DNA of 64,000 nucleotides from a virus: IMG/VR virus record IMGVR_UViG_3300045996_000252, positions 1,310 through 65,309 of that record, one strand, 5' to 3'. The position numbers were made by a program, and so were the translations under genes. Shown here piece by piece: positions 1 to 64,000 of this stretch. Below the pieces are notes generated by a model. That model did not search any database, had not been told where the DNA came from, and worked only from the letters and a program-made list of their open reading frames with translations. Positions within the stretch are counted from its first letter, which is position 1, and each line of letters starts with the position of its first letter.

Positions 1-30
1 GAGCACGCTACCAGACTGCGCTATACCCTG
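1..30 (-). tRNA. partial tRNA (5' half only; 3' half lies before the window start)
   Basis: The reverse complement reads CAGGGTATAGCGCAGTCTGGTAGCGTGCTC, a typical tRNA 5' acceptor plus D-arm. It is followed directly by the next tRNA. Confidence 0.55.
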
Positions 31-31
31 A

Positions 32-108
32 TGGTCAGAACGGCAGGATTTGAACCTGCGACCACTACAACCCCAATGTAGTGCGCTACCGGACTGCGCT
101 ACGCTCTG
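32..108 (-). tRNA. tRNA, anticodon loop reads GGG (Pro?)
   Basis: T-arm rc motif GGATTTGAACC at 46-56. Acceptor stem pairs with G-U wobble. D-arm gcgc/gcgc. Anticodon stem ctaca/tgtag. CCA is encoded (tgg at 32-34). Confidence 0.65.
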
Positions 109-115
109 ATGAATT

Positions 116-190
116 TGGTCAAGGTGTACAGAATCGAACTGTATCCACATGCTCCCAAAGCACGTGTGCGGCCACTACACCACACCAAGA
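116..190 (-). tRNA. tRNA, anticodon loop reads TGG (Pro?); acceptor stem has 2 T-T mismatches
   Basis: T-arm tacag-aatcgaa-ctgta at 127-143. CCA is encoded. Anticodon loop rc is TTTGGGA. Confidence 0.5.
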
Positions 191-267
191 TGGTACCATG
201 TACGAGATTCGAACTCGTATTCTCCTGTTTGAAAGACAGGCTTCCTAAGCCGTTAGAAGAACATGGC
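191..267 (-). tRNA. tRNA-Glu(TTC)
   Basis: T-arm acgag-attcgaa-ctcgt. Anticodon arm cctgt-ttgaaag-acagg. CCA is encoded. Confidence 0.75.
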
Positions 268-272
268 ATGAT

Positions 273-348
273 TGGTAGCCCGCACCAGATTCGAACTGGT
301 GATCTTCACCTTGAGAGGGTGACGACTTTGCCGCTTGTCCAGCGGGCC
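273..348 (-). tRNA. tRNA-Glu(CTC)
   Basis: T-arm accag-attcgaa-ctggt. Anticodon arm tcacc-ttgagag-ggtga. CCA is encoded. Confidence 0.7.
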
Positions 349-351
349 ACG

Positions 352-642
352 CTAATTGTTGATGCGAGCGTGAACCTCACGCACTGCATCAGTTACTTCT
401 TGTACGTCAGCATCACCGAATCGGTTGATCGACTCTGCGATACACGATCCTCTGCATCGTGCAAGAGAAAGGTCTAACGTTTCTGTAAGGATGACTGTAG
501 GCACTCTACGCTTGTCGGTGTCATGATGCGTACGTCGCTCGTACATCTTCATGATCTTGAATCGCTCAACTTCATCAGCACGAGCGCCGGTTGCCGGTGT
601 GCCTACGAAGTTTACGAATGTCTCAGAGTACGCTGTTGCCAT
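352..642 (-). CDS. hypothetical small protein (97 aa) embedded in the tRNA array
   Basis: Internal Met (MATAYSETFVNF...) of the minus ORF 352..687 starts at 642 with a GGGGA RBS-like motif upstream. Codon usage is plausible. The upstream part of the ORF overlaps a tRNA and was excluded. Confidence 0.4.
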   Translation of the reverse strand: MATAYSETFVNFVGTPATGARADEVERFKIMKMYERRTHHDTDKRRVPTVILTETLDLSLARCRGSCIAESINRFGDADVQEVTDAVREVHARINN

Positions 643-658
643 GTAATCCCCTTTGTTT

Positions 659-736
659 TGGTGGAGGCGTGGAGAATCGAACTCCAATTTTGCGGGTGCA
701 AACCGCCCGTGTAGACACCACTAGCACTACACCCCC
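659..736 (-). tRNA. tRNA, anticodon probably TGC (Ala?)
   Basis: T-arm tggag-aatcgaa-ctcca at 670-686. Acceptor stem is 7 bp with G-U pairs. CCA is encoded. Confidence 0.6.
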
Positions 737-808
737 ACATATGGTGTTCGTTTCGTGAACCACTCGTCGGGCTGGTATACCGAAGGTCTGTTTGCGTCAG
801 ACCGCGTT

Positions 809-885
809 TGGCTGGAAGTGAAGGAGTCGAACCTTCAAACGCATGGTTCAAAGCCATACTGCTTTACCAGTTTGCATAACTTCCA
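809..885 (-). tRNA. tRNA-Gln(TTG)
   Basis: T-arm gaagg-agtcgaa-ccttc. Acceptor tggaagt/acttcca is perfect. Anticodon loop rc is CTTTGAA. Confidence 0.75.
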
Positions 886-894
886 ACGCGAATA

Positions 895-970
895 TGGTGT
901 CGCCACACCGGATCGAACGGTGACCTCAAGGGCTTCAACCTAGCGTACAGACCAACTATACGATAGCGAC
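895..970 (-). tRNA. tRNA-Phe(GAA)
   Basis: T-arm caccg-gatcgaa-cggtg. D-arm and acceptor mapped. Anticodon loop rc is TTGAAGC. Confidence 0.7.
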
Positions 971-975
971 ATGTT

Positions 976-1050
976 TGGCTGCGCAGACTTGGATTCGAAC
1001 CAAGATTGCCGGATTCAGAGTCCGTCTTCCTACCATTAGAAGATCACGCA
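976..1050 (-). tRNA. tRNA-Gln(CTG)
   Basis: T-arm cttgg-attcgaa-ccaag. Anticodon loop rc is CTCTGAA. The acceptor register is slightly uncertain. Confidence 0.6.
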
Positions 1051-1055
1051 ATGTG

Positions 1056-1131
1056 TGGCGGTCCCCAAGAGATTCGAACTCTCTGACTCTTGATTGACAA
1101 TCAAGCACCGATACCCTTTGGCTTCGGGACC
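1056..1131 (-). tRNA. tRNA-Asp(GTC)
   Basis: T-loop attcgaa at 1072-1078. Anticodon arm cttga-ttgacaa-tcaag. Confidence 0.7.
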
Positions 1132-1148
1132 ACGCTAATAAGGTTGTT

Positions 1149-1226
1149 TGGTACAGCAGACAGGATTCGAACCTGCACAGCATGCTTGGAAGGCACGAAT
1201 GCTTGACCGTTGAACATCACTGCTGC
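1149..1226 (-). tRNA. tRNA-Gly(TCC)
   Basis: T-loop attcgaa at 1165-1171. Acceptor acagcag/ctgctgc. Anticodon loop rc is CTTCCAA. Confidence 0.7.
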
Positions 1227-1233
1227 ACGTATA

Positions 1234-1310
1234 TGGTCAGGGGCAACGGATTCGAACCGATGCTGCTGGCGTCACAAGCCAGAGTGCTAGGCCACTAACA
1301 CTAGCCCCTA
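1234..1310 (-). tRNA. tRNA-His(GTG)
   Basis: T-loop attcgaa at 1250-1256. Anticodon arm ctggc-gtcacaa-gccag. Confidence 0.75.
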
Positions 1311-1315
1311 ATGAT

Positions 1316-1391
1316 TGGCGCGCCGCAAAGGAATCGAACCCTCACCTACGGGCTTCGAAGGCCCGTGTACTATCCGTTATACGAACGGCGC
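1316..1391 (-). tRNA. tRNA-Arg(TCG)
   Basis: T-loop aatcgaa at 1332-1338. Anticodon arm cgggc-ttcgaag-gcccg. Confidence 0.65.
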
Positions 1392-1397
1392 ATGATT

Positions 1398-1472
1398 TGG
1401 CAGGACGACTCGGATTCGAACCGAGAATAGCAGTTTTGGAGACTGCCGTGATAGCCGTTTCACTATCGACCT
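1398..1472 (-). tRNA. tRNA-Trp(CCA)
   Basis: T-arm ctcgg-attcgaa-ccgag. Anticodon arm gcagt-tttggag-actgc. Confidence 0.75.
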
Positions 1473-1478
1473 ATGATT

Positions 1479-1555
1479 TGGTCGGTACCGTGTGAATCGA
1501 ACACACCTTCACGTGCTTATCAGGCACGCCCTTTCCACCAGACAGGCAGATACCG
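1479..1555 (-). tRNA. tRNA-Ile(GAT)
   Basis: T-arm gtgtg-aatcgaa-cacac. Anticodon arm cgtgc-ttatcag-gcacg. Confidence 0.65.
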
Positions 1556-1625
1556 AAGGCTGCGGCTGACGCACTCCTTGTGCGCCACGTAATCCTCCCG
1601 TGCATAGGAGGGCCACAGAAATGTT

Positions 1626-1700
1626 TGGAGAGCCGAGTCGGGATCGAACCGACACCCTTGAGGGTAAGAACCTCCTGCACCACCGTTGTGCTACCGGCCC
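1626..1700 (-). tRNA. tRNA-Lys(CTT)
   Basis: T-arm gtcgg-gatcgaa-ccgac. Anticodon loop rc is TTCTTAC. Confidence 0.65.
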
Positions 1701-1705
1701 ATGTA

Positions 1706-1780
1706 TGGCGTCCCACACAGGAATCGAACCTGCATCGTATCCTTCGCAGGGATACATCCTATCCGTTGAACGAATGGGAC
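1706..1780 (-). tRNA. tRNA-Arg(GCG)?
   Basis: T-loop aatcgaa at 1722-1728. Anticodon arm tatcc-ttcgcag-ggata. Confidence 0.6.
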
Positions 1781-1786
1781 AATGTT

Positions 1787-1860
1787 TGGTGAGTCCGGTA
1801 GGGATCGAACCTACGACCATGTGCTTAAAAGGCACTTGCGACTACCGCTGCGCCACGGAC
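1787..1860 (-). tRNA. tRNA-Lys(TTT)
   Basis: T-arm gtagg-gatcgaa-cctac. Anticodon loop rc is CTTTTAA. Confidence 0.7.
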
Positions 1861-1867
1861 CCATGTT

Positions 1868-1953
1868 TGGCTGGCATGATAGGAGTCGAACCTATACGTA
1901 TCTTTCAACGCGTGGTTAACAGCCACGTGCGGCTACCATTTCGCCACATGCCA
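1868..1953 (-). tRNA. tRNA-like, 86 nt, anticodon arm reads GTT (Asn?) but carries a 15-nt variable region
   Basis: T-arm atagg-agtcgaa-cctat. Acceptor tggcatg/catgcca is perfect. Anticodon arm cgtgg-ttaacag-ccacg. The 15-nt insert between T-arm and anticodon arm is atypical for Asn. Confidence 0.5.
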
Positions 1954-2423
1954 ACGCTAATACGAGGGTTCTTACGTAGGAATATACCCACAACCTACAC
2001 ATGTAATGTGAGTAGTTTTACCCCATACTCAGGGGTCATATGACAGGATTGTTGGTTCCTGCAAGGCCGGTAACGATCCAATTAACAGTTAGATGACCGT
2101 CCAACTCACGCCGGGTTCCACCCTCACGCTTCGACTTTGGTAAGTCTTGCACAATCCTTACGGTCCCATACCTATGTATTACTTCCGGGGTGGCTGTTAC
2201 ACCACTTGCGCTTTTTACGCTACGTGCCCCGCCTACGCCTCGTTAGAAACGTTATTAGCGGTACATATGTCTGAGGGTTATAAGCCCTCATTATCAAATC
2301 GACGGTTCAGAACCAAGACTTCACCGACAACCCTGCTCAAGCGTCTTACTTACGTGTCGCAAGTGCAGTCGCGAGTTGCACGTGTCCACGACCTCCATCC
2401 GTCTATACCGGACGCTCCTGATT

Positions 2424-2510
2424 TGGTGCCTTGGGAGAGATTCGAACTCTCGTACCCCGAAGGGGACTGGTTTACAGCCAGCCTGCTTTATCCTCTTGCA
2501 TACCTTGGCA
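2424..2510 (-). tRNA. tRNA-Tyr(GTA), class II
   Basis: T-arm gagag-attcgaa-ctctc. Variable arm cccc-gaa-gggg. Anticodon arm ctgg-tttacag-ccag. Acceptor stem has 2 A-A mismatches. Confidence 0.65.
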
Positions 2511-2514
2511 TGAT

Positions 2515-2589
2515 TGGCGACCCTACAAGGATTCGAACCTTGTCCTAAGGCTTAGAACACCCATATGCTGTCCGTTACACTATAGGGCC
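2515..2589 (-). tRNA. tRNA, isotype undetermined
   Basis: T-arm caagg-attcgaa-ccttg. Acceptor gacccta/tagggcc. I could not fold the anticodon arm cleanly. Confidence 0.5.
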
Positions 2590-2594
2590 ATGTA

Positions 2595-2679
2595 TGGCGG
2601 AGACAGAGAGAGTCGAACTCCCACAACCTTTCGGTCATCAACGGGTTCAAACCGCATAAGCACGCCAATGCGTGTCTCC
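2595..2679 (-). tRNA. tRNA-Ser(TGA), class II
   Basis: T-loop agtcgaa at 2611-2617. Acceptor ggagaca/tgtctcc is perfect. Long variable arm. Anticodon loop gttcaaa. Confidence 0.65.
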
Positions 2680-2688
2680 GCGCTAGTA

Positions 2689-2752
2689 TGGACGCCATGT
2701 ATCTGCTTCGAAAAGACTCCGGTGGCATAGCCACGGGGATACTCCGCGTCCG
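2689..2752 (-). other. truncated tRNA-like element (about 62 nt; acceptor-like ends but no canonical T-arm)
   Basis: The ends ggacgcc/cgcgtcc pair. It occupies the slot between two tRNAs with the same atg...tgg punctuation. No TTCGAA T-loop is present. Confidence 0.3.
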
Positions 2753-2759
2753 TATATGT

Positions 2760-2835
2760 TGGTGCAAGTGGCGAGAGTCGAACTCGCGTTCCCCTACTTG
2801 GCAAGCAGGTATGTTGGCCGCTACACCACACATGC
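2760..2835 (-). tRNA. tRNA-Gly(GCC)
   Basis: T-arm gcgag-agtcgaa-ctcgc. D-arm and anticodon arm mapped. Anticodon loop rc is TTGCCAA. Confidence 0.7.
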
Positions 2836-2890
2836 ACAGAATTCAGTTGTTAACGCGGCGTTGCCAGTTGCCGCTCCGTTTGTTGTTACT

Positions 2891-2919
2891 ACTATAGCAG
2901 GGCTGTCAAGGCTTGTCAA
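2891..2919 (-). promoter_or_regulatory. sigma70/SigA-like promoter internal to the tRNA array, firing leftward
   Basis: On the minus strand: TTGACA (rc of 2914-2919), then 17 nt, then TATAGT (rc of 2891-2896). A second TTGACA (rc of 2904-2909) lies only 7 nt from the -10 box. Confidence 0.6.
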
Positions 2920-2937
2920 CCCCTAATTTTGAGAGTG

Positions 2938-3025
2938 TGGCGGATAGTGCAGGATTCGAACCTGCGGTACCTTGCGGTACACTTAGGTAGCAACCAAGCG
3001 CTTTCGTCCACTCAGCCAACTATCC
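2938..3025 (-). tRNA. tRNA-Ser(GCT), class II
   Basis: T-arm gcagg-attcgaa-cctgc. Acceptor ggatagt/actatcc is perfect. Long variable arm gtac...gtac. Anticodon arm cttag-gtagcaa-ccaag. Confidence 0.7.
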
Positions 3026-3092
3026 ACGCTAATAACCGACAACACTGCCGGTACTACTTATACCTGCCAGCAGCAGAAAATGTAACATCTAC

Positions 3093-3121
3093 ATTATGGC
3101 AGGTTATTCTGAGGCTGTCAA
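3093..3121 (-). promoter_or_regulatory. sigma70-like promoter driving the tRNA array
   Basis: Minus-strand TTGACAGCC (rc of 3113-3121), 17 nt spacer, then CATAAT (rc of 3093-3098). It overlaps the stop codon of ORF 3104..3568. Confidence 0.5.
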
Positions 3122-3568
3122 GTCCTTGTTATGCTTTACCTCTAGTTCACGGCGCTGCGCACCGAATTCTCGGTCCTCACGCTGGTTCTGAGTCTCTGCT
3201 ACTTCTTGGATATCTACTTCACGGCCCATTAACTTATTAATCGTGCGTAATTTCATGAAGGGCACATACCCAACGGCGATTAGCACGATGACAAAGAGAA
3301 CGCCGCCAAAGTCTGCATCTGGCGGAACACCATTAAATGTATCACGCCAAAATCCAATTGTCAACAGGGCAAAGAACGCACTGGCGAGCGCGTTGATGAT
3401 GGTCCCGCCTGTTAATGTTTGCAGGATGGCATTGCGAGGGCGATCCTCGTCAGCCTTCCAGATTCTAAATACCTTCCACGCGGAAGGCAGCGCCAAGATA
3501 GGCATGAGACTCAAGATAGCCACGCCCGCAAGGAACAATATGTCTGTTGCTGTAGTTGTTAATTCCAT
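3104..3568 (-). CDS. membrane protein with about 4 TM segments (holin-like?)
   Basis: 154-aa ORF. Hydrophobic stretches ILFLAGVAILSLMPILALP, IINALASAFFALLTIGFW and VLFVIVLIAVGYVPF, followed by a charged C-terminal tail. Confidence 0.45.
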   Translation of the reverse strand: MELTTTATDILFLAGVAILSLMPILALPSAWKVFRIWKADEDRPRNAILQTLTGGTIINALASAFFALLTIGFWRDTFNGVPPDADFGGVLFVIVLIAVGYVPFMKLRTINKLMGREVDIQEVAETQNQREDREFGAQRRELEVKHNKDLTASE

Positions 3569-3571
3569 TGC

Positions 3572-3754
3572 TTACCTCTGAGATTGCCGCACGACAACCT
3601 CTTGTGCCCTACGGGCTTCTTTTAGTATCTGTTCTATACGACCACGCTGCATAGATGAGCGTTGTACCTCGTCACGAGCAGGGGACAGTACCTCCTCGTT
3701 GGAACTCTTGTCTGTTGCCTTGGTCTTCACAAAAAACTCCCACGGCCAGCGCAT
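3572..3754 (-). CDS. hypothetical protein (60 aa)
   Basis: Small ORF packed tightly between its neighbours; basic and charged. Confidence 0.3.
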   Translation of the reverse strand: MRWPWEFFVKTKATDKSSNEEVLSPARDEVQRSSMQRGRIEQILKEARRAQEVVVRQSQR

Positions 3755-4056
3755 TACTTATTACCCTTCTCGGCCCGGATTCGCTCTAGGAGCCGATCTT
3801 CTCGATCCTTGTCGATTTCCATTTGGTTGCGGGCTTCCCATGCGTCGGCCATCCTTTCCATACCATCATTAGCAGACTTCAAAGCCGCAGTAAGTTCCCT
3901 TATCTGCACCCTAAGTTCGTCTACTATGGCTGACGCGTACACCCATCCACGGGCGAAGGCCATGACTGCCAACGTCAGCGCTCCTACAAGACCACCAGTT
4001 GACACACCATTTAGGATGAGATTGATGAAGTCAATATTTGGAGTTGTAGGGTCCAT
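3754..4056 (-). CDS. membrane / coiled-coil protein (holin- or spanin-like?)
   Basis: 100 aa. One TM segment (GGLVGALTLAVMAFA) and a charged helical C-terminus. Confidence 0.4.
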   Translation of the reverse strand: MDPTTPNIDFINLILNGVSTGGLVGALTLAVMAFARGWVYASAIVDELRVQIRELTAALKSANDGMERMADAWEARNQMEIDKDREDRLLERIRAEKGNK

Positions 4057-4352
4057 TATAAACTAGGCTCCGAGTCGAACTTACCATCACGAATGTCAAT
4101 GTCGCCAGAGGCGAACACAGCCGTGATCTTATAGGCATGAGTGCCTGACTGAGCAGCAGAAATTCTAATGAAATAGAATCCGGCTGCCTCCCGAACGAAA
4201 TCTACGCTCGGGTACGTTATGGTTGTCAGGGTGTCGTCTGGATTGGACACAACGCACACAAGAGTGCTAGGGTCCAATGCCGCCCCTGAGTCGATATCGG
4301 TGTACGCCAAGTATAACCTCAGCGTTTCACCAGTCTCGATGATCTTTCGCAT
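4056..4352 (-). CDS. hypothetical protein
   Basis: 98-aa ORF. ATGA start/stop overlap with its neighbours. Confidence 0.4.
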   Translation of the reverse strand: MRKIIETGETLRLYLAYTDIDSGAALDPSTLVCVVSNPDDTLTTITYPSVDFVREAAGFYFIRISAAQSGTHAYKITAVFASGDIDIRDGKFDSEPSL

Positions 4353-7300
4353 TACTTAACCTCAATCCTTTCAGATTGCCCCGGTACTCTGATTCTACGT
4401 CCACCAGCACCGGCTCTCGCCCACTCACTGTTGCCACCCTGATTCCAAGCATTGTCGTATCCACGGTCGTGAATCTCCTCGCCTGAATGGCCCGGATTGT
4501 AGAATCCAATCTGCGCATCAGCCGTAAACGAACCGATGTTTGTTTCGATTGACACGATTAATGCGTCGGCAGTAAACGAGCCACTGTTCGTGCGCTGTAT
4601 TACAGCGTGTGCGGTGAAGGCACCAAGCACGCTGTTCTGGATAACGGCGTCTGCGGTGAAGTCGTACACCGCTGCCGTCTGGATAAGCGCATCAGCCGTG
4701 AATGAACCAGACTCAGTACGCTTGATGATGCTGTTCGCACTGAATGAGCCAGTGTTAGGAGCGAGGATGATTGCGTCCGCAGTGAAGTCGTCTGACTCCG
4801 TTCTGCGAATGGTGCTATCAGCCGTAAACGTACCGTTAAACGTACGCTTGATGATTGCATCGGCCACGAATGATGATGCGAATGTTCTTCGGATCACGGC
4901 GTCCGCTACGAACGATCCACCAAGGATGCCGGTTATGTTAGCATTAGCAGTGAACGAGCCGGTAACTCTCTGGCTGATGATTGCATTAGCCGTGAAGTTT
5001 CCTGCGGTCGTCTGCTTGATAACCGCGTCCGCTGTGAACGTGCCTACGTTGATCGTTTCGATCATGGCGTCTGCGGTAAAGCCAGCCTCGTATGCACGCT
5101 TGATGTTAGCGTCTGCCGTAAACGCACCCGTGATGATGCGCTCTATCATTGCATCGGCGCTGAACGATCCGGCTACAGGTGCGCGAATAACAGCATCCGC
5201 ACTGAATGATCCCGCTTCTGTTCGACGCACAATTGCATTGGCGGTAAATGACGCTGACTCGGTACGCCGGATGATCGCGTTAGCGCTGAATGATCCGGCT
5301 ACAGGAGCCTTGATTACAGCGTCAGCCGTGAATGAGTTGAGCGCAGCACCAGAGATTGTAGCATTAGCAGTGAATGATCCTGCTACAGCGTTACGTATTA
5401 CTGCGTCTGCGGTAAATGATCCGAACGTGTTGGCCCGAATGATCGCATCGGCTATGAATCCAGACGATACTGCCGCACGGATTACTGCGTTAGCAGTAAA
5501 CGATCCGGTTGGAGTAGTTCGAATACGAGCATCAGCGGTAAATGACCCTGCTTCTGTTCGTCGCACGATAGCGTCTGCGGTGAAGGCCGCAGGAACAGCA
5601 GCGCGGATAACAGCGTCAGCCGTAAATGAATTCGTAGCGGCTCCACTGATGGTAGCATTGGCCGTAAACGACCCGCTCTCTGTGCGTCGAACGATAGCAT
5701 CGGCACTGAATCCGCTTGTGGTACGAGCGAATATATTTGCATCCGCAGTGAATGAGCCAGCAACAGTACGCCGGATTATGGCGTCAGCACTGAATGTACC
5801 GCCTACAGCATTGCGGATAACGGCGTCTGCCGTCAGGTTGCCGCTGTAAGTTTGTCGCACAACCGCATCAATAGTAAAATTGCCTGCGACTGCTGATTTA
5901 ATGACGGCATTTGCTGTTAGTGATGCACTCACCGGGGCGCGAATTACCGCGTCGGCGCTGAAAGATGCTCCTACAGGTGCCCGAATGATCGAGTCTGCTG
6001 TGAATGAGCCTGATATGGTACCGGCAGAGCCGATCAGGTTGTTCCACGTATCAGACCAGTCGCCCCACTTGATTATCTTAGCGTCGGCGGTCAGTGACGC
6101 AGTAATCGCAGCGCGAATGATCGCATCTGCGGCAAAGTTGCCGCTGTACGTCTGCCGCAATACAGCGTCGGCTACAAATGAGCCTGTTGCGCTGTTGCGA
6201 ATTACGCCGTCTGCCGTGAATGATGATGCTACAGCATTACGCACCACTGCGTTAGCGGTGAATGATGATGCAACCGTCTGCCGAATGATTGAATCAGCCG
6301 TAAACGAACCAGTAGCAACGGTGCTAATGATAGCATTGGCCGTAAATGTAGCACTCTCGGTGCGGCGAATGATGCTGTCTAGAGTTAATGATCCGAAGCC
6401 CGCACCAACGATGTTAGCGTTTGCCGTAAACGATCCTGCGACCGCATTCTTGACAACCGCATCTGCCGTAAACGATCCGGCTACAACACCACGGATGATC
6501 GCTACTGCGGTGAACGAGCCTGTTACTCGGCTAGACAGAGTAGCATCAGCCGTGAAGGTCGCGCTAACACGCTGGCTGATAACAGCGTTGGCCGTAAAGG
6601 ATGATGCGACTGCGTTCTTGATAACCGCGTCAGCGGTGAATGATCCAGTAGGCGAACCACCCGCAGGGTTAACGGCAAACATGATACCCGCCGCATCGGT
6701 CTGTGGGGAAACATTATAAAATGCAGCAGGGTTAGTAACATCTTCCGTCAAGATGTTAAAGCCATGAGGGCCAGTTATCTTTGTGGCGTCAGAACCTCCA
6801 CCGGCGCTAGACGGAGGCTTGCTTCCTGTGGAATCAAGAATCGTCCACCACCCGGCAGGATTGCTAAATTGATCTTCATAAACTGTTGTTCTAACACCCT
6901 CAACTGCCGAAGCAACAACTAGCGCTTGACCCGCAAGCGCAGTGCCGCTCATGGTGGTAGTGATTGACGTTGAATTCACAACAGGTTTAACTGGCGCAGG
7001 AGTCGTTGCTATGGGTGTAGATTGGTTCACGCCACGGAGAATGATAGCGCTCATCGTCGCCTTTTCTCCGTTGGCTAAGTTGCTTATATTAACATGGGGG
7101 ATGGTGCCAGCAGTTTGAACAAACGTATACGCAACACACAAGAAAACCTGATCGTTAAAAGCATCACGAACCTGTGTCCACGGCCCTAAAACGGCGGTTC
7201 CGGTAGCCTGCCAGTTAGGATTAAGGTCGTTCATACCAACCTGATTGATTGCAAGGGCGGCAATGACCATATCGCCAGCCTGTACGTTAATCAATAGGTT

Positions 7301-7444
7301 GTTATATGGCCCTAAACCACCGTTCATCTGCCAAGAAGCCTGAGCGGTTTGAACGTTAGTGCCGCCACCAGAACCGTTATCTCCTGCGGCCCCACCTACA
7401 TACTGAATAGCCATTATGACCCCGCTCTCACGCGGCGGAACCAC
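4352..7444 (-). CDS. giant tandem-repeat protein (tail fibre-like); about 50 copies of a 14-aa repeat 'SFTADAVIRxxVxG'
   Basis: 1030-aa uninterrupted ORF. The non-repeat N-terminal 250 aa is followed by 42-bp periodic repeats. Antisense ORFs on the plus strand are repeat artefacts. Confidence 0.7.
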   Translation of the reverse strand: MVPPRESGVIMAIQYVGGAAGDNGSGGGTNVQTAQASWQMNGGLGPYNNLLINVQAGDMVIAALAINQVGMNDLNPNWQATGTAVLGPWTQVRDAFNDQVFLCVAYTFVQTAGTIPHVNISNLANGEKATMSAIILRGVNQSTPIATTPAPVKPVVNSTSITTTMSGTALAGQALVVASAVEGVRTTVYEDQFSNPAGWWTILDSTGSKPPSSAGGGSDATKITGPHGFNILTEDVTNPAAFYNVSPQTDAAGIMFAVNPAGGSPTGSFTADAVIKNAVASSFTANAVISQRVSATFTADATLSSRVTGSFTAVAIIRGVVAGSFTADAVVKNAVAGSFTANANIVGAGFGSLTLDSIIRRTESATFTANAIISTVATGSFTADSIIRQTVASSFTANAVVRNAVASSFTADGVIRNSATGSFVADAVLRQTYSGNFAADAIIRAAITASLTADAKIIKWGDWSDTWNNLIGSAGTISGSFTADSIIRAPVGASFSADAVIRAPVSASLTANAVIKSAVAGNFTIDAVVRQTYSGNLTADAVIRNAVGGTFSADAIIRRTVAGSFTADANIFARTTSGFSADAIVRRTESGSFTANATISGAATNSFTADAVIRAAVPAAFTADAIVRRTEAGSFTADARIRTTPTGSFTANAVIRAAVSSGFIADAIIRANTFGSFTADAVIRNAVAGSFTANATISGAALNSFTADAVIKAPVAGSFSANAIIRRTESASFTANAIVRRTEAGSFSADAVIRAPVAGSFSADAMIERIITGAFTADANIKRAYEAGFTADAMIETINVGTFTADAVIKQTTAGNFTANAIISQRVTGSFTANANITGILGGSFVADAVIRRTFASSFVADAIIKRTFNGTFTADSTIRRTESDDFTADAIILAPNTGSFSANSIIKRTESGSFTADALIQTAAVYDFTADAVIQNSVLGAFTAHAVIQRTNSGSFTADALIVSIETNIGSFTADAQIGFYNPGHSGEEIHDRGYDNAWNQGGNSEWARAGAGGRRIRVPGQSERIEVK

Positions 7445-8676
7445 GTAGTGTTACTTAGCGGCGAGGGCACAGTGAAGCGTGCTTGTCGGCCAGCGTGAGC
7501 GACAGGTACGCCGTTTGAAGGCATAGGCGTCCACGCAGTGCCGTTGTAGTATTCCCAACCAGTTGCGTCGGGGTACGAGCGATAAACCAACAGGTTTCCT
7601 GAGTCAAACGTGTTGACTGTATCAAGGTGTATCTCAAAATACATATCGCCCGTAGCCGCAGGAGGCATATTGAAAGTGAATGTAGGAGTAGTATCTGTTA
7701 CGGCTTCTGCGTTCGCGGGCGGCGCTATCCATGAAGCACCTTCGGGTACGAACGCGCCAATCTCGGCATCAAGTGTGAACGAGCCTGAGACTACGCTGCT
7801 GATTACGGCGTCAGCGGTAAAGGCTGCCGTTTCCGTGCGTCGAATAATGGCGTCGGCAGTAAATGAGCCAGTGGCTACCGTGCTGATCGTCGCGTCAGCG
7901 CTGAACGATCCAGTAACAGTGTTGCGGATTACCGCATCAGCAGTAAAGGAACCAGCAGCCGTGTTACGAATGATAGCGTCAGCGGTGAATGATCCAGTAA
8001 TAGTGCTAGGCGGCGTAGCCCAATTGAACGACCGGATTGCCGCTCCCCAATCGCGGGAGGTCATACCAGTCTTGCTTAGGCCGTTAGTGCTGCCTGCGGT
8101 TGGAGCGATCAGATACGCGCTCGATACTGTTACGTTGCTGTTGGCAGGGTTACCAGTGGTACCGGCTCTTTGTCCGTTAGTTGAAGGGATAACCCATGTA
8201 CCAGCAGTATCACCAACCGGGCCTTCCGTGCCAACGACACCCACACGCACTGATTCTGTACCGCCCACGATTGGGCCGGTAGCAGCGGTGCTAGCGGCTG
8301 TGCCAGGGCCGGTGTTCTGTGCTGACTCAGCATCGGTCGTGAACCATGTCTGCCCGCCACCCGTAACGCTTGAGCGAAATGAGTCAATGACCATAGCCTT
8401 AGCAGTAAGCGCTGCGGCCCACGTAGCAGTAACCGTACGAGTAGCAGTAGCGTCAGCCACACACCAAGCAAGACGTGTTCTCACACCTGCGCCGACCACT
8501 GCCGTTCCAAGCGTTAGTTGTTGGGTGCCCCAAAATACGCTATCTAGAACCTGATCATCATATGCAAGAGAGACAACAAGCAGATCACCAGCATTCAGAG
8601 TGACTGATGCTGCTGCCAGCGTCGTACCGCTTGTTTTGCTTACCGCTTGCGGACGTGCGGTACGGGTTACAGCCAT
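7414..8676 (-). CDS. repeat-containing tail fibre-like protein, paralog with a 'GWEYYNGTAW' C-terminal domain
   Basis: 420 aa. Six GSFTADAxI repeats, then a C-terminal domain homologous to the C-terminus of 9651..10532. Confidence 0.6.
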   Translation of the reverse strand: MAVTRTARPQAVSKTSGTTLAAASVTLNAGDLLVVSLAYDDQVLDSVFWGTQQLTLGTAVVGAGVRTRLAWCVADATATRTVTATWAAALTAKAMVIDSFRSSVTGGGQTWFTTDAESAQNTGPGTAASTAATGPIVGGTESVRVGVVGTEGPVGDTAGTWVIPSTNGQRAGTTGNPANSNVTVSSAYLIAPTAGSTNGLSKTGMTSRDWGAAIRSFNWATPPSTITGSFTADAIIRNTAAGSFTADAVIRNTVTGSFSADATISTVATGSFTADAIIRRTETAAFTADAVISSVVSGSFTLDAEIGAFVPEGASWIAPPANAEAVTDTTPTFTFNMPPAATGDMYFEIHLDTVNTFDSGNLLVYRSYPDATGWEYYNGTAWTPMPSNGVPVAHAGRQARFTVPSPLSNTTWFRRVRAGS

Positions 8677-8709
8677 AAGGTTGAGTCCTTTAGTGTACGA
8701 ACTATTGAG

Positions 8710-9099
8710 TTAGTTCGACTCTACGAACCCCATTTGCAGTAGCAGCGGAGCGTAGAGTGGTTCGTCGCCCATTTCAATCGTACCATTCGGTAGAATCCAA
8801 ATGACATACGGGCGGCGACGTTTCTGCTTATAGCCAATGGCATATACGCGAAAGCCGGGGACATTCTCCCCGCCCGCTCCAATGGAACCGAACACTCGGC
8901 TCTTGATAATCGGCTTGGCCCCTTCGGGCACCTGACACGCTACCACTGGCAGTGTAGTATTTCCAGTCGGGATCAGTGAAATCTCTTTCGTTTGATTCAA
9001 CTGCTCTTTTGCAGCCCATCCTTTTTCATCTAGGCTGAATTTGTGGTTGCTGCCGTCATTGAGTTGAAGGGCAACCTCGTATTTAAAGGGTAGTGCCAT
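8710..9099 (-). CDS. hypothetical protein
   Basis: 129-aa ORF in the tail-fibre region. Confidence 0.4.
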   Translation of the reverse strand: MALPFKYEVALQLNDGSNHKFSLDEKGWAAKEQLNQTKEISLIPTGNTTLPVVACQVPEGAKPIIKSRVFGSIGAGGENVPGFRVYAIGYKQKRRRPYVIWILPNGTIEMGDEPLYAPLLLQMGFVESN

Positions 9100-9126
9100 T
9101 GAGTTGACTTTCCTTCCTGAACCTTC

Positions 9127-9636
9127 TTAGGTTTCGTCGTACTGGTAGTTAATTGTTTCCTGAGTCCACGGTCCAGCCGTCGCACCCGCTGCGGGCTGCA
9201 ACTGCAACTGTAGAGACTTCGTTACGTTGTTCAACGTGCTGTATGATGCAGTGTCCCAAGTTCCCTTGGCACCTGACGTACGAGTGTACGCGTCGATATC
9301 GGCTGCCAACGCCGTAGCCGAAGGTGTCACGCCACCTGTACCCGGCGTTGCGCCACCAGTACCAACCTGCTCCTTAGCACGAAGGGCAACGTTTGCCTGA
9401 CCCGTACCGTCAGTCCACCACAAGAAGTTCGTTACAGCGTTGGCCGGTGCTGCATCAATCTTCAAGCGAAGGTTCTTAACGAACGAGTTAGTGCCTGCGG
9501 CAACAGGGTTGTTCGCACGAGTGGTAGCGTCCGTAGCAGCGCTGTCGATGCTTAGGAAACTGATACCAGTCTGTGCAGTTGATTCTGTTGCTGCGTTTGC
9601 TCCGGTGTATACCCGGACTGAAATGGTTGCTGCCAT
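9127..9636 (-). CDS. hypothetical protein (minor tail?)
   Basis: 169-aa Ala/Thr/Gly-rich ORF. Confidence 0.4.
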   Translation of the reverse strand: MAATISVRVYTGANAATESTAQTGISFLSIDSAATDATTRANNPVAAGTNSFVKNLRLKIDAAPANAVTNFLWWTDGTGQANVALRAKEQVGTGGATPGTGGVTPSATALAADIDAYTRTSGAKGTWDTASYSTLNNVTKSLQLQLQPAAGATAGPWTQETINYQYDET

Positions 9637-9650
9637 TTACTTTCCTTTCC

Positions 9651-10532
9651 TTACTTCGCCCTAATGCGGCGATACCACGTACCACGCTCCAACGGAACGG
9701 GCAGTGTAAACCTAGCGAGGTTCCCAACAGCGGTGTTGGGTACGCCAGATGTGAGCATTGACACCCACGCGGTGCCGTTGTAGTATTCCCATCCTGTAGC
9801 ACTCACGCTTGAGTCATAGAATCGGTAATTACCTGTGTTGAATGCTGCCGTTCTGTCGAACTCTAGTTCGAATGAAACCGCTCCGCCACCAAGGGCAGGA
9901 ACGGTAAACTCCACGGCAGGCGTCATGTCGGTCAATAGTTCTCGGTTGCTAGGTGTAGCCCACACGGGACCGGGCACCGCGTTGATCTGAGCATCCATAG
10001 TGAACGAGCCACCATAAACGCGCTCGATCATGGCGTTGGCGGTAAACGATCCACTGTAGACAGTAGGAATGATGCCTGTAGGAATTTCCAACTCGGCCCA
10101 TGACACAAACACGTCGCGCCGTACGCCGGGGTTGCCACCTACGGTACCTGTTACTTCAAACTCGACCGACAAGGTAGCCCATTCAGCGCCAGAGATAGCG
10201 CCTGTGATAGTCTGCGCCTGTTGAGTCCATACCTCAGTGATTAGGTTATGCGTGAAGGTGTGCAACACGGTTGCGCCCTTCTTAAATCGCACGATAAGGT
10301 TTCTATCGTTGCCACCAGACAAATCCTTGGCATATGCGTATCGCAACGTCTTGGTTCCAGCCTGCGGAGGCAATCCGGTAGACAAGCCAATAGCGCATAT
10401 GCTATTGTTGCCAGAGCCAACCGAAATGTATGAGAGGTCGTCGCGCACTGCGTCGTTGATCTGTCCATACAGCGGCGTCGGGAACCAAGTGCCTACGGCT
10501 ATGTCACTGTTGGGTCGAATGAACTGAGCCAT
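9651..10532 (-). CDS. tail fibre-like protein with two GSFT repeats and the shared C-terminal domain
   Basis: 293 aa. Contains 'SGSFTANAMIERVYGGSFTMDAQI'. Its C-terminal 100 aa align by eye with the C-terminus of 7414..8676 (TGWEYYNGTAW...RFT.P.PL...W.RR.RA). Confidence 0.55.
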   Translation of the reverse strand: MAQFIRPNSDIAVGTWFPTPLYGQINDAVRDDLSYISVGSGNNSICAIGLSTGLPPQAGTKTLRYAYAKDLSGGNDRNLIVRFKKGATVLHTFTHNLITEVWTQQAQTITGAISGAEWATLSVEFEVTGTVGGNPGVRRDVFVSWAELEIPTGIIPTVYSGSFTANAMIERVYGGSFTMDAQINAVPGPVWATPSNRELLTDMTPAVEFTVPALGGGAVSFELEFDRTAAFNTGNYRFYDSSVSATGWEYYNGTAWVSMLTSGVPNTAVGNLARFTLPVPLERGTWYRRIRAK

Positions 10533-10535
10533 CAG

Positions 10536-12710
10536 TTAAAATCCTGCGTAGAAGGAGCACGCAACGCTGAACCAGCCGCTGCCGCCCGGTGCGGTGTTAG
10601 GAATAACATCGCCTGTGGTATTAACTCTTAGTTCGGCCCACTGACCTACTGCCGCGCTGGCAAAAATTAAGTTAATGCCCGGTCGGAATCCGGCTGGCAA
10701 CTGAAATGCCGTAGTGCCTATCGTTCCACCAGCAATCAAGCCCTCCATATGAACATAGCCCAATGCATCCTTGCGATATCTAACGGGAGTAAAATTTAAG
10801 TCAGCGTAAACGCCCCAACCGCTAGCGTAACCGGAGGTCACGTTTGTCCAGCCTATCTCGGCAGGATTATCTACATAGGCCGCGTAGCCCATGTCTTGAA
10901 ACATAACCGTATCAATGTAAAGCGCACCAGTGCTAGTGCCACCATACGAGTTGGTTGCTATTATGCCAGCATTTGCGTCAGAGGTAATGGTGTAGTATTT
11001 TTCGAAATACTCCCAAGAGTTGTTTGTCCAAGTTCCAGACCTCAACACGCCTAACTGTCCAGTGACTCCTTCTAGAGCAATTCCCGCACCAGATTGTGAA
11101 GTAAACGATCCAGACGTTCTCATTCTGAATGATAGTCTATACGTTCTGCCCGCATATACAGTAACATTTTGCCCAAGGAATCCATAGGCGATTCCTGAAC
11201 CAGTGTATCTTAATGAATAGACACCTTCGTAGGCGGTATCAGTAACAGCAGCAGCCGATGTAGTAGCCGAACCACCAATAGTAGGCCATCCTGCCAATCC
11301 CTGCTCAAACGATCCGTTCCTGATAAGGTTTCGTCCACCGGGAGTAGACGGCATTGATCCAGAATCCAGCCGAACCATTCTGAAAGTAGCACGCAGTCTC
11401 ATGCTTGATGATGCAGAGTAGCCATAGTCAATGTTCGATCCGGCGTCATGACCGAATGTGGTGTGAAGATAGTCGCCCGGTTGTAGATATACAATCGTGC
11501 TGGCTTGAATGATGCCACCGTGTGCAGTTGAACCCTGATTAACAGGGATTCTAGTAGCGGCCTCATCTACGCCATTCTTTAGAATAACCAGTTCTCTATA
11601 GCCAGTGAATGTAGGATTGGTATGATGGCCCGAGGCAATTACATAGTACAATCCACCTAGTCCTGCGGGAACGGTCAGCCTACCGTTGTTTGTAGTGGTG
11701 TCGTGGAACCCATCGGTGTCCATGACCTCAGAGTTGTAAGGGATGAGTGTGGCCGAACCGCTATTGCATACGATGGTTGTATCATGGTAAGCGATTACAC
11801 CGATGCCTTGCCCTACCTTGCCAGAGTCCAATTTGGCAAGCATGAACTTAGAGTTAGACGTTATGTTAATAGTTGCGCCCTGCGACTGGTAAACATATGC
11901 TTGCACATAGTCTCCTGCTGCTAGGTCTACAACCGCCGAAACAGTATTGTAAGTTCCTACGCCAGTGACGGTAGCGTTTTGCCAGTGTGAGACAACGTTA
12001 GAGTTCTGATCACCATTCTTTGTAATTATCAACCCACGAAAGCCAGCAGGAGTTACCTGACCTTCAAAGCCCACGTTAGCCGTAACCATATACTTGCCAC
12101 CGAGTCCAGCAGGAATAGTTAGTCGAGTCAATGCCCCCGAAGAATGGAATGAGTCGGTATCAAAAGTCTCTGCGTCCCAAGAGATAGGCGCATATGTGAT
12201 GTTGGTCAATGGCTGTGTTGCAGACAAGGTTAGACTAGCGCCAATGAACGCCTGCGGCACCGAACGTATGGTAGCATCGCCACCCACGACAGACACGGTA
12301 TCAGGCGGGAAGATCAACTTGCTTACGGTAGCGTTGGGTGTACCGTCAGTCTCGGCTGCGACAATCGTACCTCCTGTCAGGCCGGTCACCTGATTGTTTC
12401 GCACGTCTAGGAATCCACCGGCTACAGGGTTAAGCACGGCCTCGACCCAACGATTGCCTCGCTTGTCGATAGCCACACGAACCGGGTCTAGTAGGTTCGG
12501 CTTCATGCCGTTCTCTAGCCGGAACCCTGTAGATGGAACGGTCTCTCCGGGCAGGTATACACTACACGTGTTGGGCGGCGTACCAATGCTTGCCACCGTG
12601 CCCCATAGGATATCCACTCCCGCGCCAGAGCGCACCAAGGCGTTGATCCGCTCGTCTACTACGTTCTTGATGATTCTGTAAGCGTCGTTGAATGAAAATC
12701 CACTAAGCAA
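10536..12710 (-). CDS. minor tail protein with a duplicated receptor-binding-like domain and a CBM-like module
   Basis: 724 aa. Two copies of 'FDTDSFH..G.LT.PAGLGG.Y'. C-terminal 'NLIRNGSFEQGLAGWP' is typical of carbohydrate-binding jelly-roll modules. Confidence 0.5.
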   Translation of the reverse strand: MLSGFSFNDAYRIIKNVVDERINALVRSGAGVDILWGTVASIGTPPNTCSVYLPGETVPSTGFRLENGMKPNLLDPVRVAIDKRGNRWVEAVLNPVAGGFLDVRNNQVTGLTGGTIVAAETDGTPNATVSKLIFPPDTVSVVGGDATIRSVPQAFIGASLTLSATQPLTNITYAPISWDAETFDTDSFHSSGALTRLTIPAGLGGKYMVTANVGFEGQVTPAGFRGLIITKNGDQNSNVVSHWQNATVTGVGTYNTVSAVVDLAAGDYVQAYVYQSQGATINITSNSKFMLAKLDSGKVGQGIGVIAYHDTTIVCNSGSATLIPYNSEVMDTDGFHDTTTNNGRLTVPAGLGGLYYVIASGHHTNPTFTGYRELVILKNGVDEAATRIPVNQGSTAHGGIIQASTIVYLQPGDYLHTTFGHDAGSNIDYGYSASSSMRLRATFRMVRLDSGSMPSTPGGRNLIRNGSFEQGLAGWPTIGGSATTSAAAVTDTAYEGVYSLRYTGSGIAYGFLGQNVTVYAGRTYRLSFRMRTSGSFTSQSGAGIALEGVTGQLGVLRSGTWTNNSWEYFEKYYTITSDANAGIIATNSYGGTSTGALYIDTVMFQDMGYAAYVDNPAEIGWTNVTSGYASGWGVYADLNFTPVRYRKDALGYVHMEGLIAGGTIGTTAFQLPAGFRPGINLIFASAAVGQWAELRVNTTGDVIPNTAPGGSGWFSVACSFYAGF

Positions 12711-13869
12711 GATTGATAACTCGTTTCATACTGATCTTCTGGCGGCTTGTAAGCAACGGCACATTGAACGTGCTCACGATGAAGTTGCTAGCCAGTTCGG
12801 CGTAATTAGGTTCGATGACCTCTAGTACGTCATTGCCCTCAAGGGCGGGATGACAGATTGCTTCCATGTTGACCGTCTGGCCGATGATTCTCGTAGTGGT
12901 GAACAGGCTGCCTGCGGCCAAGTCCACGGACTCCTGAGAAGCCAGCACGCCAGATACCATGCGGTACACACGGTCACCAATGCGGTCGATATTGGTAGGG
13001 CTAAGAGGGTCAGTGTCCATTCGCTCTGCGGTGAACGGGGACTCCTCGATGCCAGTACCCGTAACGTGTACGTGATTGTAGAGGCGCTCGTCGTCGGTCA
13101 CGGATCGAATCAGGTAGGCTAGGTCGCCCGCCTCATCACCATATCCGTATGACCATACGGTAGCACGGCTGATATCAGATCGAGTATCCTCCGTACGCAA
13201 TACGCCCATTGGGTCGAAGAAAATGTCGATTGAATAGTTGTTGCAAACCTTTAAAAGTGCGTCACCTTTAACGTCACCCTTCTCAAACGCAATAGCCACT
13301 TGCAGGCGGTCTGAGTTTGCTGTACGACTATCTAGCGGGTCTAGAACCATATTTGTAACACCTGACTCATCTGCAAGCGTACGTACGAAGTCATTAATCA
13401 GCATGCCAGCAGGGAAAGTGCGAGGCTCGGGGAACTGCGCCTTGTGGAACTTTTTCCATAGGTCTGAGCCAGATAGCACAACCGTAGACATGCTGCGCTC
13501 GACCAATGTTTCGGTCTTGTCCACCATGAAAGTGCCCACAGGAACGTATTCGATTACGGGATTTTCCACGCTCTCGCTGATCACCAGTCCGCGCCACGGA
13601 CGAATGATACGGTTAACGTAGAACAATCCACCCCACTGTCCAGTAGGACTGAACTCACCGTCCTCGTTTAGCAAGGACATGGCAAGCGTGCGTCGAGTAC
13701 CTCGTGTGATATCTACGTCCACCACGCCGTCAATGAAGCCTTTATCCGGCCCGCTGCCACCTAGCACCACCACGGGGTTAAAGTCCGTGTCGAGAATCTC
13801 TAGTTTGCAGCGTACCTCTTGTATAGGACGCCGAAGCGCCTGCTTAAAAGACTCTGATGTAGGCCACAT
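12703..13869 (-). CDS. minor tail protein
   Basis: 388-aa ORF, by position in the tail module. Confidence 0.4.
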   Translation of the reverse strand: MWPTSESFKQALRRPIQEVRCKLEILDTDFNPVVVLGGSGPDKGFIDGVVDVDITRGTRRTLAMSLLNEDGEFSPTGQWGGLFYVNRIIRPWRGLVISESVENPVIEYVPVGTFMVDKTETLVERSMSTVVLSGSDLWKKFHKAQFPEPRTFPAGMLINDFVRTLADESGVTNMVLDPLDSRTANSDRLQVAIAFEKGDVKGDALLKVCNNYSIDIFFDPMGVLRTEDTRSDISRATVWSYGYGDEAGDLAYLIRSVTDDERLYNHVHVTGTGIEESPFTAERMDTDPLSPTNIDRIGDRVYRMVSGVLASQESVDLAAGSLFTTTRIIGQTVNMEAICHPALEGNDVLEVIEPNYAELASNFIVSTFNVPLLTSRQKISMKRVINLA

Positions 13870-14576
13870 TAAACGACTTCAACCCATCCTGTAGAAATCT
13901 CTAGGTGCCCGCCAGTTCGATACTTGAAACCGGGGGCGTCGAACTCAACAAACCATACGTCACCGAATGGTGACTTCATAAGGTGCGGTCCCTTGGTGTT
14001 CTTCAATCGCTCCATGAACGCCTTAGTATCAGCAACCGCACTAGTGTCTGCAAGGGCAGTGATGCTACCCTCGTCACCAAGCACATTGCCACGCACTACG
14101 CGCTTGCGGTTAGATGACAGCGGTTCGAAGACTTCTTGCTGCACCACGGATGAGTGCTCCTCAGAGATAACGTTCAGTTCCAGTGCGATAGAAACGAAGT
14201 TGCCCATCAGGATCATGAACCAAGCATCGGTTACGAGCGCGATAGTTACCATGTCGCCCTGATTGCTCTCTAGCGGAATGTCTCCCACAACGGCCTTGTA
14301 CTGTGTTACAATGTACTCATACTGCACCGTCTGGCCCGCACTATCATCGCGATATTCGGTGATGGTCGGGTCGGTGATATCCTTAAGGATCGTGAACAGT
14401 TGCTCTCCTACCACGCGCCGATAGATTCGATAGGTTACGAAATCGGCGGTGGTCAAGGTTGACTGGTCCCAATTTAACTGGATCGCTGATGATTCTTCAA
14501 GCGCGGTGCCGCTAAATCCTGTAATCGTAGGAGGCGGCGTCCACGCGGTTGTAACTACTTGTTCTGCGGTAGGCAT
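13869..14576 (-). CDS. minor tail protein (distal tail protein-like by position)
   Basis: 235-aa ORF between the large minor tail protein and its downstream neighbours. Confidence 0.35.
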   Translation of the reverse strand: MPTAEQVVTTAWTPPPTITGFSGTALEESSAIQLNWDQSTLTTADFVTYRIYRRVVGEQLFTILKDITDPTITEYRDDSAGQTVQYEYIVTQYKAVVGDIPLESNQGDMVTIALVTDAWFMILMGNFVSIALELNVISEEHSSVVQQEVFEPLSSNRKRVVRGNVLGDEGSITALADTSAVADTKAFMERLKNTKGPHLMKSPFGDVWFVEFDAPGFKYRTGGHLEISTGWVEVV

Positions 14577-17338
14577 TAAATTCCGTCCGTATCTACGGCT
14601 GTTACTTCGAACACGTATTCCGTATTGTTAATCAAGTATCCCGCTGGAATTACATGATTCTTGGTGCTAGAGATAACCGTGTTGGAGTCGTACCGGATCG
14701 TATCGTCCTCTCCACGGCGAACTCGCACGCGATAGTTAGCCTGAGCCTTACCTGCCGGTGATGAGTGTGTCCACGTTACTGTAACCTGAGGCGAGGTAAT
14801 CGTGCTACCCGGAGCGGTGATTGCCACTACGGACGGCTGGCTAGGCTTGAACGTGATGTACGGTGACCATGCACCGTCTACGTTCTTGCTGTCTCGATAT
14901 CGTACTCTCCACTTGTACACAGTCTCGTACGCGAGGGCGGGAGTTCCGTCCCACACGATTGAGTTAGTGCTGGCCGTTAGGCCGGTGGTCTTGACCTGAG
15001 TTGCAATCAGCGCGTCGGTCACGTTGTTGCGAACTTCAATTTCCATCTGCACCGGATAGTCGGCCCACTGTGTCTCGTCAGGGTCAACGAAGGTTGCGCT
15101 GAATGTCGGAGTCAGTGTACCCAATACCGCGCCAGTAATAGGCGTGATATCCTGCGGTGACTGAGGAGCAGCATTGATGTGGAAGTCCGCTAGCGCAGAG
15201 TAGTTGCCTGTCGGTCCAGTGCTCTTGACGTATCGCGCCTGCCATCGGTATGTGCGTCCTGCAACGAGCGCATTAGCGCCGTTGTAAACCTTGCTGAACG
15301 ATGTACCTGATCCGGCCAATTCGCCAGAGTCCCACGTCAACGTAACGCCGTCTTCCTCGTAGATTCGAATGCGGAAGGTCGTAATGACTTCGGCATTGAA
15401 TGTAGTACCAGTGAAGGTTGGCGTTAGGGTGGTCTGCCATGAGTTGTTGATCGGTGCTGTAAGCGTAGGCTGTCCAGCGGAGTCGGTCGTGAAGTCGGCC
15501 AAGCCGGTGTAGGGCTGGAACAAGTTGTCCGCCGTTCGTCGCACACGAATCTTCCACTTGTAGTTAGTGTTCCACGTCAGCGCAGCACCAGCGTAGGTGT
15601 GGCTATAGGTGGTGGCCGAAGTCTTGGCTACCGTGCCAGAGTCGTGCTTAACCGTCACACCGTCGCTCTCGTACACGATTAACTGGATACCGTTAAGTGC
15701 TTCGTTCCACGCTCCTGTGAAGTTAGGAGTCAAGGTGGTGATCGGAGAACCTAGCGGCGCAGTCTGCGTCGGAGTGGTCGATGAGGGCGTCGTGAACGTC
15801 TGCATCGCAGACCATCCTGACGAACCACCGATGTTGCCAAGGATGGCAGCGCGCCACTTGTACTCAGTGTTGTATGATAGGACAGCACCACCGTAGACCC
15901 TAGAGAACGTGGCTCCGTTAGTGATGCCGGAAGTCTGATCGCCAGAAGCCCACTTCAACGTAGTACCATTCGCCTCGTAGACTTCGATGGCGTAAGCCGC
16001 AATCGTATGAGAGGTTGATCCTCTAGCACCAGTGAACGTTGGTGTTAGACTACCTACAACTGTGTTGACAGGCGCAAGATTGACAGGCAGTTCTGTCTTG
16101 TATGTGGTGAATGACGCTACGTTGTAGTTCCAATCACTCCACGCACCATATGCGTCATATGTCTTCGGGTACCAGTAGTAGGTTGTACCCCACGTCAGCG
16201 CGGGACCGTTGTATCCACGCACAGCCGTTGAGGTTCCTGCGGCTACGCCAGTAGCGCCAGAGTCCCATACGAATGTACCAGAGCCAGCGGGGGCACCAGC
16301 ATACATGTGAATCTGGTAGCCGCCCATGTAGTCACCGTAAGGCGCGTCGGCGTCATTGCGCGTGATGTTAAACGTAGGAGTCAGGGTCTTGATAGAGTTG
16401 GTGGGCGTTTCAGAGATAGCACCACTAGGCTGTGACGGCGGCGTGTTAACTAGGTATCTCTGGAAGTCAGAGAATGGACCCCATACGCCGTTCTTGTCGG
16501 CGGTGCGAGCACGCCACTGATACCACATGTTTCCTTGAGGGTGACTGAATGTTCCAGCGAACGATGTGCCGCCCGGATTCCAGTAGTAGTCAAGGATATG
16601 CCATGTGAAGTTGTCGTTGTAAATGTGCACATTAACTCCGGTAATGTACTCACCAGCGTCAACATCATTGTGGTACCCTGAAAGGGTTACGTTGGTGCCC
16701 GTGTGAGTCACTACGCTGCCGGTCGGGTATAGCGAGTGGGGTGCGTACGGAGCGGTGTTGGTGCTGTAGTCCACCCAAATGTACGGCTGCGAGCCTGAGG
16801 CGTGACGTGACCAGAACTGCTTAGAATATGCTGCGCTGCTTTCGCTCGATGCATTGTACAACATGAGGCCGTAGTTGGGGTGTCCGGCGAACCAATCTTG
16901 TACGATTTCAGTAATGACCATGTAATACCACGTGCCATCACTCATGTTACCATATGTCTGCTGGCTGCCGCCCCATGAATCTAGATAGTCGTTTACGACA
17001 GAAGCCCCATTGGCTCCCCACAACTCGTCTACAGCAGATGAGCCACCGTGGCTACCCTCTGACCAGTCCGCCGTCTTGCGGAAGGCATAGATCGTTCCGT
17101 TGCTGGTGCCCTTGGTGTGATAGCCGGACGCAGGCGCGTTTGCACGCATGTACAGACGAGCCTCGTTAATGGCGGTCTTGCCACTAAAGTCGATAGGCGC
17201 GTACAATGTGGCACGCGTTGCATATCCTGTTCCAGCAGACCAGTATCCAATCGGGATGTGAAGGTCACCGGGGTTTGCGGCTCCACCGTTTGAAGCCGCC
17301 ATCATTTGCTTAGTAACCGTCCATGATGAAGTAGCCAT
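14576..17338 (-). CDS. minor tail protein with repeated FN3-like segments
   Basis: 920 aa immediately downstream of the tape measure. Repeated '..TLTPTF(T/S)..' beta-sandwich-like modules. Confidence 0.55.
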   Translation of the reverse strand: MATSSWTVTKQMMAASNGGAANPGDLHIPIGYWSAGTGYATRATLYAPIDFSGKTAINEARLYMRANAPASGYHTKGTSNGTIYAFRKTADWSEGSHGGSSAVDELWGANGASVVNDYLDSWGGSQQTYGNMSDGTWYYMVITEIVQDWFAGHPNYGLMLYNASSESSAAYSKQFWSRHASGSQPYIWVDYSTNTAPYAPHSLYPTGSVVTHTGTNVTLSGYHNDVDAGEYITGVNVHIYNDNFTWHILDYYWNPGGTSFAGTFSHPQGNMWYQWRARTADKNGVWGPFSDFQRYLVNTPPSQPSGAISETPTNSIKTLTPTFNITRNDADAPYGDYMGGYQIHMYAGAPAGSGTFVWDSGATGVAAGTSTAVRGYNGPALTWGTTYYWYPKTYDAYGAWSDWNYNVASFTTYKTELPVNLAPVNTVVGSLTPTFTGARGSTSHTIAAYAIEVYEANGTTLKWASGDQTSGITNGATFSRVYGGAVLSYNTEYKWRAAILGNIGGSSGWSAMQTFTTPSSTTPTQTAPLGSPITTLTPNFTGAWNEALNGIQLIVYESDGVTVKHDSGTVAKTSATTYSHTYAGAALTWNTNYKWKIRVRRTADNLFQPYTGLADFTTDSAGQPTLTAPINNSWQTTLTPTFTGTTFNAEVITTFRIRIYEEDGVTLTWDSGELAGSGTSFSKVYNGANALVAGRTYRWQARYVKSTGPTGNYSALADFHINAAPQSPQDITPITGAVLGTLTPTFSATFVDPDETQWADYPVQMEIEVRNNVTDALIATQVKTTGLTASTNSIVWDGTPALAYETVYKWRVRYRDSKNVDGAWSPYITFKPSQPSVVAITAPGSTITSPQVTVTWTHSSPAGKAQANYRVRVRRGEDDTIRYDSNTVISSTKNHVIPAGYLINNTEYVFEVTAVDTDGI

Positions 17339-20300
17339 TAACCCACCGTAGCCATATGTTCAAGGGCTGAAACAAACTCCTCAGCCGTGAAGATTTCACG
17401 CAGCGTATCTTGTGCTGCGCCGTTAACCGTACCATCCGGCGATGATACTTCGTGCCGGATAGTCAATACCTTGTTAGAGTCGAATTCGAAACCGAAGTCA
17501 GATGATAGCCCCTCAGCGCCCGGTCCATTGATGCGTGAAGCAATAGCGCCTGCTACTGCATCAGCCGCTCGCTCGTTAGCGGGAACGGTTGACAGCAATC
17601 CTTGAGCCAAAGACATACCGATGTTGGGACCGAACTCCATCAAGTGACGAAGGACACCCTTCTTGGTCGGTGACATAGCACCGATGTATGATCCAACAGA
17701 ACTAGACAGTCTGCGGGATGCCGCGTCCACTAGGTAGACGCTAGAGTAGAGTCCATCTGCAAGGCTGGAACCAGTGTTGTAACCATACGTACGAGCAACA
17801 GTCTGTAGGGCAGTTAGGCGTCCTTCTGCGGTAGCCTTGTACTGCTCTGCCGCTGCGCGAACCTGTGGGTCTTTGCTTCTAAGTGCAGCGGCCAATTCGT
17901 CACCAGACAGACGACCCTTGATTGCCATAATCTCGGACATGATATCCATACGGGTAGTCGTGCCGTTAATGTATCCATCCAAGATGCTAGTGAACTCGGG
18001 GCTGGTCTGCTTGATTGAAGTGTTAAGGTTGTTACCAATGCGAAGTCCGTAGTCCAGAGAAATGTTAGCCATTTGCTCCGCAGTCAATGTGAAGTCGTTC
18101 TTCGTCGTCTGTACTGCGCTCGTGAATCCGGGGATCGTCTGCATGTATCCAGAGTGAATCTGGTTAGCAGCGCTCACACCAGTGCGACGACCAGAGACAG
18201 TCAGGTATGACTCCTTCTCATCAGCGGCACGCTCTAGTGTCTTGTCATCACCGAACGAGCCACCCATGCTGCGAGAAGCACTCTTACCGATATCACCCAT
18301 GACCTTAGAGCCAGAAGTCGGAGACTCCATTCCCAAGAAGCCAAGGATGCCACCTACGATATCACCCACGAATCCAACTACTGCCTCAGTAGCCGCTCCG
18401 ATTGCTGCTCCCACGCCGTCTACCATGCCCTTGATAATGTTGCCACCAATCTCAAGCACTTCGTCCCAAATGGCAGGTAGGATTGCGGCAAGTAGCAACA
18501 GTAGACCAGCAATGATTACAGCCGGTCCAAGTGCGATTCCAAGCGCGATGGCGGCGTCGAAGGCCGTACCAATCGCAGCACCGATAATCGCTACAACGGG
18601 CATAACTGCCGCGCTGATAATAGCCCATAGTCCGGTAGCCGCAGCCACCACAGCGGCAGACGCTCGCTGTCCTAAGATTATGGCTGCATTATACGCAGCG
18701 CCGATAGCACTACCAATAGCGGCCACAACCGGCATAACGGCGGCTTGTACCTGTACCCACACGAACGTAACAGCGGCGATTAGGGCGGCTGCCACTCGGA
18801 TAGCCAGTGCCTTAGCGGCCATGAATGCAGCGGCGATTCTAGCGCCAATGCCCTTAACGATATTGATTGCCGTAGTCTCTACGAACGCCCATGCGGTCTG
18901 GAAGGCGGTGATAAGCGGTTGCGCCTTAGCCATAGCGAACGCCTTAGCCTTCATGAACGCGTCACCGATTGCGGCACCTAGCAACTGTACCTGTAGCATA
19001 GCAGCAAGGGCTACGCTGCGGATGGTGTTCATCAGCGCGGTCATCAGTAAGTTGTAACCACTGCTGATTCCGCTAGCGACTGCCTTTACGATGTTGACAC
19101 CAAGAGCGGCACCGATTATGATTACCAGACCAGAGGCTAGGGAGAAGATGTTATCGAACATAGCCTTGATTGCGCCCCATAGGATTTCCACGAAGCCCGA
19201 CAGGAATGCAACTAGCCCGTTCCAGAATGTCTCCCAATTCAGGGTCAACAATCCAGTGAACATATCGAAGATACCTTCGATGATCTTGAATGCACCCTTG
19301 ACTACACCGATGACCAACTCGACAAATGAACTCAAGGCTGCCATAGCCACGCCAAGCGCAACGGTCAAGCCAAGCACCAAGATATCTACAAGCGGCTGAA
19401 TCGCAGTCACAAGGGCTACGATAGCCGTGATCAGGATACCTACCGCGATACCAACTGCATTAATCGCACCAATGATGATGGTTCTCAAGACTGGCGCTAA
19501 TACGTCCGTGATGAAGCGCGTAAGCGCACCTAATGTGGGGAGAACGTACTCGGCAATCTCGCCTAGCGCAGTAGATATCTTCTCTGCCATACGGTCGAAG
19601 AAGTATACAATCTGGTCAATCGTGCGACTAATGAACTTAACGATATCGTCGGCCATATTGCGCAGCGGTTCCATGAACTGCTCAAACTTACGCTTTCCAG
19701 CCTCTAGCGCACGAGGTAGAACACTTGCCACATAGTCTACAATGGGGCCGAAGAACTTGCTACCAATATCAACAATGAACTCGCCAAGGTCACTTAGCAG
19801 TGATTGTGCATCGCGAACGAACTTGCCAACGCGCTGCTTCACAACATCGAACATCTTGGTCGCATCGTTTGCGAACGATCTGATGCCGTCCACCACATCA
19901 TCCCAATGTTCGTTGATGAACTTAACCGCGTTCTCGGTCATATCTCTGATGCCAAGCACGTTTCTATCCCACGCAGCATACAGGATGCCAACGGCTAGAA
20001 CAATCTTGCCAACGGGACCGGGAATACCAAGCATAGCGGCTGCGATGCCTGCAAACTTGCTGGCAGAGTTAAGTGCGTATAGTGCGGCAAGGGCAGTGAT
20101 CAACTTCTCGATCATGTCCACGGCCTGCGGGTTGTCTGCTACCGTACGGATGCCCTGTGCCAACAGGTCTAGTGCGCCTGCTACTCGTCGGGCCACGCGC
20201 TCTAGTAGGGGCAGGATCAACTCACCTAGCGACTTGAACATGTCCACGAATACAGAGCCAGTGCCGCCAAGGTCTAACTTGCTGAACAGGTAACCGAAGG

Positions 20301-22026
20301 CGTCGGCTACTCGCAACAGAGAATCACGGATGCCACCGAAGTTGTTAATCCAGATAGCGGTGATACCGGCTACGGCAAGGCCGATCATGGTGACAATCGG
20401 AACGAACCGACTCAACACACCTGCTACCGCTTCGGTGCGGCGACCTACAACGTTGCCAAAGTCGTCAACAACGTTGATTACCTGAGTGAAGCCAAGGAAC
20501 GCCATGCTCAAGCCCTGTACCACGAAAGCGATACCGGCTCCGAACGCCAACAGCACGCCAAGGGTAGTGAAGATCGCTCCACCGACCACAAGGGCTATAG
20601 AGGCGATGGCCGTGAACTGAACAATCCAGCGGGTTACGTCAGGGTGAGTGTCCAAGAACTCCTTGATCGAAATGAACATCTTGCCCAAGCCCTCTACGAA
20701 CGGCGCTGCCATAGCGGCTGCTGCTTGTCCAATAGCGCGGACTACGGGGCCAATGCTCTCTCGCAGGTAGCCCATCGTACCCTTCCACGAGATTTCAAGC
20801 AAGTGCATGGTCTGTTCGAACTGCGCAGAAGCGTTGTCTAGGTTATACTTCTCCTCATTGTAGACGTTGATTCCTTCTCTACGAGCACGAATCTGGTCTT
20901 CAATCAACGGGACAAGGGCACGCATTTCGTTCTGCGTTGTGATGATACCGATCAACTCACCACGCTGTTTGTCGGTCATGTTCTCCGTAGCAGCGGCCAA
21001 CTGGTCAACCAGTTCGGTGATACCTACGAACTCGCCGTTCGGGAACACCATTTCATCGAATGTCTTGCCAAGCGATGCAGTGCTCAACCACGCCGTGTCT
21101 AATGCCTTAGATGCACGAACGGTCGGGTCAAGCAACTGAGTGAACATCTGCTGTAGCGCACGACCAGCCTGAGAACCACGGATACCCATGTCTCCCAAGC
21201 GGCCTAGAACAAGTAGTAGGTCTTCATACTTAACGCCCAACGCAGGTGCGATGGTACCTGTGTAGCGGAACGCCTCGATCAAGTCGGTGTACTCGACAGC
21301 GGTGTTCTGCGTGATCATCATCAACTTTTCAGTAACGTCGCGGACGTTGGAGATTTCCTCACCAACGCGCTTTGCGCGACCAGCGGCTACGTCCTGTGTG
21401 GTAGCCAGTCTGGTAAGCCCAAGGTTGTACTGCTGGATAATCTGGTAAGTACCCTTGATTGCCTTTTCTACGTCAGTCTCAGTAATCGCGGCGGTCTGCA
21501 AGATAGGCAGCAAACCTTCCATCACGATACCAAGTTCCTTGTTGCTCTTTACGGTCTGACCTGTAGCAGAACCCCAATAGTAAACGGCCTTAGCAACTTC
21601 TTCTGCGGGGAACAATCGGGCGCTCTGAGCCGTCTTGTCAATCTCGTTTTGCAGTCTGGTGAAAATAGGTGAAGTCGTATCGAAGATACCCAACGCACCA
21701 GCGGCACGGTGAACGCTGAACTCGTACTCGCCCCACGCGTCAACCGACGCCTTAAGGTTTTCTAGCCCGAATTGGCCCATGCCTGTCAGGTCGCGACCTA
21801 GCGCCTGTAGGTGGGAGGCAGCACGGAACACTGCGTCGAACTGTCGCTCTAGCGCGTTCAGTCCCTCTCGGAACGCTCCCCAACTGCTCTGTGCCTTAAC
21901 GGCCTCAGACGCAGACGCTCGTACAGCGCCCGCCGCCTTATTCAGTCCATCATTGAGCCTATTTATGTTATCAAGGCCGGAGCCTTGAACAATTATTCGT
22001 AACTGAATATCAGATAATTCGGCCAT
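17338..22026 (-). CDS. tail tape measure protein
   Basis: 1562 aa. Largely alpha-helical Ala-rich sequence with hydrophobic blocks. Canonical position after the chaperone pair. Confidence 0.85.
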   Translation of the reverse strand: MAELSDIQLRIIVQGSGLDNINRLNDGLNKAAGAVRASASEAVKAQSSWGAFREGLNALERQFDAVFRAASHLQALGRDLTGMGQFGLENLKASVDAWGEYEFSVHRAAGALGIFDTTSPIFTRLQNEIDKTAQSARLFPAEEVAKAVYYWGSATGQTVKSNKELGIVMEGLLPILQTAAITETDVEKAIKGTYQIIQQYNLGLTRLATTQDVAAGRAKRVGEEISNVRDVTEKLMMITQNTAVEYTDLIEAFRYTGTIAPALGVKYEDLLLVLGRLGDMGIRGSQAGRALQQMFTQLLDPTVRASKALDTAWLSTASLGKTFDEMVFPNGEFVGITELVDQLAAATENMTDKQRGELIGIITTQNEMRALVPLIEDQIRARREGINVYNEEKYNLDNASAQFEQTMHLLEISWKGTMGYLRESIGPVVRAIGQAAAAMAAPFVEGLGKMFISIKEFLDTHPDVTRWIVQFTAIASIALVVGGAIFTTLGVLLAFGAGIAFVVQGLSMAFLGFTQVINVVDDFGNVVGRRTEAVAGVLSRFVPIVTMIGLAVAGITAIWINNFGGIRDSLLRVADAFGYLFSKLDLGGTGSVFVDMFKSLGELILPLLERVARRVAGALDLLAQGIRTVADNPQAVDMIEKLITALAALYALNSASKFAGIAAAMLGIPGPVGKIVLAVGILYAAWDRNVLGIRDMTENAVKFINEHWDDVVDGIRSFANDATKMFDVVKQRVGKFVRDAQSLLSDLGEFIVDIGSKFFGPIVDYVASVLPRALEAGKRKFEQFMEPLRNMADDIVKFISRTIDQIVYFFDRMAEKISTALGEIAEYVLPTLGALTRFITDVLAPVLRTIIIGAINAVGIAVGILITAIVALVTAIQPLVDILVLGLTVALGVAMAALSSFVELVIGVVKGAFKIIEGIFDMFTGLLTLNWETFWNGLVAFLSGFVEILWGAIKAMFDNIFSLASGLVIIIGAALGVNIVKAVASGISSGYNLLMTALMNTIRSVALAAMLQVQLLGAAIGDAFMKAKAFAMAKAQPLITAFQTAWAFVETTAINIVKGIGARIAAAFMAAKALAIRVAAALIAAVTFVWVQVQAAVMPVVAAIGSAIGAAYNAAIILGQRASAAVVAAATGLWAIISAAVMPVVAIIGAAIGTAFDAAIALGIALGPAVIIAGLLLLLAAILPAIWDEVLEIGGNIIKGMVDGVGAAIGAATEAVVGFVGDIVGGILGFLGMESPTSGSKVMGDIGKSASRSMGGSFGDDKTLERAADEKESYLTVSGRRTGVSAANQIHSGYMQTIPGFTSAVQTTKNDFTLTAEQMANISLDYGLRIGNNLNTSIKQTSPEFTSILDGYINGTTTRMDIMSEIMAIKGRLSGDELAAALRSKDPQVRAAAEQYKATAEGRLTALQTVARTYGYNTGSSLADGLYSSVYLVDAASRRLSSSVGSYIGAMSPTKKGVLRHLMEFGPNIGMSLAQGLLSTVPANERAADAVAGAIASRINGPGAEGLSSDFGFEFDSNKVLTIRHEVSSPDGTVNGAAQDTLREIFTAEEFVSALEHMATVG

Positions 22027-22107
22027 TTACACACAAAAAGACACCGTGACTTCGTTCCTCAAACCTAGCGATTGCGCTATATATGTGGAACGAAACCACG
22101 GTGCCTC

Positions 22108-22390
22108 CTAAGAATTACTATTGAGCCGGTTGTTAGTGGCTCGTCTGTCGCCCGCCATGAAGTGCCCAAAAAACTCCATCAAGCGGTAGGGTTGATCTAG
22201 CATGCCACCTGCCTCGGGCAGAATGAAGCCAGTAGTCCACGGCACGACAATGCGTAGGACTTTGTTTCGACCCTTGTTACGTTCAATCGTGAAAAGTTGC
22301 TGTTCTCGACAAAGAAGATACAACTGAAAAGCAGCGGCTATTTCAGGATATTGTCTTCTTAGGCTCGCGGTAGAGTTTCCCTCTGCCGTT
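22108..22390 (-). CDS. tail assembly chaperone, -1 frame extension (gpT-like)
   Basis: This frame is open across the stop of 22359..22781 and shifted by -1. The arrangement is the classic G/GT one before a tape measure. Confidence 0.4.
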
Positions 22391-22781
22391 TGCCGCGCGA
22401 GGTCGAAACTTTTGACGCTTCGTTACTCGACGGACTAATCGAACCGAAGTGCTCGATCAACTTAGAGTCAATCAAGTCAGCGGCTTCGCGATCCAATTCA
22501 AGATAACTATCGACCGTAGCAGGTTCGGGGACGGACCATCCAACAACTAGCGACTCAAAGAGCGCCTGCTGGAATTCTAGCCCTTCTTGTAGGGTCAGTC
22601 CGCCATCCTCAGAAATTTCTCTATTAGGCATCTTGCTCATCAAAGCATTGAACTGTCGCTTAGACATGTCCTTGCGTACCTCGATGAAGTCTCCTTCGCC
22701 AAGGTCAATTCTAGTGCTTTCGTCTGATGCAAACTTTAGGATTCCCATTTGTTCTCCTCTAGGAAGTAGAGGGCGGGGCAA
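22359..22781 (-). CDS. tail assembly chaperone (gpG-like)
   Basis: 140-aa acidic ORF between the major tail protein and the tape measure. Confidence 0.5.
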   Translation of the reverse strand: MPRPLLPRGEQMGILKFASDESTRIDLGEGDFIEVRKDMSKRQFNALMSKMPNREISEDGGLTLQEGLEFQQALFESLVVGWSVPEPATVDSYLELDREAADLIDSKLIEHFGSISPSSNEASKVSTSRGKRQRETLPRA

Positions 22782-22817
22782 CCAGTCAATTGACCAGACC
22801 CCGCCCGCCAGTTTAAC

Positions 22818-23768
22818 TTAGGCTACCGTTGGCTCGTTGTTCACAAGCGTCATGGTAAAGATCGGTGCTCCTGATGGCTTTAGGATCAGTGCGTCTGCAC
22901 TTTGCTCCAAGAAGTCACCAGCCGACAATGCAACGCCGGATGTATTCCATCGAACCTTCGGAATCTGGATTCGGAGCGCAGGCTTGTTAGTTCCCATGCC
23001 AGTCATGCCAGACTCACCTTCGAATAGAAGGTCTACGTCGAAGAATGTTTCCGCTAGGAAGCGGTCGTATTCAGACGCGTCCGTGAAGTCCAATGTGCTG
23101 CTTAGTCCAACGTCACGCAATCCTAGCGCCGTTCGACGCCATGATCGTGTTCTTCGAAGTGTACCAACACGTTCTAGGTTGTTACCGATGCTGAACGAGA
23201 AGTCCTTAACATGGGCCATAACCGCGCCTGCGATTGATACCTGTGCACCTGAGAAGTGGAACGGCATTACGTCTGCGTACACTTCATTGCTCTCTGCACC
23301 CTGCTTTACGCGAGTGGTTCCTTCAAGTCCCCACGAACTCGTTACAATCTCACCGAACGCGGCGTTGATTTCAAGCGTGTTAACTCGGATACCACCGTAT
23401 CGCATCACGAGGATACCAGCGGCAGATGATTCGAAGGTGAATGTTGGGCTTGTGCTGCCCGGTGTGATTACGTGCTGGTAGCCACCGCCTGCATATGCAG
23501 ACGTTACTACAGAACCAGCCGCAGCCGACTTCAATAGGCTTGAAATGTCGTTGGGGATTAACTCCAACTCCATTGAGCCAGAAGTCATATAGGGAGCCGC
23601 CATCGCTACGTAGCGGTCGCGGTCACCCCTGATTTGTTCAGGCACAATGTAGTCATTCGTGTCTTCGAAACTGAATGACGTAACCGGCAAGAACTTCGTA
23701 GGTGCAACGGCTGTGCCTTCAACAGACTCAACACCGTATCCTACATAACCAATAGCGCCAAGACTCAT
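22818..23768 (-). CDS. major tail protein
   Basis: 316 aa. Position and size fit a siphovirus tail tube protein. Confidence 0.55.
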   Translation of the reverse strand: MSLGAIGYVGYGVESVEGTAVAPTKFLPVTSFSFEDTNDYIVPEQIRGDRDRYVAMAAPYMTSGSMELELIPNDISSLLKSAAAGSVVTSAYAGGGYQHVITPGSTSPTFTFESSAAGILVMRYGGIRVNTLEINAAFGEIVTSSWGLEGTTRVKQGAESNEVYADVMPFHFSGAQVSIAGAVMAHVKDFSFSIGNNLERVGTLRRTRSWRRTALGLRDVGLSSTLDFTDASEYDRFLAETFFDVDLLFEGESGMTGMGTNKPALRIQIPKVRWNTSGVALSAGDFLEQSADALILKPSGAPIFTMTLVNNEPTVA

Positions 23769-23783
23769 TTATCTCTCCGTTGA

Positions 23784-24269
23784 TTAATTCTCACGCTGGT
23801 ACTGCTTATTCACAGCCAGCGTTAACTGAGCGGACTTGGCGATTACCGAGCCACGCACTTCGACCATATAGTTAGTAGCATCTACTGCCACTTCACGCAC
23901 GTTTCCTGCCTCACCGTCCAGCCTGCGATTGGCTGTTCGACGCAACCACTTGCGCATAGCGAGTGCTGCCTGAGTAAGTTTCCGGTCGCCCTTAGCCTCC
24001 TCAACATCCTTCTCAAAGAATTCCTTTGAGTCGATTATAAGGGTGATCAGCACTTCTAGAGTTCGTATCTCGTATCCGGTCGTTTCAGATACGGGAGCAT
24101 CACGAATTGGTTGCACCAAAATCGCAGGATACAGCCAAACGGGGATAATCCCCGGATCGCCAAAGTAAATCGACTCAATTCCAAGAATGTCAGCAATGCC
24201 ACCATCTTGCGACGAGGTTTCAGAAAAAGTTTGAAGTTCCGACTTCAACTTATCAATGACTAGTTCCAT
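23784..24269 (-). CDS. tail terminator / neck protein
   Basis: 161 aa, positioned between the head-tail proteins and the major tail protein. Confidence 0.35.
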   Translation of the reverse strand: MELVIDKLKSELQTFSETSSQDGGIADILGIESIYFGDPGIIPVWLYPAILVQPIRDAPVSETTGYEIRTLEVLITLIIDSKEFFEKDVEEAKGDRKLTQAALAMRKWLRRTANRRLDGEAGNVREVAVDATNYMVEVRGSVIAKSAQLTLAVNKQYQREN

Positions 24270-24796
24270 TACTTAGGAATTACCTCGTCCCTAATCCACT
24301 CAATCGTACCCAATCTTGCTGCCAAAATTACGTTTCGATCAGTGAACCAGTATTGTCGTCTAGGAGGCGTCCAGTTACCCTTTTGATGAACGGTCTTCGG
24401 GCCGCTCATGCCAAGAGTAGCAGTGTCTCCTGAAATTTCCAGTGTAGCGCTGGTGCGAATTGCGCGGCCATCATTCATGCCATAGGAAACGGCTGTGCCC
24501 TCTTTCCCTTGCATGAAGTACAATGTACTCATCGCATATAGGGAACCGTGTCGAATCAAGATTGGGTGTTGTCCACCGAACCCCTCTGCCTCACGATCCT
24601 CTACTGTGCGTTGAGCCAAGGCTACCCAACCGCCAATTTGCGATCCCTCGCTCCGATAGTTGTGCGCCCACATTTCTGCTACGCGCTTAACCGCATTGCG
24701 AGGATCAGGAACTTGCAACTTCTTTAAGATCAAGTTGAAAGCCTGCATCGCAGCATCTATACCAGCGTTTTGTTCAATCGTTATAGTGATAGGCAT
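24269..24796 (-). CDS. head-tail joining / head closure protein
   Basis: 175 aa, by position. Confidence 0.35.
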   Translation of the reverse strand: MPITITIEQNAGIDAAMQAFNLILKKLQVPDPRNAVKRVAEMWAHNYRSEGSQIGGWVALAQRTVEDREAEGFGGQHPILIRHGSLYAMSTLYFMQGKEGTAVSYGMNDGRAIRTSATLEISGDTATLGMSGPKTVHQKGNWTPPRRQYWFTDRNVILAARLGTIEWIRDEVIPK

Positions 24797-24798
24797 GA

Positions 24799-25344
24799 TT
24801 AGCCAATCCGTCTACGGCGATAGTTCTCCAACATTTCGCCAATCTGCTCTGTGGTGAACGGGACCAGTTCGGCGGGACGCTCCGGTGTCGGTCCAGCGAA
24901 GTTGGGTCTAAGCAACTCTGTAGTCCACAACGCCGTCGCGTGCTTGATCGGACCCGGTACAGGATCGAATCCTGCGGTGTAGGTGATCGTGTAAATTCTA
25001 TCTCTACGCCACGGACCTTGCGTGACCGGGAACTTCCACTCTAGTACGCCAGAAGGGTGAACGCGAATGTAGTTGGTATCGACGGTCCACGAACCACCGA
25101 AGTCATCTTCGTAGGTAATCGTATCAACAGACTGGACAGGGTATTGATCAACCAGTATCCTATTGTTGCCGGTGCCGTACAGAACCTCTACGTGCTCTTG
25201 CAGTTCAAACTTACGTTCGCAGTAGGCTTCCACCTGCTCGCTAGCGGTCTGGATGAACTCGTCAATGCTCTCCATGAAGGGCTGCATCTGCTTGGTCAGG
25301 CCCAATGGCAACTTGTCAAAGTATTCTCTAGTGATCAATGCCAT
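24799..25344 (-). CDS. head-tail connector (adaptor) protein
   Basis: 181 aa, downstream of the capsid module. Confidence 0.4.
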   Translation of the reverse strand: MALITREYFDKLPLGLTKQMQPFMESIDEFIQTASEQVEAYCERKFELQEHVEVLYGTGNNRILVDQYPVQSVDTITYEDDFGGSWTVDTNYIRVHPSGVLEWKFPVTQGPWRRDRIYTITYTAGFDPVPGPIKHATALWTTELLRPNFAGPTPERPAELVPFTTEQIGEMLENYRRRRIG

Positions 25345-25561
25345 TACGAAGAATTCCTATTTCTGCCGTCATCCGGCGCTCTGCGCTGAGAGGCGTTGCG
25401 GCGGCGTCTTGCTGACCGTAGCGCTCCCTGCACAATTCTGGTTCTCGCTCTAAGTGAGAATCGTCGCTTGTTAAGACCACGGCGAAGTCTCGCACGCTGG
25501 AACGACCCTCTCTCTGTACGGAACTTAGGTCGTCGCTTTGCCTGCGGTCCACGCTTGTCAC
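25328..25561 (-). CDS. hypothetical protein (alternative: Arg-rich ORF 25344..25646)
   Basis: This ORF fills the gap exactly. A competing frame encodes a 100-aa poly-Arg/Lys protein. Confidence 0.25.
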   Translation of the reverse strand: MTSVDRRQSDDLSSVQREGRSSVRDFAVVLTSDDSHLEREPELCRERYGQQDAAATPLSAERRMTAEIGILRNGIDH

Positions 25562-26790
25562 GGACTACTCTCCCCGTCCGGGTGACCGCCTGCTTCATGC
25601 TTCTTCGTCGCTTCCGCTTGCGCTTCCGCCGCTCGTACAACGCCATCTAGCAGTAACTCCTTGAAACGATCCCACGTGAACGCCTTAACGCGTTCAAGGC
25701 CCAATTCGGCGCGACGAGCACGCTCCTTCGGATTCCGCTTCAATGCGAGGATTTCCTTCGCTAGCGCTTTCGGATCAATGTTGGCATACTTAGTGCCTGA
25801 CTTGTGTATTTCCCAATCGTACGGACGGACTCCCACGCCCGCAGGACTCGCAACTTCCCAACCTGCCCCATAACGGGTGACTACGACCGGAACTCCACAA
25901 GCCATCGCTTCCGCGATTGGGAGTCCAAATCCTTCCACTTGTGATGGAAGAACGAAAAGGTCGGCAGCGTTGTACATGTCAACGAGCGTCGGGTCTGATT
26001 CACTGGCTACAGGAATTGCAGCGTTGTGAGCGTCCATCTTCGGATGGAAGACGACCTCGTTATACACGCCATACGCATTCGTGATTATGGGGAGGTTCCA
26101 GCCTTCCAGCCAGTAATTGTTATGTGGTACAGTGTGTGCATATAGGATGATATCCTTTTGCTTGTACTGGTGCTTCAAGATGGACAGCGCCTCGATGAGT
26201 CGCGGCCATTGCTTGCGTCGGACATTCTGCGCTACGCAGATAATGACGAACTTGTCTTCCCAACCGAACATGCGCCGCGTTTCTTCTCGCTTCGCCTTGT
26301 CGGGCTTGAAGTCTGAGTCGATGCCGTGATAAGCATAGTCAATGTCGCGATTAAGCGACTGCTTCGCCACGTCAACTCCGTACTGTGAGCATGTGAACCA
26401 GTGGACACTTGACAAAACTTCTCTCCACTGGTATTCTACTATCGGCTCTCCCTCTATTGGCACATAGCCATAGAAGGGAATGCGGGCCGGGATGGTCTTA
26501 GTGTATGCGGTGAACGTACCCGGATCGCCGGTATTGTATACCACGTCCGCCTGAAAGTCTTCAATGGCATCCTGAACGCTCAAGAGGCCCATGTAGTCTT
26601 TCTCGTGCGGAAGGTATCTAGCCTTCGTCCCCGGTAGTTGCGGCAGGTTCGTCTTGCTGTTCTCCTGCCCCGCCAGATACGCTACGTGGTACCCCGATTG
26701 CATCAGCGTTTCCGCCGCTGCCCGATTGACCTTGCCGAACCCCGTTTGTAAGGCGGGGCTGTCTCCGACGATTAGAATTCTTTTGCTCAC
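25558..26790 (-). CDS. GT-B fold glycosyltransferase (GT4-like)
   Basis: 410 aa. N-terminal 'KRILIVGDSPALQTGFGKV'. C-terminal 'VLPSQVEGFGLPIAEAMACGVPVVVT' (E-x7-E). Confidence 0.8.
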   Translation of the reverse strand: MSKRILIVGDSPALQTGFGKVNRAAAETLMQSGYHVAYLAGQENSKTNLPQLPGTKARYLPHEKDYMGLLSVQDAIEDFQADVVYNTGDPGTFTAYTKTIPARIPFYGYVPIEGEPIVEYQWREVLSSVHWFTCSQYGVDVAKQSLNRDIDYAYHGIDSDFKPDKAKREETRRMFGWEDKFVIICVAQNVRRKQWPRLIEALSILKHQYKQKDIILYAHTVPHNNYWLEGWNLPIITNAYGVYNEVVFHPKMDAHNAAIPVASESDPTLVDMYNAADLFVLPSQVEGFGLPIAEAMACGVPVVVTRYGAGWEVASPAGVGVRPYDWEIHKSGTKYANIDPKALAKEILALKRNPKERARRAELGLERVKAFTWDRFKELLLDGVVRAAEAQAEATKKHEAGGHPDGESSP

Positions 26791-27034
26791 TGGTTGGCTC
26801 CTCTTGGGAATCTGTTACTGTCGCTGCTGCGACTATATCTGTGTAACGGTTAGCGTGAATAGGCTGGCCGTCCTCAGTATGACGAAAGCCCATCAGCCAA
26901 GCGCGACGAATCCACGTCTTGTTGTCAGCGGGCAACTCGATCACGCCGCCCTTTACGGCTACGTGACCAGAGTAGAAGTAAAACTTCCAATCGTTCTGTC
27001 GAGTAATATGCTTCAATCGTACGACTTCGGCCAT
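26618..27034 (-). CDS. hypothetical protein; its 3' end overlaps the glycosyltransferase start out of frame
   Basis: Internal Met 'MAEVVRLKHITRQNDWKFYFYSGHV...' with an aggtaa RBS-like motif. The 170-nt overlap is unusual. Confidence 0.3.
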   Translation of the reverse strand: MAEVVRLKHITRQNDWKFYFYSGHVAVKGGVIELPADNKTWIRRAWLMGFRHTEDGQPIHANRYTDIVAAATVTDSQEEPTSEQKNSNRRRQPRLTNGVRQGQSGSGGNADAIGVPRSVSGGAGEQQDEPAATTGDEG

Positions 27035-27038
27035 CTTA

Positions 27039-27401
27039 TTACCTATTCGGGTCTGACGAAGGCGCGTTGGTCGGGAATGCTCGCTCATCAGGATAAGCGA
27101 CTGCACCACCAGCACCAGAAGCCTTACGTGCTTCCACGGCTGCGAATACATCAGTAGCCGCGTACGCTTCGTACGCTTCCTGAGTACCCTGATTGAAGGA
27201 CTGGTTCTCCTCGTCACGAAGTTCGTGAGAGCCTGCCAATCCCTGTGAATCCATTGATCCGGCGTCAGTGTTGTTCACACGTGCCTTGTTGCTAGAAGCG
27301 GTTGTAAGCGGCAGTCCCTCAGCGGTGATCCGCGCCACAATGTCATCCTTCTCCAACTTAGCGATCTGAGCAAGTGTACGCTGGTTGCTATTTACTGGCA
27401 T
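27039..27401 (-). CDS. hypothetical head protein (decoration?)
   Basis: 120 aa, immediately downstream of the major capsid protein. Confidence 0.35.
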   Translation of the reverse strand: MPVNSNQRTLAQIAKLEKDDIVARITAEGLPLTTASSNKARVNNTDAGSMDSQGLAGSHELRDEENQSFNQGTQEAYEAYAATDVFAAVEARKASGAGGAVAYPDERAFPTNAPSSDPNR

Positions 27402-27443
27402 GGTTTCTCCTTAGTGAAGGGGGGCTTACGCCCCCCGTATCAC

Positions 27444-28325
27444 TTACGCTAGGGTAAAGTTCGTTAGGCGAACCGGACGACCCTCAAGAGCGAAACCGAA
27501 GTAGCCCTTGATCATGAAGTCCGTGCTGTCACGAGTCTTTGCCAACTCCTCAAACGTCAAGTCCTTGTGAACAAGGAGTCGAGCGTCTGCGCGACGAATG
27601 AATAGGATATCGCTGTCCGAAGACCAGTGCGGCGATGTTACCATCGGTAGTCCGTCATAGGTTCGAACGCGGAATCCGGCATTCACTTCAATCGAGTCAG
27701 TGAACGTCTGCTGCGCCTGTAGCAAGCCGTTAATGTGGCGTCGGACGCGCGGGCTGATAACCATAAGGTCAGCAGTTCCAGCGGTCATATCGACAGCCTC
27801 ATCCAGCATGTCAAGCGTCAACGCTCCGGCAGAGCCATCCATCGTACCACCGCCAGCGTTTAGGCTGGTGTCGGTGCTAATCTGGTATAGCATTCCCTGA
27901 ATGTCGTTGCTTGCACCTGTAGCGGTTACTAGGTCAGTAGACAACTTCTCGATCATTGCTGCGGAGTGAGTCTCAACTTCTGACGCCAAAGCGTTGAAGA
28001 CTGAGCCTGCGGCCTCCTGCATCGGGCCAGTAACCTCACCACGGGTGTATAGGTACTTAACCGTCTTGCTTACCTTACCGTAAGCGGTGTCGCTTACAGC
28101 AGGTAGCGGTCCACCGTCCGGTCGCCATTCGGCGGTCGGTAGGGCGGTTCGCTTGCGAATCCAGTACGTATTCGTAGCCCAAGGAATCTTGTTAACTACA
28201 TTGTAGATAACAGGTTCCTTACTAACGAAGTCACGGATGCTCTGATCAACTACTTCGGGAAGCAGGTAAGCAGCAGCAGTGCTCGCTAGGTCGAGAGCCT
28301 TACGAATCGTATACGTATCAGCCAT
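27444..28325 (-). CDS. major capsid protein (HK97 fold)
   Basis: 293 aa after the scaffold. Sequence features and size are typical of HK97-like capsid proteins. Confidence 0.75.
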   Translation of the reverse strand: MADTYTIRKALDLASTAAAYLLPEVVDQSIRDFVSKEPVIYNVVNKIPWATNTYWIRKRTALPTAEWRPDGGPLPAVSDTAYGKVSKTVKYLYTRGEVTGPMQEAAGSVFNALASEVETHSAAMIEKLSTDLVTATGASNDIQGMLYQISTDTSLNAGGGTMDGSAGALTLDMLDEAVDMTAGTADLMVISPRVRRHINGLLQAQQTFTDSIEVNAGFRVRTYDGLPMVTSPHWSSDSDILFIRRADARLLVHKDLTFEELAKTRDSTDFMIKGYFGFALEGRPVRLTNFTLA

Positions 28326-29356
28326 TAAATTTCCTCTCCGTGGCGCGCTGCAAGCGCCATACGTAGTCGCTCCTGCGGAGACATGCTCTTTAGAAGCCCC
28401 TCAAACTCGTCGTTCTGCGCCTTTGTGATCATCGGCGGTGTCGGAGTTGAAGACTTTTGCTTTAGGTTAGCGAGTTCTGCTTCCAGATCAGCAATACGGT
28501 CAACTTCTGACTTGCTAATCTCTGGTTCAGTTGTCTCAGGCTCGCTGCGCTCGACAGTAACCGGCGCAGGAGTTTGTGGCTTCAATGCCTCAGCCAATGA
28601 TGAGAATGCGGTGATCAGCGCGTCCATCTTCGACTCTAGGCTGTTGTTAGCCGGTGATTCCTCTGCGGGAGTCTCGGCGGGAGTCTCGACCTTCGTTTCC
28701 TCAGTCTTAGTCTCTACCGTAGTAGTCTCCTCAACGGGTGTTTCTTCTGTGGTAGTCTCCACCTTGGTTGACTCCACAACAATTTCTTCTGCCATTTCCT
28801 CTCCATTGCCCTCGTCTGCGAGAGCCTTTTCAACGGCACGGTTTAGAACCGTCCCAAGGGAAGGCGTCCAAACAGGCCGGGTAGTATTCGCGATATGTGT
28901 CAGTATCACCGACTTGAATGTTCGAACCTTACGTCCAATGCTCTTAACGAGTTCATCAGACCATTCCAACACGTCGCCGTTGATACTCATACCAAATTTC
29001 TTACCCGCCTGAATTTGACGGTACAAGAAGGTTGCAGCCGGGTTATCTTCGTTCAAACGAACTCTCACCCGAAGGTGGTCATTCTCCGTGATTTCCCCAT
29101 CCACAAGGTCGCCCAAGTGTCGGAGAACACCCCTACCACTGGTTGACTTGTCATGCTCGTCCAGATACGGAATCGGATCGCCAGCGGCGAGTCGATCCTT
29201 AATCTGAGCCGCGAATGCCTTAATCGCCTCAGGGTGGATACGCTCCTCCTGAGAATCAATCTCGGGGCCAGTTGCCTCACCAACGATATACAGACCGTCA
29301 TCGTCAACTTCGGCCTTCGAAATCGGCACCGTATACTTGAAGTGAATGTTACTCAT
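28325..29356 (-). CDS. scaffolding protein (possibly fused to a prohead protease domain)
   Basis: 343 aa. The C-terminal half is acidic, T/E-rich and coiled-coil-like. It sits between the portal and the capsid. Confidence 0.45.
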   Translation of the reverse strand: MSNIHFKYTVPISKAEVDDDGLYIVGEATGPEIDSQEERIHPEAIKAFAAQIKDRLAAGDPIPYLDEHDKSTSGRGVLRHLGDLVDGEITENDHLRVRVRLNEDNPAATFLYRQIQAGKKFGMSINGDVLEWSDELVKSIGRKVRTFKSVILTHIANTTRPVWTPSLGTVLNRAVEKALADEGNGEEMAEEIVVESTKVETTTEETPVEETTTVETKTEETKVETPAETPAEESPANNSLESKMDALITAFSSLAEALKPQTPAPVTVERSEPETTEPEISKSEVDRIADLEAELANLKQKSSTPTPPMITKAQNDEFEGLLKSMSPQERLRMALAARHGEEI

Positions 29357-30674
29357 CTGGCTCCTCGTTCGGGTTTACACCCGGTGATCCGTCCGCTTCT
29401 TGGCCTGCCGGTCGCGCCTGCGGCGCTGCGCCGGGTTGAACCACCGGCTCCGCTAGCAGTCGCTCCAACGGCACTACGCCTGCGGAGGTTGAAATAGTCG
29501 GCACGTCGCCGCCCTTGATTGGCTTGCGGCCAAGTTCAGCGCGAACTTCGTTGCGGACGAACAATCCGCTTCCGACTGCTCTATCATAAATCTCCATCGA
29601 CGCCATCTTGCTGCGCGAGTCAGATTCTTCATGCTGGAACAAAATGTCGTCCCAATTGAATAGATCAAGAATCAAACGGTCGTTGACTTCTTCCTCAACA
29701 ATCGCTTGTAGAGGGCCGACCGTTTCCTCGCGGAACGTGTGATCGGCTTCCTTAGAGGTCGAGCGGTTAGAGTCTTCGTTGATTCCCAACTTCTCAGGCG
29801 CGATATCTAGCACGCCGAAGATTTCCTGTCGATTGATACGGCGCAGTTCGGTGAACTCCATTTCCTGATGCTTCGAAACGGTAGAACCAATTTCGATATC
29901 ACCCTCAAGGATAATGGGCCGGTGAGCGTTTGCTGCGCCCACGTAGTTCTCCTCTAGCCAAGCGCGGTTGCGGTCAACCTCGTCCTTGGTAGCGTTCTGC
30001 ATGTTGAACACGGTACCTGTCTGCGCGGCGTTCTCAAAGAAGGAACGGTTGTATCGCATAGCGAACAAGTCCTGCGCAACGGTGTCCTGTAGCGAGTTCA
30101 AGGGCGATAGGCCGATGAGGTCGCTGTCAGGGTCTTCAATCGCGAAGTGTAGAATAATGCTAGCGTCGTAGTAGATAGCATCTGCGTCCTGATGGAAGGG
30201 GCCGTATCGCCACTGCACCAGTTCATCGTTCTCGATGACCGCATCCATATAGCGAGGATGCAGGCGCTTTGCCATTCTCGGTCGGCCACCTAGCGTCATG
30301 TCGATCCACCAGTATGCCTCACCGTAGATCAGCAAATCCTTGTAGGTCATGCGCAGCAGTTTCTTGCCGTGCGACTTACGGAAGAACTTGACAAGTTCCG
30401 ACTTGTGTAGTTTAATAACGTCCTCTGTTGGGTCAGAGGGCACAAAGTTGTAGCCCGGTGCCGCCGACACCTTAGCAATCTTATCAATCGCTGCTCGTAC
30501 CCAAGGGTGCTTGCGGTAAATCTCGCTGTAGATACCGGCCATTTCGCGCTTTTCAGCGCTAGGCATATCCACGCCGCGAGAGGGATTCTTTCGAATAGCC
30601 CACATACGCGCACCCGGTGCCGGGATCGTAACCTCAGCCTTTTCGATTTGTGCTACCTGCTGCGCGTCTGTCAC
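29349..30674 (-). CDS. portal protein
   Basis: 441 aa directly downstream of the terminase. Confidence 0.6.
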   Translation of the reverse strand: MTDAQQVAQIEKAEVTIPAPGARMWAIRKNPSRGVDMPSAEKREMAGIYSEIYRKHPWVRAAIDKIAKVSAAPGYNFVPSDPTEDVIKLHKSELVKFFRKSHGKKLLRMTYKDLLIYGEAYWWIDMTLGGRPRMAKRLHPRYMDAVIENDELVQWRYGPFHQDADAIYYDASIILHFAIEDPDSDLIGLSPLNSLQDTVAQDLFAMRYNRSFFENAAQTGTVFNMQNATKDEVDRNRAWLEENYVGAANAHRPIILEGDIEIGSTVSKHQEMEFTELRRINRQEIFGVLDIAPEKLGINEDSNRSTSKEADHTFREETVGPLQAIVEEEVNDRLILDLFNWDDILFQHEESDSRSKMASMEIYDRAVGSGLFVRNEVRAELGRKPIKGGDVPTISTSAGVVPLERLLAEPVVQPGAAPQARPAGQEADGSPGVNPNEEPDE

Positions 30675-30874
30675 TTGTTCCGCCTCATGGAGAACGTCAG
30701 CCGTGTAGGCACGCCCTCGATGTTATCTACTTCAATCTTCCACGTGTAGTTGCCTATCACGGGATGCGCCTCTTGTCCGGCTAGGATAGCCTTACGCACT
30801 TTGCGTAGCACCTGCTTAGACGTTGGCGTGAGTTCTGTCTTGGAGATAAGTCTATCGAGTTCTTGAATCGTCAT
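30671..30874 (-). CDS. hypothetical protein
   Basis: 67-aa ORF. Confidence 0.35.
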   Translation of the reverse strand: MTIQELDRLISKTELTPTSKQVLRKVRKAILAGQEAHPVIGNYTWKIEVDNIEGVPTRLTFSMRRNK

Positions 30875-31049
30875 CCGGCACCATATTTTCGCTGCGTGGG
30901 GACCAAGTTACCTCAGCACCACAACGTCTACACGGTCCCTTGACAGGGCCGCTGATTTGACGAAATAGGTCACGATGCTTAATATTCAATACTCCATCAT
31001 TTTCATAACCGAATAGCGTACCGCATGACGGACACTTCACAGCAATCAT
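30852..31049 (-). CDS. zinc-ribbon protein
   Basis: Two Cys pairs: CPSC...CRRC. Confidence 0.4.
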   Translation of the reverse strand: MIAVKCPSCGTLFGYENDGVLNIKHRDLFRQISGPVKGPCRRCGAEVTWSPRSENMVPDDDSRTR

Positions 31050-31061
31050 AGTTACTCACTT

Positions 31062-31433
31062 TTAAAGATACTTCATTGCCTTAGCAATGTCAGGGTTTGC
31101 CGCGTAATACTCGCAGAACTCCAACCATAGGTGTCGTCCAAAATACTCGCGTACTTGATACGGGTAATCGCGCCGGGTGATAAAGTTGATGTACGTCTGA
31201 ACCTCGTACGCCTGCGACTTTAACAAACGCTCCTTAGGTCTGATCCAGTTGGGCCAATCCCAACGGAATTCCTGAGGGACAAATTGTTCTTGATCAATAG
31301 GACCGTCCAGTGCGTCGTCCCAATTAGAGGGCCGTGATGCGACCGGGCGTTCTTCCTTCTCCGTAGAGTGCAAGGCAGAGTGACCAGAAGTAGTCATCTT
31401 TTTTCCCCGAAAACTTGTAGAACCCGGCCTCAC
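31062..31433 (-). CDS. hypothetical protein
   Basis: 123-aa ORF; its 5' end overlaps the 3' end of the terminase. Confidence 0.35.
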   Translation of the reverse strand: MRPGSTSFRGKKMTTSGHSALHSTEKEERPVASRPSNWDDALDGPIDQEQFVPQEFRWDWPNWIRPKERLLKSQAYEVQTYINFITRRDYPYQVREYFGRHLWLEFCEYYAANPDIAKAMKYL

Positions 31434-32814
31434 TCTTGACTCGGGTGATGCCGTGAATCTGACGCAGTAGGTCGGGGATTCTCGGGTAATGAACCGAGTT
31501 ACGTTGGAGGTCGGACTTTAATTGCGTTGCCCACTGCTCCTTCTTAGGATTAGTGAACACCGAACCCTCAACGCTGATGCCAGCGACTTCGGGATCATTC
31601 TTGGCTTTCTCAACAAAGACTTGGCCGAGGCCAGTTTGGTCAATGGTGATACGTGAAGCGTGTGATCGCGTGATCAACGCCTTGATGTAGCGCCACTGAT
31701 CTTCATAGTCGTCCTGAGTGGCGTGAATAAAGCGAACGTGGCGCTGGACTTCCTGATCCTCGTTCTCTATATGCTCGACCACCGTGAACACCGATTCGTC
31801 CTTGGCTTTTGCAAGGTCGATCCCGATTGAGACAAATCCTTCTGGTTCCCACCCCGGAGGGATGGATTTCCATATTCCCTGATTGTCGTCAACATTATCC
31901 GTGATGAGCGACCAAGGGTAGAAACTGGACAATTCATCAACGAAGGTTGCCTCATACTCGGTTTGGAATTGCTGTAGGTCGTTACCGAATCCCTCAAAGA
32001 TCGCGATGATCGGCCCACGAGCATATGTCTTGATGCGAGTTAATGTGTCCATTTCCGGGGCCATAGCAAGGGCTTCTTCGTAGTAGCCTTCCTTGACGTA
32101 GCCGGTGAACTCCCACCACGGAACGGAATGTCGGCTGTAGCCGGGGTACGCGTCCACGTCCACGCAAATGTCGTAGAATAGACCGGACTGACCCAACGGC
32201 GTGCTGATGACCGTCATGCGCCCCTCGCCGCGAGAAATAGCCGGGAGGGCCGCTTGATAGAGTTTCGCAGCATCACGGATGTGCGCGAACTCATCGAAGT
32301 AAATGTCTTTTCTACCTCCGCGAATAGCGGAAGAAGCGGGCTGAGAGTGGAGGATGCTGACGTGCGGAGGGGCGTGAAACGCCAACTCGTACGCGCTGTC
32401 AGTGTAAAGTTGTGGCTTTAAGCCAACGTCCTTTAACTCGTCGGGGATGGAATGGTACAAGTTTCGCGCAATGGCGATCTTGTCGGATGCCTCGTCCTGA
32501 TTGATAGAAACGTAGTTAGCCTTGTAACTCGTCCTCGTCGTGGCCGAGTGTGCTCCCTCCATCGCTATGACTGTTGAGAATCCAATCTGCCGCGCCTTGT
32601 TCACTACCCTCATCATCGAGCGGTCGTTCAGAAAGCGAATCTGGTAAGGCTCTAACTTCGTCGGCGCGCCCTCCAACTCCGTCAGGGCTTCGTTCCACAC
32701 TGACGGACTGTTGACCAATAAGTATTCCCAATCGCTCGGGGTTAAAGCCTCGCTTGGTGGTAATGGTGAGGATTGTGTCAGACTTGGTGTTATCAGGCTC
32801 GTCATTCTTATCAA
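31324..32814 (-). CDS. terminase large subunit
   Basis: 496 aa upstream of the portal; size and context support the call. The start is uncertain because the 5' 300 nt overlaps the ORF at 32516..33187. Confidence 0.65.
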   Translation of the reverse strand: MIRMTSLITPSLTQSSPLPPSEALTPSDWEYLLVNSPSVWNEALTELEGAPTKLEPYQIRFLNDRSMMRVVNKARQIGFSTVIAMEGAHSATTRTSYKANYVSINQDEASDKIAIARNLYHSIPDELKDVGLKPQLYTDSAYELAFHAPPHVSILHSQPASSAIRGGRKDIYFDEFAHIRDAAKLYQAALPAISRGEGRMTVISTPLGQSGLFYDICVDVDAYPGYSRHSVPWWEFTGYVKEGYYEEALAMAPEMDTLTRIKTYARGPIIAIFEGFGNDLQQFQTEYEATFVDELSSFYPWSLITDNVDDNQGIWKSIPPGWEPEGFVSIGIDLAKAKDESVFTVVEHIENEDQEVQRHVRFIHATQDDYEDQWRYIKALITRSHASRITIDQTGLGQVFVEKAKNDPEVAGISVEGSVFTNPKKEQWATQLKSDLQRNSVHYPRIPDLLRQIHGITRVKSEAGFYKFSGKKDDYFWSLCLALYGEGRTPGRITAL

Positions 32815-33187
32815 TCTGGTGGCGAAGGTTCAGAAGCCCCTGTACGATCTTTAATCGGTCAGTTACGTCCTTACGATATACGCCACCTAAACCGCCTTCT
32901 TCGGGGGGAAGCATTTCTGCAATCAGGGCGGGATATAGGTTTCGCGAGAGCAGCGCTATAAGCGTGTCAATCTCGTCCTTGGTCTGAATCGGCTTGCCAT
33001 CCCGAATCACACCCTTGAGGTAATCGAACTGTTCAGGCGACAATTGCTCCTGCATGTGCTCAAGCAACTTAGCGCCTACGGCCTTAGGTACAAGCGAGCG
33101 GCTCTTGTTTACAGAACCAGCCGGTCGTCCTCTTTTGCCGGGACGCGATCCTTCGGTTGTGCGAACTGCCGCTGTTCCGTTTGGCAT
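32516..33187 (-). CDS. DNA-binding protein, putative terminase small subunit
   Basis: 223 aa. N-terminal AT-hook-like 'GKRGRPAGS', located upstream of the large terminase. Confidence 0.35.
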   Translation of the reverse strand: MPNGTAAVRTTEGSRPGKRGRPAGSVNKSRSLVPKAVGAKLLEHMQEQLSPEQFDYLKGVIRDGKPIQTKDEIDTLIALLSRNLYPALIAEMLPPEEGGLGGVYRKDVTDRLKIVQGLLNLRHQIDKNDEPDNTKSDTILTITTKRGFNPERLGILIGQQSVSVERSPDGVGGRADEVRALPDSLSERPLDDEGSEQGAADWILNSHSDGGSTLGHDEDELQG

Positions 33188-33270
33188 TGAAAACCCTCTT
33201 TAACAGGGCATAAAAATAAACCCCTGTCAGATACTATACCTAACAGGGGCAACAAATGTAACACTTTATG

Positions 33271-33576
33271 CTATTCTATACCGCTTCTGAGCCTACCTGT
33301 AGAGCCTAATCGCGCATCGCGCTGGTACTGTTGGCGATATGGGTACCATCCTCTTGCACCGCAGTCCATACACGTAAAGTACGTGCTGTCCACCATGTCT
33401 ACGTTATCGTTGGTGCACCGTGGGCATGGCCGTCTAGAAAACCGCCACGCACGCGCTTGTGCGGGACTCATCTTCTTGGGCCGGAACTTCATATACGCCG
33501 CCCACGCTGACAACAGCCATAGCGGCGGTGCTGCGAACCCTAGAATAAAGGTCGTCCAGAACAGCCATGTCCACAT
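33271..33576 (-). CDS. membrane protein with a C-terminal zinc ribbon
   Basis: TM segment 'LFWTTFILGFAAPPLWLL'. Cys pairs CPRC...CMDC. Confidence 0.4.
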   Translation of the reverse strand: MWTWLFWTTFILGFAAPPLWLLSAWAAYMKFRPKKMSPAQARAWRFSRRPCPRCTNDNVDMVDSTYFTCMDCGARGWYPYRQQYQRDARLGSTGRLRSGIE

Positions 33577-33643
33577 GATTTACTCCTTGCGCTTTGGGTT
33601 GGGTTTTGGGCCGAGAGGCATCGGCCTCAAGCGCCCATTGTGC

Positions 33644-33838
33644 TTAACTCGCTTCATCAATCTTCACAATCTTGTACCCGTTGGTACGCAGACCATGAAC
33701 GAACGAGTCTACGAACAGGTCTTCCTCGCGAGCGAACTGCTCAGGTGAGCCATGTGAGGCTGCGGTAAGCCCAACAGTCACAAGTCCAAGCATGTACTTT
33801 AGTCCTTCTCTCAGGAAATCGTCTTCTAGTCTAGGCAT
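33644..33838 (-). CDS. hypothetical protein
   Basis: 64-aa ORF. Confidence 0.3.
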   Translation of the reverse strand: MPRLEDDFLREGLKYMLGLVTVGLTAASHGSPEQFAREEDLFVDSFVHGLRTNGYKIVKIDEAS

Positions 33839-33977
33839 CTTGTACCTCCTTATCTTTCGTGTATATCAAACGTACAATCGTTACAGATGTAGATATCCTG
33901 AGGATCGTCCTCGTAGATGCCTACGTATTGTCGGCATTCACAGTCTGGACATTCGCAGATTGTGAAATCCTCTGTTC

Positions 33978-34673
33978 TCATGTTACTCCCTTTGTCAAGG
34001 CCGCAAATGATAGCGGCATCTTTTGCTCGATCATTCCTCCAATAGCGTGTGCATACTGGCGAATCTCATATTGCGCGTGTTTGCTGGCACGCAACTCGTA
34101 GAAGTGCATCCAGTTGCGGAAGTTACCTGTCACGTACATTTCGCTGTAGATACCCACTGGCAGGACGCTACGTGCCAGTTCCCTTGCCACACCATCGGCC
34201 AACATATTCTGGTACGCATCCCACGCTACGTTATATGCGTCTTCATAGTTTTCCGCAAGTGAGTCGTTTAACCTATCATCTTCCGTGTCGATACTACTTT
34301 GCCTGTTATCGGGGTCAGGAACCCTAGCCTTATCAGGCCAGAAGAAATCTCGCTCCAATGCCTTGTATCGAGCCGAAAGTTCGTTGTACGAGAACGTCCG
34401 GTGACGCTGCCACTCCCGTATCACGAAGATCGGTGCCTTGACGTAGAACTTAAAGGTCGCATGCTCAAACGGAGTCATGTGCCCGTTGTCGGCAAGAAAG
34501 TTGATCAGTCGCTCATCTGGTGCGCCACGCCAGTCAGGCATGACCGCACCATTGCTGATGCGTGCCGCCTGAACAACGCTAGCGTCGGTACCCATCGAGT
34601 CAACCAACTCCAACTTGCCTGCGTTAAGAACGTCCACTATTCGGCTTCCAACTTGTCTGCCTTCTTGGCGCAA
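33978..34673 (-). CDS. thyX: flavin-dependent thymidylate synthase ThyX
   Basis: The ThyX signature 'REWQRHRTFSYNELSARY' (RHR...S...R) is present. Size is 231 aa. Confidence 0.8.
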   Translation of the reverse strand: MRQEGRQVGSRIVDVLNAGKLELVDSMGTDASVVQAARISNGAVMPDWRGAPDERLINFLADNGHMTPFEHATFKFYVKAPIFVIREWQRHRTFSYNELSARYKALERDFFWPDKARVPDPDNRQSSIDTEDDRLNDSLAENYEDAYNVAWDAYQNMLADGVARELARSVLPVGIYSEMYVTGNFRNWMHFYELRASKHAQYEIRQYAHAIGGMIEQKMPLSFAALTKGVT

Positions 34674-35062
34674 CGGCTACATAGCGGCTGCGGACGAATC
34701 TCGTCTGACGGCCAATACTGCGGCGGTTCAATCTCGGCAGTACGCTCTACGACCTTGTGCTCGGTGAACGGCTTCTTCTGGTAGCCGAAGTTGGTCTTCA
34801 ACCCGCCCGTAAGAATGGACGGAGGCTGACCACACATGGTCTTCACCCGGTGAACGATATGCTCGGGATAGTGCGTCTTGATAGTCGCATTGCCCCATGA
34901 ACTCTCGTATTCGCGGTCACTGGACTCAACGATCTTCTCGTCCACGTCCTTGACCATGTGCCATACGCCCCGGTGCTTGTATGAGCCGCCGTTATAAACG
35001 AACTTTGCGGTTGCCATCGTAATCATGTCCCTCATCAGGGGCAAAATGTGCGATTGCCCCAT
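34637..35062 (-). CDS. hypothetical protein
   Basis: 141-aa ORF. Confidence 0.35.
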   Translation of the reverse strand: MGQSHILPLMRDMITMATAKFVYNGGSYKHRGVWHMVKDVDEKIVESSDREYESSWGNATIKTHYPEHIVHRVKTMCGQPPSILTGGLKTNFGYQKKPFTEHKVVERTAEIEPPQYWPSDEIRPQPLCSRCAKKADKLEAE

Positions 35063-35237
35063 TCTCGTCTACGCTTAATCCACCAGTGCACAGATGCCAG
35101 TAGCGATGCTCCTTGAGCACTGCGTCCCACAGCAAGGTGCGCTGGCGCTTCACATGTATGTGCTGCTGGCTCAACTGAATGAACACCACCAGCCCCACAA
35201 GGGTGAGGAGCATGACTAGGATCATTAGTCCGATCAT
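34992..35237 (-). CDS. small membrane protein
   Basis: N-terminal 'LMILVMLLTLVGLVVFI'. Confidence 0.35.
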   Translation of the reverse strand: MIGLMILVMLLTLVGLVVFIQLSQQHIHVKRQRTLLWDAVLKEHRYWHLCTGGLSVDENGAIAHFAPDEGHDYDGNRKVRL

Positions 35238-35431
35238 ATCCCCTCCTCCATTGGTACCTTAATCTCCCACAAGCGCGTCATTCGCGTCTTGCAGTTCACG
35301 CACTTCGGCTTTCGCTTCCAGCGTGGCAAATCATACGTCTTGCCGTAATATGTGCCGGTCCTAGCACCTAGCCCGTGTGGATCACAGGCTAGGCACTTGG
35401 CCCCTACTAGGATCATGAATTTAGGCTTCAT
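35234..35431 (-). CDS. zinc-finger protein
   Basis: Cys pairs CLAC...CVNC. Confidence 0.35.
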   Translation of the reverse strand: MKPKFMILVGAKCLACDPHGLGARTGTYYGKTYDLPRWKRKPKCVNCKTRMTRLWEIKVPMEEGI

Positions 35432-35452
35432 GCGGGCCTCCTATGCTACGAA

Positions 35453-35647
35453 CTAAACCATATCCTGATCTACGATATCGTATACAGTGAACGTTCCGTC
35501 CTCATTCACGTCAAGGTCAAGATCGAGAATGATCTTGGTAGGCAGACCCTTGATCCCCTCTGCTTCTTCGTTCCACGAGATAATGCCGGTAACGCTTCTC
35601 TGAACTCCTTCTTCCATCATAAACCTCTTAGCACTTACTATTTCCAC
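35453..35647 (-). CDS. hypothetical protein
   Basis: 64-aa ORF. Confidence 0.3.
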   Translation of the reverse strand: MEIVSAKRFMMEEGVQRSVTGIISWNEEAEGIKGLPTKIILDLDLDVNEDGTFTVYDIVDQDMV

Positions 35648-37961
35648 ATACCTGACACTTCATGCACCCTTCCTCGCGGACGAACGCGGCGCTGCCGCAC
35701 TGTGTACATATCTCAGGTGTAAACCCGGTTGAGGGTGCTAGCACCTGCGCTGTCGCGGGCACTTCTGTTCGAACTGGCTCCACAGGTACATCGCCCATGC
35801 TAGCGTCCCTCAATGCTTCTCCTACTGCTGTGCTTAGTGATGGTTGCATTTTACTGTATCCACCAACACCTGTCAACTGCTCCGCTATCACTTCCTTGGA
35901 AATGCCGTATCGAAGTCCAAGGCTGATCAAACGTCCTAAGCCCTCAGCCCATTCACTTATGTCGCTTGACGCTCGCCCCACTTGGACAAACGCTTCAATT
36001 GGTCCGTTATCCTCTGCGTAGTTGACCGTGACGAACGCATGCCCATGCTTCGTTCTCTTGCGCTGTGTAACGCCAAAGACTTTCTCCGGTCGCATATAAG
36101 GACTTGCTGTGTGTGTATCGTGAGATTCAATCTTTTCCTTTTCTTCTTCCTTGGGCCGCGATAATACAACTCCTCGGTTGCATCCATCACGGAAGTAACT
36201 AATTCCCTTTAGGCCACTATCATAGCACAGTCGGTACAGTTTGTCAACATCTTCGACGGTGTGGCTATTTGGAGCGTTAACCGTCTTGGAAATTGACGAG
36301 TCGATGTACTTCTGCGCCGCAGCCTGAATTGCCACGTGTTCCTCGACCGATAGTTGGTCGGCGGTCACGAAATAACTAGGTGGCGTATCAGTGCCTAGCG
36401 GGTCGTTTTCTTTTAGCCATTCCTCGTAGGGCTTTACACGCATGGTGCTCTTGCCCATGCGGTCGTTACGCTCGTACTCCAATGCGAAGAAAGGCTCTAG
36501 GCCGGAGTTGACGCCCGCAAGCATGGACGTGGTACCCGTAGGTGCTTGGGTCAGCAAGAACAGGTTTCGTAGTCCAAACTCGTCTATATGAGCGTGCAAA
36601 TCCTCTGGAATGTCCCTCAGGTAAGGTGCGTCCAGCATGGACGAGTCCCAACCCGGTGCTGCCCCCTTCTCCTTCGCCAGTAGCGTGCTCGCCCATAGCG
36701 CTTCTTCCTTCATCATGCTGTACACCAACTCGGTCCACGATATAGACGCCTCTGACCCGTAACGCACGCCAAGGTACGCGAACATATCCGCTAGGCCCAT
36801 AGCGCCCAAGCCAATACGGCGTAGTTTCATCTGGCTCTCGCGAATCTCAGGAATGTCGTCCATGTAGTGAGACTTGTCGATCACGTTGTCTAGGAACCGA
36901 ATTGACGTTCGAACGTCTGCCCGGAATGCAGCATCATCGAAATACTTCTCGGTTCTGCCGTCGCCCCATGTGAAGGTACGCTCCTTGACGTATGCGGCCA
37001 GATTGATGCTGGCAAGGTTGCACACGCTGTGAGCGCCAAGTCCCTGCTCGCCGCACGGGTTCACGCAGATGATCTTCTCGATAGCACCAGCGGTGCTCAT
37101 CTTTTGGTAGCGCTCTAGGAATACGACTCCCGGCTCACCGTTATCCCAAGCACCTTCACAGATTTTATTCCACAATTCTCTGGCACGGAGAGTTCGATAT
37201 ACACGGGTAGGTAGCCCACGCTCTTTCCATTCTTGTAAATCTCCCGCCCAAACGGTGTTATAATCGCTGTGTGTCGTGTCGGGGAATTCCAACTCCCACT
37301 GCTCGTCATTCTCAACTGCCCTCATAAATGAATCTGAAACGGCGACACTGATGTTCGCGTTTGTAATCTTGGACGAATCCCTCTTTGCATCAGTAAATTC
37401 AATAATGTCTGGATGCCAGTCCCACAGCATGAACATCGCTGCCCCACGTCGCGAGCCGCCTTGGATAACTTCTCCGACAGCAGTTGAAGCAACGTCCATC
37501 CACCCCACAGCCCCCGATGAAGTTCCGTTGACTCTAGACAGATGACTACCTCGTGGCCGCAGGGTTGACCAGTTAATACCCACTCCACCCCCTCGGGACA
37601 TGATCTGTACCATTGTGTTAATCGTGTCCATGATAGCGTCACGGCTGTCTGCTCCACTACTTCGGTGAGGGTCTGCTCTAACGGGGATGACAAAGCAGTT
37701 GTATGCCATAGTCTCGTTTCCCGCGCCAGCACTGGCAAGGATACGCCCGCCCGGAACGAACTTGAAGCCGTCAAGGATTCGGTAGAAGTCTCTGGTTTCT
37801 TCGGGCGTTTCCGCCATAGCATCTGCCACCCGCGCAAAGGTGTCAGCAGGAGTTCTTTCAATTTGCTCTCCATTCTTATCTCGCAGGGCGTATCTGTCCC
37901 ACCAGATATCGAACTGCTTTTGGGTCATGCCCATAGGTATGATTTTATCCGTTAGTGTCAA
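35628..37961 (-). CDS. nrdJ: ribonucleotide reductase class II (adenosylcobalamin-dependent) NrdJ, with a C-terminal zinc ribbon
   Basis: Motifs 'SRGGGVGINWSTLRPRGS' and 'VNPCGEQGLGAHSVCNLASINL'. C-terminal 'CTQCGS...CMKCQVCG'. Confidence 0.85.
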   Translation of the reverse strand: MTLTDKIIPMGMTQKQFDIWWDRYALRDKNGEQIERTPADTFARVADAMAETPEETRDFYRILDGFKFVPGGRILASAGAGNETMAYNCFVIPVRADPHRSSGADSRDAIMDTINTMVQIMSRGGGVGINWSTLRPRGSHLSRVNGTSSGAVGWMDVASTAVGEVIQGGSRRGAAMFMLWDWHPDIIEFTDAKRDSSKITNANISVAVSDSFMRAVENDEQWELEFPDTTHSDYNTVWAGDLQEWKERGLPTRVYRTLRARELWNKICEGAWDNGEPGVVFLERYQKMSTAGAIEKIICVNPCGEQGLGAHSVCNLASINLAAYVKERTFTWGDGRTEKYFDDAAFRADVRTSIRFLDNVIDKSHYMDDIPEIRESQMKLRRIGLGAMGLADMFAYLGVRYGSEASISWTELVYSMMKEEALWASTLLAKEKGAAPGWDSSMLDAPYLRDIPEDLHAHIDEFGLRNLFLLTQAPTGTTSMLAGVNSGLEPFFALEYERNDRMGKSTMRVKPYEEWLKENDPLGTDTPPSYFVTADQLSVEEHVAIQAAAQKYIDSSISKTVNAPNSHTVEDVDKLYRLCYDSGLKGISYFRDGCNRGVVLSRPKEEEKEKIESHDTHTASPYMRPEKVFGVTQRKRTKHGHAFVTVNYAEDNGPIEAFVQVGRASSDISEWAEGLGRLISLGLRYGISKEVIAEQLTGVGGYSKMQPSLSTAVGEALRDASMGDVPVEPVRTEVPATAQVLAPSTGFTPEICTQCGSAAFVREEGCMKCQVCGNSKC

Positions 37962-38226
37962 AGGTCGCTTCCTTCCATCCTGTCGCGGCTACCAGTTCGG
38001 GCGTGGAACTAGTAACCTTCAATTCGTCATTCTTATACTCGCCCATTTTGAGTGTAGTTCTCATCCGGCGCAAGGTATCCATAGCGCTGTCGCCATACCA
38101 AGTGTGCCCGGACCATTGCTTGCCAGTTGAGTCGTCTTCGATTGTGAGTGCGAATGCGGGTCTTATATGTACACGCACCCTTACTTGTCTAGGTATATAC
38201 TCGATACTATCTTTCTTCTTACCCAT
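37945..38226 (-). CDS. hypothetical protein
   Basis: 93-aa ORF. Confidence 0.35.
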   Translation of the reverse strand: MGKKKDSIEYIPRQVRVRVHIRPAFALTIEDDSTGKQWSGHTWYGDSAMDTLRRMRTTLKMGEYKNDELKVTSSTPELVAATGWKEATFDTNG

Positions 38227-38300
38227 ATACTCCCCTTGCTCTCTTTATATCTTACTTCGGCTATCTGTAGACCTTATACGTATCTTAGGTATCTTATATA

Positions 38301-38316
38301 TATATACTAGTATATA
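38301..38316. repeat. AT-only 16-bp palindrome TATATACTAGTATATA inside a 40-bp AT tract
   Basis: The sequence equals its own reverse complement. It sits between two leftward genes in an otherwise GC-rich genome. Confidence 0.6.
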
Positions 38317-38330
38317 GGTTGCTCGCTTAG

Positions 38331-38636
38331 TTAGCAAACCTTGCAGTTGCAGATGAACCTGTTGCAAGGCTTGATATGAGGTACCTCGATGGTAAAAATT
38401 CCGAGGGCCAATGATACCGCATCATCTTCTAGGGTGTCAAGTGCCACCAGAGTCTCATTGTCTTTCTCGTATACGTCAAAATTGCCTCGACTGGCTATGC
38501 CGTAGGCGAGCATAGTCCACCCTGTTTCGTCAAGTGCGGCCTGTGCGATATACGGCATGTCGGAAAGGTCTTGCGACTTCCACATCCTGTTGTTGAACGC
38601 AATACGAGGTTCTCTCAATGTCTTTGCTCCCTTCAA
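38331..38636 (-). CDS. hypothetical protein, first gene of the leftward operon
   Basis: 101-aa ORF with a C-terminal Cys cluster (CNRFICNCKVC). Confidence 0.35.
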   Translation of the reverse strand: MKGAKTLREPRIAFNNRMWKSQDLSDMPYIAQAALDETGWTMLAYGIASRGNFDVYEKDNETLVALDTLEDDAVSLALGIFTIEVPHIKPCNRFICNCKVC

Positions 38637-39020
38637 CGAGTATACACTAAGCCTGCTAGAAAGTCAAATTGTAACCTCCCACCTGATATAGCAAATTAGC
38701 CTCCTAAAACGCCCCTAATTCGGTCTTTTGGGCGATTTAGGGATATATCACGTTTTTGGCGTTTGTGAGGCTCCTGTAGGCGTTTTTGGGGGTTCATTTG
38801 CGGGTTTACGGGCTTTTTCGACATGGGCGCAGGTGTGCATGATCAATATGAGGAAAATAGGCGTTTATTCGGTTAACGCGAAGTTTGAAAATAGGTCATA
38901 TTTAGTCGTGTACCCTGCGCGAACGTCTTTTTGGCGTCTTTGGAGCGCATTTGAGGGGGCTATCGTGCGTGTGAAGTCTGATAGTGCGCCATATCGGGCT
39001 GTAAGAGTCGCGAGCACAAA

Positions 39021-39036
39021 TAGAACGTACGTTCTA
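39021..39036. promoter_or_regulatory. operator-like 16-bp perfect palindrome TAGAACGTACGTTCTA, copy 1
   Basis: Exact palindrome. Identical copies also at 39116-39131, 39220-39235, 39944-39959, 40053-40068, 41148-41163 and 41209-41224. A near-copy lies at 40004-40019. Confidence 0.6.
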
Positions 39037-39115
39037 CGCATGCACGCGTGCTAGTAGTAGAGTCCTGTGCGCGCCTCTCGCACGCGCATGGTAGAACGGT
39101 GTGCATGCATGCATA

Positions 39116-39131
39116 TAGAACGTACGTTCTA
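39116..39131. promoter_or_regulatory. operator palindrome, copy 2
   Basis: Exact TAGAACGTACGTTCTA. Confidence 0.6.
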
Positions 39132-39140
39132 GTAAGCATG

Positions 39141-39213
39141 TGCATGGTGCATGGTGGGCGCATGGTGCATGGTGCATGGTGCGCACACTGCATGCATGGT
39201 GCATGGTGCACGG
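39141..39213. repeat. CATGGTG heptamer tandem array (about 8 copies)
   Basis: Sequence tgcatggtgcatggtgggcgcatggtgcatggtgcatggtgcgcacactgcatgcatggtgcatggtgca. Confidence 0.7.
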
Positions 39214-39219
39214 CGCATA

Positions 39220-39235
39220 TAGAACGTACGTTCTA
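39220..39235. promoter_or_regulatory. operator palindrome, copy 3
   Basis: Exact TAGAACGTACGTTCTA. Confidence 0.6.
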
Positions 39236-39238
39236 CAC

Positions 39239-39284
39239 TGTGGATAACTACCCTACTAGGCGCAATATTGGTGGATAACTACCG
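39239..39284. promoter_or_regulatory. two direct repeats TGGATAACTACC, each holding a DnaA-box-like TGTGGATAA / GGTGGATAA
   Basis: 39239-39247 TGTGGATAA is the rc of TTATCCACA. 39270-39278 GGTGGATAA is the rc of TTATCCACC. The 12-bp repeat is at 39241-39252 and 39273-39284. Confidence 0.45.
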
Positions 39285-39355
39285 CTTGACAAGCATGATC
39301 CGCCCGTGAGACACTCCGCTAGTCAAGGTAACTACTCCACTAGAGGCTATGCACG

Positions 39356-39841
39356 GTGAACGGTTACAACGTTGAAGTACGCAAGTGGACATATGGCGCT
39401 ATGCAGTACGGTTGCAAGCGTGACGCTATCGCCGCCTACGAGGGGACGCTCCCCATGCTAGGGAACGGATTCATGCGCACGGTGTACAAGGGCGCGCGCG
39501 GCATCGTATACAAGGTCGCGGGCGGTCGCGGTCGCCACGCCGCCAATGACAATGCCGCCAACGTTAGCGAGTACGAGCGCATGGTGCGCATCGGACGATT
39601 TGACGCTACGCTCGCCACGCCGTGCACCCTGTACATGGTCAACGGTGTGGCGATTCTCGCTATGGTGCTTCGACCGGGCGATTCTGCTAGTGCGAGCGGG
39701 CGAGCATGGGACGTGCTGCATGCGAAAGTTCAGCGCTACAATCGCGAGAGTGGCGACCATATCGGTGATATGCATGGGCAGAATTGGCGACTCACACCTA
39801 TGGGCCGTCCCACGGTGACCGACGTAGGGGACGTGTTCTAA
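39356..39841 (+). CDS. hypothetical protein, first gene of the rightward early operon
   Basis: 161-aa ORF. Three operators lie upstream and a terminator lies downstream. Confidence 0.5.
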   Translation: MNGYNVEVRKWTYGAMQYGCKRDAIAAYEGTLPMLGNGFMRTVYKGARGIVYKVAGGRGRHAANDNAANVSEYERMVRIGRFDATLATPCTLYMVNGVAILAMVLRPGDSASASGRAWDVLHAKVQRYNRESGDHIGDMHGQNWRLTPMGRPTVTDVGDVF

Positions 39842-39863
39842 AACACGATCCTACTAGCGAAAG

Positions 39864-39895
39864 AGAGGGCCGCGAAAGCGGTCCTCTTTTTTGTC
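39864..39895 (+). terminator. rho-independent terminator
   Basis: Stem agagggccgc / gcggtcctct (10 bp, one G-U) with a gaaa loop, followed by TTTTTTGT. Confidence 0.8.
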
Positions 39896-39943
39896 TCGCG
39901 CGCGTTCTTTTTTAGCGGGCGATCAGTACCAAACAATCCCAAT

Positions 39944-39959
39944 TAGAACGTACGTTCTA
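39944..39959. promoter_or_regulatory. operator palindrome, copy 4
   Basis: Exact TAGAACGTACGTTCTA. Confidence 0.6.
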
Positions 39960-40003
39960 GCACGCCTACGCCTACGCGTTCGGGTTCGCATTAGGGTTCG
40001 CAT

Positions 40004-40019
40004 TAGAACGTACGTTCGC
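40004..40019. promoter_or_regulatory. operator palindrome, imperfect copy (TAGAACGTACGTTCGC)
   Basis: 14 of 16 bases match. Confidence 0.45.
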
Positions 40020-40052
40020 ATTAGCCTACGCGTTAGGGTTCGCGTTCGCAAT

Positions 40053-40068
40053 TAGAACGTACGTTCTA
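40053..40068. promoter_or_regulatory. operator palindrome, copy 5
   Basis: Exact TAGAACGTACGTTCTA. Confidence 0.6.
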
Positions 40069-40139
40069 CCCGTACGCGTGCGCTATGCGAATGCAAGAAA
40101 CGTGCCAAAAATCGTACGCAAATAGTACGCAAAAAGGGC

Positions 40140-40168
40140 TTGACACGGTGGAGCGGAGCGCATAAGGT
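40140..40168 (+). promoter_or_regulatory. sigma70-like promoter
   Basis: TTGACA at 40140-40145, 17 nt spacer, TAAGGT at 40163-40168. It lies 40 nt upstream of the ORF at 40208. Confidence 0.5.
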
Positions 40169-40207
40169 ACGTACATCAGATCGACAAACGATCCCCTAGC
40201 ACGAAAG

Positions 40208-40456
40208 GTGCATACAATGACTATCGACACTCTCGCAATCGCATGGGCCGACCAGCCGGACTTCACGGATGACCAGTCTAACGACTACACCATGCGGGGC
40301 GGATACGCGGTCGAGCCTATCGCCCGTCGCAATCGCTCGCGGGGCATGCAGGCCGAATGCGGACACTGCGGCACCATTCTTGACACCGCGCATGACCTCG
40401 TTCACGTCGAATCCTGCGAGCGCGAGCATCGCCCATACCGATACGGTGCAGCGTGA
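40208..40456 (+). CDS. hypothetical Cys/His protein
   Basis: 82 aa with CGHC...H..H..C. Confidence 0.45.
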   Translation: MHTMTIDTLAIAWADQPDFTDDQSNDYTMRGGYAVEPIARRNRSRGMQAECGHCGTILDTAHDLVHVESCEREHRPYRYGAA

Positions 40457-40692
40457 GGGCGCTACTCGTAATCGCGTTCGCAATCGCGCTAGTGCTAGTG
40501 CTCGCGGACGTGCTAGCATCCAGCATCGTTCTAGGGCCGATATGTCCACCATACAGTCAAGAGCCATACGCGATTCTCTGCGTAGCAGGGTAAGGTATCG
40601 CTTGACGGCAGGCTAGCGGCGTGTTAGCCTCCCGGCAAGTGGGACGTTACGAATCACGATAACGACCGCTAACAGTCTAGGAGACACGAATC

Positions 40693-41073
40693 ATGGATAC
40701 TACGCTCATTCGTTCAGGTCGAGGCGTCAAGCATGCGAACGCGGCGCTCGCGGCGGAGTTCTTCGACACGCTCGCCAATACGCACGGCAACAGCGCACAG
40801 GCGAAAAGCCTCCGGTCCATTCTGAAGCGTGCAGAGGAGCGGTTCGCGCCAAAGCGTGAGAGCATCCTCGCCCGCATCGCGGCGGACGAGCAGGACGAGC
40901 CAGTGCAGGCGGACGAGCCGGTGCAGGCGGAGCCGGTCAAGGTGCGCAAGCCGCGCAAGGTCGAGCCGTCACAGGTCGAGGCTGTCGAGGCGGACGACGC
41001 ACGAGAGGCGGACTTCGTGACCCGCATGCGAGCACTCGCGGCTCAGGCCGAAAGTGAGGGCGTGAGGGTCTAA
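40693..41073 (+). CDS. hypothetical protein
   Basis: 126 aa with an RBS (aggagacacgaatc ATG). Contains an 'EPVQADEPVQAEPV' repeat. Confidence 0.5.
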   Translation: MDTTLIRSGRGVKHANAALAAEFFDTLANTHGNSAQAKSLRSILKRAEERFAPKRESILARIAADEQDEPVQADEPVQAEPVKVRKPRKVEPSQVEAVEADDAREADFVTRMRALAAQAESEGVRV

Positions 41074-41090
41074 TCCTCCCGATCCTCACC

Positions 41091-41130
41091 AGAGAGAGTG
41101 TACGAGCAATCGTACACTCTCTTTTTTTTG
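41091..41130 (+). terminator. rho-independent terminator
   Basis: Stem gagagtgtacg / cgtacactctc, followed by a T8 run. Confidence 0.8.
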
Positions 41131-41147
41131 TGCTCAGAACGAGCAAT

Positions 41148-41163
41148 TAGAACGTACGTTCTA
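41148..41163. promoter_or_regulatory. operator palindrome, copy 6
   Basis: Exact TAGAACGTACGTTCTA. Confidence 0.6.
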
Positions 41164-41208
41164 ATCCTCCCGAGGGTTCCGGCGAGCCGAGAGCGAAATA
41201 GAACGTAC

Positions 41209-41224
41209 GTTCTAATCGAGCCTC
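41209..41224. promoter_or_regulatory. operator palindrome, copy 7
   Basis: Exact TAGAACGTACGTTCTA. Confidence 0.6.
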
Positions 41225-41379
41225 GTGCCACGTACGCACACTCGCGCACGCTCGCAGGCGTGCTCGCGCACACACGCACAGGCGGAGGTATTGTAGCAGG
41301 CTATGACGTACGGCGGAGCATGATGACGAGTATCACTTTCTTTAGCGCCTAAAAAGTCAAAAATTATCCCAATTCGTGC

Positions 41380-41480
41380 GCGCGCGCGTATATAGCCTTC
41401 GCGTTCGCCTTCGCCTTCGCGTAAGCCTTCCCACTAAGCCTTCGCACCTAATAGATAAAAAATATTGAATTTCGCCTTCG
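41380..41480. repeat. GCCTTCGC direct-repeat array
   Basis: Sequence cgcgttcgccttcgccttcgcgtaagccttcc...gccttcgc...cgccttcgc. The same motif occurs at 42841-42860, 47127-47150 and 48030-48056. Confidence 0.5.
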
Positions 41481-41520
41481 CATAGTTACGCGCAGGCAAT
41501 TTCTGTAAGAAATTGAGGAC

Positions 41521-41550
41521 TTGACAGCCATGAGACAGTGATGGCCTACC
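41521..41550 (+). promoter_or_regulatory. promoter-like motif TTGACAGCCATGAGACAGTGATGG (family member)
   Basis: Near-identical to 45270-45299. TTGACA at 41521-41526. The -10 box is non-canonical. Confidence 0.4.
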
Positions 41551-41559
41551 AATTTTGCA

Positions 41560-41778
41560 GTGAGGTTTTCGACATGGTTTGTTTTTGTGACTGCGGCTGC
41601 TTCGACATTGGGGCACCAGACTTTTGTGACCGCTGCTACGACGAGTGCGTGGGGGTTGACACACCAGAATGATGCTGCTAGTATTCTTCCTAGTTATCAT
41701 CGTGGCGCTATGGATCGACTTGCGCTACAACGACACATCCTGCGAGTAGAGGTACACACACATGGCACATACACTTGA
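41560..41778 (+). CDS. hypothetical ORF (GTG start); the alternative frame encodes a 32-aa Cys-rich peptide at 41574..41672
   Basis: The ORF-track frame has low-GC third positions. The alternative frame reads MVCFCDCGCFDIGAPDFCDRCYDECVGVDTPE with C-ending codons. Confidence 0.3.
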   Translation: MRFSTWFVFVTAAASTLGHQTFVTAATTSAWGLTHQNDAASILPSYHRGAMDRLALQRHILRVEVHTHGTYT

Positions 41779-41983
41779 GAGCCTACAGCGCGCCGGATAC
41801 ACCGTGCTTTCTTCCCGTGAACCGGCTGAGTGGCGCGAGCGTGTCATCCAGCGTGCGTTCACGCATCAAGAGTCCATCTACCATGCGGTAACATCTATCG
41901 CAATCGAGGATGGGCGCGTGAACGACTACTCGCAGTGCGCATGCACACCGTGCTCACGTAGCGCAGGTAGGCTTTCAGCCTGA
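41762..41983 (+). CDS. hypothetical protein
   Basis: 73-aa ORF. Confidence 0.4.
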   Translation: MAHTLESLQRAGYTVLSSREPAEWRERVIQRAFTHQESIYHAVTSIAIEDGRVNDYSQCACTPCSRSAGRLSA

Positions 41984-42006
41984 GGGTTTGACAGACTTTC
42001 GGCGCT

Positions 42007-42609
42007 GTGTCATGCTGTAGCAGTCAATCACACCGAACGAGGCTCACACCGATGGATATGCTAGCCAACCTGCTCGACGCTTACGACAACGCATCAGCCG
42101 CCGACGCCAATGAGGGCGCGGAGTGGTACGCGACGGCTCAGGCTTTTGCCGGAGCGCTGGTTGCTGGTACCAGTCTCTCGCTCGCTCAGGGCGCAGGCGT
42201 GGTGGCGGCACTCTCGCCGCGAGTGCAGTGGTCCGTGAACATGGCTGCCGCGACGGCGATTGTTGACGCTGCGATTCGTGGCGTGGATGAGCCGATTGTC
42301 GCAGGGCTTTCGAAGAATCGCGCTAAGGCGTGGGCTATCGCCAACGGCGGTGACTCTCTCACGATCCTCGGCGGACAAAAGGTGCGGTCGTTCTACGCTA
42401 ACATCATGGGCGATGTTGACGCGGTGACCGTGGACGTGTGGGCCGCTCGCGCAGCACTCGGTGAGTTTGCGACCGATAGAATTCCCACTCGACAGTACGA
42501 AGCAATCGCAGATGCCTACAGGCTCGCCGCAGATGCACGCGGCGTCACACCGATGGTTATGCAGGCGACCGTTTGGGTTTACACTCGGCGGACTGCAAAA
42601 GGAGCATGA
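42007..42609 (+). CDS. hypothetical protein (the start may be Met at about 42052)
   Basis: 200-aa Ala-rich ORF. Its stop overlaps the next start in an ATGA junction. Confidence 0.5.
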   Translation: MSCCSSQSHRTRLTPMDMLANLLDAYDNASAADANEGAEWYATAQAFAGALVAGTSLSLAQGAGVVAALSPRVQWSVNMAAATAIVDAAIRGVDEPIVAGLSKNRAKAWAIANGGDSLTILGGQKVRSFYANIMGDVDAVTVDVWAARAALGEFATDRIPTRQYEAIADAYRLAADARGVTPMVMQATVWVYTRRTAKGA

Positions 42610-42743
42610 TGAATCAGTGGATACGATTCCCCGATTGCCCACTATGTCACGGATACGGATGGATGATAGGCGGGGACGAGCAGGTGCAGTGTCCGTGGTG
42701 CCGCGACCGCAAGCGTAAGCAGGACGAGAAGGAGCGCAAGTGA
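42606..42743 (+). CDS. small zinc-finger protein (45 aa)
   Basis: MMNQWIRFPDCPLCHGYGW...CPWCRDRKRK. ATGA start/stop coupling. Confidence 0.45.
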   Translation: MMNQWIRFPDCPLCHGYGWMIGGDEQVQCPWCRDRKRKQDEKERK

Positions 42744-42864
42744 GAAGTACATTCGGAGCATTGTTCATCATCGTGGCGATTGTCATTGCCGGTGGTGCAG
42801 ATCACAAAAGAGAATTAGCAGAATCGCAGGCGTTCGCGTCAGAGCCTTCGCCTTCGCTTATCGA

Positions 42865-43236
42865 GTGCCGTTGACAGGGCTTGACAAGCCTGCTACAGTG
42901 GTGACAACAAACACACCGAACGAGGACAGCACAATGGAACGATACAGAGCATACCAGCACATCATTCGCATCAGCCATGCGGACGAAAGCATGCTTGAGT
43001 CTGCGGCGGCAGAGATTGCTACCGTGACCGCAGCACGTTGGGGCATGGATGGCGCGAACATCACGTTCGGTCGTGGGCTGTGGAAGGGTGATATCGAGTT
43101 CGGTGCTACCATCGAAATCGTTACTCGCGATTCACTTACCAATGAGCACATGCAGAACCTTCGCAATCACGTGACTGCAATGGGACTCACGGCCTTCGTA
43201 ACTGTGAACGAGACTACTGCATTCGAATTGTACTAG
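42865..43236 (+). CDS. hypothetical protein (the real start is probably Met at about 42933)
   Basis: 123-aa ORF; the promoter overlaps its annotated 5' end. Confidence 0.4.
   Translation: MPLTGLDKPATVVTTNTPNEDSTMERYRAYQHIIRISHADESMLESAAAEIATVTAARWGMDGANITFGRGLWKGDIEFGATIEIVTRDSLTNEHMQNLRNHVTAMGLTAFVTVNETTAFELY
42871..42899 (+). promoter_or_regulatory. sigma70-like promoter, family member with a double TTGACA
   Basis: TTGACA at 42871-42876, 17 nt spacer, TACAGT at 42894-42899, then GGTGACAAC. A second TTGACA at 42881-42886 lies 7 nt from the -10 box. Confidence 0.5.
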
Positions 43237-43247
43237 AGGATACGATT

Positions 43248-43523
43248 ATGGGATACGTTCCCAAGTGTCGCACTTGCGGCCACGTTCAATTTGGCGGAGG
43301 CGCTCGTGGCGTGACCGGAAGCCCTTGCGATGAGTGTGGGGGCGTCATCGCCTACGCCAAGGTTGAGCGCTATGTTCCCACTCCTCCTGAGGGACTGGAA
43401 CGAATCAAGCGCTATGTTGACAAGTGTGACCACATCGGTTACGATCATGTCGAAATTCAGCGAGTTGTCTGTGACGCTCGCACCATCACCATTTGCGTCC
43501 GTTGTGGGCGGGAGGCTGTATAA
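43248..43523 (+). CDS. zinc-ribbon protein
   Basis: Three Cys pairs: CRTC...CDEC...CVRC. Confidence 0.5.
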   Translation: MGYVPKCRTCGHVQFGGGARGVTGSPCDECGGVIAYAKVERYVPTPPEGLERIKRYVDKCDHIGYDHVEIQRVVCDARTITICVRCGREAV

Positions 43524-43681
43524 TGTTCAAGAGCGAACGGCGTGAGATTGCAAAGCGCAACTCACGCAAAATGAAGGTCGATGGCAAGAGTGTCTTCGTC
43601 ATGAAGGATGCGCAGAAGAAGCGCGACCTTGCATGGAAGAAGGCTCGCAACGCCAAGCGCATATCCCCGAACACAATTTAG
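43523..43681 (+). CDS. small basic protein
   Basis: MFKSERREIAKRNSRKMKVDGK..., starting inside the ORF 43493..43681. Confidence 0.4.
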   Translation: MFKSERREIAKRNSRKMKVDGKSVFVMKDAQKKRDLAWKKARNAKRISPNTI

Positions 43682-43999
43682 GAGCACACATGCCACAATG
43701 TGAAAAGTGCATGCGTATCGCTACAGTGGGTAGACGATGCGACCGACATGCTCGCGATAAGTCCTAAAGGACTCAGGCTAGCAGCGGAACCCCGCATAAC
43801 TGGATGCCGTTGAAAGGTAGAGTACGGATCGGCTAGCAATTATATACAGGCTGTGAGCGTAACAGAAACGCTACACGACCGGGGCGGAGCGTAGGGAGCG
43901 CAAGCGTTTGAACCTGCACCGCACAATAGGTGAATCGCTGGATGCGGGTGCAATTCCCGCCAGCCTGTATACATCACATACGTTATATGAGGATTTGAC

Positions 44000-44185
44000 A
44001 TGTTTGTTATCATTTGTGAGCCACATGAGGACAATGCGAATTTCGGCTACGGGCCGTTCGCATCACGACAGGCTGCGGCTGAGTGGCTGGAAGCCAGCGC
44101 GCTTTACAGCATTCGCACGGGTACCGAGCCATGCCCGAGCGAGCATCCGATCATGGAAATCTTCGCACCACACGAGGTAGAATAA
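44000..44185 (+). CDS. hypothetical protein
   Basis: 61-aa ORF. Confidence 0.4.
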   Translation: MFVIICEPHEDNANFGYGPFASRQAAAEWLEASALYSIRTGTEPCPSEHPIMEIFAPHEVE

Positions 44186-44457
44186 TGTACGGCTGGATCA
44201 TCACGAAGGATCACCTTGGCGACGGCGAAGAAGGCATAATGGGTCCATCATGGATCACGCCCGACATGAGCGCACGCCTAAAGGCTGGCGAGGGCGAGCC
44301 GTTCAGGCTATTTGACGATGACGGCGAACTGTACTATACTGGCCGAGCCATTGACTGCTATGAAGGTGAGCCGCTTTGGGACTTCGGTGCTCCAAATGCG
44401 GGCTGCACGTACATGGAGGAAAAGGTAGACGGCAAGTGGGAGATTACAGTTGGATAA
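44185..44457 (+). CDS. hypothetical protein
   Basis: Starts with MYGWIITKDHLGDGEEG... inside the ORF 44083..44457. Confidence 0.4.
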   Translation: MYGWIITKDHLGDGEEGIMGPSWITPDMSARLKAGEGEPFRLFDDDGELYYTGRAIDCYEGEPLWDFGAPNAGCTYMEEKVDGKWEITVG

Positions 44458-44641
44458 GCACATCTGGCATGTCCCCTTCACGATTGAGGGTACGATTGAG
44501 GTCAGCCACATGGAGCCAATCGACCAGAACACAGCCGAGAGCAATGCGATGGACAGGCTCACGCGGCTAGCACACAGCGAGTTTGCGCGTAGTCGTGAAC
44601 TCACAATCACGGTAGGCACGGATCAGGAGGATTTGACATGA
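44450..44641 (+). CDS. hypothetical protein
   Basis: 63-aa ORF with overlapping coupling to its neighbour. Confidence 0.35.
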   Translation: MDKHIWHVPFTIEGTIEVSHMEPIDQNTAESNAMDRLTRLAHSEFARSRELTITVGTDQEDLT

Positions 44642-44901
44642 CGATGGGATACACTGCGCCTTCGAAGAAGGCGATCAAGGACGCGATCAAGGAGAGCAAC
44701 GCCACTCGTTTTCCGGGGCAAATTTTCGAAGTTGAAGGTCCGCTTGACTTTTGGGCGAACGTGCAGGAGACTTCGTTCTTCGGTCCCGAGGCCAAGGTTC
44801 CGGGCGAGAACACGGTTGTTGGCCCGGATGCGTACACGAATCGCAAGTGGTACGCTACGCTCACGGTCAACGAGCATGGCGTAGTTACGGGAATCCGATG
44901 A
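44638..44901 (+). CDS. hypothetical protein
   Basis: 87-aa ORF. ATGA coupling. Confidence 0.4.
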   Translation: MTMGYTAPSKKAIKDAIKESNATRFPGQIFEVEGPLDFWANVQETSFFGPEAKVPGENTVVGPDAYTNRKWYATLTVNEHGVVTGIR

Positions 44902-45053
44902 TCCTGAGCGCCGCTATGGCGGTATTTCATTGGATGCTGGTACTGCTATACCTGATCGTGGGTGATGCATTCATTGCCCTGCTATGGGTAGTGCCCGCGT
45001 CGATCTGGTCTACGCTTGCATACCTTCAAATACGTGATACATTGGGAGAATGA
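44898..45053 (+). CDS. small membrane protein
   Basis: MILSAAMAVFHWMLVLLYLIVGDAFIALLWVVPASIW. Confidence 0.35.
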   Translation: MILSAAMAVFHWMLVLLYLIVGDAFIALLWVVPASIWSTLAYLQIRDTLGE

Positions 45054-45259
45054 TAATGGACGAGAATCGCATCTGGAATGGCACGGTCGTGAGCACGACC
45101 GATGGGATCAAGGGAGTGGTTATCAGCCAAACCCAAAATCCCGCGTATGTGGTGGTGCGCTACGAGTACCCACATGGCGAGTGGACTGAGCGAGTGCGCG
45201 ATCTGGTCGTGCTTGATGAGCGTCCGATCATCGACGGTACACGCGTACAGCCTTCGTAG
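45050..45259 (+). CDS. hypothetical protein
   Basis: 69-aa ORF. Confidence 0.4.
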   Translation: MIMDENRIWNGTVVSTTDGIKGVVISQTQNPAYVVVRYEYPHGEWTERVRDLVVLDERPIIDGTRVQPS

Positions 45260-45269
45260 AAGGCAGGGC

Positions 45270-45299
45270 TTGACAGCCATGAGATAGTGTTGGCAGCGA
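45270..45299 (+). promoter_or_regulatory. promoter-like motif TTGACAGCCATGAGATAGTGTTGG (family member)
   Basis: Twin of the motif at 41521-41550. Confidence 0.4.
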
Positions 45300-45383
45300 T
45301 GGGGCCGGATGGAAGGTCGGGCCGGGTGAGTTACCCGGTGGCCCTGCATCGCATTTACACATTTTACACATGAGGTACACGAC

Positions 45384-45662
45384 ATGGCTTGTATGAACTG
45401 CACATGGACTAAGGCGAATCACACGAACGCTGTTGCAGCGTCCCTGACTTGCGGGAATTATAGCGAGCGCTTGGTTGCCGAGCGCAACGCTGGACTGACC
45501 GTGGTTCCTGACCGCTGCGCACGGTGTGATGAGGCGCTTACGCCACGTGTCACCAAGGGATCGTACCTGTGCAAGTGCGACCAGCCGCGTGCTCCTCGCA
45601 GCGTGCTACAGGCCGCAGAGCGCAAGCCGCTCACGGGACAAGTACGATATGGAGGCCGATGA
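45384..45662 (+). CDS. Cys-rich protein
   Basis: 92 aa with CMNC...C..C...CARC...CKC. Confidence 0.45.
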   Translation: MACMNCTWTKANHTNAVAASLTCGNYSERLVAERNAGLTVVPDRCARCDEALTPRVTKGSYLCKCDQPRAPRSVLQAAERKPLTGQVRYGGR

Positions 45663-45874
45663 GCATGGACAAGATAACCGCCGTAGACCGTATAATTGAA
45701 GCCGCCCGCGCTGCCGGTGCGGCACAAGCACGGGGAGACAATCGCATGCTTGTCATTGCCGAGCAGGATATCGCAGATAACCGTGAACGCATCATAGATA
45801 GCATTCATGCGTGGTGCGATTGCGGCAAGGGTTCGCTTTGCCCGCAGTTCGGCGCAGACTTCCAGCACGCATAA
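45659..45874 (+). CDS. hypothetical protein
   Basis: MSMDKITAVDRIIEAARAAG..., inside the ORF 45569..45874. Confidence 0.4.
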   Translation: MSMDKITAVDRIIEAARAAGAAQARGDNRMLVIAEQDIADNRERIIDSIHAWCDCGKGSLCPQFGADFQHA

Positions 45875-45991
45875 GAAAGGGAATTGACATGCTACTTCGG
45901 GACATGGTAAACTATCTCGTAGACGTTCTGGAATGCACTCGCACTCAGGCCGTCGCAATCATCACAGCAGCACAGGCGGAGGGTTACACAT

Positions 45992-46225
45992 ATGAACGCT
46001 AAGGAAGGGTGCGCAGTCGCTATTGGTGGCGTTGCACTCATCATCATCCTGTACATTTTCGGTGGTTGGCTTACCAGCGTGGCGTGGAACATCGTGATCC
46101 CACACGCCTTCGGCCTGCCGCATCTGAATTGGGTGCAGGGAATCGGTTTGGCGTACTTGCTGGCCTGCCTTTCAGGCTGGACCGCCCGAACACATGACGC
46201 AGTTATGAAGGGAGTCGCACGATGA
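45992..46225 (+). CDS. small membrane protein
   Basis: GGVALIIILYIFGGWLTSVAW. Confidence 0.4.
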   Translation: MNAKEGCAVAIGGVALIIILYIFGGWLTSVAWNIVIPHAFGLPHLNWVQGIGLAYLLACLSGWTARTHDAVMKGVAR

Positions 46226-46458
46226 GAAGCCTTGAGCAGATCATTCACGACAATGGCAACGACAACACACCAGCACTCGACACGCACAACCTGACTGGAC
46301 GCGCAGCGCCTCGTGGCGTGGAGCCTGAGTGGGTTCCGTTGCAGTCTGACGATCCGATGGACGACTTTGAGGATCGTAACTACGCTTCCACGTTCCTTCT
46401 CGATGACGACGACTACGAGCCGGGGACCGAGTTCTTCGGATGGATTGACTGCGAGTAA
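46222..46458 (+). CDS. acidic hypothetical protein
   Basis: 78 aa, rich in D/E. Confidence 0.4.
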   Translation: MRSLEQIIHDNGNDNTPALDTHNLTGRAAPRGVEPEWVPLQSDDPMDDFEDRNYASTFLLDDDDYEPGTEFFGWIDCE

Positions 46459-46486
46459 CACGCAGGAAGCCCTAAAGGGCTGAGGA

Positions 46487-46505
46487 CTTGACAGCCAAGG
46501 TATAG
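46487..46505 (+). promoter_or_regulatory. promoter-like family motif TTGACAGCC-N7-TATAGTGGTGACAAC
   Basis: TTGACA at 46487-46492 and TATAGT at 46500-46505. The spacer is only 7 nt. There is no upstream -35 box at 17 nt. Confidence 0.35.
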
Positions 46506-46561
46506 TGGTGACAACGAACGGCGACATTGCCGACAAACACGACACATAGGAGGTACACATT

Positions 46562-46777
46562 ATGTCCAAGAGCACCGCCAAGCGTAACCGCAAGCCGAAG
46601 ACCGCCGCTGAGGTCGTTCCGACGCCCGAGGCCATCGCAGAGTTCGGATACATTCGGGCACTGATCCGTGCTCGCAATGCGGCAGGGTTCGTTTCCCCGA
46701 ACAAGGGCAAGGTTCGCCTGACCAAGAAGGAGCAGCGCCTCGCTGACGCTCACCTTCCCGACTTCGTTACTGCCTAA
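46562..46777 (+). CDS. small basic protein
   Basis: 71 aa, K/R-rich, with an RBS (aggaggtacacattATG). Confidence 0.5.
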   Translation: MSKSTAKRNRKPKTAAEVVPTPEAIAEFGYIRALIRARNAAGFVSPNKGKVRLTKKEQRLADAHLPDFVTA

Positions 46778-46803
46778 TTGACAGGCAGCGGGCCACCTGC
46801 TAT
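46775..46803 (+). promoter_or_regulatory. consensus sigma70-like promoter
   Basis: TTGACA at 46775-46780, 17 nt spacer, TATAGT at 46798-46803, then GGTGG. Confidence 0.65.
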
Positions 46804-47383
46804 AGTGGTGGCACCTACATCTGAATACTCAACCGAGGGTGGTATGCTACGGCTCTGCATGATGATGCTGGCTGAGGTACACGGTGGCCCATGCTTGCAT
46901 GGTGTCAACCAATCCGTCAGAGGCTATAGGCTTGTAACCCCGTGCGGTTGGTATGCTTGAGAGAGGTTGCAAACTCGCTCAGGCAGGTAGGTTGAGTGTT
47001 CAGATGTGGGTCATACTCAGGCTCACAGCGGCAGGAGTGCCGACGATATGATGGCGGGTATCGAGAATGCGGGGCAGCCCCTAGATGCCCGCCATCACAA
47101 ATTTTACCTTGCATAAAAAGCGGAGTCTTCGGAGCCTTCGGAGCCTTCGAAGAATCCGCCAAGAATCCGAAGAATCCGGTTATTTTATACAGGGCAAGTC
47201 ATACGCGGTGGGATAGGATTCCAACTTCTTCTCTGTTGGAGCCTCAGTCCGTTGTTCGCTTGCCCTCAGGGGAGTAGGTGCCCGAGGGAACGAGAAGCCG
47301 CGCTGCCTACTCCCCGGCTTACACACAGGTGGTCACGTGGGCCGAAAGAGTCTCGCGGGTTCTTCCCCGCTTGAGCCTAAACG
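46804..47383 (+). ncRNA. candidate structured non-coding RNA / leader (no ORF of 60 aa or more in any frame)
   Basis: 580 nt downstream of a consensus promoter. Tandem 9-mers at 47121-47180. A 10-bp-stem hairpin pairs ggggagtagg (47269-47278) with cctactcccc (47306-47315). Confidence 0.3.
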
Positions 47384-47767
47384 ATGATGTACCATAATGA
47401 TGCAGTGAAGTCCAGTCTGCACGCCTGTACTAATACTAAAGTTTTGAAGGAGGCAATGATGACGGAAACGATTTACGATTCGTACGATGGGGACAAACTT
47501 CCGGGTACGCTTTTGGCGCACGTGGATGAATCTGAGGCGTACGAAGTTGATCAGACGATGATTCGCCTAGACGGCGATGAGTGGATTCTGGCTACGGCCT
47601 CAGGATGCTCATGTTGGGACGGCGAGTGGTCAGTCGAGCGCTACGGCGATCTTGAGTCTCTTTTCCGTGCCCTTGGCGTGGAATCAGACGTTGAGCGCAT
47701 GTACAATCCTACGTTCGCGGGCGTTGAGGCGCTGCGAGCACAGGTGGAAGCGAAGTTGAACGCATGA
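47384..47767 (+). CDS. hypothetical protein (the start is probably MMTETIY at about 47457)
   Basis: 127-aa ORF; an aggaggcaatgatg RBS sits at the internal start. Confidence 0.45.
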   Translation: MMYHNDAVKSSLHACTNTKVLKEAMMTETIYDSYDGDKLPGTLLAHVDESEAYEVDQTMIRLDGDEWILATASGCSCWDGEWSVERYGDLESLFRALGVESDVERMYNPTFAGVEALRAQVEAKLNA

Positions 47768-47994
47768 GCGAGGTCACAGCGGCCTCGCTTATTGCGCGTT
47801 ATGCTTCGCACACTCTCACGTGCATGTACAACGCCACTAAGGCGCGCTCTATGCGCGAGGGCAACGGATACGGCGGGCGTGACTGGATGCTCAGGGAGGC
47901 GTGCACGTGTGGGCTGCGAGCGCTTCTAGCCGCCAACAGCGTGTCCGAACGGCTTTTAGGAGAGGCTAGCGACAATCATCGTCTGGAAAATTAG
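47764..47994 (+). CDS. hypothetical protein
   Basis: 76-aa ORF. ATGA coupling. Confidence 0.4.
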   Translation: MSEVTAASLIARYASHTLTCMYNATKARSMREGNGYGGRDWMLREACTCGLRALLAANSVSERLLGEASDNHRLEN

Positions 47995-48165
47995 GTCCGC
48001 GTTTGATCCCAATTTCCCAATTCAGGCGCACCTAAGAGCCTTCGCCTTCGCGTGAAGGTTGACAAATAAGGAGAGCCATGATAGTCTTACAAAAGTGTCC
48101 GGGTTGCAATCAGAAGATACCGATTGCAGACTTCAAGGAACACATGAAGCAGCACAAGGAGAAAG

Positions 48166-48645
48166 ATGCGTAGATTCTTATTGGCGCTACTCGTACTAAC
48201 GCTGATGATGTTCTCCGCTCCAATGGTGGCAGCGTGCGCACCAGAACCTATCACCGCCAACACGCCTACGGGCATTTCAGGCTGTGAGGTTTGGGGCGAG
48301 GGGATCGGAAGCCATTATGGCCCCGGTGGTGGTGTAGCCATGAATTTCTGTACGTGGGAACGTAGGCATTCGCTAGGTTGCGGATTTGCCACGATCACCA
48401 GTCTGGATACTGGATTGTCGGGCACTTTTCCCATCGTGGATTTTTGCGACTGCTATACTGGCACTGCCAATCAGAGGGTGGTGGATATGCAATTTGGAGT
48501 GTTGGCCGCGCTAGGACTTAGCACTTCGAAAGGATTGTACGCCGTAAACGTACAGCCATCATCAGGACAAGTTGCGCTTGCACAGGTTGCACCAGCGCCG
48601 GTCGAGATAGTGTTGCCTGATACGGCAATGGAAAAGGAGGACTAA
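48166..48645 (+). CDS. secreted lipoprotein with an RlpA-like motif (lytic transglycosylase-like?)
   Basis: Signal peptide plus lipobox (MMFSAPMVAAC). 'GEGIGSHYGPGGGVAMNFC' resembles the G-x-ASWYG motif of RlpA-type enzymes. Ends in the tail VLPDTAMEKED. Confidence 0.35.
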   Translation: MRRFLLALLVLTLMMFSAPMVAACAPEPITANTPTGISGCEVWGEGIGSHYGPGGGVAMNFCTWERRHSLGCGFATITSLDTGLSGTFPIVDFCDCYTGTANQRVVDMQFGVLAALGLSTSKGLYAVNVQPSSGQVALAQVAPAPVEIVLPDTAMEKED

Positions 48646-48915
48646 ATGGATACAGTTATGGTGGAAGTCACCGAGGATGACATTGGCATTCCGGGCAAGT
48701 GGGAAAGCGTAGATGGTACTAAGTTCTGCATGCTCGACAAGGCTATTCGCAGAGCAACGGGAACAACGTTCTACACCATGTTCGGGTCCGCGACCGAAAA
48801 GGATGGACGGCGTGAGATTATGCTTCCGCCCGAGGCTCAAGAGGCACGCAGAGCATGGGATCGCGGGCTTCCTGTGAAGCCGTTCAAGTTTACCGCACCA
48901 ATTGTGGAAAGATAA
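48646..48915 (+). CDS. hypothetical protein
   Basis: 89-aa ORF, start coupled to its neighbour. Confidence 0.4.
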   Translation: MDTVMVEVTEDDIGIPGKWESVDGTKFCMLDKAIRRATGTTFYTMFGSATEKDGRREIMLPPEAQEARRAWDRGLPVKPFKFTAPIVER

Positions 48916-48924
48916 GGAGATTCA

Positions 48925-49869
48925 ATGATTATTGGTATTGTCGCGTTCATCCTGTTAGGGCTGATCGCTGCTGGACTGTTCTTTTACGCGTTCAGCGAGC
49001 CGTCTTACAATGGTGAGGGCGGCTTCAAGTTTGGTGCTTTCGGCGCTGGACTTGTTGTTGCGCTGTTCGCCCTTCTTTCATTCGGCTTCACGCAGATTGA
49101 GCCGGGTCACGTTGGCGTGGTTACGTCATTCGGTCAGGTGCAGAAGGAAACGCTTGCTCCGGGCCTACATTACGTGGTTCCTGTTCTGAATCAGGTCACA
49201 GATATGGACGCTCGCGTGCGAAGTCTGCGCGTTGAGGGTTACACTGCCGCATCCAAGGAGCAGCAGGACTTGTTCATGAATATGACCCTAAACTACCACA
49301 TCATCCCTGAGCGTGCAAGTGAGATTGTCGAGCGCATCGGTACTGACTTCGAAGCGAAGATCATCATGCCGAGATTCCTTGACATTCCCAAGAGCATCAC
49401 GGATGATTACGCTACTACCGTTGTTCTCAATTCACGTGACGAAATCCGTGAGCGCTCAATCGAGGCACTTTCAGCGGCGATTGAGAAGTACGGTTTCGTC
49501 GTTGACACCATCAACATTGAGAACTTCGCTTACAGCGCGGAGTACAACGCAGAAATTGAGGCAAAGCAGCGTGCGGAACAGCAGGTTCAAACGGAACGCC
49601 AGATTCTCGCTCAGAAGGAGATTCAAGCACAGCAAGCAGTTGTGCAGGCTCGTGGTGCGGCGGACGCACGCATCGAGAGTGCTCGTGGAGAGGCCGAGGC
49701 GAACAGACTCCTTACTGAGTCTTTGAACCCTGAGTTGATCCAGTGGACCGCGATCCAGAATCTACAGGATAACATCAACATTGCACTCGTTCCGAGTGAT
49801 GGTGGTTTGATCCTTGACATGGGTTCGGCGCTCACGCCGATTGACGAGCCTGCTGGCGAAGGAGAGTAA
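48925..49869 (+). CDS. SPFH / band-7 (HflK/C, stomatin-like) membrane protein
   Basis: N-terminal TM segment, SPFH core (GHVGVVTSFGQV...), then a long Q/A/E-rich coiled coil. Confidence 0.7.
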   Translation: MIIGIVAFILLGLIAAGLFFYAFSEPSYNGEGGFKFGAFGAGLVVALFALLSFGFTQIEPGHVGVVTSFGQVQKETLAPGLHYVVPVLNQVTDMDARVRSLRVEGYTAASKEQQDLFMNMTLNYHIIPERASEIVERIGTDFEAKIIMPRFLDIPKSITDDYATTVVLNSRDEIRERSIEALSAAIEKYGFVVDTINIENFAYSAEYNAEIEAKQRAEQQVQTERQILAQKEIQAQQAVVQARGAADARIESARGEAEANRLLTESLNPELIQWTAIQNLQDNINIALVPSDGGLILDMGSALTPIDEPAGEGE

Positions 49870-50447
49870 TGGCTGACCGAGATCACAAGTACATATTCTG
49901 GATCGACCTTGAAACAACAGGCTCCGATCTGGACACGGTGAACGAGCACAGCGGCGTACGCACTCGACACGAGATTATCGAGATTGGCGCGGTAATCACG
50001 GACATGAAGTTAAACGTACATGATGGGCGGAGCCATGTGATCGGCCACCAGATCGACATGGAGAATGTCGCTCCCGTGGTCGTGGACATGCACACCAAGA
50101 ATGGGCTGTGGAAGGACGTTGCCAAGTCTACGCTGACGATTGGCGAGGCTGACAACGAACTGGCCGAGTGGATCAAGCGTTTCAACGGAAACGACCACAT
50201 GGCGTTTGCAGGCTCAGGCATCATGCACTTCGACCGCAAGTTCATCCGGCGCGATTTGCCTTTGCTGGACAAGCGGATCACGCATTGGGGTCTGGACGTG
50301 GGAGTGATACGCCGGACGTTCAAATTCCTGCTTGGGTCCGAGGAATGGCCCGAGGACAACAAGAGCCATCGAGCCATTGACGACGCGTTGTTCCACATCG
50401 AGGAAATGCGCTTTGCACTTGACAAGATGCGCACGGGTGTGGTATAG
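49869..50447 (+). CDS. orn: DEDDh 3'-5' exonuclease, oligoribonuclease (Orn)/DnaQ-like
   Basis: Exo I 'FWIDLETTG', Exo II 'FAGSGIMHFDRKF' and Exo III 'HRAIDDA'. Size is 192 aa. Confidence 0.7.
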   Translation: MADRDHKYIFWIDLETTGSDLDTVNEHSGVRTRHEIIEIGAVITDMKLNVHDGRSHVIGHQIDMENVAPVVVDMHTKNGLWKDVAKSTLTIGEADNELAEWIKRFNGNDHMAFAGSGIMHFDRKFIRRDLPLLDKRITHWGLDVGVIRRTFKFLLGSEEWPEDNKSHRAIDDALFHIEEMRFALDKMRTGVV

Positions 50448-50468
50448 TACACACTAAGGAGAAAAATC

Positions 50469-50669
50469 ATGTATCGAGTCGTTCCATCCCCGCTTGGGGG
50501 AGTATGGCTACAAACTGAGAACGGTGTCGTAGTCGCATCTGGTGAAAACGTGCATTCGCTAAAGGCGTATATGCGTATGGCTATGGAGCGGCGCGAATTC
50601 TCACCTTTCGTGTACCTGTATGACGAATTCGGGTCACGAGTCCAATTCAAGGAGTACGTGAAGAACTAA
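50469..50669 (+). CDS. hypothetical protein
   Basis: 66-aa ORF with an RBS (aggagaaaaatcATG). Confidence 0.45.
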   Translation: MYRVVPSPLGGVWLQTENGVVVASGENVHSLKAYMRMAMERREFSPFVYLYDEFGSRVQFKEYVKN

Positions 50670-50986
50670 TGACGATCCTAAACAACAACATGCGTGCCAT
50701 GTTCAACGATAACAAGTCGCCCTTGGTGGCGAATGTGCTCATTGAGCGTGCGCTACGTGGAGATTACAGTCGCACACGCGAAATTGGTCCGGGGGCTGAC
50801 GAGCGCGGAGTTGACATGTTGATCATCGGCACCCTATACTTGATGGTGGCCGACGAGAACACCTATCCCTTGGTGCCCGACACAGAGGCATTCGTGCTTC
50901 GTATCGAGCATGAGCCAAGGATGGTGGACTATTGGATGTTCCCTGACGTTGCTCAGGCAGAGGCATTTATGACGGCAGGAAGTTAA
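50669..50986 (+). CDS. hypothetical protein
   Basis: 105-aa ORF. ATGA coupling. Confidence 0.45.
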   Translation: MTILNNNMRAMFNDNKSPLVANVLIERALRGDYSRTREIGPGADERGVDMLIIGTLYLMVADENTYPLVPDTEAFVLRIEHEPRMVDYWMFPDVAQAEAFMTAGS

Positions 50987-51005
50987 TCCGGGCGCGTTCT
51001 TCGCC

Positions 51006-51042
51006 GGGAGGTCGGGGGCTTAGGCTCCCGACCTTTTACGTA
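51006..51042 (+). terminator. putative terminator hairpin
   Basis: Stem ggtcggg...cccgacc followed by TTTTA; the U-tract is short. Confidence 0.4.
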
Positions 51043-51056
51043 CATGGAGGTAGAAA

Positions 51057-51446
51057 ATGACAAATCAGCGTGACGCCGAACCCAAGACGCCAACCGGCAT
51101 TGAGTTCGCTCATTCCTTGATGACCGACAGTCAGCCGGGGAAGGTGCGCCGCCGTCCGATCAAGGAATGGATCGCAGCCATCGAAGCCGAGGCCGCCACC
51201 GAGCACACCATCGCTGACTGTCGGCGGGCGGTCGAAGATCACATCGGCCAGTCCATCCCCACCGAGTACCGCGCAACGCTAGACGTGGAACGGCTGGCTG
51301 AGGCGTTGCAGAAGGTCGCGGAGTCCAGCGATCCCGACGACGAGTACCCGAGTCCTCTGGATGGGCTGGCATACGATGATATCGCCAGCAAGCGGGCCGC
51401 CCGACTCGTCAGCGTGGAGTACGCCCGCCTCCATGAAGGTGAATAA
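51057..51446 (+). CDS. hypothetical protein
   Basis: 129-aa ORF with an RBS (ggaggtagaaaATG). Confidence 0.5.
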   Translation: MTNQRDAEPKTPTGIEFAHSLMTDSQPGKVRRRPIKEWIAAIEAEAATEHTIADCRRAVEDHIGQSIPTEYRATLDVERLAEALQKVAESSDPDDEYPSPLDGLAYDDIASKRAARLVSVEYARLHEGE

Positions 51447-51464
51447 ACGAGATTTCCAAAATTG

Positions 51465-51489
51465 GTTTATTTTCAAAAACGCGAAAAGG
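51465..51489. promoter_or_regulatory. conserved AT-rich motif GTTTATTTTCAAAAnnGCGAAA, copy 1
   Basis: A near-identical roughly 45-bp block occurs at 55950-55990. Confidence 0.4.
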
Positions 51490-51533
51490 CGACTTTCGGT
51501 TTCGAATTTTCGGGAGCGCGATTCAAGAGAGGC

Positions 51534-51562
51534 TTGACAGCCAGCCAAGGACCGGCTAAAGT
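51534..51562 (+). promoter_or_regulatory. sigma70-like promoter for the amidoligase operon
   Basis: TTGACAGCC at 51534, 17 nt spacer, TAAAGT at 51557-51562, then GGTGGG. An RBS (aaaggaggagac) precedes the ATG at 51587. Confidence 0.6.
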
Positions 51563-51586
51563 GGTGGGACACAGAAAGGAGGAGAC

Positions 51587-53359
51587 ATGCCACAATTAGA
51601 ACCCATAGAAGAAGGACGAGCGCAGTTCGGCCCCGAGGCTATCGACACTTGCCTAAGACAACGCGAACCGGGTACTCCATGCGTGCCGTGTGGTCCGTCT
51701 ATCCAGCGCCGCGATGCAGGCTGGAATTGGGACGCAAGCCTCGGCCAGTGGATCGAGCCTATGTACGAGCGTTGGGCGCGACGATGGGAAGAAATCTCCG
51801 GGTCATTTGATACCATATACAATGCCACGACTACTACCAATAACACTTTCACAGGCTGGAATTCATATCCACCACCATCTACACAGGAGGCATCACCTAT
51901 GCCGGACTTCAATGGACACAACACGTTCACTCGTGTGAGCACAAACGATAGGATGATCTACTGCTTCCAGTGCGATTCGCGAACCCAAGAAAGCAACATG
52001 TTCACGTGCAGCGAGGAAGGCGACTGGTTCTGTCGCCCCTGTGCTGAGGCGCACATTCACAATGGTGATCGCTGCGATTCGTGCGGGTTCCGCCTGCTCA
52101 ACGGAGGGGCTGCTACCGAGTGCGAAACCTGCGCCGTTGACGTGTGCCATGATCACATGCGACAAGACCACACTGGCTGCGCAATGGGCGGATACGATGG
52201 CCGTGATGACGGACGCTACTCTGGTCGTCCTCCGATTGAGGGCTACGGTCGAGAGGCCACGCTTGAGTATCTGGACGAGGATTACACCTTCCACCCGCTC
52301 GCTCTTGGCAAGCGCGCCGCTGCGGTCGAACTTGAGGTCGAGTGGGACGAGGAAACGAACAACGGTCGGGTGAACCTGCCCTACGCAGTTGGCATCGGTC
52401 ATGATGGCAGCCTTACGAACGGGATCGAAGTTACGACTCCGCCCGCCAAGGGTGCGCGTCTTGCCGAGGTCATGCTGGACACCACTCGCATCCTTGCGGC
52501 CAATGGCTACAGGGGTGAGACAACGTGCGGAATGCACACTCACATCGACCTTCGTGACAAGGTGGAAGACAAGCGGTTCCTATCGCATCTGTTCAACGCC
52601 TTCTTCGCAATCGAGGATATCCTGTACGCCATGCAGGGCGCTTCACGCTACAGCAACTCGTACAGCGTGCCACTGCGAGCCAACTACAAGTTCTTCGACA
52701 TGTACGGTCAGCGGTCGGGTGATTTCGACTACACGTTCTACCGCATGCCTAAGAACCTTGAGTCGCAGCGTGTCATTGCGCGTGAGAAGACGCAGAAGTA
52801 CGGCAGTCCACGCTACGCGGCGTTCAATTTCCACAGCGTCTACTACCGTGGCTCGCTTGAGTGCAGACTGCACGAGGGCACGGTCGATGGTGAGAGTGCG
52901 CTGATGTGGATTGACCTGTTGCAGAGCATCATCGCTCGTGTCGAGGATGGGCATTCGTACTCGGTCATGAAGAATCTTGCGAGCCAGATTGTGACGAAGA
53001 AGAAGGTACGTGCCTTCGCTCGTTACTTCCGGCTCACGGACAAGCAGACTCAGTACGTGATGGACAGAATCGAGAGCGGTCAGGGCTTTGGCTTTGAACT
53101 GCCGGACGGCATCATGTGGGGTGTCCCGATCAAGGGTCGTCCGACTCGCGAGCCTCGCGCTCCGCGTCGGCGCATGCTATACGCTGGCAGCATGGTGACG
53201 TGCCATGCGTGCTCGCACACGTGGTTGCTGGCTGGCAATCAGACAGAGTGCCCGCGCTGTTGGGGTGCCTTGATTGACAGATACGGCGCTAGGACTTACA
53301 ATAGGGTGAGTAGCAATACTTACTACAATCTCAACATTTCATCGTCATCGTTTAGGTAA
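51587..53359 (+). CDS. multi-zinc-ribbon domain fused to a glutamine-synthetase-like amidoligase (Amidoligase_2-like)
   Basis: 590 aa. The N-terminal region (aa 120-200) has at least 5 CxxC pairs. The C-terminal region carries 'TTCGMHTHIDL' and the overall character of a carboxylate-amine ligase. It is co-operonic with the GATase-II gene. Confidence 0.5.
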   Translation: MPQLEPIEEGRAQFGPEAIDTCLRQREPGTPCVPCGPSIQRRDAGWNWDASLGQWIEPMYERWARRWEEISGSFDTIYNATTTTNNTFTGWNSYPPPSTQEASPMPDFNGHNTFTRVSTNDRMIYCFQCDSRTQESNMFTCSEEGDWFCRPCAEAHIHNGDRCDSCGFRLLNGGAATECETCAVDVCHDHMRQDHTGCAMGGYDGRDDGRYSGRPPIEGYGREATLEYLDEDYTFHPLALGKRAAAVELEVEWDEETNNGRVNLPYAVGIGHDGSLTNGIEVTTPPAKGARLAEVMLDTTRILAANGYRGETTCGMHTHIDLRDKVEDKRFLSHLFNAFFAIEDILYAMQGASRYSNSYSVPLRANYKFFDMYGQRSGDFDYTFYRMPKNLESQRVIAREKTQKYGSPRYAAFNFHSVYYRGSLECRLHEGTVDGESALMWIDLLQSIIARVEDGHSYSVMKNLASQIVTKKKVRAFARYFRLTDKQTQYVMDRIESGQGFGFELPDGIMWGVPIKGRPTREPRAPRRRMLYAGSMVTCHACSHTWLLAGNQTECPRCWGALIDRYGARTYNRVSSNTYYNLNISSSSFR

Positions 53360-53372
53360 AGGAGAAACATAT

Positions 53373-54638
53373 ATGTGTGGACTTTGTGGGTCATTCACTC
53401 AGCAGGGCGTAGTCCTGTCGAAGCGTGACCGGACGCAACGTGCACGAGTGCTGGAAGGATTGCTGCTTGCCAATCAGGTGAGAGGTACCGACAGTGCTGG
53501 TGTCGCTGCCATCAAGTACGATGGGACGTACGATCTGTTGAAGGTCGCAACCCATCCCTATAGATTCGTGTCACGCGACGATGTGCAGGCGCTACTGCGC
53601 ACGGATGCTCCGCTCATGATTGCTCATACTCGTATGACCAGCATGGGCAATGATGTGACCGATGAGAACGCCCACCCTTTCGTAGAGGGTAGCGTCATCG
53701 GTGCGCACAACGGCATCATCAACAACTACATGCAGATCGACAGGACTGTGAACGTGGACTCGCAGGCGGTGTTCCGCTTGCTTGACTCGTACCCTGACGC
53801 ATACGATAGGGTGTTCCCGAAGGTGTCGGGATCGTGCGCCCTGTCGTGGTGGGATGCACGTGAGCCAGACGCTATGTTCCTAGTGGCTCACAACAATCCC
53901 ATGTCTGCGGCGTTCGTGCCGAGGATCAAGACGATCTTCTGGACGAGCGTGCTTGAGCACCTTGAGGCAGTGCTGCGCACAGCGTACGGCAACGCGGTGC
54001 AGTACATGGAAGTGAAGAAGGATACGATCTATCGCATTCCGGGCGACAACGTGTACGAGTGGCAGGAAGCCAAGGTTGAGTTCGGAACCGACTCATGGGG
54101 TTCATCCTACAGTTCGCAGATTCGTGTCTACGATCACGGCGGATACGGGTGGGATGATGCCGAGGAAGAAGAACTCTGGCGCACGGGGTTTACCTCTAAG
54201 GGACTGAGTTCTGTCCCAAAAGCGACTGCGGGATCGCCAACTGCCGAGGGCGGCACTACACTCCCGCAGCCAATGACACCAGAGGAGGAGGCCAGATACG
54301 AGTCCTATTGGGACAAGATGATGGCCGAGGACTCAGCAAGAGAGAGCGAAAGCGACTCAAGCGAGAGCGAAAGCGAGCAGCCCGTGAGGCTGCACGCACT
54401 CTCTGATGAGGAGTATGCGCAGATTGCGAACGAGCGGTTTGAGGTAGACGACCTTGACGGAACGCTCGATTGCATGTATTGTGATAAGCCCTTGGGTGAC
54501 AAGGGTGTGTGGGATAACGGGCTACAGATGATGCTGTGTAAGTATTGTCAGAAGTGGTGGGATGATTACGGTCATTACACCACCAAGCCCGTTCCAAGTG
54601 AAGCAGCGGTGAAAAAGTACCCGTTGCTTCTACAGTAG
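53373..54638 (+). CDS. class II (Ntn) glutamine amidotransferase with an acidic linker and a C-terminal zinc ribbon
   Basis: Begins 'MCGLCG' (Cys2 nucleophile). 'AHTRMTSMGN...NAHPF' and 'GAHNGIINNY' are GATase-II motifs. C-terminal 'CMYCDKP...CKYC'. Confidence 0.7.
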   Translation: MCGLCGSFTQQGVVLSKRDRTQRARVLEGLLLANQVRGTDSAGVAAIKYDGTYDLLKVATHPYRFVSRDDVQALLRTDAPLMIAHTRMTSMGNDVTDENAHPFVEGSVIGAHNGIINNYMQIDRTVNVDSQAVFRLLDSYPDAYDRVFPKVSGSCALSWWDAREPDAMFLVAHNNPMSAAFVPRIKTIFWTSVLEHLEAVLRTAYGNAVQYMEVKKDTIYRIPGDNVYEWQEAKVEFGTDSWGSSYSSQIRVYDHGGYGWDDAEEEELWRTGFTSKGLSSVPKATAGSPTAEGGTTLPQPMTPEEEARYESYWDKMMAEDSARESESDSSESESEQPVRLHALSDEEYAQIANERFEVDDLDGTLDCMYCDKPLGDKGVWDNGLQMMLCKYCQKWWDDYGHYTTKPVPSEAAVKKYPLLLQ

Positions 54639-54686
54639 ATCGCTGCGTGAAGGCACCGCGCAGCCACAAGTGAAAGGAGCAAGGAA

Positions 54687-55097
54687 TTGCTTAAGTTTCT
54701 AGTAGCGGTTATGCTACTGTTGGTTGTTGCGGTGCCAGTTATTGCCGCAGAAAAGATCGGGCTTTGCCATGCTACAGGTAGCGTGACGAACCCGTACGTA
54801 TTCATTGTGATCGCGGAACCAGCCGTTGAGGCCGCTCACATGAACAAGGATGGTAGCCTACATGGCGACCACCTTGGGAACCTTGATTTCTATGCAGAAA
54901 GTGAGGCAAAATGCACGATTACAATTACGACGCCGCCGAGTCCGACGCCAAGCGTATTGCCGAGTCCATCGGTGGACCCGACGCCTTCACCAAGTCCGTC
55001 CGTAGAGCCTTCCGAGACTCCTACGAGCGAGCCTTCTACGCCGGTTACTTCCGACGAGACAACGATCAGCGTGCCAGACACCGCGATGGAGAACTAG
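54687..55097 (+). CDS. secreted Pro/Thr/Ser-rich protein (TTG start)
   Basis: Signal peptide 'LLLVVAVPVIAAEK', then a PT-rich linker. Ends in 'SVPDTAMEN', the same tail as the ORF at 48166..48645. Confidence 0.5.
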   Translation: MLKFLVAVMLLLVVAVPVIAAEKIGLCHATGSVTNPYVFIVIAEPAVEAAHMNKDGSLHGDHLGNLDFYAESEAKCTITITTPPSPTPSVLPSPSVDPTPSPSPSVEPSETPTSEPSTPVTSDETTISVPDTAMEN

Positions 55098-55100
55098 CCT

Positions 55101-55454
55101 ATGACTGATCTAGTAGCATTGAATGGTCGAGCACTGTTCGACCCGGACGATGTTGCGTATGATACGGAAGCCACGCCTGACGAGCGTGGCCCGTATTATG
55201 CGTGGATGTTGTTCATCTACAAGGTGAATCAGATGGTGCCTGACACGTTCGCAACAAAGGGTAAGGACATTGAGTTGCAGCGTGACACTCCTGCGAAGGG
55301 GTGGTTGACCGAGAAGTACAGCACAGCACGAGTTCTCCGTCCGCCTGAGGGTTCGGACTCGTTGATCTTAGTTCAGGCGGATGACATGAGACTGTACCCT
55401 GTATGGGATCATGCGATGCAGCAAGTAGTGAGCGGTAATATTCACAGGCACTAA
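55101..55454 (+). CDS. hypothetical protein
   Basis: 117-aa ORF. Start coupled to its neighbour (tagcctATG). Confidence 0.45.
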   Translation: MTDLVALNGRALFDPDDVAYDTEATPDERGPYYAWMLFIYKVNQMVPDTFATKGKDIELQRDTPAKGWLTEKYSTARVLRPPEGSDSLILVQADDMRLYPVWDHAMQQVVSGNIHRH

Positions 55455-55464
55455 GGAGGTACAC

Positions 55465-55746
55465 ATGGGAGTGAAGCAGGCAATGTCGTTCGGTTGGCGC
55501 ACCAACGCGGGTGCCGATGGATTCGAACAGGATCATGGGCGCTTTACGATGGAGGTCTTCTGGAATGAAGTCAAGCGCGTGTGGGCGTGGAACGTTTGGG
55601 CAGGCGTGAGCCGTGCTGGCAAGCGGGACCAGTCCATCGTGGCTAACGGAACGGAGTTCCTGCTTCACGACGCCAAGAAGGCCGTGCTTCGCGTAGCCTC
55701 AGGCTTGGAGCGTCAGGCGCTTGTAGAGGATCAGAAGTTCCGATGA
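55465..55746 (+). CDS. hypothetical protein
   Basis: 93-aa ORF with an RBS (aggaggtacacATG). Confidence 0.45.
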   Translation: MGVKQAMSFGWRTNAGADGFEQDHGRFTMEVFWNEVKRVWAWNVWAGVSRAGKRDQSIVANGTEFLLHDAKKAVLRVASGLERQALVEDQKFR

Positions 55747-55943
55747 GGGTCAAAGACGAACACGGCAATGATGTATGGGAGTGTCCCGAATGTGGGATGC
55801 GCTCGTACATCGTTGCCGATGTGGGAGCGATATGGCGATGGCATGAGGCTGAGTGCTCGTGGCTTTGGGGGCTTGACGCGCACGAGGATGGGAGTTATAA
55901 TGAGGATGCTGTCGTAGACACTGATGGTCAGGACTACGTGTGA
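55743..55943 (+). CDS. zinc-ribbon protein
   Basis: CPECGM...; 66 aa. Confidence 0.4.
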   Translation: MRVKDEHGNDVWECPECGMRSYIVADVGAIWRWHEAECSWLWGLDAHEDGSYNEDAVVDTDGQDYV

Positions 55944-55965
55944 TTAAACGAAAGTTTGAAATTTT

Positions 55966-55990
55966 GTTTATTTTCAAAATTGCGAAACGG
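55966..55990. promoter_or_regulatory. conserved AT-rich motif GTTTATTTTCAAAAttGCGAAA, copy 2
   Basis: Matches the block at 51465-51489 together with its flanks. Confidence 0.4.
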
Positions 55991-56001
55991 GAGAAACGAA
56001 A

Positions 56002-56196
56002 ATGAAAAATCCGTACGTTGGAATTCAGAGGACCGTGTTCGCAGCAGGGTATCGAGCAGCCATGAAAGACATGCATAAGTTTGCAAAAGGCATCAAGGAT
56101 ACTACGCCTGACGTGCCCAAGGAAGGACACGTGGTATTACGCGGGACAATGGACACAATCATGTCTGCGTGTGAGGAGTTGACAAAGGAGGAGTGA
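56002..56196 (+). CDS. hypothetical protein
   Basis: 64-aa ORF. Confidence 0.4.
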   Translation: MKNPYVGIQRTVFAAGYRAAMKDMHKFAKGIKDTTPDVPKEGHVVLRGTMDTIMSACEELTKEE

Positions 56197-56370
56197 CATG
56201 CCAAACTTGGAGAAGGCAGAGCGCCGAGACAAGAAGCATGACAAGAAGAAGAATGGCATGCGAGTGAACGGAAAGAACATCGCCCTGTTGCTACGAGCAC
56301 AGGAGAAGCGAGACAAGGAACGACTGGAAAGGAGAGAACGTGAGCGGACAGATGGTGATGACACCGGCTG
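56197..56370 (+). CDS. small basic protein (Xis/DNA-binding candidate)
   Basis: MPNLEKAERRDKKHDKKKNGMRVNGKNIALLLRAQEKRDKERLERRERE..., immediately upstream of the integrase, which it overlaps. Confidence 0.3.
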
Positions 56371-57281
56371 AAATCTTCTGCGAAATGCAGACGAGCGACA
56401 ACACAAAGCGGGCATACCGTAACGATATCAACAAGTGGCAGCAGTTCCTCGCGTCACGAGGCGGGGAAGAAACGACCGAGACTGCGCTTGCGTTCAAGGC
56501 TGCGCTAGAGAACACGTACTCACCTTCCACGGCACAGCGTACGTGGGGCACAGTGGCCGCATTCTACGGCTGGATGAAGGGTACGGGTCGCGTTGACGCG
56601 ACTCCGTTTCATGGGATTAAGTCGCCTACACGACCTATTAATGAAGCCCCACCTGTCCCTAGCGATGAAGCAATTGCCAAGTTACTCAACGCTTGCAAAG
56701 ATGGAACGCCGTATGGCAAGCGTGCTTGGGTCATCATCAGCCTCTTGCTCAACGGACTCCGAGCACAGGAAGTTTGCGACGTTAAGATCAAGGATATTGT
56801 CCGAGACACCAACAACAAGCAGTGGATTCTCAACGTACTCGGGAAGGGTGACAAGTGGAGGGCCGTCCCGCTCACAAGTGAGGCGCAGCAGGCGATCTAC
56901 GAGTTCTTCGAAAACTCTATCACGTGGAACGACAGGTACCTAGTGACGAGCGTGATGGCGGGCGAGAAGTTGAACGTCAAGTCAGTGTGGACTGCGGTTC
57001 GCGTGTACGCTCTCAAGGCAGGGCTTAAGGACGAGAACATTCATCCTCACGCACTGCGCCACCACTACGCCACGCGCCTTGTACGTTCTGGCGTGAACAT
57101 CTTCACGTTGCAGAAGTTGATGGGACATGCTCGCGCAGATACCACACAACGCTACGTCCAGATGGACTACAGCGACCTATCTATCGCAGTGGAACTCGAC
57201 CCGCTACACAAGTCGGACGAGTCACACGGCATCCTATTCGTAGACAAGGCATTGGAGCACGCAGATGACGTTCCCTTTTAA
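56340..57281 (+). CDS. int: tyrosine integrase / site-specific recombinase
   Basis: C-terminal 'HALRHHYATRLVRSGVNIFTLQKLMGHARADTTQRYVQMD' carries the H-x-x-R ... Y catalytic box. Confidence 0.8.
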   Translation: MSGQMVMTPAEIFCEMQTSDNTKRAYRNDINKWQQFLASRGGEETTETALAFKAALENTYSPSTAQRTWGTVAAFYGWMKGTGRVDATPFHGIKSPTRPINEAPPVPSDEAIAKLLNACKDGTPYGKRAWVIISLLLNGLRAQEVCDVKIKDIVRDTNNKQWILNVLGKGDKWRAVPLTSEAQQAIYEFFENSITWNDRYLVTSVMAGEKLNVKSVWTAVRVYALKAGLKDENIHPHALRHHYATRLVRSGVNIFTLQKLMGHARADTTQRYVQMDYSDLSIAVELDPLHKSDESHGILFVDKALEHADDVPF

Positions 57282-57522
57282 GGAACTAGAGGAAATCACA
57301 TGGATCGACTCGGCTAAGTCGTGGTCCGCAGGGTGGTATGATCCTGAGACTATCATTGACTCGGCTAAGGCATGGCAAGGGCAGAGCACGACTGTGGGAT
57401 TCGTCATCCACGAGGATGAGCGTGTGGTGGTGCTAGCACAGACCTTGGATGATGAGAGCGACAAGGTTGCCAACTTGTTCCTGATCTACATACCATGCAT
57501 CTTACACAGGAGGACATTATGA
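57265..57522 (+). CDS. hypothetical protein
   Basis: 85-aa ORF. Confidence 0.4.
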   Translation: MTFPFKELEEITWIDSAKSWSAGWYDPETIIDSAKAWQGQSTTVGFVIHEDERVVVLAQTLDDESDKVANLFLIYIPCILHRRTL

Positions 57523-57728
57523 GAAAGCCTATTGTTGTATACGTTCACGGCAGTGAAGACAGCATGTACGGGATGGGAGTTGACTTAGGGCTTGAGGGTG
57601 AGGCGCTAGAAGTATTCTCTTACACCGGATACGAAGTGAAGTTTGATTGTGAAGTTGACACCAAAACTGGTGTGGTGTATGCTTTAGCAGTGGATGGCAC
57701 CAAGTTAGAAAAGCCAACACGTATTTAA
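57520..57728 (+). CDS. hypothetical protein
   Basis: MRKPIVVYVHGSEDSMYG... with an RBS (aggaggacattATG). Confidence 0.45.
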
Positions 57729-57738
57729 GGAGGACAAC

Positions 57739-57924
57739 ATGGAAACAATCAACTACTGTGACGTATGCGGGGAGCCGGATGCTGACTACGCTAGCGTCTT
57801 CAAGCCCGGTGCTTGGCTATGCCAAGACCCTGAGGCATGCCTTTTGAGACTTGCTTCGCATCCAGTAGAGGAGCGGGTTCGCGTGATGCTTGGCGAACCG
57901 GCAACCCCTCGTGAACTGGCGTAA
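57739..57924 (+). CDS. zinc-finger protein
   Basis: CDVCGEP...C..PEAC. Confidence 0.4.
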   Translation: METINYCDVCGEPDADYASVFKPGAWLCQDPEACLLRLASHPVEERVRVMLGEPATPRELA

Positions 57925-58041
57925 CATCGTTGAGGTTATCCTAGTCAGCATGATCGGGCTAGGATCACTATTCATCATCCTTACTCTGATCGGCGTGTTC
58001 ATTTGGGTTGGCTGGATGCTACACGGAGCAGCGTTTTAAGT

Positions 58042-58794
58042 ATGCTAGGGTGCGTGGTGTGCGGTTCTGCCTTCGAACGGAAGGGGAGTCGTGGCCCTAT
58101 CCCAAAGTATTGCAGCCAGCCCTGCATTACTAAGGCGGGCCGCACACCACAGCGGAAAGCATACGAGCGTACGTACAGACGCATGGAGCGCGCGCTAGGC
58201 AAGCGCAGAGAGTACGAATTCAATTACAATCGACGGCCAGAGGTACGCAAGCGCAACGCCGAGAGAATGCTGTTCAAGTGGCACAACGACCCTGAATACA
58301 GGGAGCGTGAACTGCTACGTATGCGCAGCACGATCCATCCAGAGATTGTACTGGCCGCTCCATACACAGGACACAAGTGGCTACAGATGGCGCACGATGT
58401 GGTGCGCAAGGACGGCTTCGATACGTCCGCTCCTTGGGCCGACGATTATTGGGACGACATGGGCGAGGCAGTGCTGGCGCTCCTAGAAGGACGCGACATG
58501 AAGGAAGCAGTAGTAGCCTATCGCAAGAAGGAATATGTAGCGCGTCGATTGACTCAGCACTTAGGGGATTGGGGCGATGACGAGGACGAACAGAACCGTT
58601 GGTTCGAAAGCGTCATGCCCAAGGCTGAGAGCGCTGAGGACGAGGCACTTGCTAACGAGGCAGTGGTGGTGTATGCTAAGACTAGATTCCGAAACGTCCA
58701 CACCAAGAACAGGGGCATGAAGCACAAACTATCACAGCCAAGCAATCGTCGCATGAACAACGGCAAGGGCTGGCGTAGAAAAGGAGGACTGTAA
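58042..58794 (+). CDS. hypothetical protein with an N-terminal zinc ribbon
   Basis: MLGCVVCGSAFE...CSQPC; about 250 aa, basic and acidic. Confidence 0.45.
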   Translation: MLGCVVCGSAFERKGSRGPIPKYCSQPCITKAGRTPQRKAYERTYRRMERALGKRREYEFNYNRRPEVRKRNAERMLFKWHNDPEYRERELLRMRSTIHPEIVLAAPYTGHKWLQMAHDVVRKDGFDTSAPWADDYWDDMGEAVLALLEGRDMKEAVVAYRKKEYVARRLTQHLGDWGDDEDEQNRWFESVMPKAESAEDEALANEAVVVYAKTRFRNVHTKNRGMKHKLSQPSNRRMNNGKGWRRKGGL

Positions 58795-59029
58795 TGGACA
58801 CGATTGAAATAGACTTCTTCACTCTACAATGCGGAGAGTGTGGACGCTTCTTTGACATGCTAGACTATGCAGAGGCAGCAGAGTGGGAATTTGGGCACGA
58901 CTGCGGGGCAAACGATGACGAAGATAACCTACTACCCTGATTGGCTAGCCCTGCCAGACGCGAGACATGTCTGCAAGTGTGGTCAACACTCACAGACTAT
59001 CTCTACGATCTGGCTACAGGTAGAGTTTG

Positions 59030-59482
59030 CTATACCGCGCCGCGTTCCTCTACGGCCTCTTGCAACGCTAGCAACTCACGTTCACAGTCAAGCAAGTAAG
59101 CGTGACGCTCCTCGGTGATCATATGCATCCTTGGGATGCGATACTTAAAGCCGTTGTGTGAGAACACGTTCGGCTTGTTGGAAGGATCGAGCACAAGCAG
59201 AGGTTCCTTGCGCTGATCCATAGCGCGACTGATAATCTGAATCCACCACTTTAACCACTGTACGGTGAGGCGGTAGTTTTTATTCTCAGCCGCGTAGGAC
59301 CGACTATGGGCGTCATATTGGAGGGCATTGACGTGGCCCACACGCCCCGTAGTTGTGACGATCCCGTTACCGGGCATAAACGCAGGGTCGGGACCATCAT
59401 GTTCGATGAGCCACTTTCCCAAGTGTCGTTCGCTATCTCTAGACCTCCGCAACAATCGTTGTGCTGCACTTTTCTCTCCCAT
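59030..59482 (-). CDS. hypothetical protein
   Basis: 150-aa ORF, the last gene of the leftward replication block. Confidence 0.4.
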   Translation of the reverse strand: MGEKSAAQRLLRRSRDSERHLGKWLIEHDGPDPAFMPGNGIVTTTGRVGHVNALQYDAHSRSYAAENKNYRLTVQWLKWWIQIISRAMDQRKEPLLVLDPSNKPNVFSHNGFKYRIPRMHMITEERHAYLLDCERELLALQEAVEERGAV

Positions 59483-59922
59483 TACTTCACCCGCTCGTTC
59501 TCTGCGAACAGGAACAATGACACCGCTCGTGCCAATCCGTTCGGTCCCTCTGCGCGGTACGCCTTGTCATCGAAGTACGCCATCGCAGGAATCTTTTCAG
59601 CAGTCAGGCGATCCCACGGAATACCGTGAGCATTAAGTGCATTGACTACGTAATGAGTCTGCTCCTCCATAGCATCCGCATGGCTCCACCCCTCATGATC
59701 ATGCCATGCCTTGCTGAACCTTGACGAGAAGATCACGATGGTGTACCCTTCTGCCTTCAAGGCCCGGACGGCGTTCGCTGCACCCTCGATAGGATCACCC
59801 GCGCCGAACATGTCCCCGAAGGGGAAGATGGTGCCGTCGAAGTCCACGCATACAATCCCCTTGGCTACAGGCGGGTGGCCTGCGTCGATCACTTCCTGCT
59901 GGTCGAACTTACTCGTCAGCAT
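59482..59922 (-). CDS. HAD-superfamily phosphatase (nucleotidase / polynucleotide 3'-phosphatase-like)
   Basis: Motif I 'VCVDFDGTIFPF' (DxDGT) and motif 'IVIFSSR'. Size is 146 aa. Confidence 0.6.
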   Translation of the reverse strand: MLTSKFDQQEVIDAGHPPVAKGIVCVDFDGTIFPFGDMFGAGDPIEGAANAVRALKAEGYTIVIFSSRFSKAWHDHEGWSHADAMEEQTHYVVNALNAHGIPWDRLTAEKIPAMAYFDDKAYRAEGPNGLARAVSLFLFAENERVK

Positions 59923-60110
59923 TATTCATGTACCTCCCAATCAACGTCTTCTGGAAGGGCTATGATCGAACCGTTGGGACCACGAGGCTCTTTTGCTTGT
60001 TCTATTAAAGCATTAATCTCATCACTGCTCACGTATTCATGATAATCCATCACGAACAAGCCTTCTTTTCGATACCAATGTAGTGTGGCTCTTGGCATTA
60101 TGATCGCCAC
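59922..60110 (-). CDS. hypothetical protein
   Basis: 62-aa ORF. Confidence 0.35.
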   Translation of the reverse strand: MAIIMPRATLHWYRKEGLFVMDYHEYVSSDEINALIEQAKEPRGPNGSIIALPEDVDWEVHE

Positions 60111-60661
60111 ACTTTCGGTTCATGCAGCACGCCTGCTTTAAGCATCGCCAGACGGAGTTCCATGTGCTGCTTCACGTCACCAACGCAACGAACCTTGGTA
60201 CGAGCCACGCCGTCACTCGTCAGGCGGTTAGCCTTCCGCCAATCATGCTGGCTCATGGATTCCTTGGGTGACTCGACCCCAAACATTTCAGCCAGATACT
60301 CCTGCGTAGCAGGCTGGTCGCCCTTCTTCACGAAGTCCAACTTGGTATCGCACGTCAACTTCTCGCCCAACGGAGCCATGCCTCGCTCCATTAGTTCGCT
60401 ATTAATGTGCGGTAAATCATGGCGGCGGATGTAATGACCAGTCACCATGTCTGCCTCGTTGTACGCTTCCACGAAGCGAGCGAGGGCATAGTCCATGTCG
60501 TCCCTACCTAGCAGGTAGACTTCCATAGACTCTGGATCATCGGCCCAACACATTGCGAAGCCGGTTAGTTCTGCTGTTGTTTGCCCATCATACCAGTATG
60601 ACAAGGGCCGGTTTTCGATATCGAAATCGAGAACACGCATTGGCTTACTTAGAATCTGCAC
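60098..60661 (-). CDS. hypothetical protein (possible nuclease, 'VLDFDIENRP' DxE motif)
   Basis: 187-aa ORF; motif-level resemblance only. Confidence 0.25.
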   Translation of the reverse strand: MQILSKPMRVLDFDIENRPLSYWYDGQTTAELTGFAMCWADDPESMEVYLLGRDDMDYALARFVEAYNEADMVTGHYIRRHDLPHINSELMERGMAPLGEKLTCDTKLDFVKKGDQPATQEYLAEMFGVESPKESMSQHDWRKANRLTSDGVARTKVRCVGDVKQHMELRLAMLKAGVLHEPKVWRS

Positions 60662-60866
60662 CTAGAATCTCCTCAAGTGACGTGTTCAACTGCGGGATCA
60701 GGCCCGCTGTAAGAACAGCCTTTTGCTGCTCTAGCAAATCTTCAATCTCATCGTCTGCCTGTAAGGCATACTTTAATCGCACCAGTGTACGAGTAATCTT
60801 TGCATTACGTCGCATCGTGCGACTGGTAGTATCAGCCATTTGTTTCTCCTTCTTGCAACTGTGCAA
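60645..60866 (-). CDS. hypothetical protein
   Basis: 73-aa ORF. Confidence 0.35.
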   Translation of the reverse strand: MHSCKKEKQMADTTSRTMRRNAKITRTLVRLKYALQADDEIEDLLEQQKAVLTAGLIPQLNTSLEEILGADSK

Positions 60867-61092
60867 GTAAATCTTGCATTTGTGCTAGTCCGCGCTTTCG
60901 GCGCTTTTTAATCCTGCGCAACGCTGCGCCGGTCGCCCTTAAAGGGTTGTTCCATGAGTTGTTGTACTTGTCTAGCACACACTGTTGACACATGTGCGTT
61001 GCACCAGACGTAAAGACTCCCACTACATACTTATCATGACCCTGCGGGCAAAAACGCTTTATAATCCTCGCAGGGTCATAATGTATGGGCAT
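60832..61092 (-). CDS. zinc-binding protein
   Basis: CPQGH...CQQC. Confidence 0.35.
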   Translation of the reverse strand: MPIHYDPARIIKRFCPQGHDKYVVGVFTSGATHMCQQCVLDKYNNSWNNPLRATGAALRRIKKRRKRGLAQMQDLLAQLQEGETNG

Positions 61093-61289
61093 TACTTCTC
61101 GACTACCTTGTAGCCAAATCCATCCATCGCCCGCGTAAACGTTGTCGATAGCACCTTGCGATACTCGTCGGTATCCTTGATCCCGTTGGATGCAAGCATA
61201 CTAAATAGGATGGCTAGTTCTACTGCGTCGGTGCTTGTCATCTTCTTCTTGCCCTCGGTCGCCGCTGCAACCTGATCAATGTCTGCCAT
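61092..61289 (-). CDS. hypothetical protein
   Basis: 65-aa ORF. Confidence 0.35.
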   Translation of the reverse strand: MADIDQVAAATEGKKKMTSTDAVELAILFSMLASNGIKDTDEYRKVLSTTFTRAMDGFGYKVVEK

Positions 61290-61398
61290 TTAACTGTCTC
61301 CTTTATGGTTTCTCCAAAGGTCGTCCTTGAGGACTGTCATTGGTACTTCTCGCTTACGGACAACCTGCAATCTGCGGGTGTCCAGTACGCCCATTTTC

Positions 61399-61872
61399 CT
61401 AAGCGTTGTTCCTTTCTTCGCCGCGTACTGGCGAAGCAGTTCCTCCGCTTGTTCTTCCAGATTGTCCATCGGTATCCATCTTCTCGGTTAGTTTGCCGAT
61501 GGCACGCTTGCGCCGCATGTGTACGGTGCGTCCCTTCGACTGTGCTAACTCGTTAGCGGTACGCTCATCAACACCCTCGGCCCACTGCAATAGAGTCTGT
61601 CTCTGCTCAGGTGACATTTCGGTTGCCATGATGTTCTCCGCTTCAACTAGGTCAAGGTGAAAGTCATTCCCTATCTGAGAAGTGTACACATCTTGACCCT
61701 CTAGGTCTAGTGAAGACCCATGAGTAATGATGGAGCCGCCGTGATTGTATAGCGCTGCACGAATGTACGCTCGTTCAGCAATCAGACGCCGAAGGTACTG
61801 TGTAGTATAGTTGACCGGATGCTTTTCCGTTTGCTCGATAACTATAGTACGGGTGCTACTTCGATTGTCCAC
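61399..61872 (-). CDS. sigma-70 region-4-like HTH protein (putative phage sigma factor / transcription regulator)
   Basis: 'SPEQRQTLLQWAEGVDERTANELAQSKGRTVHMRRKRAIGKL' resembles sigma region 4. The start is uncertain. Confidence 0.4.
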   Translation of the reverse strand: MDNRSSTRTIVIEQTEKHPVNYTTQYLRRLIAERAYIRAALYNHGGSIITHGSSLDLEGQDVYTSQIGNDFHLDLVEAENIMATEMSPEQRQTLLQWAEGVDERTANELAQSKGRTVHMRRKRAIGKLTEKMDTDGQSGRTSGGTASPVRGEERNNA

Positions 61873-62882
61873 TCAGGTATCCTCACATTGATCGGTTGCT
61901 TATCGGCTATACGTAGCCCTATACCAACCTGCTTATCCGAGAGCGCAGTGAGAACCTTTAGCATGTTCTCTCCTCTGGCATGCCAGCCTGCTTTGCCCTC
62001 GTATGGCACAACTTTTAGTGTGTCATCTTCATATTGTAGCGTAACTCTACCCATGTTGTCAAATTTTTGTTGCTCTCGTAGAGTTTTAACGAACTTTACA
62101 CGGTCTACAACGGTCTTATACTTGATGGGATGGAGGGCATCCTGCTTAAAATCAAGCGGTCCACCCACGCGTAGCATCTTGTACAAGCCTACCACACGGT
62201 ACGCATCATTGTGTAGCGTAACCTTCTCGTCACTCCACAGGTTCATTTCCGCATCACCTATGCCACGCGCTGCCTCTAGGAAGCCTGCGTATACATAGCC
62301 GAACAACTCATAGTTGCCCTTGAATTCCTTTGCCGCGAACCGAATGTTATTGGTGGCCGCAAAGCGTACAGTGTCACGCTTAGTCCATATCTTACCCGCC
62401 ACGCTGATAGGAGATTGATCGTACTCCACTACACCCGGCAGGACACGGCCAAGGGTTTCAAGTTCATCCCCTGTAAAGGCTATGCTGCCCTGAGACTGTG
62501 CTGAAATATCCGGTGGCATGAGCAGCGTCGGAATCTTCTTCGTCAGTCTCGGGAAGTCCTCGTTCTTCGGACCCACCAGTGTGCATCCTATCTCCCACCC
62601 CTTGTTCAAGTCCTCGATCCAATACTCCTTCTTCGTTTCCGCCTCCTTGCACGCTGTAAGGAATTCGCGTGCAGATATCACCGCTCTGAACTGTTTTGTA
62701 GTAGCATGGACAGTCGCAATTATAGTGCCGGAAGACGCACCCGCAACGACCTTGAGAGTCTCGCCGTTTGCCTGCACAACGACGCGATCCATCGGTTCCT
62801 TCGCGCTCTCGCGCACGTCCGCGAAGCGCCCTAAGTTCGCGCCAATCTTCCGCAGGGTGCTCCCGCTCACTCTCTCGTCCAT
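61842..62882 (-). CDS. DNA polymerase III beta sliding clamp (DnaN)-like protein
   Basis: 346 aa, clamp-sized, with alternating beta-rich segments. It sits next to the helicase. The call rests on resemblance only. Confidence 0.35.
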   Translation of the reverse strand: MDERVSGSTLRKIGANLGRFADVRESAKEPMDRVVVQANGETLKVVAGASSGTIIATVHATTKQFRAVISAREFLTACKEAETKKEYWIEDLNKGWEIGCTLVGPKNEDFPRLTKKIPTLLMPPDISAQSQGSIAFTGDELETLGRVLPGVVEYDQSPISVAGKIWTKRDTVRFAATNNIRFAAKEFKGNYELFGYVYAGFLEAARGIGDAEMNLWSDEKVTLHNDAYRVVGLYKMLRVGGPLDFKQDALHPIKYKTVVDRVKFVKTLREQQKFDNMGRVTLQYEDDTLKVVPYEGKAGWHARGENMLKVLTALSDKQVGIGLRIADKQPINVRIPEWTIEVAPVL

Positions 62883-62887
62883 GCCAC

Positions 62888-63265
62888 TTAGCCTCCAAGT
62901 CGCCCAATGAATTTGATCCCATTGATAGCCTCTGTTACACTCTGTAGCAGGTTCTTGATCTTGGTGGCCGAGGTCTTTGTTTCAATCTCAGCCATCTTCA
63001 AGTCCCACACTTCAATCTCAGCCATGCGCTCTGCCGCAGCAGCGCTCATCTTCTCGCCCGAAGTCATCATCTTCTTAAAGGCGTTGGCTTCCTCGTTCTT
63101 ACGCACCGCGTACGCCATGTCTGCCTCACCCTCAGCCACCCCTGCTAGGTAGCCGAGTTTAGTGTGAGCCTCAATGAGTAAGTTCAGGTCGGCGCTGGTT
63201 GGATTGCTCGTCAACGTCTTCATGACCCGCTTCATAAATGTAGCGTCCGCCTCTTGAATTGGCAT
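62888..63265 (-). CDS. hypothetical protein
   Basis: 125-aa helical ORF. Confidence 0.4.
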   Translation of the reverse strand: MPIQEADATFMKRVMKTLTSNPTSADLNLLIEAHTKLGYLAGVAEGEADMAYAVRKNEEANAFKKMMTSGEKMSAAAAERMAEIEVWDLKMAEIETKTSATKIKNLLQSVTEAINGIKFIGRLGG

Positions 63266-63443
63266 CTAGGTACCTCTCTATCTTTTCTAGAACTTCTTCG
63301 GCGTCTGTATACAGCGCCATTGCTTCAACGTATAAACTCTTTAGAGTTTCATCTTCGATGAGGTCGGGATCAATGTCGTCACCATCGTCCCATAGCCGCT
63401 TGAACTCTTTAATGTCTATCTTAGACTTCTGCATTGTGTTCAC
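63171..63443 (-). CDS. hypothetical acidic protein
   Basis: 90-aa ORF. Confidence 0.3.
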   Translation of the reverse strand: MNTMQKSKIDIKEFKRLWDDGDDIDPDLIEDETLKSLYVEAMALYTDAEEVLEKIERYLDANSRGGRYIYEAGHEDVDEQSNQRRPELTH

Positions 63444-64000
63444 TTATCCGTCCTGTCGGCAAGTCCATGCGCCATGTAATCTTGCCCAACTGCTCGTGCC
63501 GGTTCTTTACGACCCGACATTCTAGGAATGGTGACTGTGATTGCTGGTCACGCTTTAGCATGATCGCTACGTCAGCCGCATCCCTGATTGCTCCGTGTCC
63601 CTTGAACGAGTAGTAATCTCCACTCGTGCCCTCGCTCTGGCTCTGCGCCATTGCGTTTGAAATCTGGCTGAACGCGATGACGGTGCATCGTAGTTCCTTC
63701 GCCAACTCCTGTAGCCCGATGATGGTGGTACGCGCATCCGCTACCTCATCACCCGTGTTGCCTACGTTCTGGATGAAGTCAACAACCAGCACGTCAAGCC
63801 CATCTGTCTTGCTCAGTCTAGTTGCTGCGGCCCGAATCCCTTTAAGGTCATATACTGTATCGAAGATTCGCAGGTTTGCTCCCGCCAATCGTGACTCGGC
63901 ATCATGGAGTCGAGTAATTGAGTCGCCTCCAAGTGCCACGCGTTCACGAATGTTTCTTTGAGGGACGCCAGACAGGTTAGACAATAGCCTGATAGCATAC
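63421..64000 (-). CDS. dnaB: DnaB-family replicative helicase, C-terminal RecA-like domain (partial; continues beyond the window)
   Basis: 'LDVLVVDFIQNV' and 'TVIAFSQISNAMAQSQ' (the SQLxR-type H4 motif region). Confidence 0.7.
   Translation of the reverse strand, partial: YAIRLLSNLSGVPQRNIRERVALGGDSITRLHDAESRLAGANLRIFDTVYDLKGIRAAATRLSKTDGLDVLVVDFIQNVGNTGDEVADARTTIIGLQELAKELRCTVIAFSQISNAMAQSQSEGTSGDYYSFKGHGAIRDAADVAIMLKRDQQSQSPFLECRVVKNRHEQLGKITWRMDLPTGRISEHNAEV

Follow-up and report, generated by a model that had tools for sequence, protein, structure and literature searches.

The tRNA operon of phage T4 encodes species 1 and 2, non-tRNA stable RNAs that are co-transcribed with the tRNAs from a strong promoter and released by tRNA enzymes. 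In MALAT1 mascRNA, gammaherpesvirus tRNA-miRNA transcripts and E. coli tRNA-tufB, an embedded cloverleaf marks the RNase P and 3' cuts. Stems cut by RNase III flank the rRNAs and the early RNAs of phage T7.

Among the large phage RNAs, GOLLD consists of one conserved and one variable half, with tRNAs sometimes found in the linker (PMC12286853). Bulk prediction on IMG/VR phage contigs has also yielded conserved intergenic structures, some of them tRNA-like and most without known function (PMC10690425). Judged from our DNA scans of IMG/VR, that catalogue probably does not include the lineage described here.

We analysed a stretch of 64,000 nucleotides (the window) from the IMG/VR virus record IMGVR_UViG_3300045996_000252. 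A gap between genes of this uncultivated phage most likely gives rise, from a strong promoter, to a folded, non-protein-coding RNA of about 200 nt. Like GOLLD and ROOL, the locus is phage-borne, several hundred nucleotides long, rich in helices, without a coding ORF and possibly linked to tRNA genes. As in GOLLD, conserved and variable parts adjoin: behind the conserved domain comes a stretch that varies and that, in the relatives, carries tRNA-like elements. However, the locus has no Rfam match even at E = 10 and its conserved core measures about 200 nt. A position near a tRNA island of a phage or prophage is a further mark of GOLLD and ROOL; the tRNA array of the window lies 44 kb away, and in the relatives tRNA-like elements are part of the locus itself. 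With T4 species 1 and 2 it would share the combination of a stable RNA with tRNA pieces, although the sequences are unrelated, processing at our locus is putative and, unlike in the T4 operon, the tRNA-like part in the window is a single hairpin.

Layout of the locus and its relatives

The non-coding interval after the promoter extends for about 650 nt up to the start codon at 47456, with the RBS GAAGGAGG before it. The initial annotation had ended the region at 47383, which is the first in-frame ATG of the 103-aa ORF. The features are as follows (ORFs marked mechanical are program-made).

46562..46777, plus strand: upstream gene, 71-aa basic protein; its TAA stop abuts the -35 box
46778..46806, plus strand: sigma-70-type promoter, TTGACA-17-TATAGT with TGn, 11/12 consensus match, conserved in relatives
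46813..47011, plus strand: Module A, conserved structured RNA domain (fold, covariation, covariance model)
46813-46834 / 46990-47011, plus strand: P1, 22-bp uninterrupted closing helix (covariation)
46836-46856, plus strand: P2, inside P1
46867-46877 / 46914-46924, plus strand: P3, enclosing a variable hairpin at 46883-46910
46935-46950, plus strand: P4, inside P1
46954-46985, plus strand: P5, inside P1
47012..47048, plus strand: linker, its first ~23 nt (CATACTCAGGCTCACAGCG) common to L013
47049..47097, plus strand: G+C-rich hairpin, 14-bp stem (17-nt inverted repeat), then ACAAAUUUU; -30.6 kcal/mol, z = -4.8
47107..47194, plus strand: long imperfect hairpin of two 9-mer repeat sets; -36.1 kcal/mol, z = -4.0
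47191..47266, plus strand: weakly predicted hairpin domain (fold only), its 3' half common to L008, L009 and L011
47269..47315, plus strand: acceptor-stem-like hairpin, 12-bp stem GGGGAGUAGGUG/...CCUACUCCCC, conserved loop GAGGGAACGAGAAGCC, then GGCUUACACAC (covariation)
47316..47455, plus strand: conserved tail, or 5' leader of the 103-aa gene, with a long-range helix and the RBS at 47446-47453
47456..47767, plus strand: downstream gene, 103-aa acidic protein of no assigned family, likely start 47456
46778-46960: 60-aa ORF, TTG start, mechanical
46996-47277: 93-aa ORF, GTG start, mechanical
46917-47162, minus strand: 81-aa ORF, TTG start, mechanical

The relatives are metagenomic phage contigs. 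The source samples are SRR30654423, SRR33230377, SRR28285610, SRR28285653, SRR28401770, SRR22405888, SRR20950926, SRR35973793, ERZ1758302, ERZ1758171 and JGI 3300042007. Six carry Module A (four long-type and two short-type homologues, closely related), and a seventh, L003, carries a remnant of the closing helix only. Searching 50,697 phage records with the locus and the surrounding 15 kb by megablast and blastn gave no match, and the terminase shares at most 28% identity with that of any cultured phage. DNA-pattern scans of IMG/VR, JGI metagenomes and GTDB genomes with the promoter, Module A and the module blocks of the relatives returned no true match; the only scan match, L014, lies inside a coding region and was dismissed as chance.

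In every relative, the gene of the 71-aa protein immediately precedes the RNA locus. The protein matched nothing in Pfam, PHROG, PADLOC, NCBIfam or PDB, and a profile search of 1.84 billion representative proteins returned only five matches, none with a functional clue. Its structural model, two helices with a pLDDT of 71.5, was uninformative. The genes 3' of the locus differ in L003, L006 and L012. For the downstream gene, IMG/VR contains a single relative, L001 (42% identical), which has no comparable RNA locus and was set aside as a relative of the locus.

The initial annotation had placed the best promoter of the window at 46775-46803. A consensus promoter is indeed present, but 3 nt further on: the -35 box TTGACA occupies 46778-46783 and the -10 box TATAGT 46801-46806, with TGn in the 17-nt spacer, and the hexamers thus stand at the 17 +/- 1 nt of sigma-70 promoters. 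Its top rank is shared with four others of equal score (11/12 with an extended -10) at 50419(+), 36247(-), 3121(-) and 2919(-). The true tRNA array (21-22 tRNAs at 35-3025, 44 kb from the locus) has the last two at its upstream end, directed into it; they and the locus promoter are demonstrably of the same type. Three TTGACA-N15-19-TATAGT arrangements occur in the window, compared with 0.03 expected by chance. Among the relatives, TTGACA...GCTATAnT is kept in L002, L003, L004, L006, L007 and L013, while L012 has lost the promoter. From the spacing, transcription is predicted to start at A46813. A GCCACC...GGTGGC palindrome surrounds the -10 box, and in the relatives its two halves pair into a hairpin immediately 5' of P1. 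Its reading as an operator was weakened, since several promoters of the phage have AGTGGTG behind the -10 box.

The region had also been said to lack, in every frame, ORFs of at least 60 aa. This was incorrect in the literal sense, as the mechanical ORFs of 60, 93 and 81 aa are present; the longest ATG-initiated ORF in the interval has 43 aa. The codon-usage score was negative for six of seven ORFs and +0.07 for the best, compared with +0.09 to +0.58 for neighbouring genes, and none of the interval ORFs matched a protein family. The relatives share no conserved reading frame: similarity at the translated level is spread over all six frames, and the frame switches between relatives. Frames, codon usage and family searches therefore revealed no conserved small ORF over the region.

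A conserved RNA domain behind the promoter

Module A begins at the predicted transcription start, and its closing helix P1 encloses four inner helices. The fold of 46810-47200 reached -172.7 kcal/mol on the plus strand (z = -6.8) and -149.7 kcal/mol on the minus strand. The earlier description of the region as highly structured holds for this part, but not for 47185-47460 as a whole (z = -0.5).

DNA identity among the relatives is about 80-81% in Module A and 69-78% in the flanking genes, and diverged relatives share blocks of 34-48 nt at 96-100% identity. In the covariation check across related phages that had been proposed at the outset, compensatory changes were found in 14 of the 62 Module A pairs, compared with 4.9 in shuffles (none of 500 reached this count), and standard pairs filled 97.6% of the pair cells, compared with 33-42% when the partners were slid by 1-3 columns; these statistics are indicative and not rigorous, since the homologues are few and close to one another and also supplied the structure under test. 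The compensatory changes uphold P1, P3 and P5. In four of the six homologues P1 consists of Watson-Crick and G·U pairs only; a single mismatch occurs in each of the remaining two. Read on the plus strand, the P1 wobbles across the six are nine G·U and no A·C. In L003 only a 13-bp remnant of P1 survives, with U6 after it and still with a compensatory change. A covariance model recovered the two short-type homologues, which had been left out of its training, at 46 and 43 bits and found exactly one copy of Module A per locus. At the level of sequence, the comparison demonstrates that the relatives keep both the sequence and the secondary structure of Module A, a 22-bp terminal helix and a junction of four further helices, and that selection acts on the plus-strand RNA and not on a protein or on double-stranded DNA.

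With its 22 bp, P1 has the roughly 20 or more base pairs of uninterrupted dsRNA found in RNase III substrates. It resembles the known RNase III stems in being a helix of at least 20 uninterrupted base pairs formed by sequences flanking a structured RNA, and its cleavage is putative. Since the helix begins at the predicted 5' end in the window, P1 may shield this end and not be cleaved. A 9-nt complementarity between the 5' end and 47274-47282 was discarded, as we estimate that about one such match is expected by chance.

The initial annotation had relied on the 9-mer repeats, which are not the core of the locus, and had overlooked the conserved domain of about 200 nt with its 22-bp helix. Its candidate, a structured ncRNA behind a consensus promoter, was nevertheless supported by the conservation, the compensatory changes and strand-specific G·U pairs in the relatives, and by the lack of a conserved ORF.

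Variable modules and tRNA-like elements

Downstream of Module A the locus is a mosaic whose module content varies from contig to contig. About 450 to 700 nt, filled with differing modules, separate Module A from the next gene. This mosaic of RNA modules is fast-changing, a pattern that is easier to reconcile with an accessory function, for instance in host takeover or counter-defence, than with an essential one.

The first two hairpins downstream of Module A are specific to the window. That at 47049-47097, possibly a first terminator according to its predicted fold, has no homologue in the relatives. The tandem 9-mers reported initially are present as CGGAGCCTT x3.2 at 47121-47149 and CGAAGAATC x3.2 at 47148-47178, and the two sets (47121-47178) form opposite arms of the single hairpin 47107-47194. 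They have no counterpart in relatives whose contigs span this part of the locus and no further copies in the window. GCCTTCG occurs twice within the hairpin, which folds on the minus strand as stably as on the plus strand or slightly better. It resembles a bidirectional terminator, since an A-run precedes it and UUAUUUUAUA follows. Both hairpins are stable and are followed by ACAAAUUUU and UUAUUUUAUA, respectively; a terminator scan listed neither. Assemblies from other samples break at 47107-47194.

The long hairpin with a 10-bp stem noted before is confirmed at 47269-47278 / 47306-47315, within the acceptor-stem-like hairpin. In L011 both sides of this stem differ and the pairing is kept. 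Its flanks resemble the acceptor stem and the GCUACACAC trailer of the tRNA-like elements that the loci of the relatives add. In those elements a long branched arm replaces the anticodon arm. The elements of L002 and L004 scored 43 bits on the Rfam tRNA model (threshold 29), with an insertion of 84-85 nt in place of the anticodon arm, and ARAGORN called neither of them. One tRNA-like T arm contains a 20-nt stretch identical to the tRNA-Gly(UCC) of the window. The tRNA-like elements and the hairpin of the window end in GCUAC or GGCUUAC without an encoded CCA, which is present in all 21 true tRNAs of the window. Neither ARAGORN nor Rfam detected a tRNA cloverleaf at 46400-47800. Any resemblance of the elements to mascRNA-type signals is one of function and not of homology: the L002 element scored a weak 24.8 bits on the mascRNA model, below the threshold of 42.5, and the window itself has no cloverleaf.

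In the conserved tail, ACAGGUG (47325-47331) pairs over a long range with CGCCUGU (47422-47428). This helix covaries, with UACAGG/CCUGUA in L002 and CACAGG/CCUGUG in L004. A weak promoter-like site lies at 47371-47398. In L009 the tail is absent altogether and the acceptor-like hairpin directly abuts the RBS, which favours a leader function. When the loci of the relatives were read through, no clear terminator was apparent between their RNA modules and the gene that follows.

Comparison with known RNA classes

The Rfam/Infernal scan suggested in the initial annotation gave no family match for the locus. With Rfam 15, whose families include riboswitches, 6S, tmRNA, GOLLD, ROOL, HEARO, OLE, raiA, ribozymes and sRNAs, only the tRNAs of the array at 35-3025 were found in the whole window. 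At E <= 10, the best match within 46400-47800 was a plant microRNA model with 21 bits (threshold 100), and in the loci of the relatives tRNA alone reached its threshold. The earlier suggestion of a riboswitch is thus left without an Rfam match, and that of an RNA antitoxin without a toxin-like neighbour or ToxI-type repeats, and both were rejected. ToxI-type antitoxins have repeats of 34-36 nt and an endoribonuclease gene, whereas the unit here is 9 nt and hairpin-forming and the neighbours have no defence or toxin match. A retron ncRNA was rejected because Pfam found no reverse-transcriptase domain in the genes of the 10 kb scanned, where its only matches were Band_7, amidoligase and amidotransferase. 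A tmRNA was likewise rejected: ARAGORN found none in the window or the relatives, and the short frame that follows GCA in P5 is not kept among them. The fold is a multi-helix junction and not the rod with a central bubble of 6S RNA, and no Rfam 6S match was obtained. Base-pairing targets in trans in the rest of the window were at chance level (21 matches, 19.6 expected). A decoy or an sRNA, further options of the initial annotation, may still apply.

A probable stable-RNA operon and its alternatives

On these grounds, we consider it probable that the interval is a non-coding stable-RNA operon with an unclassified RNA, carried by an uncultivated tailed phage. Transcription would start at A46813. 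As the closing helix begins with this base, the 5' end would be fully paired and protected. Most transcripts would stop at the window-specific hairpins (about 47100 or 47192), yielding an RNA of about 290-380 nt, and some would run on across the acceptor-like hairpin and then the structured tail to reach the genes beyond. P1, long and perfect, may serve as a stability clamp, as an RNase III processing site or as both, and the tRNA-like elements of the relatives may be excised by tRNA-processing enzymes. The released domain could then act in trans as an accessory stable RNA, for instance by binding a protein of the host or the phage, or by titrating it.

The interval could instead act in cis, as a long structured 5' leader that controls the downstream operon, either through attenuation or through processive antitermination as in lambda N/nut or HK022 put. 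In that case the strong promoter would drive the genes from 47456, the folded RNA and the terminator-like hairpins would meter transcription or translation, and the small basic protein encoded upstream, whose gene is always adjacent, could be the RNA-binding factor. The tail helix that covaries up to the RBS, the position of the L009 hairpin immediately before the RBS, the two terminator-like hairpins that separate Module A from the gene in the window and the lack of a clear terminator in the relatives all agree with such a leader. However, Module A is self-contained and closed, while the distance, modules and genes downstream of it vary. The known nut and put elements measure 40-70 nt and are not 200-nt junctions. 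Moreover, no riboswitch or leader family was matched, and the weak promoter-like site at 47371-47398 could serve the gene alone. We therefore regard a leader as rather doubtful, though worth keeping in view. More speculative, and unlikely in our estimate, is a promoter-driven, reshuffled "RNA island" of stable RNA cassettes directed against host defences that target RNA or tRNA, or forming a large RNA particle in the manner of GOLLD and ROOL, which assemble into homo-oligomeric cages; its cassettes would be the junction domain clamped by 22 bp, tRNA mimics without anticodon arm and CCA, and further modules.

A DNA-level role of the 9-mer repeats (GAGCCTTCG and its inverted relatives), as an array bound by a DNA-binding protein of the phage, whether operator or origin iterons, with the inverted repeats likewise working at the DNA level, can be considered for the repeat hairpin only, since its heptamer GCCTTCG is common to promoter-proximal repeats elsewhere. 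This heptamer is enriched in the window (25 copies, 9.1 expected), tandem GCCTTCGCCTTCG lies about 10-20 nt upstream of the -35 boxes at 42844 and 48038, and five copies with A+T-rich flanks occur at 41395-41480. In the relatives the tandem motif is retained in other gaps between genes, and the equal stability of the repeat hairpin on both strands would suit a DNA element. Nevertheless, such a reading covers only 47121-47180, a window-specific part, where the spacing is 9 nt and not the 6 nt of the promoter-proximal tandems. The GC skew does not switch at the locus, and the wobbles of Module A point to RNA and not DNA, so that we find this reading very unlikely. Just as improbable, if not slightly more so, is a decaying second tRNA cluster with functionless, drifting pseudogene pieces behind an old tRNA promoter. 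The abnormal anticodon arms and missing CCA of the tRNA-like elements, unlike the 21 true tRNAs, the T-arm stretch shared with tRNA-Gly(UCC) and the variable module content would suit decay. Drift is not expected, however, to make Module A more conserved than the neighbouring genes, to maintain P1, P3, P5, the acceptor-like hairpin and the P1 remnant of L003 by compensatory changes, or to leave near-identical blocks in diverged relatives. Finally, small proteins could be encoded by the 93-aa GTG ORF or by a 38-aa ORF after GAGGGUGG-AUG at 46844. Mechanical ORFs do exist and an SD-like GAGGG precedes the ATG at 46844, but this frame stops after 5-6 codons in L002 and L004 and its start is ACG in L013. 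Together with similarity spread over six switching frames, largely negative codon scores and no family match, this makes small proteins scarcely credible.

Implications

The immediate reach of the finding is limited, as it draws on a handful of metagenomic contigs of a rare lineage. Module A is nonetheless practical to synthesise, to probe and to test for partners, since it has about 200 nt, a clear promoter, a simple 22-bp clamp and natural variants; deletion and swap variants already exist in metagenomes. Each independent GOLLD/ROOL-like family is a further handle on what such large phage RNAs do, and the tRNA mimics of the relatives could bear on how phages handle tRNA-attacking defences.

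Limits of the non-coding stretch

A promoter opens the non-coding stretch, and its TTGACA box directly abuts the stop codon of the upstream gene. The initial annotation had already recognised it as a consensus promoter, with coordinates that were 3 nt too low.

32-3025, minus strand: tRNA array, 21 genes by ARAGORN and one by Rfam at 1059-1131
46562-46777, plus strand: upstream gene (71 aa), stop codon TAA
46778-46806, plus strand: promoter, TTGACA (46778-46783), 17-nt spacer with a TGC end, TATAGT (46801-46806)
47456, plus strand: start of the downstream gene, preceded by GAAGGAGG

TTGACA-N15-19-TATAGT has three exact occurrences in the window, while 0.03 would be expected by chance. The promoter is not the single best in the window, as had been proposed, since four others equal its score of 11/12 plus an extended -10. 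Two of these (3121-3093 and 2919-2891, minus strand) sit at the head of the tRNA array and are directed into it. Just 5' of the 71-aa gene, at 46488-46510, TTGACA and TATAGTGGTG are separated by only 7 nt, an arrangement suggestive of the phage's promoter type (compare 51534-51562) after a deletion. The first in-frame ATG of the downstream ORF is at 47384, where the gene is unlikely to begin. With the start at 47456, the non-coding stretch is about 680 nt long.

We found no nucleotide relatives of the phage among 50,697 phage records, and its terminase shares no more than 28% identity with that of any cultured phage. Homologues of the flanking proteins occur only in a few metagenome assemblies. 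Five of these loci span the whole non-coding region (L002, L003, L004, L006 and L012), L013 covers all of it except the 3' end, and L005 and L007-L011 are partial. In all five spanning loci no credible gene is present for 660-1085 nt after the 63-73-aa gene. The promoter TTGACA...GCGGGCCACCnGCTATAnTGGTGGC opens the stretch in the window, L002, L003 and L004; variants are found in L006, L007 and L013, and it is lost in L012. Short-read assemblies of several samples break within the locus, mostly at the repeat hairpin (window ~47190-47225; ends of the SRR35973793 Logan contig and of L008-L011); in two samples other than the window's own, they end or begin within about 40 nt of this hairpin. The assembler was likely confused by the repeat and the palindrome, and because of these breaks the true diversity of the locus is probably under-sampled.

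The initial annotation's statement that the region lacks ORFs of 60 aa or more is correct for ATG starts only, as GTG/TTG ORFs of 60, 93 and 81 aa are present. Codon-usage scores of the ORFs in the interval ranged from -0.38 to +0.07, compared to +0.09 to +0.58 for seven neighbouring small genes, and none of these ORFs matched Pfam or PHROGs. Translated similarity to the relatives appears in all six frames and changes frame along the alignment, a pattern that DNA-level conservation alone gives. The best-looking start, GAGGGUGG-AUG at 46844, runs into a stop 5-6 codons later in L002 and L004 and is replaced by ACG in L013. We consider a protein-coding interval very unlikely. A conserved small ORF, the outcome that the initial annotation had set against an RNA, was looked for in the relatives and no frame was kept.

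A conserved structured RNA domain

An inverted repeat pairs 46813-46834 with 46990-47011 (helix P1) and encloses a 199-nt domain, Module A. Its long-type homologues are found in L002 (4426-4623), L004 (1857-2054) and L013 (517-728), and a short type, in L006 and L012, has the closing helix and some motifs in common and a shorter interior. The 46810-47200 segment folds with -172.7 kcal/mol on the plus strand (z = -6.8) and -149.7 kcal/mol on the minus strand. From the four long-type sequences we obtained a consensus fold of 62 pairs, arranged in eight helical segments that comprise P1 (22 bp), P2, P3 around a variable-length hairpin, P4 and P5. Standard pairs fill 97.6% of the pair cells, a figure that falls to 33-42% once the partners are shifted by 1-3 columns. 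Covariation across related phages, a check proposed earlier, was observed: both partners had changed in 14 of the 62 pairs, whereas shuffling gave 4.9 +/- 1.7 such pairs and none of 500 shuffles reached 14. These numbers are supportive and not proof, since few sequences were available and the fold was derived from these very sequences.

Over six homologues, P1 contains 121 Watson-Crick pairs, 9 G·U, no A·C and 2 other mismatches. All the wobbles are wobbles on the plus strand only, which points to selection on a plus-strand RNA and not on duplex DNA or terminal inverted repeats. DNA identity between the window and the three long-type relatives is 80-81% in Module A and 69-78% in the flanking genes. 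A covariance model trained on the four long-type sequences, with the short type left out, gave the two short-type sequences 46 and 43 bits and a remnant in L003 22 bits. It detected no second copy of Module A in the window or the other loci.

The transcription start expected from the end of the -10 box at 46806 is A46813, where P1 also begins; a primary transcript would thus be fully paired from its very start. Two window-specific hairpins lie 3' of Module A.

47049-47097, plus strand: hairpin of -30.6 kcal/mol, followed by ACAAAUUUU
47107-47194, plus strand: 9-mer hairpin of -36.1 kcal/mol, with an A-run before and UUAUUUUAUA after

Both look like intrinsic terminators in the predicted fold; neither was listed by a consensus terminator scan. 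If they work, the RNA would be about 290-380 nt long. The tandem 9-mers are present as first described, and have no counterpart in the relatives whose loci cover that part.

Mosaic organisation and tRNA-like elements

The locus is a mosaic of modules. Relatives carry an additional module of about 150 nt between the promoter and Module A, and L002, L003 and L004 have a 3' module of about 200 nt. In L003 (4305-4347) the interior of Module A is lost, leaving a terminator-like 13-bp hairpin of outer P1 followed by U6. Compared with L002, this remnant still has a compensatory change. Contigs that have otherwise diverged share blocks of 34-48 nt with 96-100% identity. The modules are bordered by short repeats such as GGTGGCAnCTACATC, through which they could be swapped.

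The hairpin with a 10-bp stem at 47269-47315 was confirmed and is kept in L008, L009 and L011. The loop GAGGGAACGAGAAGCC is unchanged in L011, whose stem is built of different bases (GGGGAGCAGUUGACC / GGUCAACUCUCCCC). The ends of the hairpin, GGGGAGU... and ...CUCCCC GGCUUACACAC, are similar to those of a tRNA-like element (acceptor stem and trailer) that four relatives carry at the matching place.

L002 4917-5063, L004 2191-2336, L006 ~2111-2250, L012 ~944-1075: tRNA-like element with acceptor stem, D arm and T arm
L002 4623-4690, L006 1885-1950: second, smaller tRNA-like piece, directly 3' of Module A

The elements of L002 and L004 score 43 bits on the Rfam tRNA model (threshold 29); ARAGORN called no tRNA for any of the four. 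In place of the anticodon arm they have a long branched one, which in L002 and L004 amounts to an insertion of 84-85 nt, and their 3' end is GCUAC, not CCA, which is encoded in 21/21 true tRNAs of the window. The L002 T arm shares an identical 20-nt stretch with the window's tRNA-Gly(UCC). The window's hairpin is best read as a reduced relative of this tRNA mimic; its exact homology is uncertain, as in the alignment its loop is matched to the relatives' trailer hairpin as well. The second piece has a short acceptor-like stem, one hairpin covarying between L002 and L006, and a T arm with a UUCGAUU / UUCGACU loop, and lacks a D arm.

The tail (47316-47455) is near-invariant in L008, L010 and L011, forms a long-range helix with covariation between L002 and L004, and contains a weak promoter-like site at 47371-47398. 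It is entirely absent from L009, where the hairpin adjoins the RBS.

Within the tRNA array, a 470-nt gap (1954-2423, minus strand) carries at 2236-2245 the 10-mer UAACGAGGCG that is found after the relatives' tRNA-like elements. A GGGG...CCCC hairpin with a D-arm-like piece follows it, with a fold z-score of only -1.8.

Other features of the window

Tandem copies of the motif GCCTTCG (GCCTTCGCCTTCG) precede two -35 boxes by about 10-20 nt (42844-42856 and 48038-48050), and five copies with A+T-rich flanks are found at 41395-41480. Tandems are also present in the equivalent intergenic space of relatives (L002 5862-5889, L004 3144-3175, L005 668-699, L010 669-681, L011 807-819). They may serve as binding sites for a regulator or replication protein of the phage. 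Near the boundary of the leftward and rightward gene blocks, a 354-nt gap contains a 60-nt tandem repeat (39942-40055, 1.9 copies) together with shorter repeats of the CGTTCG type. It may be a regulatory region or origin. Adjoining genes for an amidoligase (590 aa) and a glutamine amidotransferase (421 aa) occupy 51587-54638, and the amidoligase gene keeps its position in relatives. The pair recalls modules with which phages modify DNA or ligate small molecules.

Nature of the RNA

The Rfam scan suggested in the initial annotation was run and matched no family: Rfam 15 gave no match for the isolated region even at E = 10, including GOLLD, ROOL, 6S, tmRNA, riboswitches, ribozymes and known sRNAs. 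Elsewhere in the window, complementary stretches are no more frequent than chance would give. Retron and toxin-antitoxin readings were rejected, as searches with reverse-transcriptase, toxin and defence-protein models gave no match among the neighbouring proteins.

The evidence best supports a dedicated stable-RNA operon whose core product would be a previously unclassified junction RNA of about 200 nt, clamped by a 22-bp helix. It could instead be a cis-acting leader of the downstream gene, and the tail structured up to the RBS, the ever-adjacent small basic protein gene and the relatives' loci, where we noticed no clear terminator, would fit this. However, we consider a leader unlikely, since Module A is self-contained, the distance to the next gene varies, that gene differs between relatives, and the promoter type is common to the tRNA operon; all of this favours a free-standing RNA. 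The 9-mer array may also, or instead, act as a DNA site: it contains GCCTTCG, a motif with 25 copies in the window where 9.1 would be expected, and with tandem copies just before two promoters and between genes of the relatives.

The T4 tRNA operon encodes small stable RNAs, of which the locus is reminiscent without being a member by any test at hand. Nearest in kind are the large phage RNAs GOLLD and ROOL, which are phage-borne and tRNA-linked, and in GOLLD tRNAs are sometimes placed within the variable part (PMC12286853). By the tests at hand the locus belongs to neither.

For a free-standing RNA, the P1 clamp would provide stability or an RNase III site, and in the relatives tRNA-processing enzymes would release the RNA, which might titrate a protein or counteract host defence. 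Judged by its sequence and conservation, we consider the locus to be a real, conserved, structured non-coding RNA, with few and closely related homologues, that represents a new RNA family, though one of a generally known kind.

Follow-up and report, generated by a model that had tools for sequence, protein, structure and literature searches.

A zinc-decorated, two-gene amidoligase and glutamine amidotransferase unit, a minimal version of a known phage cassette

Within a 64,000-nucleotide stretch of DNA from a soil phage (the window), we found two adjacent genes, ORF A and ORF B, which form a minimal, zinc-decorated version of a known phage cassette, without its cyclotransferase or ATP-grasp partners. 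ORF A (positions 51,587 to 53,359; 590 aa) encodes a zinc-finger-decorated Amidoligase_2 protein with the glutamine synthetase/glutamate-cysteine ligase (GS/GCL) fold of carboxylate-amine ligases, and ORF B (53,373 to 54,638; 421 aa) a stand-alone class-II (Ntn) glutamine amidotransferase-type enzyme (GATase) followed by a linker and a zinc ribbon; these and all features below lie on the plus strand. As to function, we tentatively favour an amidating ligase that depends on glutamine and is split between two proteins, by analogy with MurT/GatD.

ORF B begins 13 nt after the end of ORF A, and the dedicated promoter and ribosome-binding site that an earlier note on this DNA had assigned to the 590-aa protein can both be located. 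Ahead of ORF A, 25 nt from its start, the promoter-like element of sigma-70 type reads TTGACA-17-TAAAGT (51,534 to 51,562) and matches 10 of 12 consensus positions; sequence inspection places the putative ribosome-binding site, AGGAGG, at 51,577 to 51,582. That of ORF B, AGGAG (53,360 to 53,364), is directly 3' of the TAA stop of ORF A, and because the gap is so short and this site abuts the stop, coupled expression of an operon-like unit is suggested. Upstream of the amidoligase gene in two related loci (L001 and L005), blocks reading TTGACAG and GCTAnnGT are invariant while their flanks diverge, and AAGGAG is conserved as well. The pattern TTGACA-N17-TAnnGT occurs five times in the window against 0.11 expected, the ORF A element being one of the five. 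The promoter ahead of ORF A is thus shared by related phages, and it is one of a family of such elements spread through this phage. Another promoter-like site, TTGACA-17-TACAAT (53,274 to 53,302; 11/12 match), falls inside the 3' end of the ORF A coding sequence, 71 nt before ORF B. Public gene calls for the contig start ORF A at M200 and ORF B at M82, which removes the zinc fingers of the former and the catalytic cysteine of the latter, so that automated annotation under-reports the features of interest. Because the Cys/His pattern is conserved, and the homologues have conserved N-termini, the long forms are favoured as the real ones.

ORF A matches Pfam Amidoligase_2 (PF12224) over residues 273-448 with an E-value of 1.1e-16 (61.9 bits; cut-off 22), as well as PHROGs 2443, 7469 and 7631, all labelled 'amidoligase enzyme'. 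The earlier note had seen a GS-fold ligase in the C-terminal half of the protein and had let its case depend on a profile match to GS-like, GCS2 or amidoligase families; the fold is borne out by this match but its placement is not strictly so, since the domain sits in mid-protein, at about residues 238-500 (52,298 to 53,086). Structure comparison gives the GS/GCL catalytic fold, with YbdK, GCL, GS, gamma-glutamylmethylamide synthetase, Dop and PafA as neighbours. Residues E248/E250/E252, H317/H319/D321/R323 and E425/R427 are invariant in 26 family sequences and fall on predicted strands. ORF A is thus predicted, from sequence and modelled structure, to be an ATP-dependent carboxylate-amine ligase of this fold.

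Cysteine-rich modules flank the catalytic domain. On its N-terminal side are five CxxC motifs (residues 32, 126, 149, 163 and 179), in agreement with the at least five zinc knuckles proposed for this region. Residues 117-200 (51,935 to 52,186) make up two tandem B-box/RING/FYVE-like cross-brace fingers, modelled by AF2 with pLDDT 78-89, and their Cys and His residues (C126, C129, C141, C149, C152, H156, H158, C163, C166, C179, C182, C187 and H195) are invariant or nearly so across 26 homologues. Cys and His residues between 163 and 199 are spaced as in the B-box1 pattern C-x2-C-x12-C-x2-C-x4-C-x2-H-x4-H. When 1.8e9 representatives are searched with a profile of the fingers, multi-repeat zf-B_box/FYVE/Prok-RING_2 proteins are retrieved with E-values down to 4e-16, the value reached by bona fide zf-B_box proteins, and PDB matches include the RING of RNF4 (E 1.4e-3) and the B-box of MID1. 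ORF A differs from such proteins in having no E3-ligase context, and its direct Pfam matches, those to the B-box families (PF00643 and PF22586) included, are all below the curated thresholds; the ANCHR-like_BBOX profile matches nine of ten family members, with 22.5 bits against 27 at best. In sequence, then, the fingers look like members of the broad B-box/RING/FYVE cross-brace superfamily only. On the C-terminal side, after a conserved KGRP segment, comes a zinc ribbon (residues 536-575; 53,192 to 53,311) with CxxC motifs at 539 and 555, whose cysteines (C539, C542, C555 and C558) are nearly invariant and whose pLDDT is about 91.

ORF B matches Pfam GATase_6 with an E-value of 4.6e-12 (46.5 bits; cut-off 27) and has the Ntn fold, as expected of the GATase-II that had been proposed here. 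All the elements previously picked out in it are present, namely the MCGLCG start, AHTRMTSMGN...NAHPF, the acidic linker and the CxxC...CxxC ribbon. The glutaminase domain (residues 1-238; 53,373 to 54,086) has Cys2 as its predicted nucleophile, and R87, N113-G114 and D129, invariant across the family, align with R73, N98-G99 and D123 of E. coli GlmS. On this basis ORF B is predicted to be an amidohydrolase of the class-II Ntn type whose glutamine pocket is intact. Doubt had been raised whether MCG is the true N-terminus, but this is the most upstream in-frame start after a stop, at least 90% of 26 family sequences share M1, C2 and G3, and 23 of the 26 aligned begin MCGL (for two homologues out of 25 the gene call is truncated at the N-terminus). 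In sequence as in structure, ORF B stands closer to PurF and GlmS than to EgtC, and no synthase domain is fused to it. The linker (residues 239-345; 54,087 to 54,407) is acidic, poorly conserved and predicted to be disordered, with pLDDT below 50 at 240-298 and 320-340 and a net charge of -12 over residues 296-350, and it varies in length and sequence between homologues. The four cysteines of the C-terminal ribbon (CMYC...CKYC, C367/C370/C389/C392; residues 355-400, 54,435 to 54,572; pLDDT 76-83) are invariant in 26 sequences, and a conserved WWDxYG tail goes with them. Between the ribbons of the two proteins there is no detectable homology (hhalign probability 12%).

An ORF A homologue directly followed by an ORF B homologue is found in the window and in four related loci (L001, L003, L004 and L005), with other neighbours differing between the two clades. 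Neighbours were considered as a third conserved component or peptide substrate and rejected, being common only to the close clade (the window, L001 and L003) and not to L004 or L005; the relatives lack the 129-aa gene that directly precedes ORF A in the window. Since only ORF A and ORF B are conserved, the simplest assumption is a reaction that needs no more than two enzymes. Wherever a fetched locus contains a GATase (37 of 37), it is adjacent to the amidoligase and on the same strand, while 43 of 75 amidoligase clusters have none in their fetched flanks; some of these carry a gamma-glutamyl cyclotransferase instead, which stands beside the amidoligase in nine clusters among the fetched loci. 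Zinc decoration is not unique to the window pair: among 32 dereplicated amidoligase-GATase pairs from the fetched loci, 20 carry cysteine-rich extensions on both partners, eight on neither, and two each on one partner only (Fisher p 1.6e-4). This co-occurrence is consistent with the add-ons of the two partners being linked, physically or functionally.

Phage cassettes of an amidoligase with a class-II GATase were reportedly predicted by comparative genomics by Iyer, Abhiman, Burroughs and Aravind in 2009. The cassette is present in PaP3, LUZ24, tf, UFV-P2, phiEco32, RIO-1, Arthrobacter phage Wheelbite, and Bacillus and many uncultured phages, a range that takes in PaP3/LUZ24-like Pseudomonas phages, actinophages, marine phages and crAss-like viruses. 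The suggestion that the system was undescribed is not supported, given that annotated pairs exist in cultured phages (PaP3 orf46/orf45 and Wheelbite gp93/gp94), that there are PHROG families and 51 viral structure matches at E <= 0.001, and that the PaP3/RIO-1/phiEco32-type cassette has been discussed in the literature as one that might modify peptidoglycan or exclude superinfection (PMC5498523; PMC10580990). The accompanying statement, that such pairs had been predicted by comparative genomics and not characterised biochemically in phages, agrees with the literature we searched, which yielded no biochemical study of one. Like the cassette, the window has an Amidoligase_2 gene directly followed by an MCG-starting class-II GATase on the same strand, surrounded by early or non-structural genes of the phage, and in PaP3, too, the GATase has a cysteine-rich tail at its end. 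However, ORF A has about 235 extra N-terminal residues with the two B-box-like fingers, and a C-terminal ribbon, all absent from PaP3 orf46 and Wheelbite gp93, and the window proteins are only 21-32% identical to the cultured-phage versions. With three phage GGCT proteins as tblastn queries, nothing better than E 0.27 was found in the window for a gamma-glutamyl cyclotransferase (AIG2/GGCT), an absence that holds at BLAST/phmmer sensitivity; for the ATP-grasp and COOH-NH2 ligase genes, PaP3 orf43 and orf48 gave best E-values of 0.26 and 3.2.

From these features we infer a reaction, a complex of the two proteins and a target. Led by one promoter, the pair would be an amide-bond machine of two enzymes, its chemistry centred on the gamma-carboxamide of glutamine/glutamate. 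ORF A, by analogy with every characterised GS/GCL-fold member, would phosphorylate a carboxylate to an acyl-phosphate that an amine then attacks, and ORF B would hydrolyse free glutamine and pass the ammonia to ORF A, for a net reaction R-COOH + ATP + Gln -> R-CONH2 + ADP + Pi + Glu. The cysteine-rich modules may hold the two proteins together, dock both on a common, probably macromolecular, target, or do both. Such a pair would function like MurT/GatD, asparagine synthetase B or GatCAB, but from different folds. The genes murT and gatD are two co-transcribed genes whose products, a ligase-like protein and a stand-alone GATase, amidate peptidoglycan glutamate (PMC3267633). The likeness, adjacent genes for a ligase and a stand-alone glutaminase, is one of function and not homology, MurT having a Mur-ligase fold and GatD being a class-I (triad) GATase, whereas the window pair combines a GS/GCL fold with a class-II Ntn enzyme. 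Several points weigh against the split ligase. We know of no characterised GS-fold ligase that takes ammonia from a glutaminase partner, and all those characterised activate, to our knowledge, the gamma-carboxylate of glutamate. On free glutamate this would make the net reaction futile, so that the model needs a bound glutamate or another carboxylate. The clusters lacking a GATase indicate that the ligase is not universally glutaminase-dependent, and the modelled linker of ORF B, about 100 disordered residues, looks more like a tether than a rigid ammonia-channel interface.

That tether fits recruitment to a shared substrate, as in the main rival reading, a gamma-glutamyl tag writer and eraser (or protect/deprotect pair), which we consider possible but less likely. 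ORF A would here ligate the gamma-carboxylate of glutamate, or of a similar amino acid, to a target amine (lysine, a polyamine or a cell-wall amine), and ORF B, giving no ammonia, would cleave the gamma-glutamyl amide, as EgtC does after EgtA and PuuD after PuuA. All characterised GS/GCL-fold ligases work, as far as we know, through gamma-glutamyl phosphate, and the structural neighbours of ORF A, YbdK, GCL and GS among them, are exactly such enzymes. Amidoligase genes next to a cyclotransferase, as in Wheelbite gp92, PaP3 orf42 and Bacillus phage M2, agree with this reading too, M2 having the cyclotransferase without a GATase, as if bond-cleaving enzymes were alternatives. But making and breaking the same bond is futile unless a host step intervenes, and no third gene is conserved; the closeness of ORF B to PurF and GlmS and the lack of a cyclotransferase detectable in the window at BLAST/phmmer sensitivity count against it as well. 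ORF B scores only 21.9 bits against an EgtC family cut-off of 218.65, and the window differs from the ergothioneine pathway in lacking EgtB and EgtD, in its phage context and in the zinc modules on both proteins.

It is rather unlikely, in our estimate, that zinc-decorated pairs form a distinct, self-contained class of phage effectors that covalently modify a host or phage macromolecule, with the fingers and ribbons as a targeting or assembly device. An example would be PafA/Dop-like amidation or gamma-glutamylation of specific protein carboxylates or lysines. ORF A has no significant sequence relationship to PafA/Dop and is structurally closer to YbdK and GCL, and no Pup-like gene is conserved beside the pair among the neighbours in the window and related loci.

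We regard as improbable a modification of peptidoglycan stem peptides or a metabolite, in which the zinc modules would serve only structure or oligomerisation. It is what the literature proposes for the PaP3/RIO-1/phiEco32-type cassette, MurT/GatD offers a precedent (PMC3267633), and, as it concerns the target, it is compatible with either an amidating ligase or a tag writer and eraser. The proposal is a hypothesis for which the literature searched held no experiment, it rests on genes for ATP-grasp, COOH-NH2 ligase and cyclotransferase enzymes that tblastn did not find in the window, and a soluble small substrate does not explain correlated zinc modules on both partners.

Those modules may point, as the earlier note proposed, to a macromolecular substrate. 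Zinc ribbons often bind nucleic acids, but B-box/RING/FYVE-type fingers are mostly protein-interaction modules, and a nucleic-acid target is therefore less favoured. Hypermodification of phage DNA bases or tRNA, with the zinc modules binding the nucleic acid and ORF A either modifying a carboxylated base with an amine or amide, or amidating aminoacyl-tRNA in GatCAB style, is very doubtful. Amidoligase and glutaminotransferase Pfam genes co-occur with thymidine-hypermodification genes on viral metagenomic contigs (PMC8989533), and the window encodes ThyX, ribonucleotide reductase and 21 tRNAs (including two tRNA-Gln, two tRNA-Glu and one tRNA-Asn). However, a distance of 17 kb separates ThyX from the pair, whose surroundings are small early genes, and the part of the window proteins that was scanned gave no match to a 5-hmdU kinase, aGPT-Pplase, hydroxymethylase or dioxygenase, so a thymidine-hypermodification context was rejected. 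The fingers of ORF A do not resemble known nucleic-acid-binding fingers, and in the model its KGRP segment is ordered and lies against the catalytic domain (pLDDT 86-94), unlike a free AT-hook, so that this reading of the segment was rejected. A tRNA-dependent amidotransferase, prompted by the tRNA genes, is unsupported as a general reading, Wheelbite having the cassette and no annotated tRNA in the record parts viewed. PaP3 carries tRNA-Asn, Asp, Tyr and Pro.

The cassette is among the most widespread phage enzyme gene groups for which we found no experimentally established function, and therapeutic-candidate Pseudomonas phages carry it. The window version, two genes that always travel together with correlated zinc modules, offers a clean minimal system for finding out what the cassette does, directly open to experiment through its single promoter, its two proteins and catalytic residues that are clear targets for mutation. 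A macromolecular target would mean a new chemistry of host takeover or anti-defence, and a cell-wall precursor would settle a 15-year-old prediction. Were the effector reading true, it would add a new phage post-translational modification, made by a ligase of the GS fold that a class-II glutaminase supplies, a pairing of which we know no characterised example. PADLOC gave no meaningful match for the pair as part of a defence system. We found no near-identical DNA in cultured phages; the window also encodes a terminase, a portal, a tape-measure protein and an integrase, and its closest terminase, that of Brevibacillus phage Emery, is only 28% identical.

The two genes lie on the plus strand, ORF A at 51587-53359 (590 aa) and ORF B at 53373-54638 (421 aa), 13 nt past ORF A, and the stop codon of A is directly abutted by the ribosome-binding site of B. 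The earlier note had assigned A to the amidoligases (Amidoligase_2, GS/GCL fold), and this holds, as the protein gives a significant match to a family profile. The sequence details listed there were all found: the hexamers at 51534-51562, the ribosome-binding sites and the five N-terminal CxxC in A, and, in the class-II Ntn glutamine amidotransferase (GATase) encoded by ORF B, MCGLCG, AHTRMTSMGN...NAHPF, the acidic linker and the CxxC...CxxC ribbon. In the public gene calls of the same contig (P0001 and P0033), the start of A is placed at M200 and that of B at M82; they thus lack 51587-52184, which encodes the zinc-finger module of A, and 53373-53615, with the catalytic Cys2 of B. The long forms of both proteins are favoured by their homologues, in which the Cys/His pattern near the N-terminus is conserved and which begin with MP- or MCG-. 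The MCG of B is the furthest upstream start in frame, and an MCGL N-terminus is found in 23 of 25 aligned B homologues (the remaining two are N-terminally truncated calls), and MCG is thereby upheld as the probable start.

A has few close relatives, with 32 clusters, each of metagenomic origin, in 5.8 billion proteins; the close relatives of B are found on the same contigs. In all five contigs compared, at 33-100% identity, A is directly followed by B, while the remaining neighbours of the pair are common only to a close clade formed by the window and contigs L001 and L003. No DNA-level match to the region was found in cultured phages. The pair had been put forward as an undescribed system, which was not borne out, since, at greater distance, pairs of this kind form the core of a phage cassette that is well known. 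In PaP3 this comprises COOH-NH2 ligase, amidoligase, GATase, ATP-grasp and gamma-glutamyl cyclotransferase genes, in Wheelbite cyclotransferase, amidoligase and GATase genes, and in Bacillus phage M2 amidoligase and cyclotransferase genes; PHROGs and BFVD hold many proteins of this type. Cysteine-rich tails are present in the PaP3 GATase (orf45, L002 6001-7554; CRGCAVC...CEFVCGKC) and in the product of a cyclotransferase-like gene of Bacillus phage vB_BceS-M2 (L007 6527-7186; CSGC...CTCEQCDECG...CEC). Where genome papers name such proteins, the role they give, mostly with reference to Iyer et al. 2009, is in secondary metabolites, superinfection exclusion or modification of the cell wall. Pairs of this kind have indeed been predicted computationally, and no biochemical characterisation of an amidoligase-GATase cassette was found in the searched literature. 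The A-B pair is a formerly undescribed variant of a phage enzyme cassette that is already known and was predicted computationally.

We scanned 116 further amidoligase loci (L008-L123) from genome and viral contig collections, chosen by patterns of this family. All 37 GATases found adjoin an amidoligase on the same strand. Dereplication at 70% identity left 75 amidoligase clusters in all fetched loci, 32 of them with a GATase partner, and in these 32 a cysteine-rich extension, defined as at least two CxxC outside the catalytic domain, is carried by both partners in 20 cases, by only one in 4 and by neither in 8. The zinc-decorated two-gene pair is thus a recurrent subtype and not peculiar to the phage of the window. 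The add-ons of the two partners appear linked (Fisher p 1.6e-4, with phylogeny ignored and loci picked by patterns from this family). Cyclotransferase genes were mainly found beside amidoligases without cysteine-rich extensions (8, vs 1 with them). The contigs of seven loci (L008-L014) were binned as Omnitrophota or uncultured-bacterium MAGs; one of these contigs is 409 kb long.

Ahead of the catalytic domain of A, the N-terminus varies, is disordered in part and carries a single CxxC knuckle. It is followed by a conserved 85-residue Cys/His module (residues 117-200) whose spacing fits two tandem cross-brace fingers. The ANCHR-like B-box family gave sub-threshold matches in 9 of 10 members of the A family, and a profile search of the PDB returned the RNF4 RING, a Polycomb RING, the MID1 B-box, IBR, p44 and FYVE domains. 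When 1.8 billion representative proteins were searched with a profile, the multi-repeat proteins retrieved outside the A family were zf-B_box, FYVE and Prok-RING_2 according to Pfam. Taken together, spacing and profile matches identify residues 117-200 as a predicted B-box/RING-like module, at superfamily level only. Past the catalytic domain, a helical region leads to a KGRP segment, conserved and ordered, and then to a ribbon of four cysteines (539-558). Protein B has an acidic, variable segment predicted to be disordered (residues 239-345) and, at 355-400, a ribbon whose four cysteines are invariant and whose tail reads WWDxYG.

The active site of A, a GS-fold ligase, looks intact, and B, an Ntn enzyme of glutaminase type, has kept its glutamine pocket intact. 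In GlmS, an arginine and an aspartate of the pocket hold the alpha-carboxylate and alpha-amino group of glutamine; by analogy, the substrate of B should be free glutamine or a gamma-glutamyl amide, and not an internal peptide bond. The two genes are obligatorily adjacent and share transcription signals, and the zinc modules of their products are correlated; the two proteins would act jointly on amide bonds of glutamine or gamma-glutamyl type. We tentatively prefer a split amidotransferase, in which B would free ammonia from glutamine for A, because B is nearest to true ammonia-donating enzymes, because two genes complete the unit, and because MurT/GatD, a ligase with a separate glutaminase, is a working precedent (PMC3267633). 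Alternatively, A could make and B cleave a gamma-glutamyl amide. This fits the gamma-glutamyl-phosphate chemistry universal to the fold, the cyclotransferase that is the alternative partner in other phages and the precedent of EgtA/EgtC, and is nearly as good an account, but one two-gene unit would then make and unmake the same bond, and we consider it slightly less likely. As to the target, a protein partner is favoured, since the fingers of A are predicted to be B-box-like; a cell-wall or small-molecule target, as proposed in the literature, is improbable, and so is a nucleic acid, for which the support is circumstantial and which some of the evidence speaks against. Should the zinc modules direct covalent modification of a macromolecule, the finding would be of high interest.

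The sequence TTGACA-17-TAAAGT at 51534-51562 is a 10/12 match, of which about two would be expected by chance in the region. TTGACAG and GCTAnnGT blocks precede the amidoligase gene at equal distance both in L001 and in the distant L005, with diverged flanks. The pattern TTGACA-N17-TAnnGT has five matches in the window vs 0.11 expected, at 2891-2919 (-), 40140-40168, 42871-42899, 46778-46806 and 51534-51562 (+); four of the five share an extended CTGCTAnAGTGGTG core or a near variant, and the TTGACA box is duplicated at two window sites and in L001. The kept blocks and the five matches support the promoter proposed ahead of A, and indicate that the pair heads a transcription unit under one member of a phage-wide promoter family. 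In the region, the sigma-70 consensus is matched best (11/12) by TTGACA-17-TACAAT at 53274-53302 (+), which lies within A at its 3' end, 71 nt ahead of B, and is a candidate site that might allow separate expression of B. Most of the tRNA array is immediately preceded by the promoter-like TTGACA-17-TATAGT at 2919-2891 (-).

The window is a tailed-phage genome (G+C 53%) encoding a large terminase, a portal protein, a tape-measure protein, ribonucleotide reductase, ThyX, a tyrosine integrase and 21 tRNA genes, the latter clustered at 32-3025 (-) and including Gln x2, Glu x2, Pro x2, Lys x2, Gly x2 and Arg x3. The integrase gene (56340-57281, +) is co-oriented with the pair and 1.7 kb downstream, as an integrase is also downstream in the same orientation in L001 and L003; the pair is therefore near the integration module, and the phage is probably temperate. 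Directly past the stop of ORF B, at 54642-54664 (+), is a GC-rich inverted repeat, GCTGCGTG ... CGCGCAGC, with no T run after it and no call in a terminator scan. It is followed at 54687-55097 (+) by a 136-aa ORF that starts with TTG and whose product, hydrophobic at the N-terminus and rich in Pro/Ser/Thr in its tail, looks secreted or membrane-anchored; a Pfam search gave zero matches, and the ORF only weakly resembles the gene found at this position in L001. Upstream of the pair, 48925-50447 (+) encodes an SPFH/Band-7 membrane-scaffold-type protein (314 aa) and, directly after it, an RNase_T-family exonuclease (192 aa) that is kept in L001 at 56% identity. A glycosyltransferase-like gene (25558-26790, -; PHROG 2170, E 7e-33) lies within the structural gene block.
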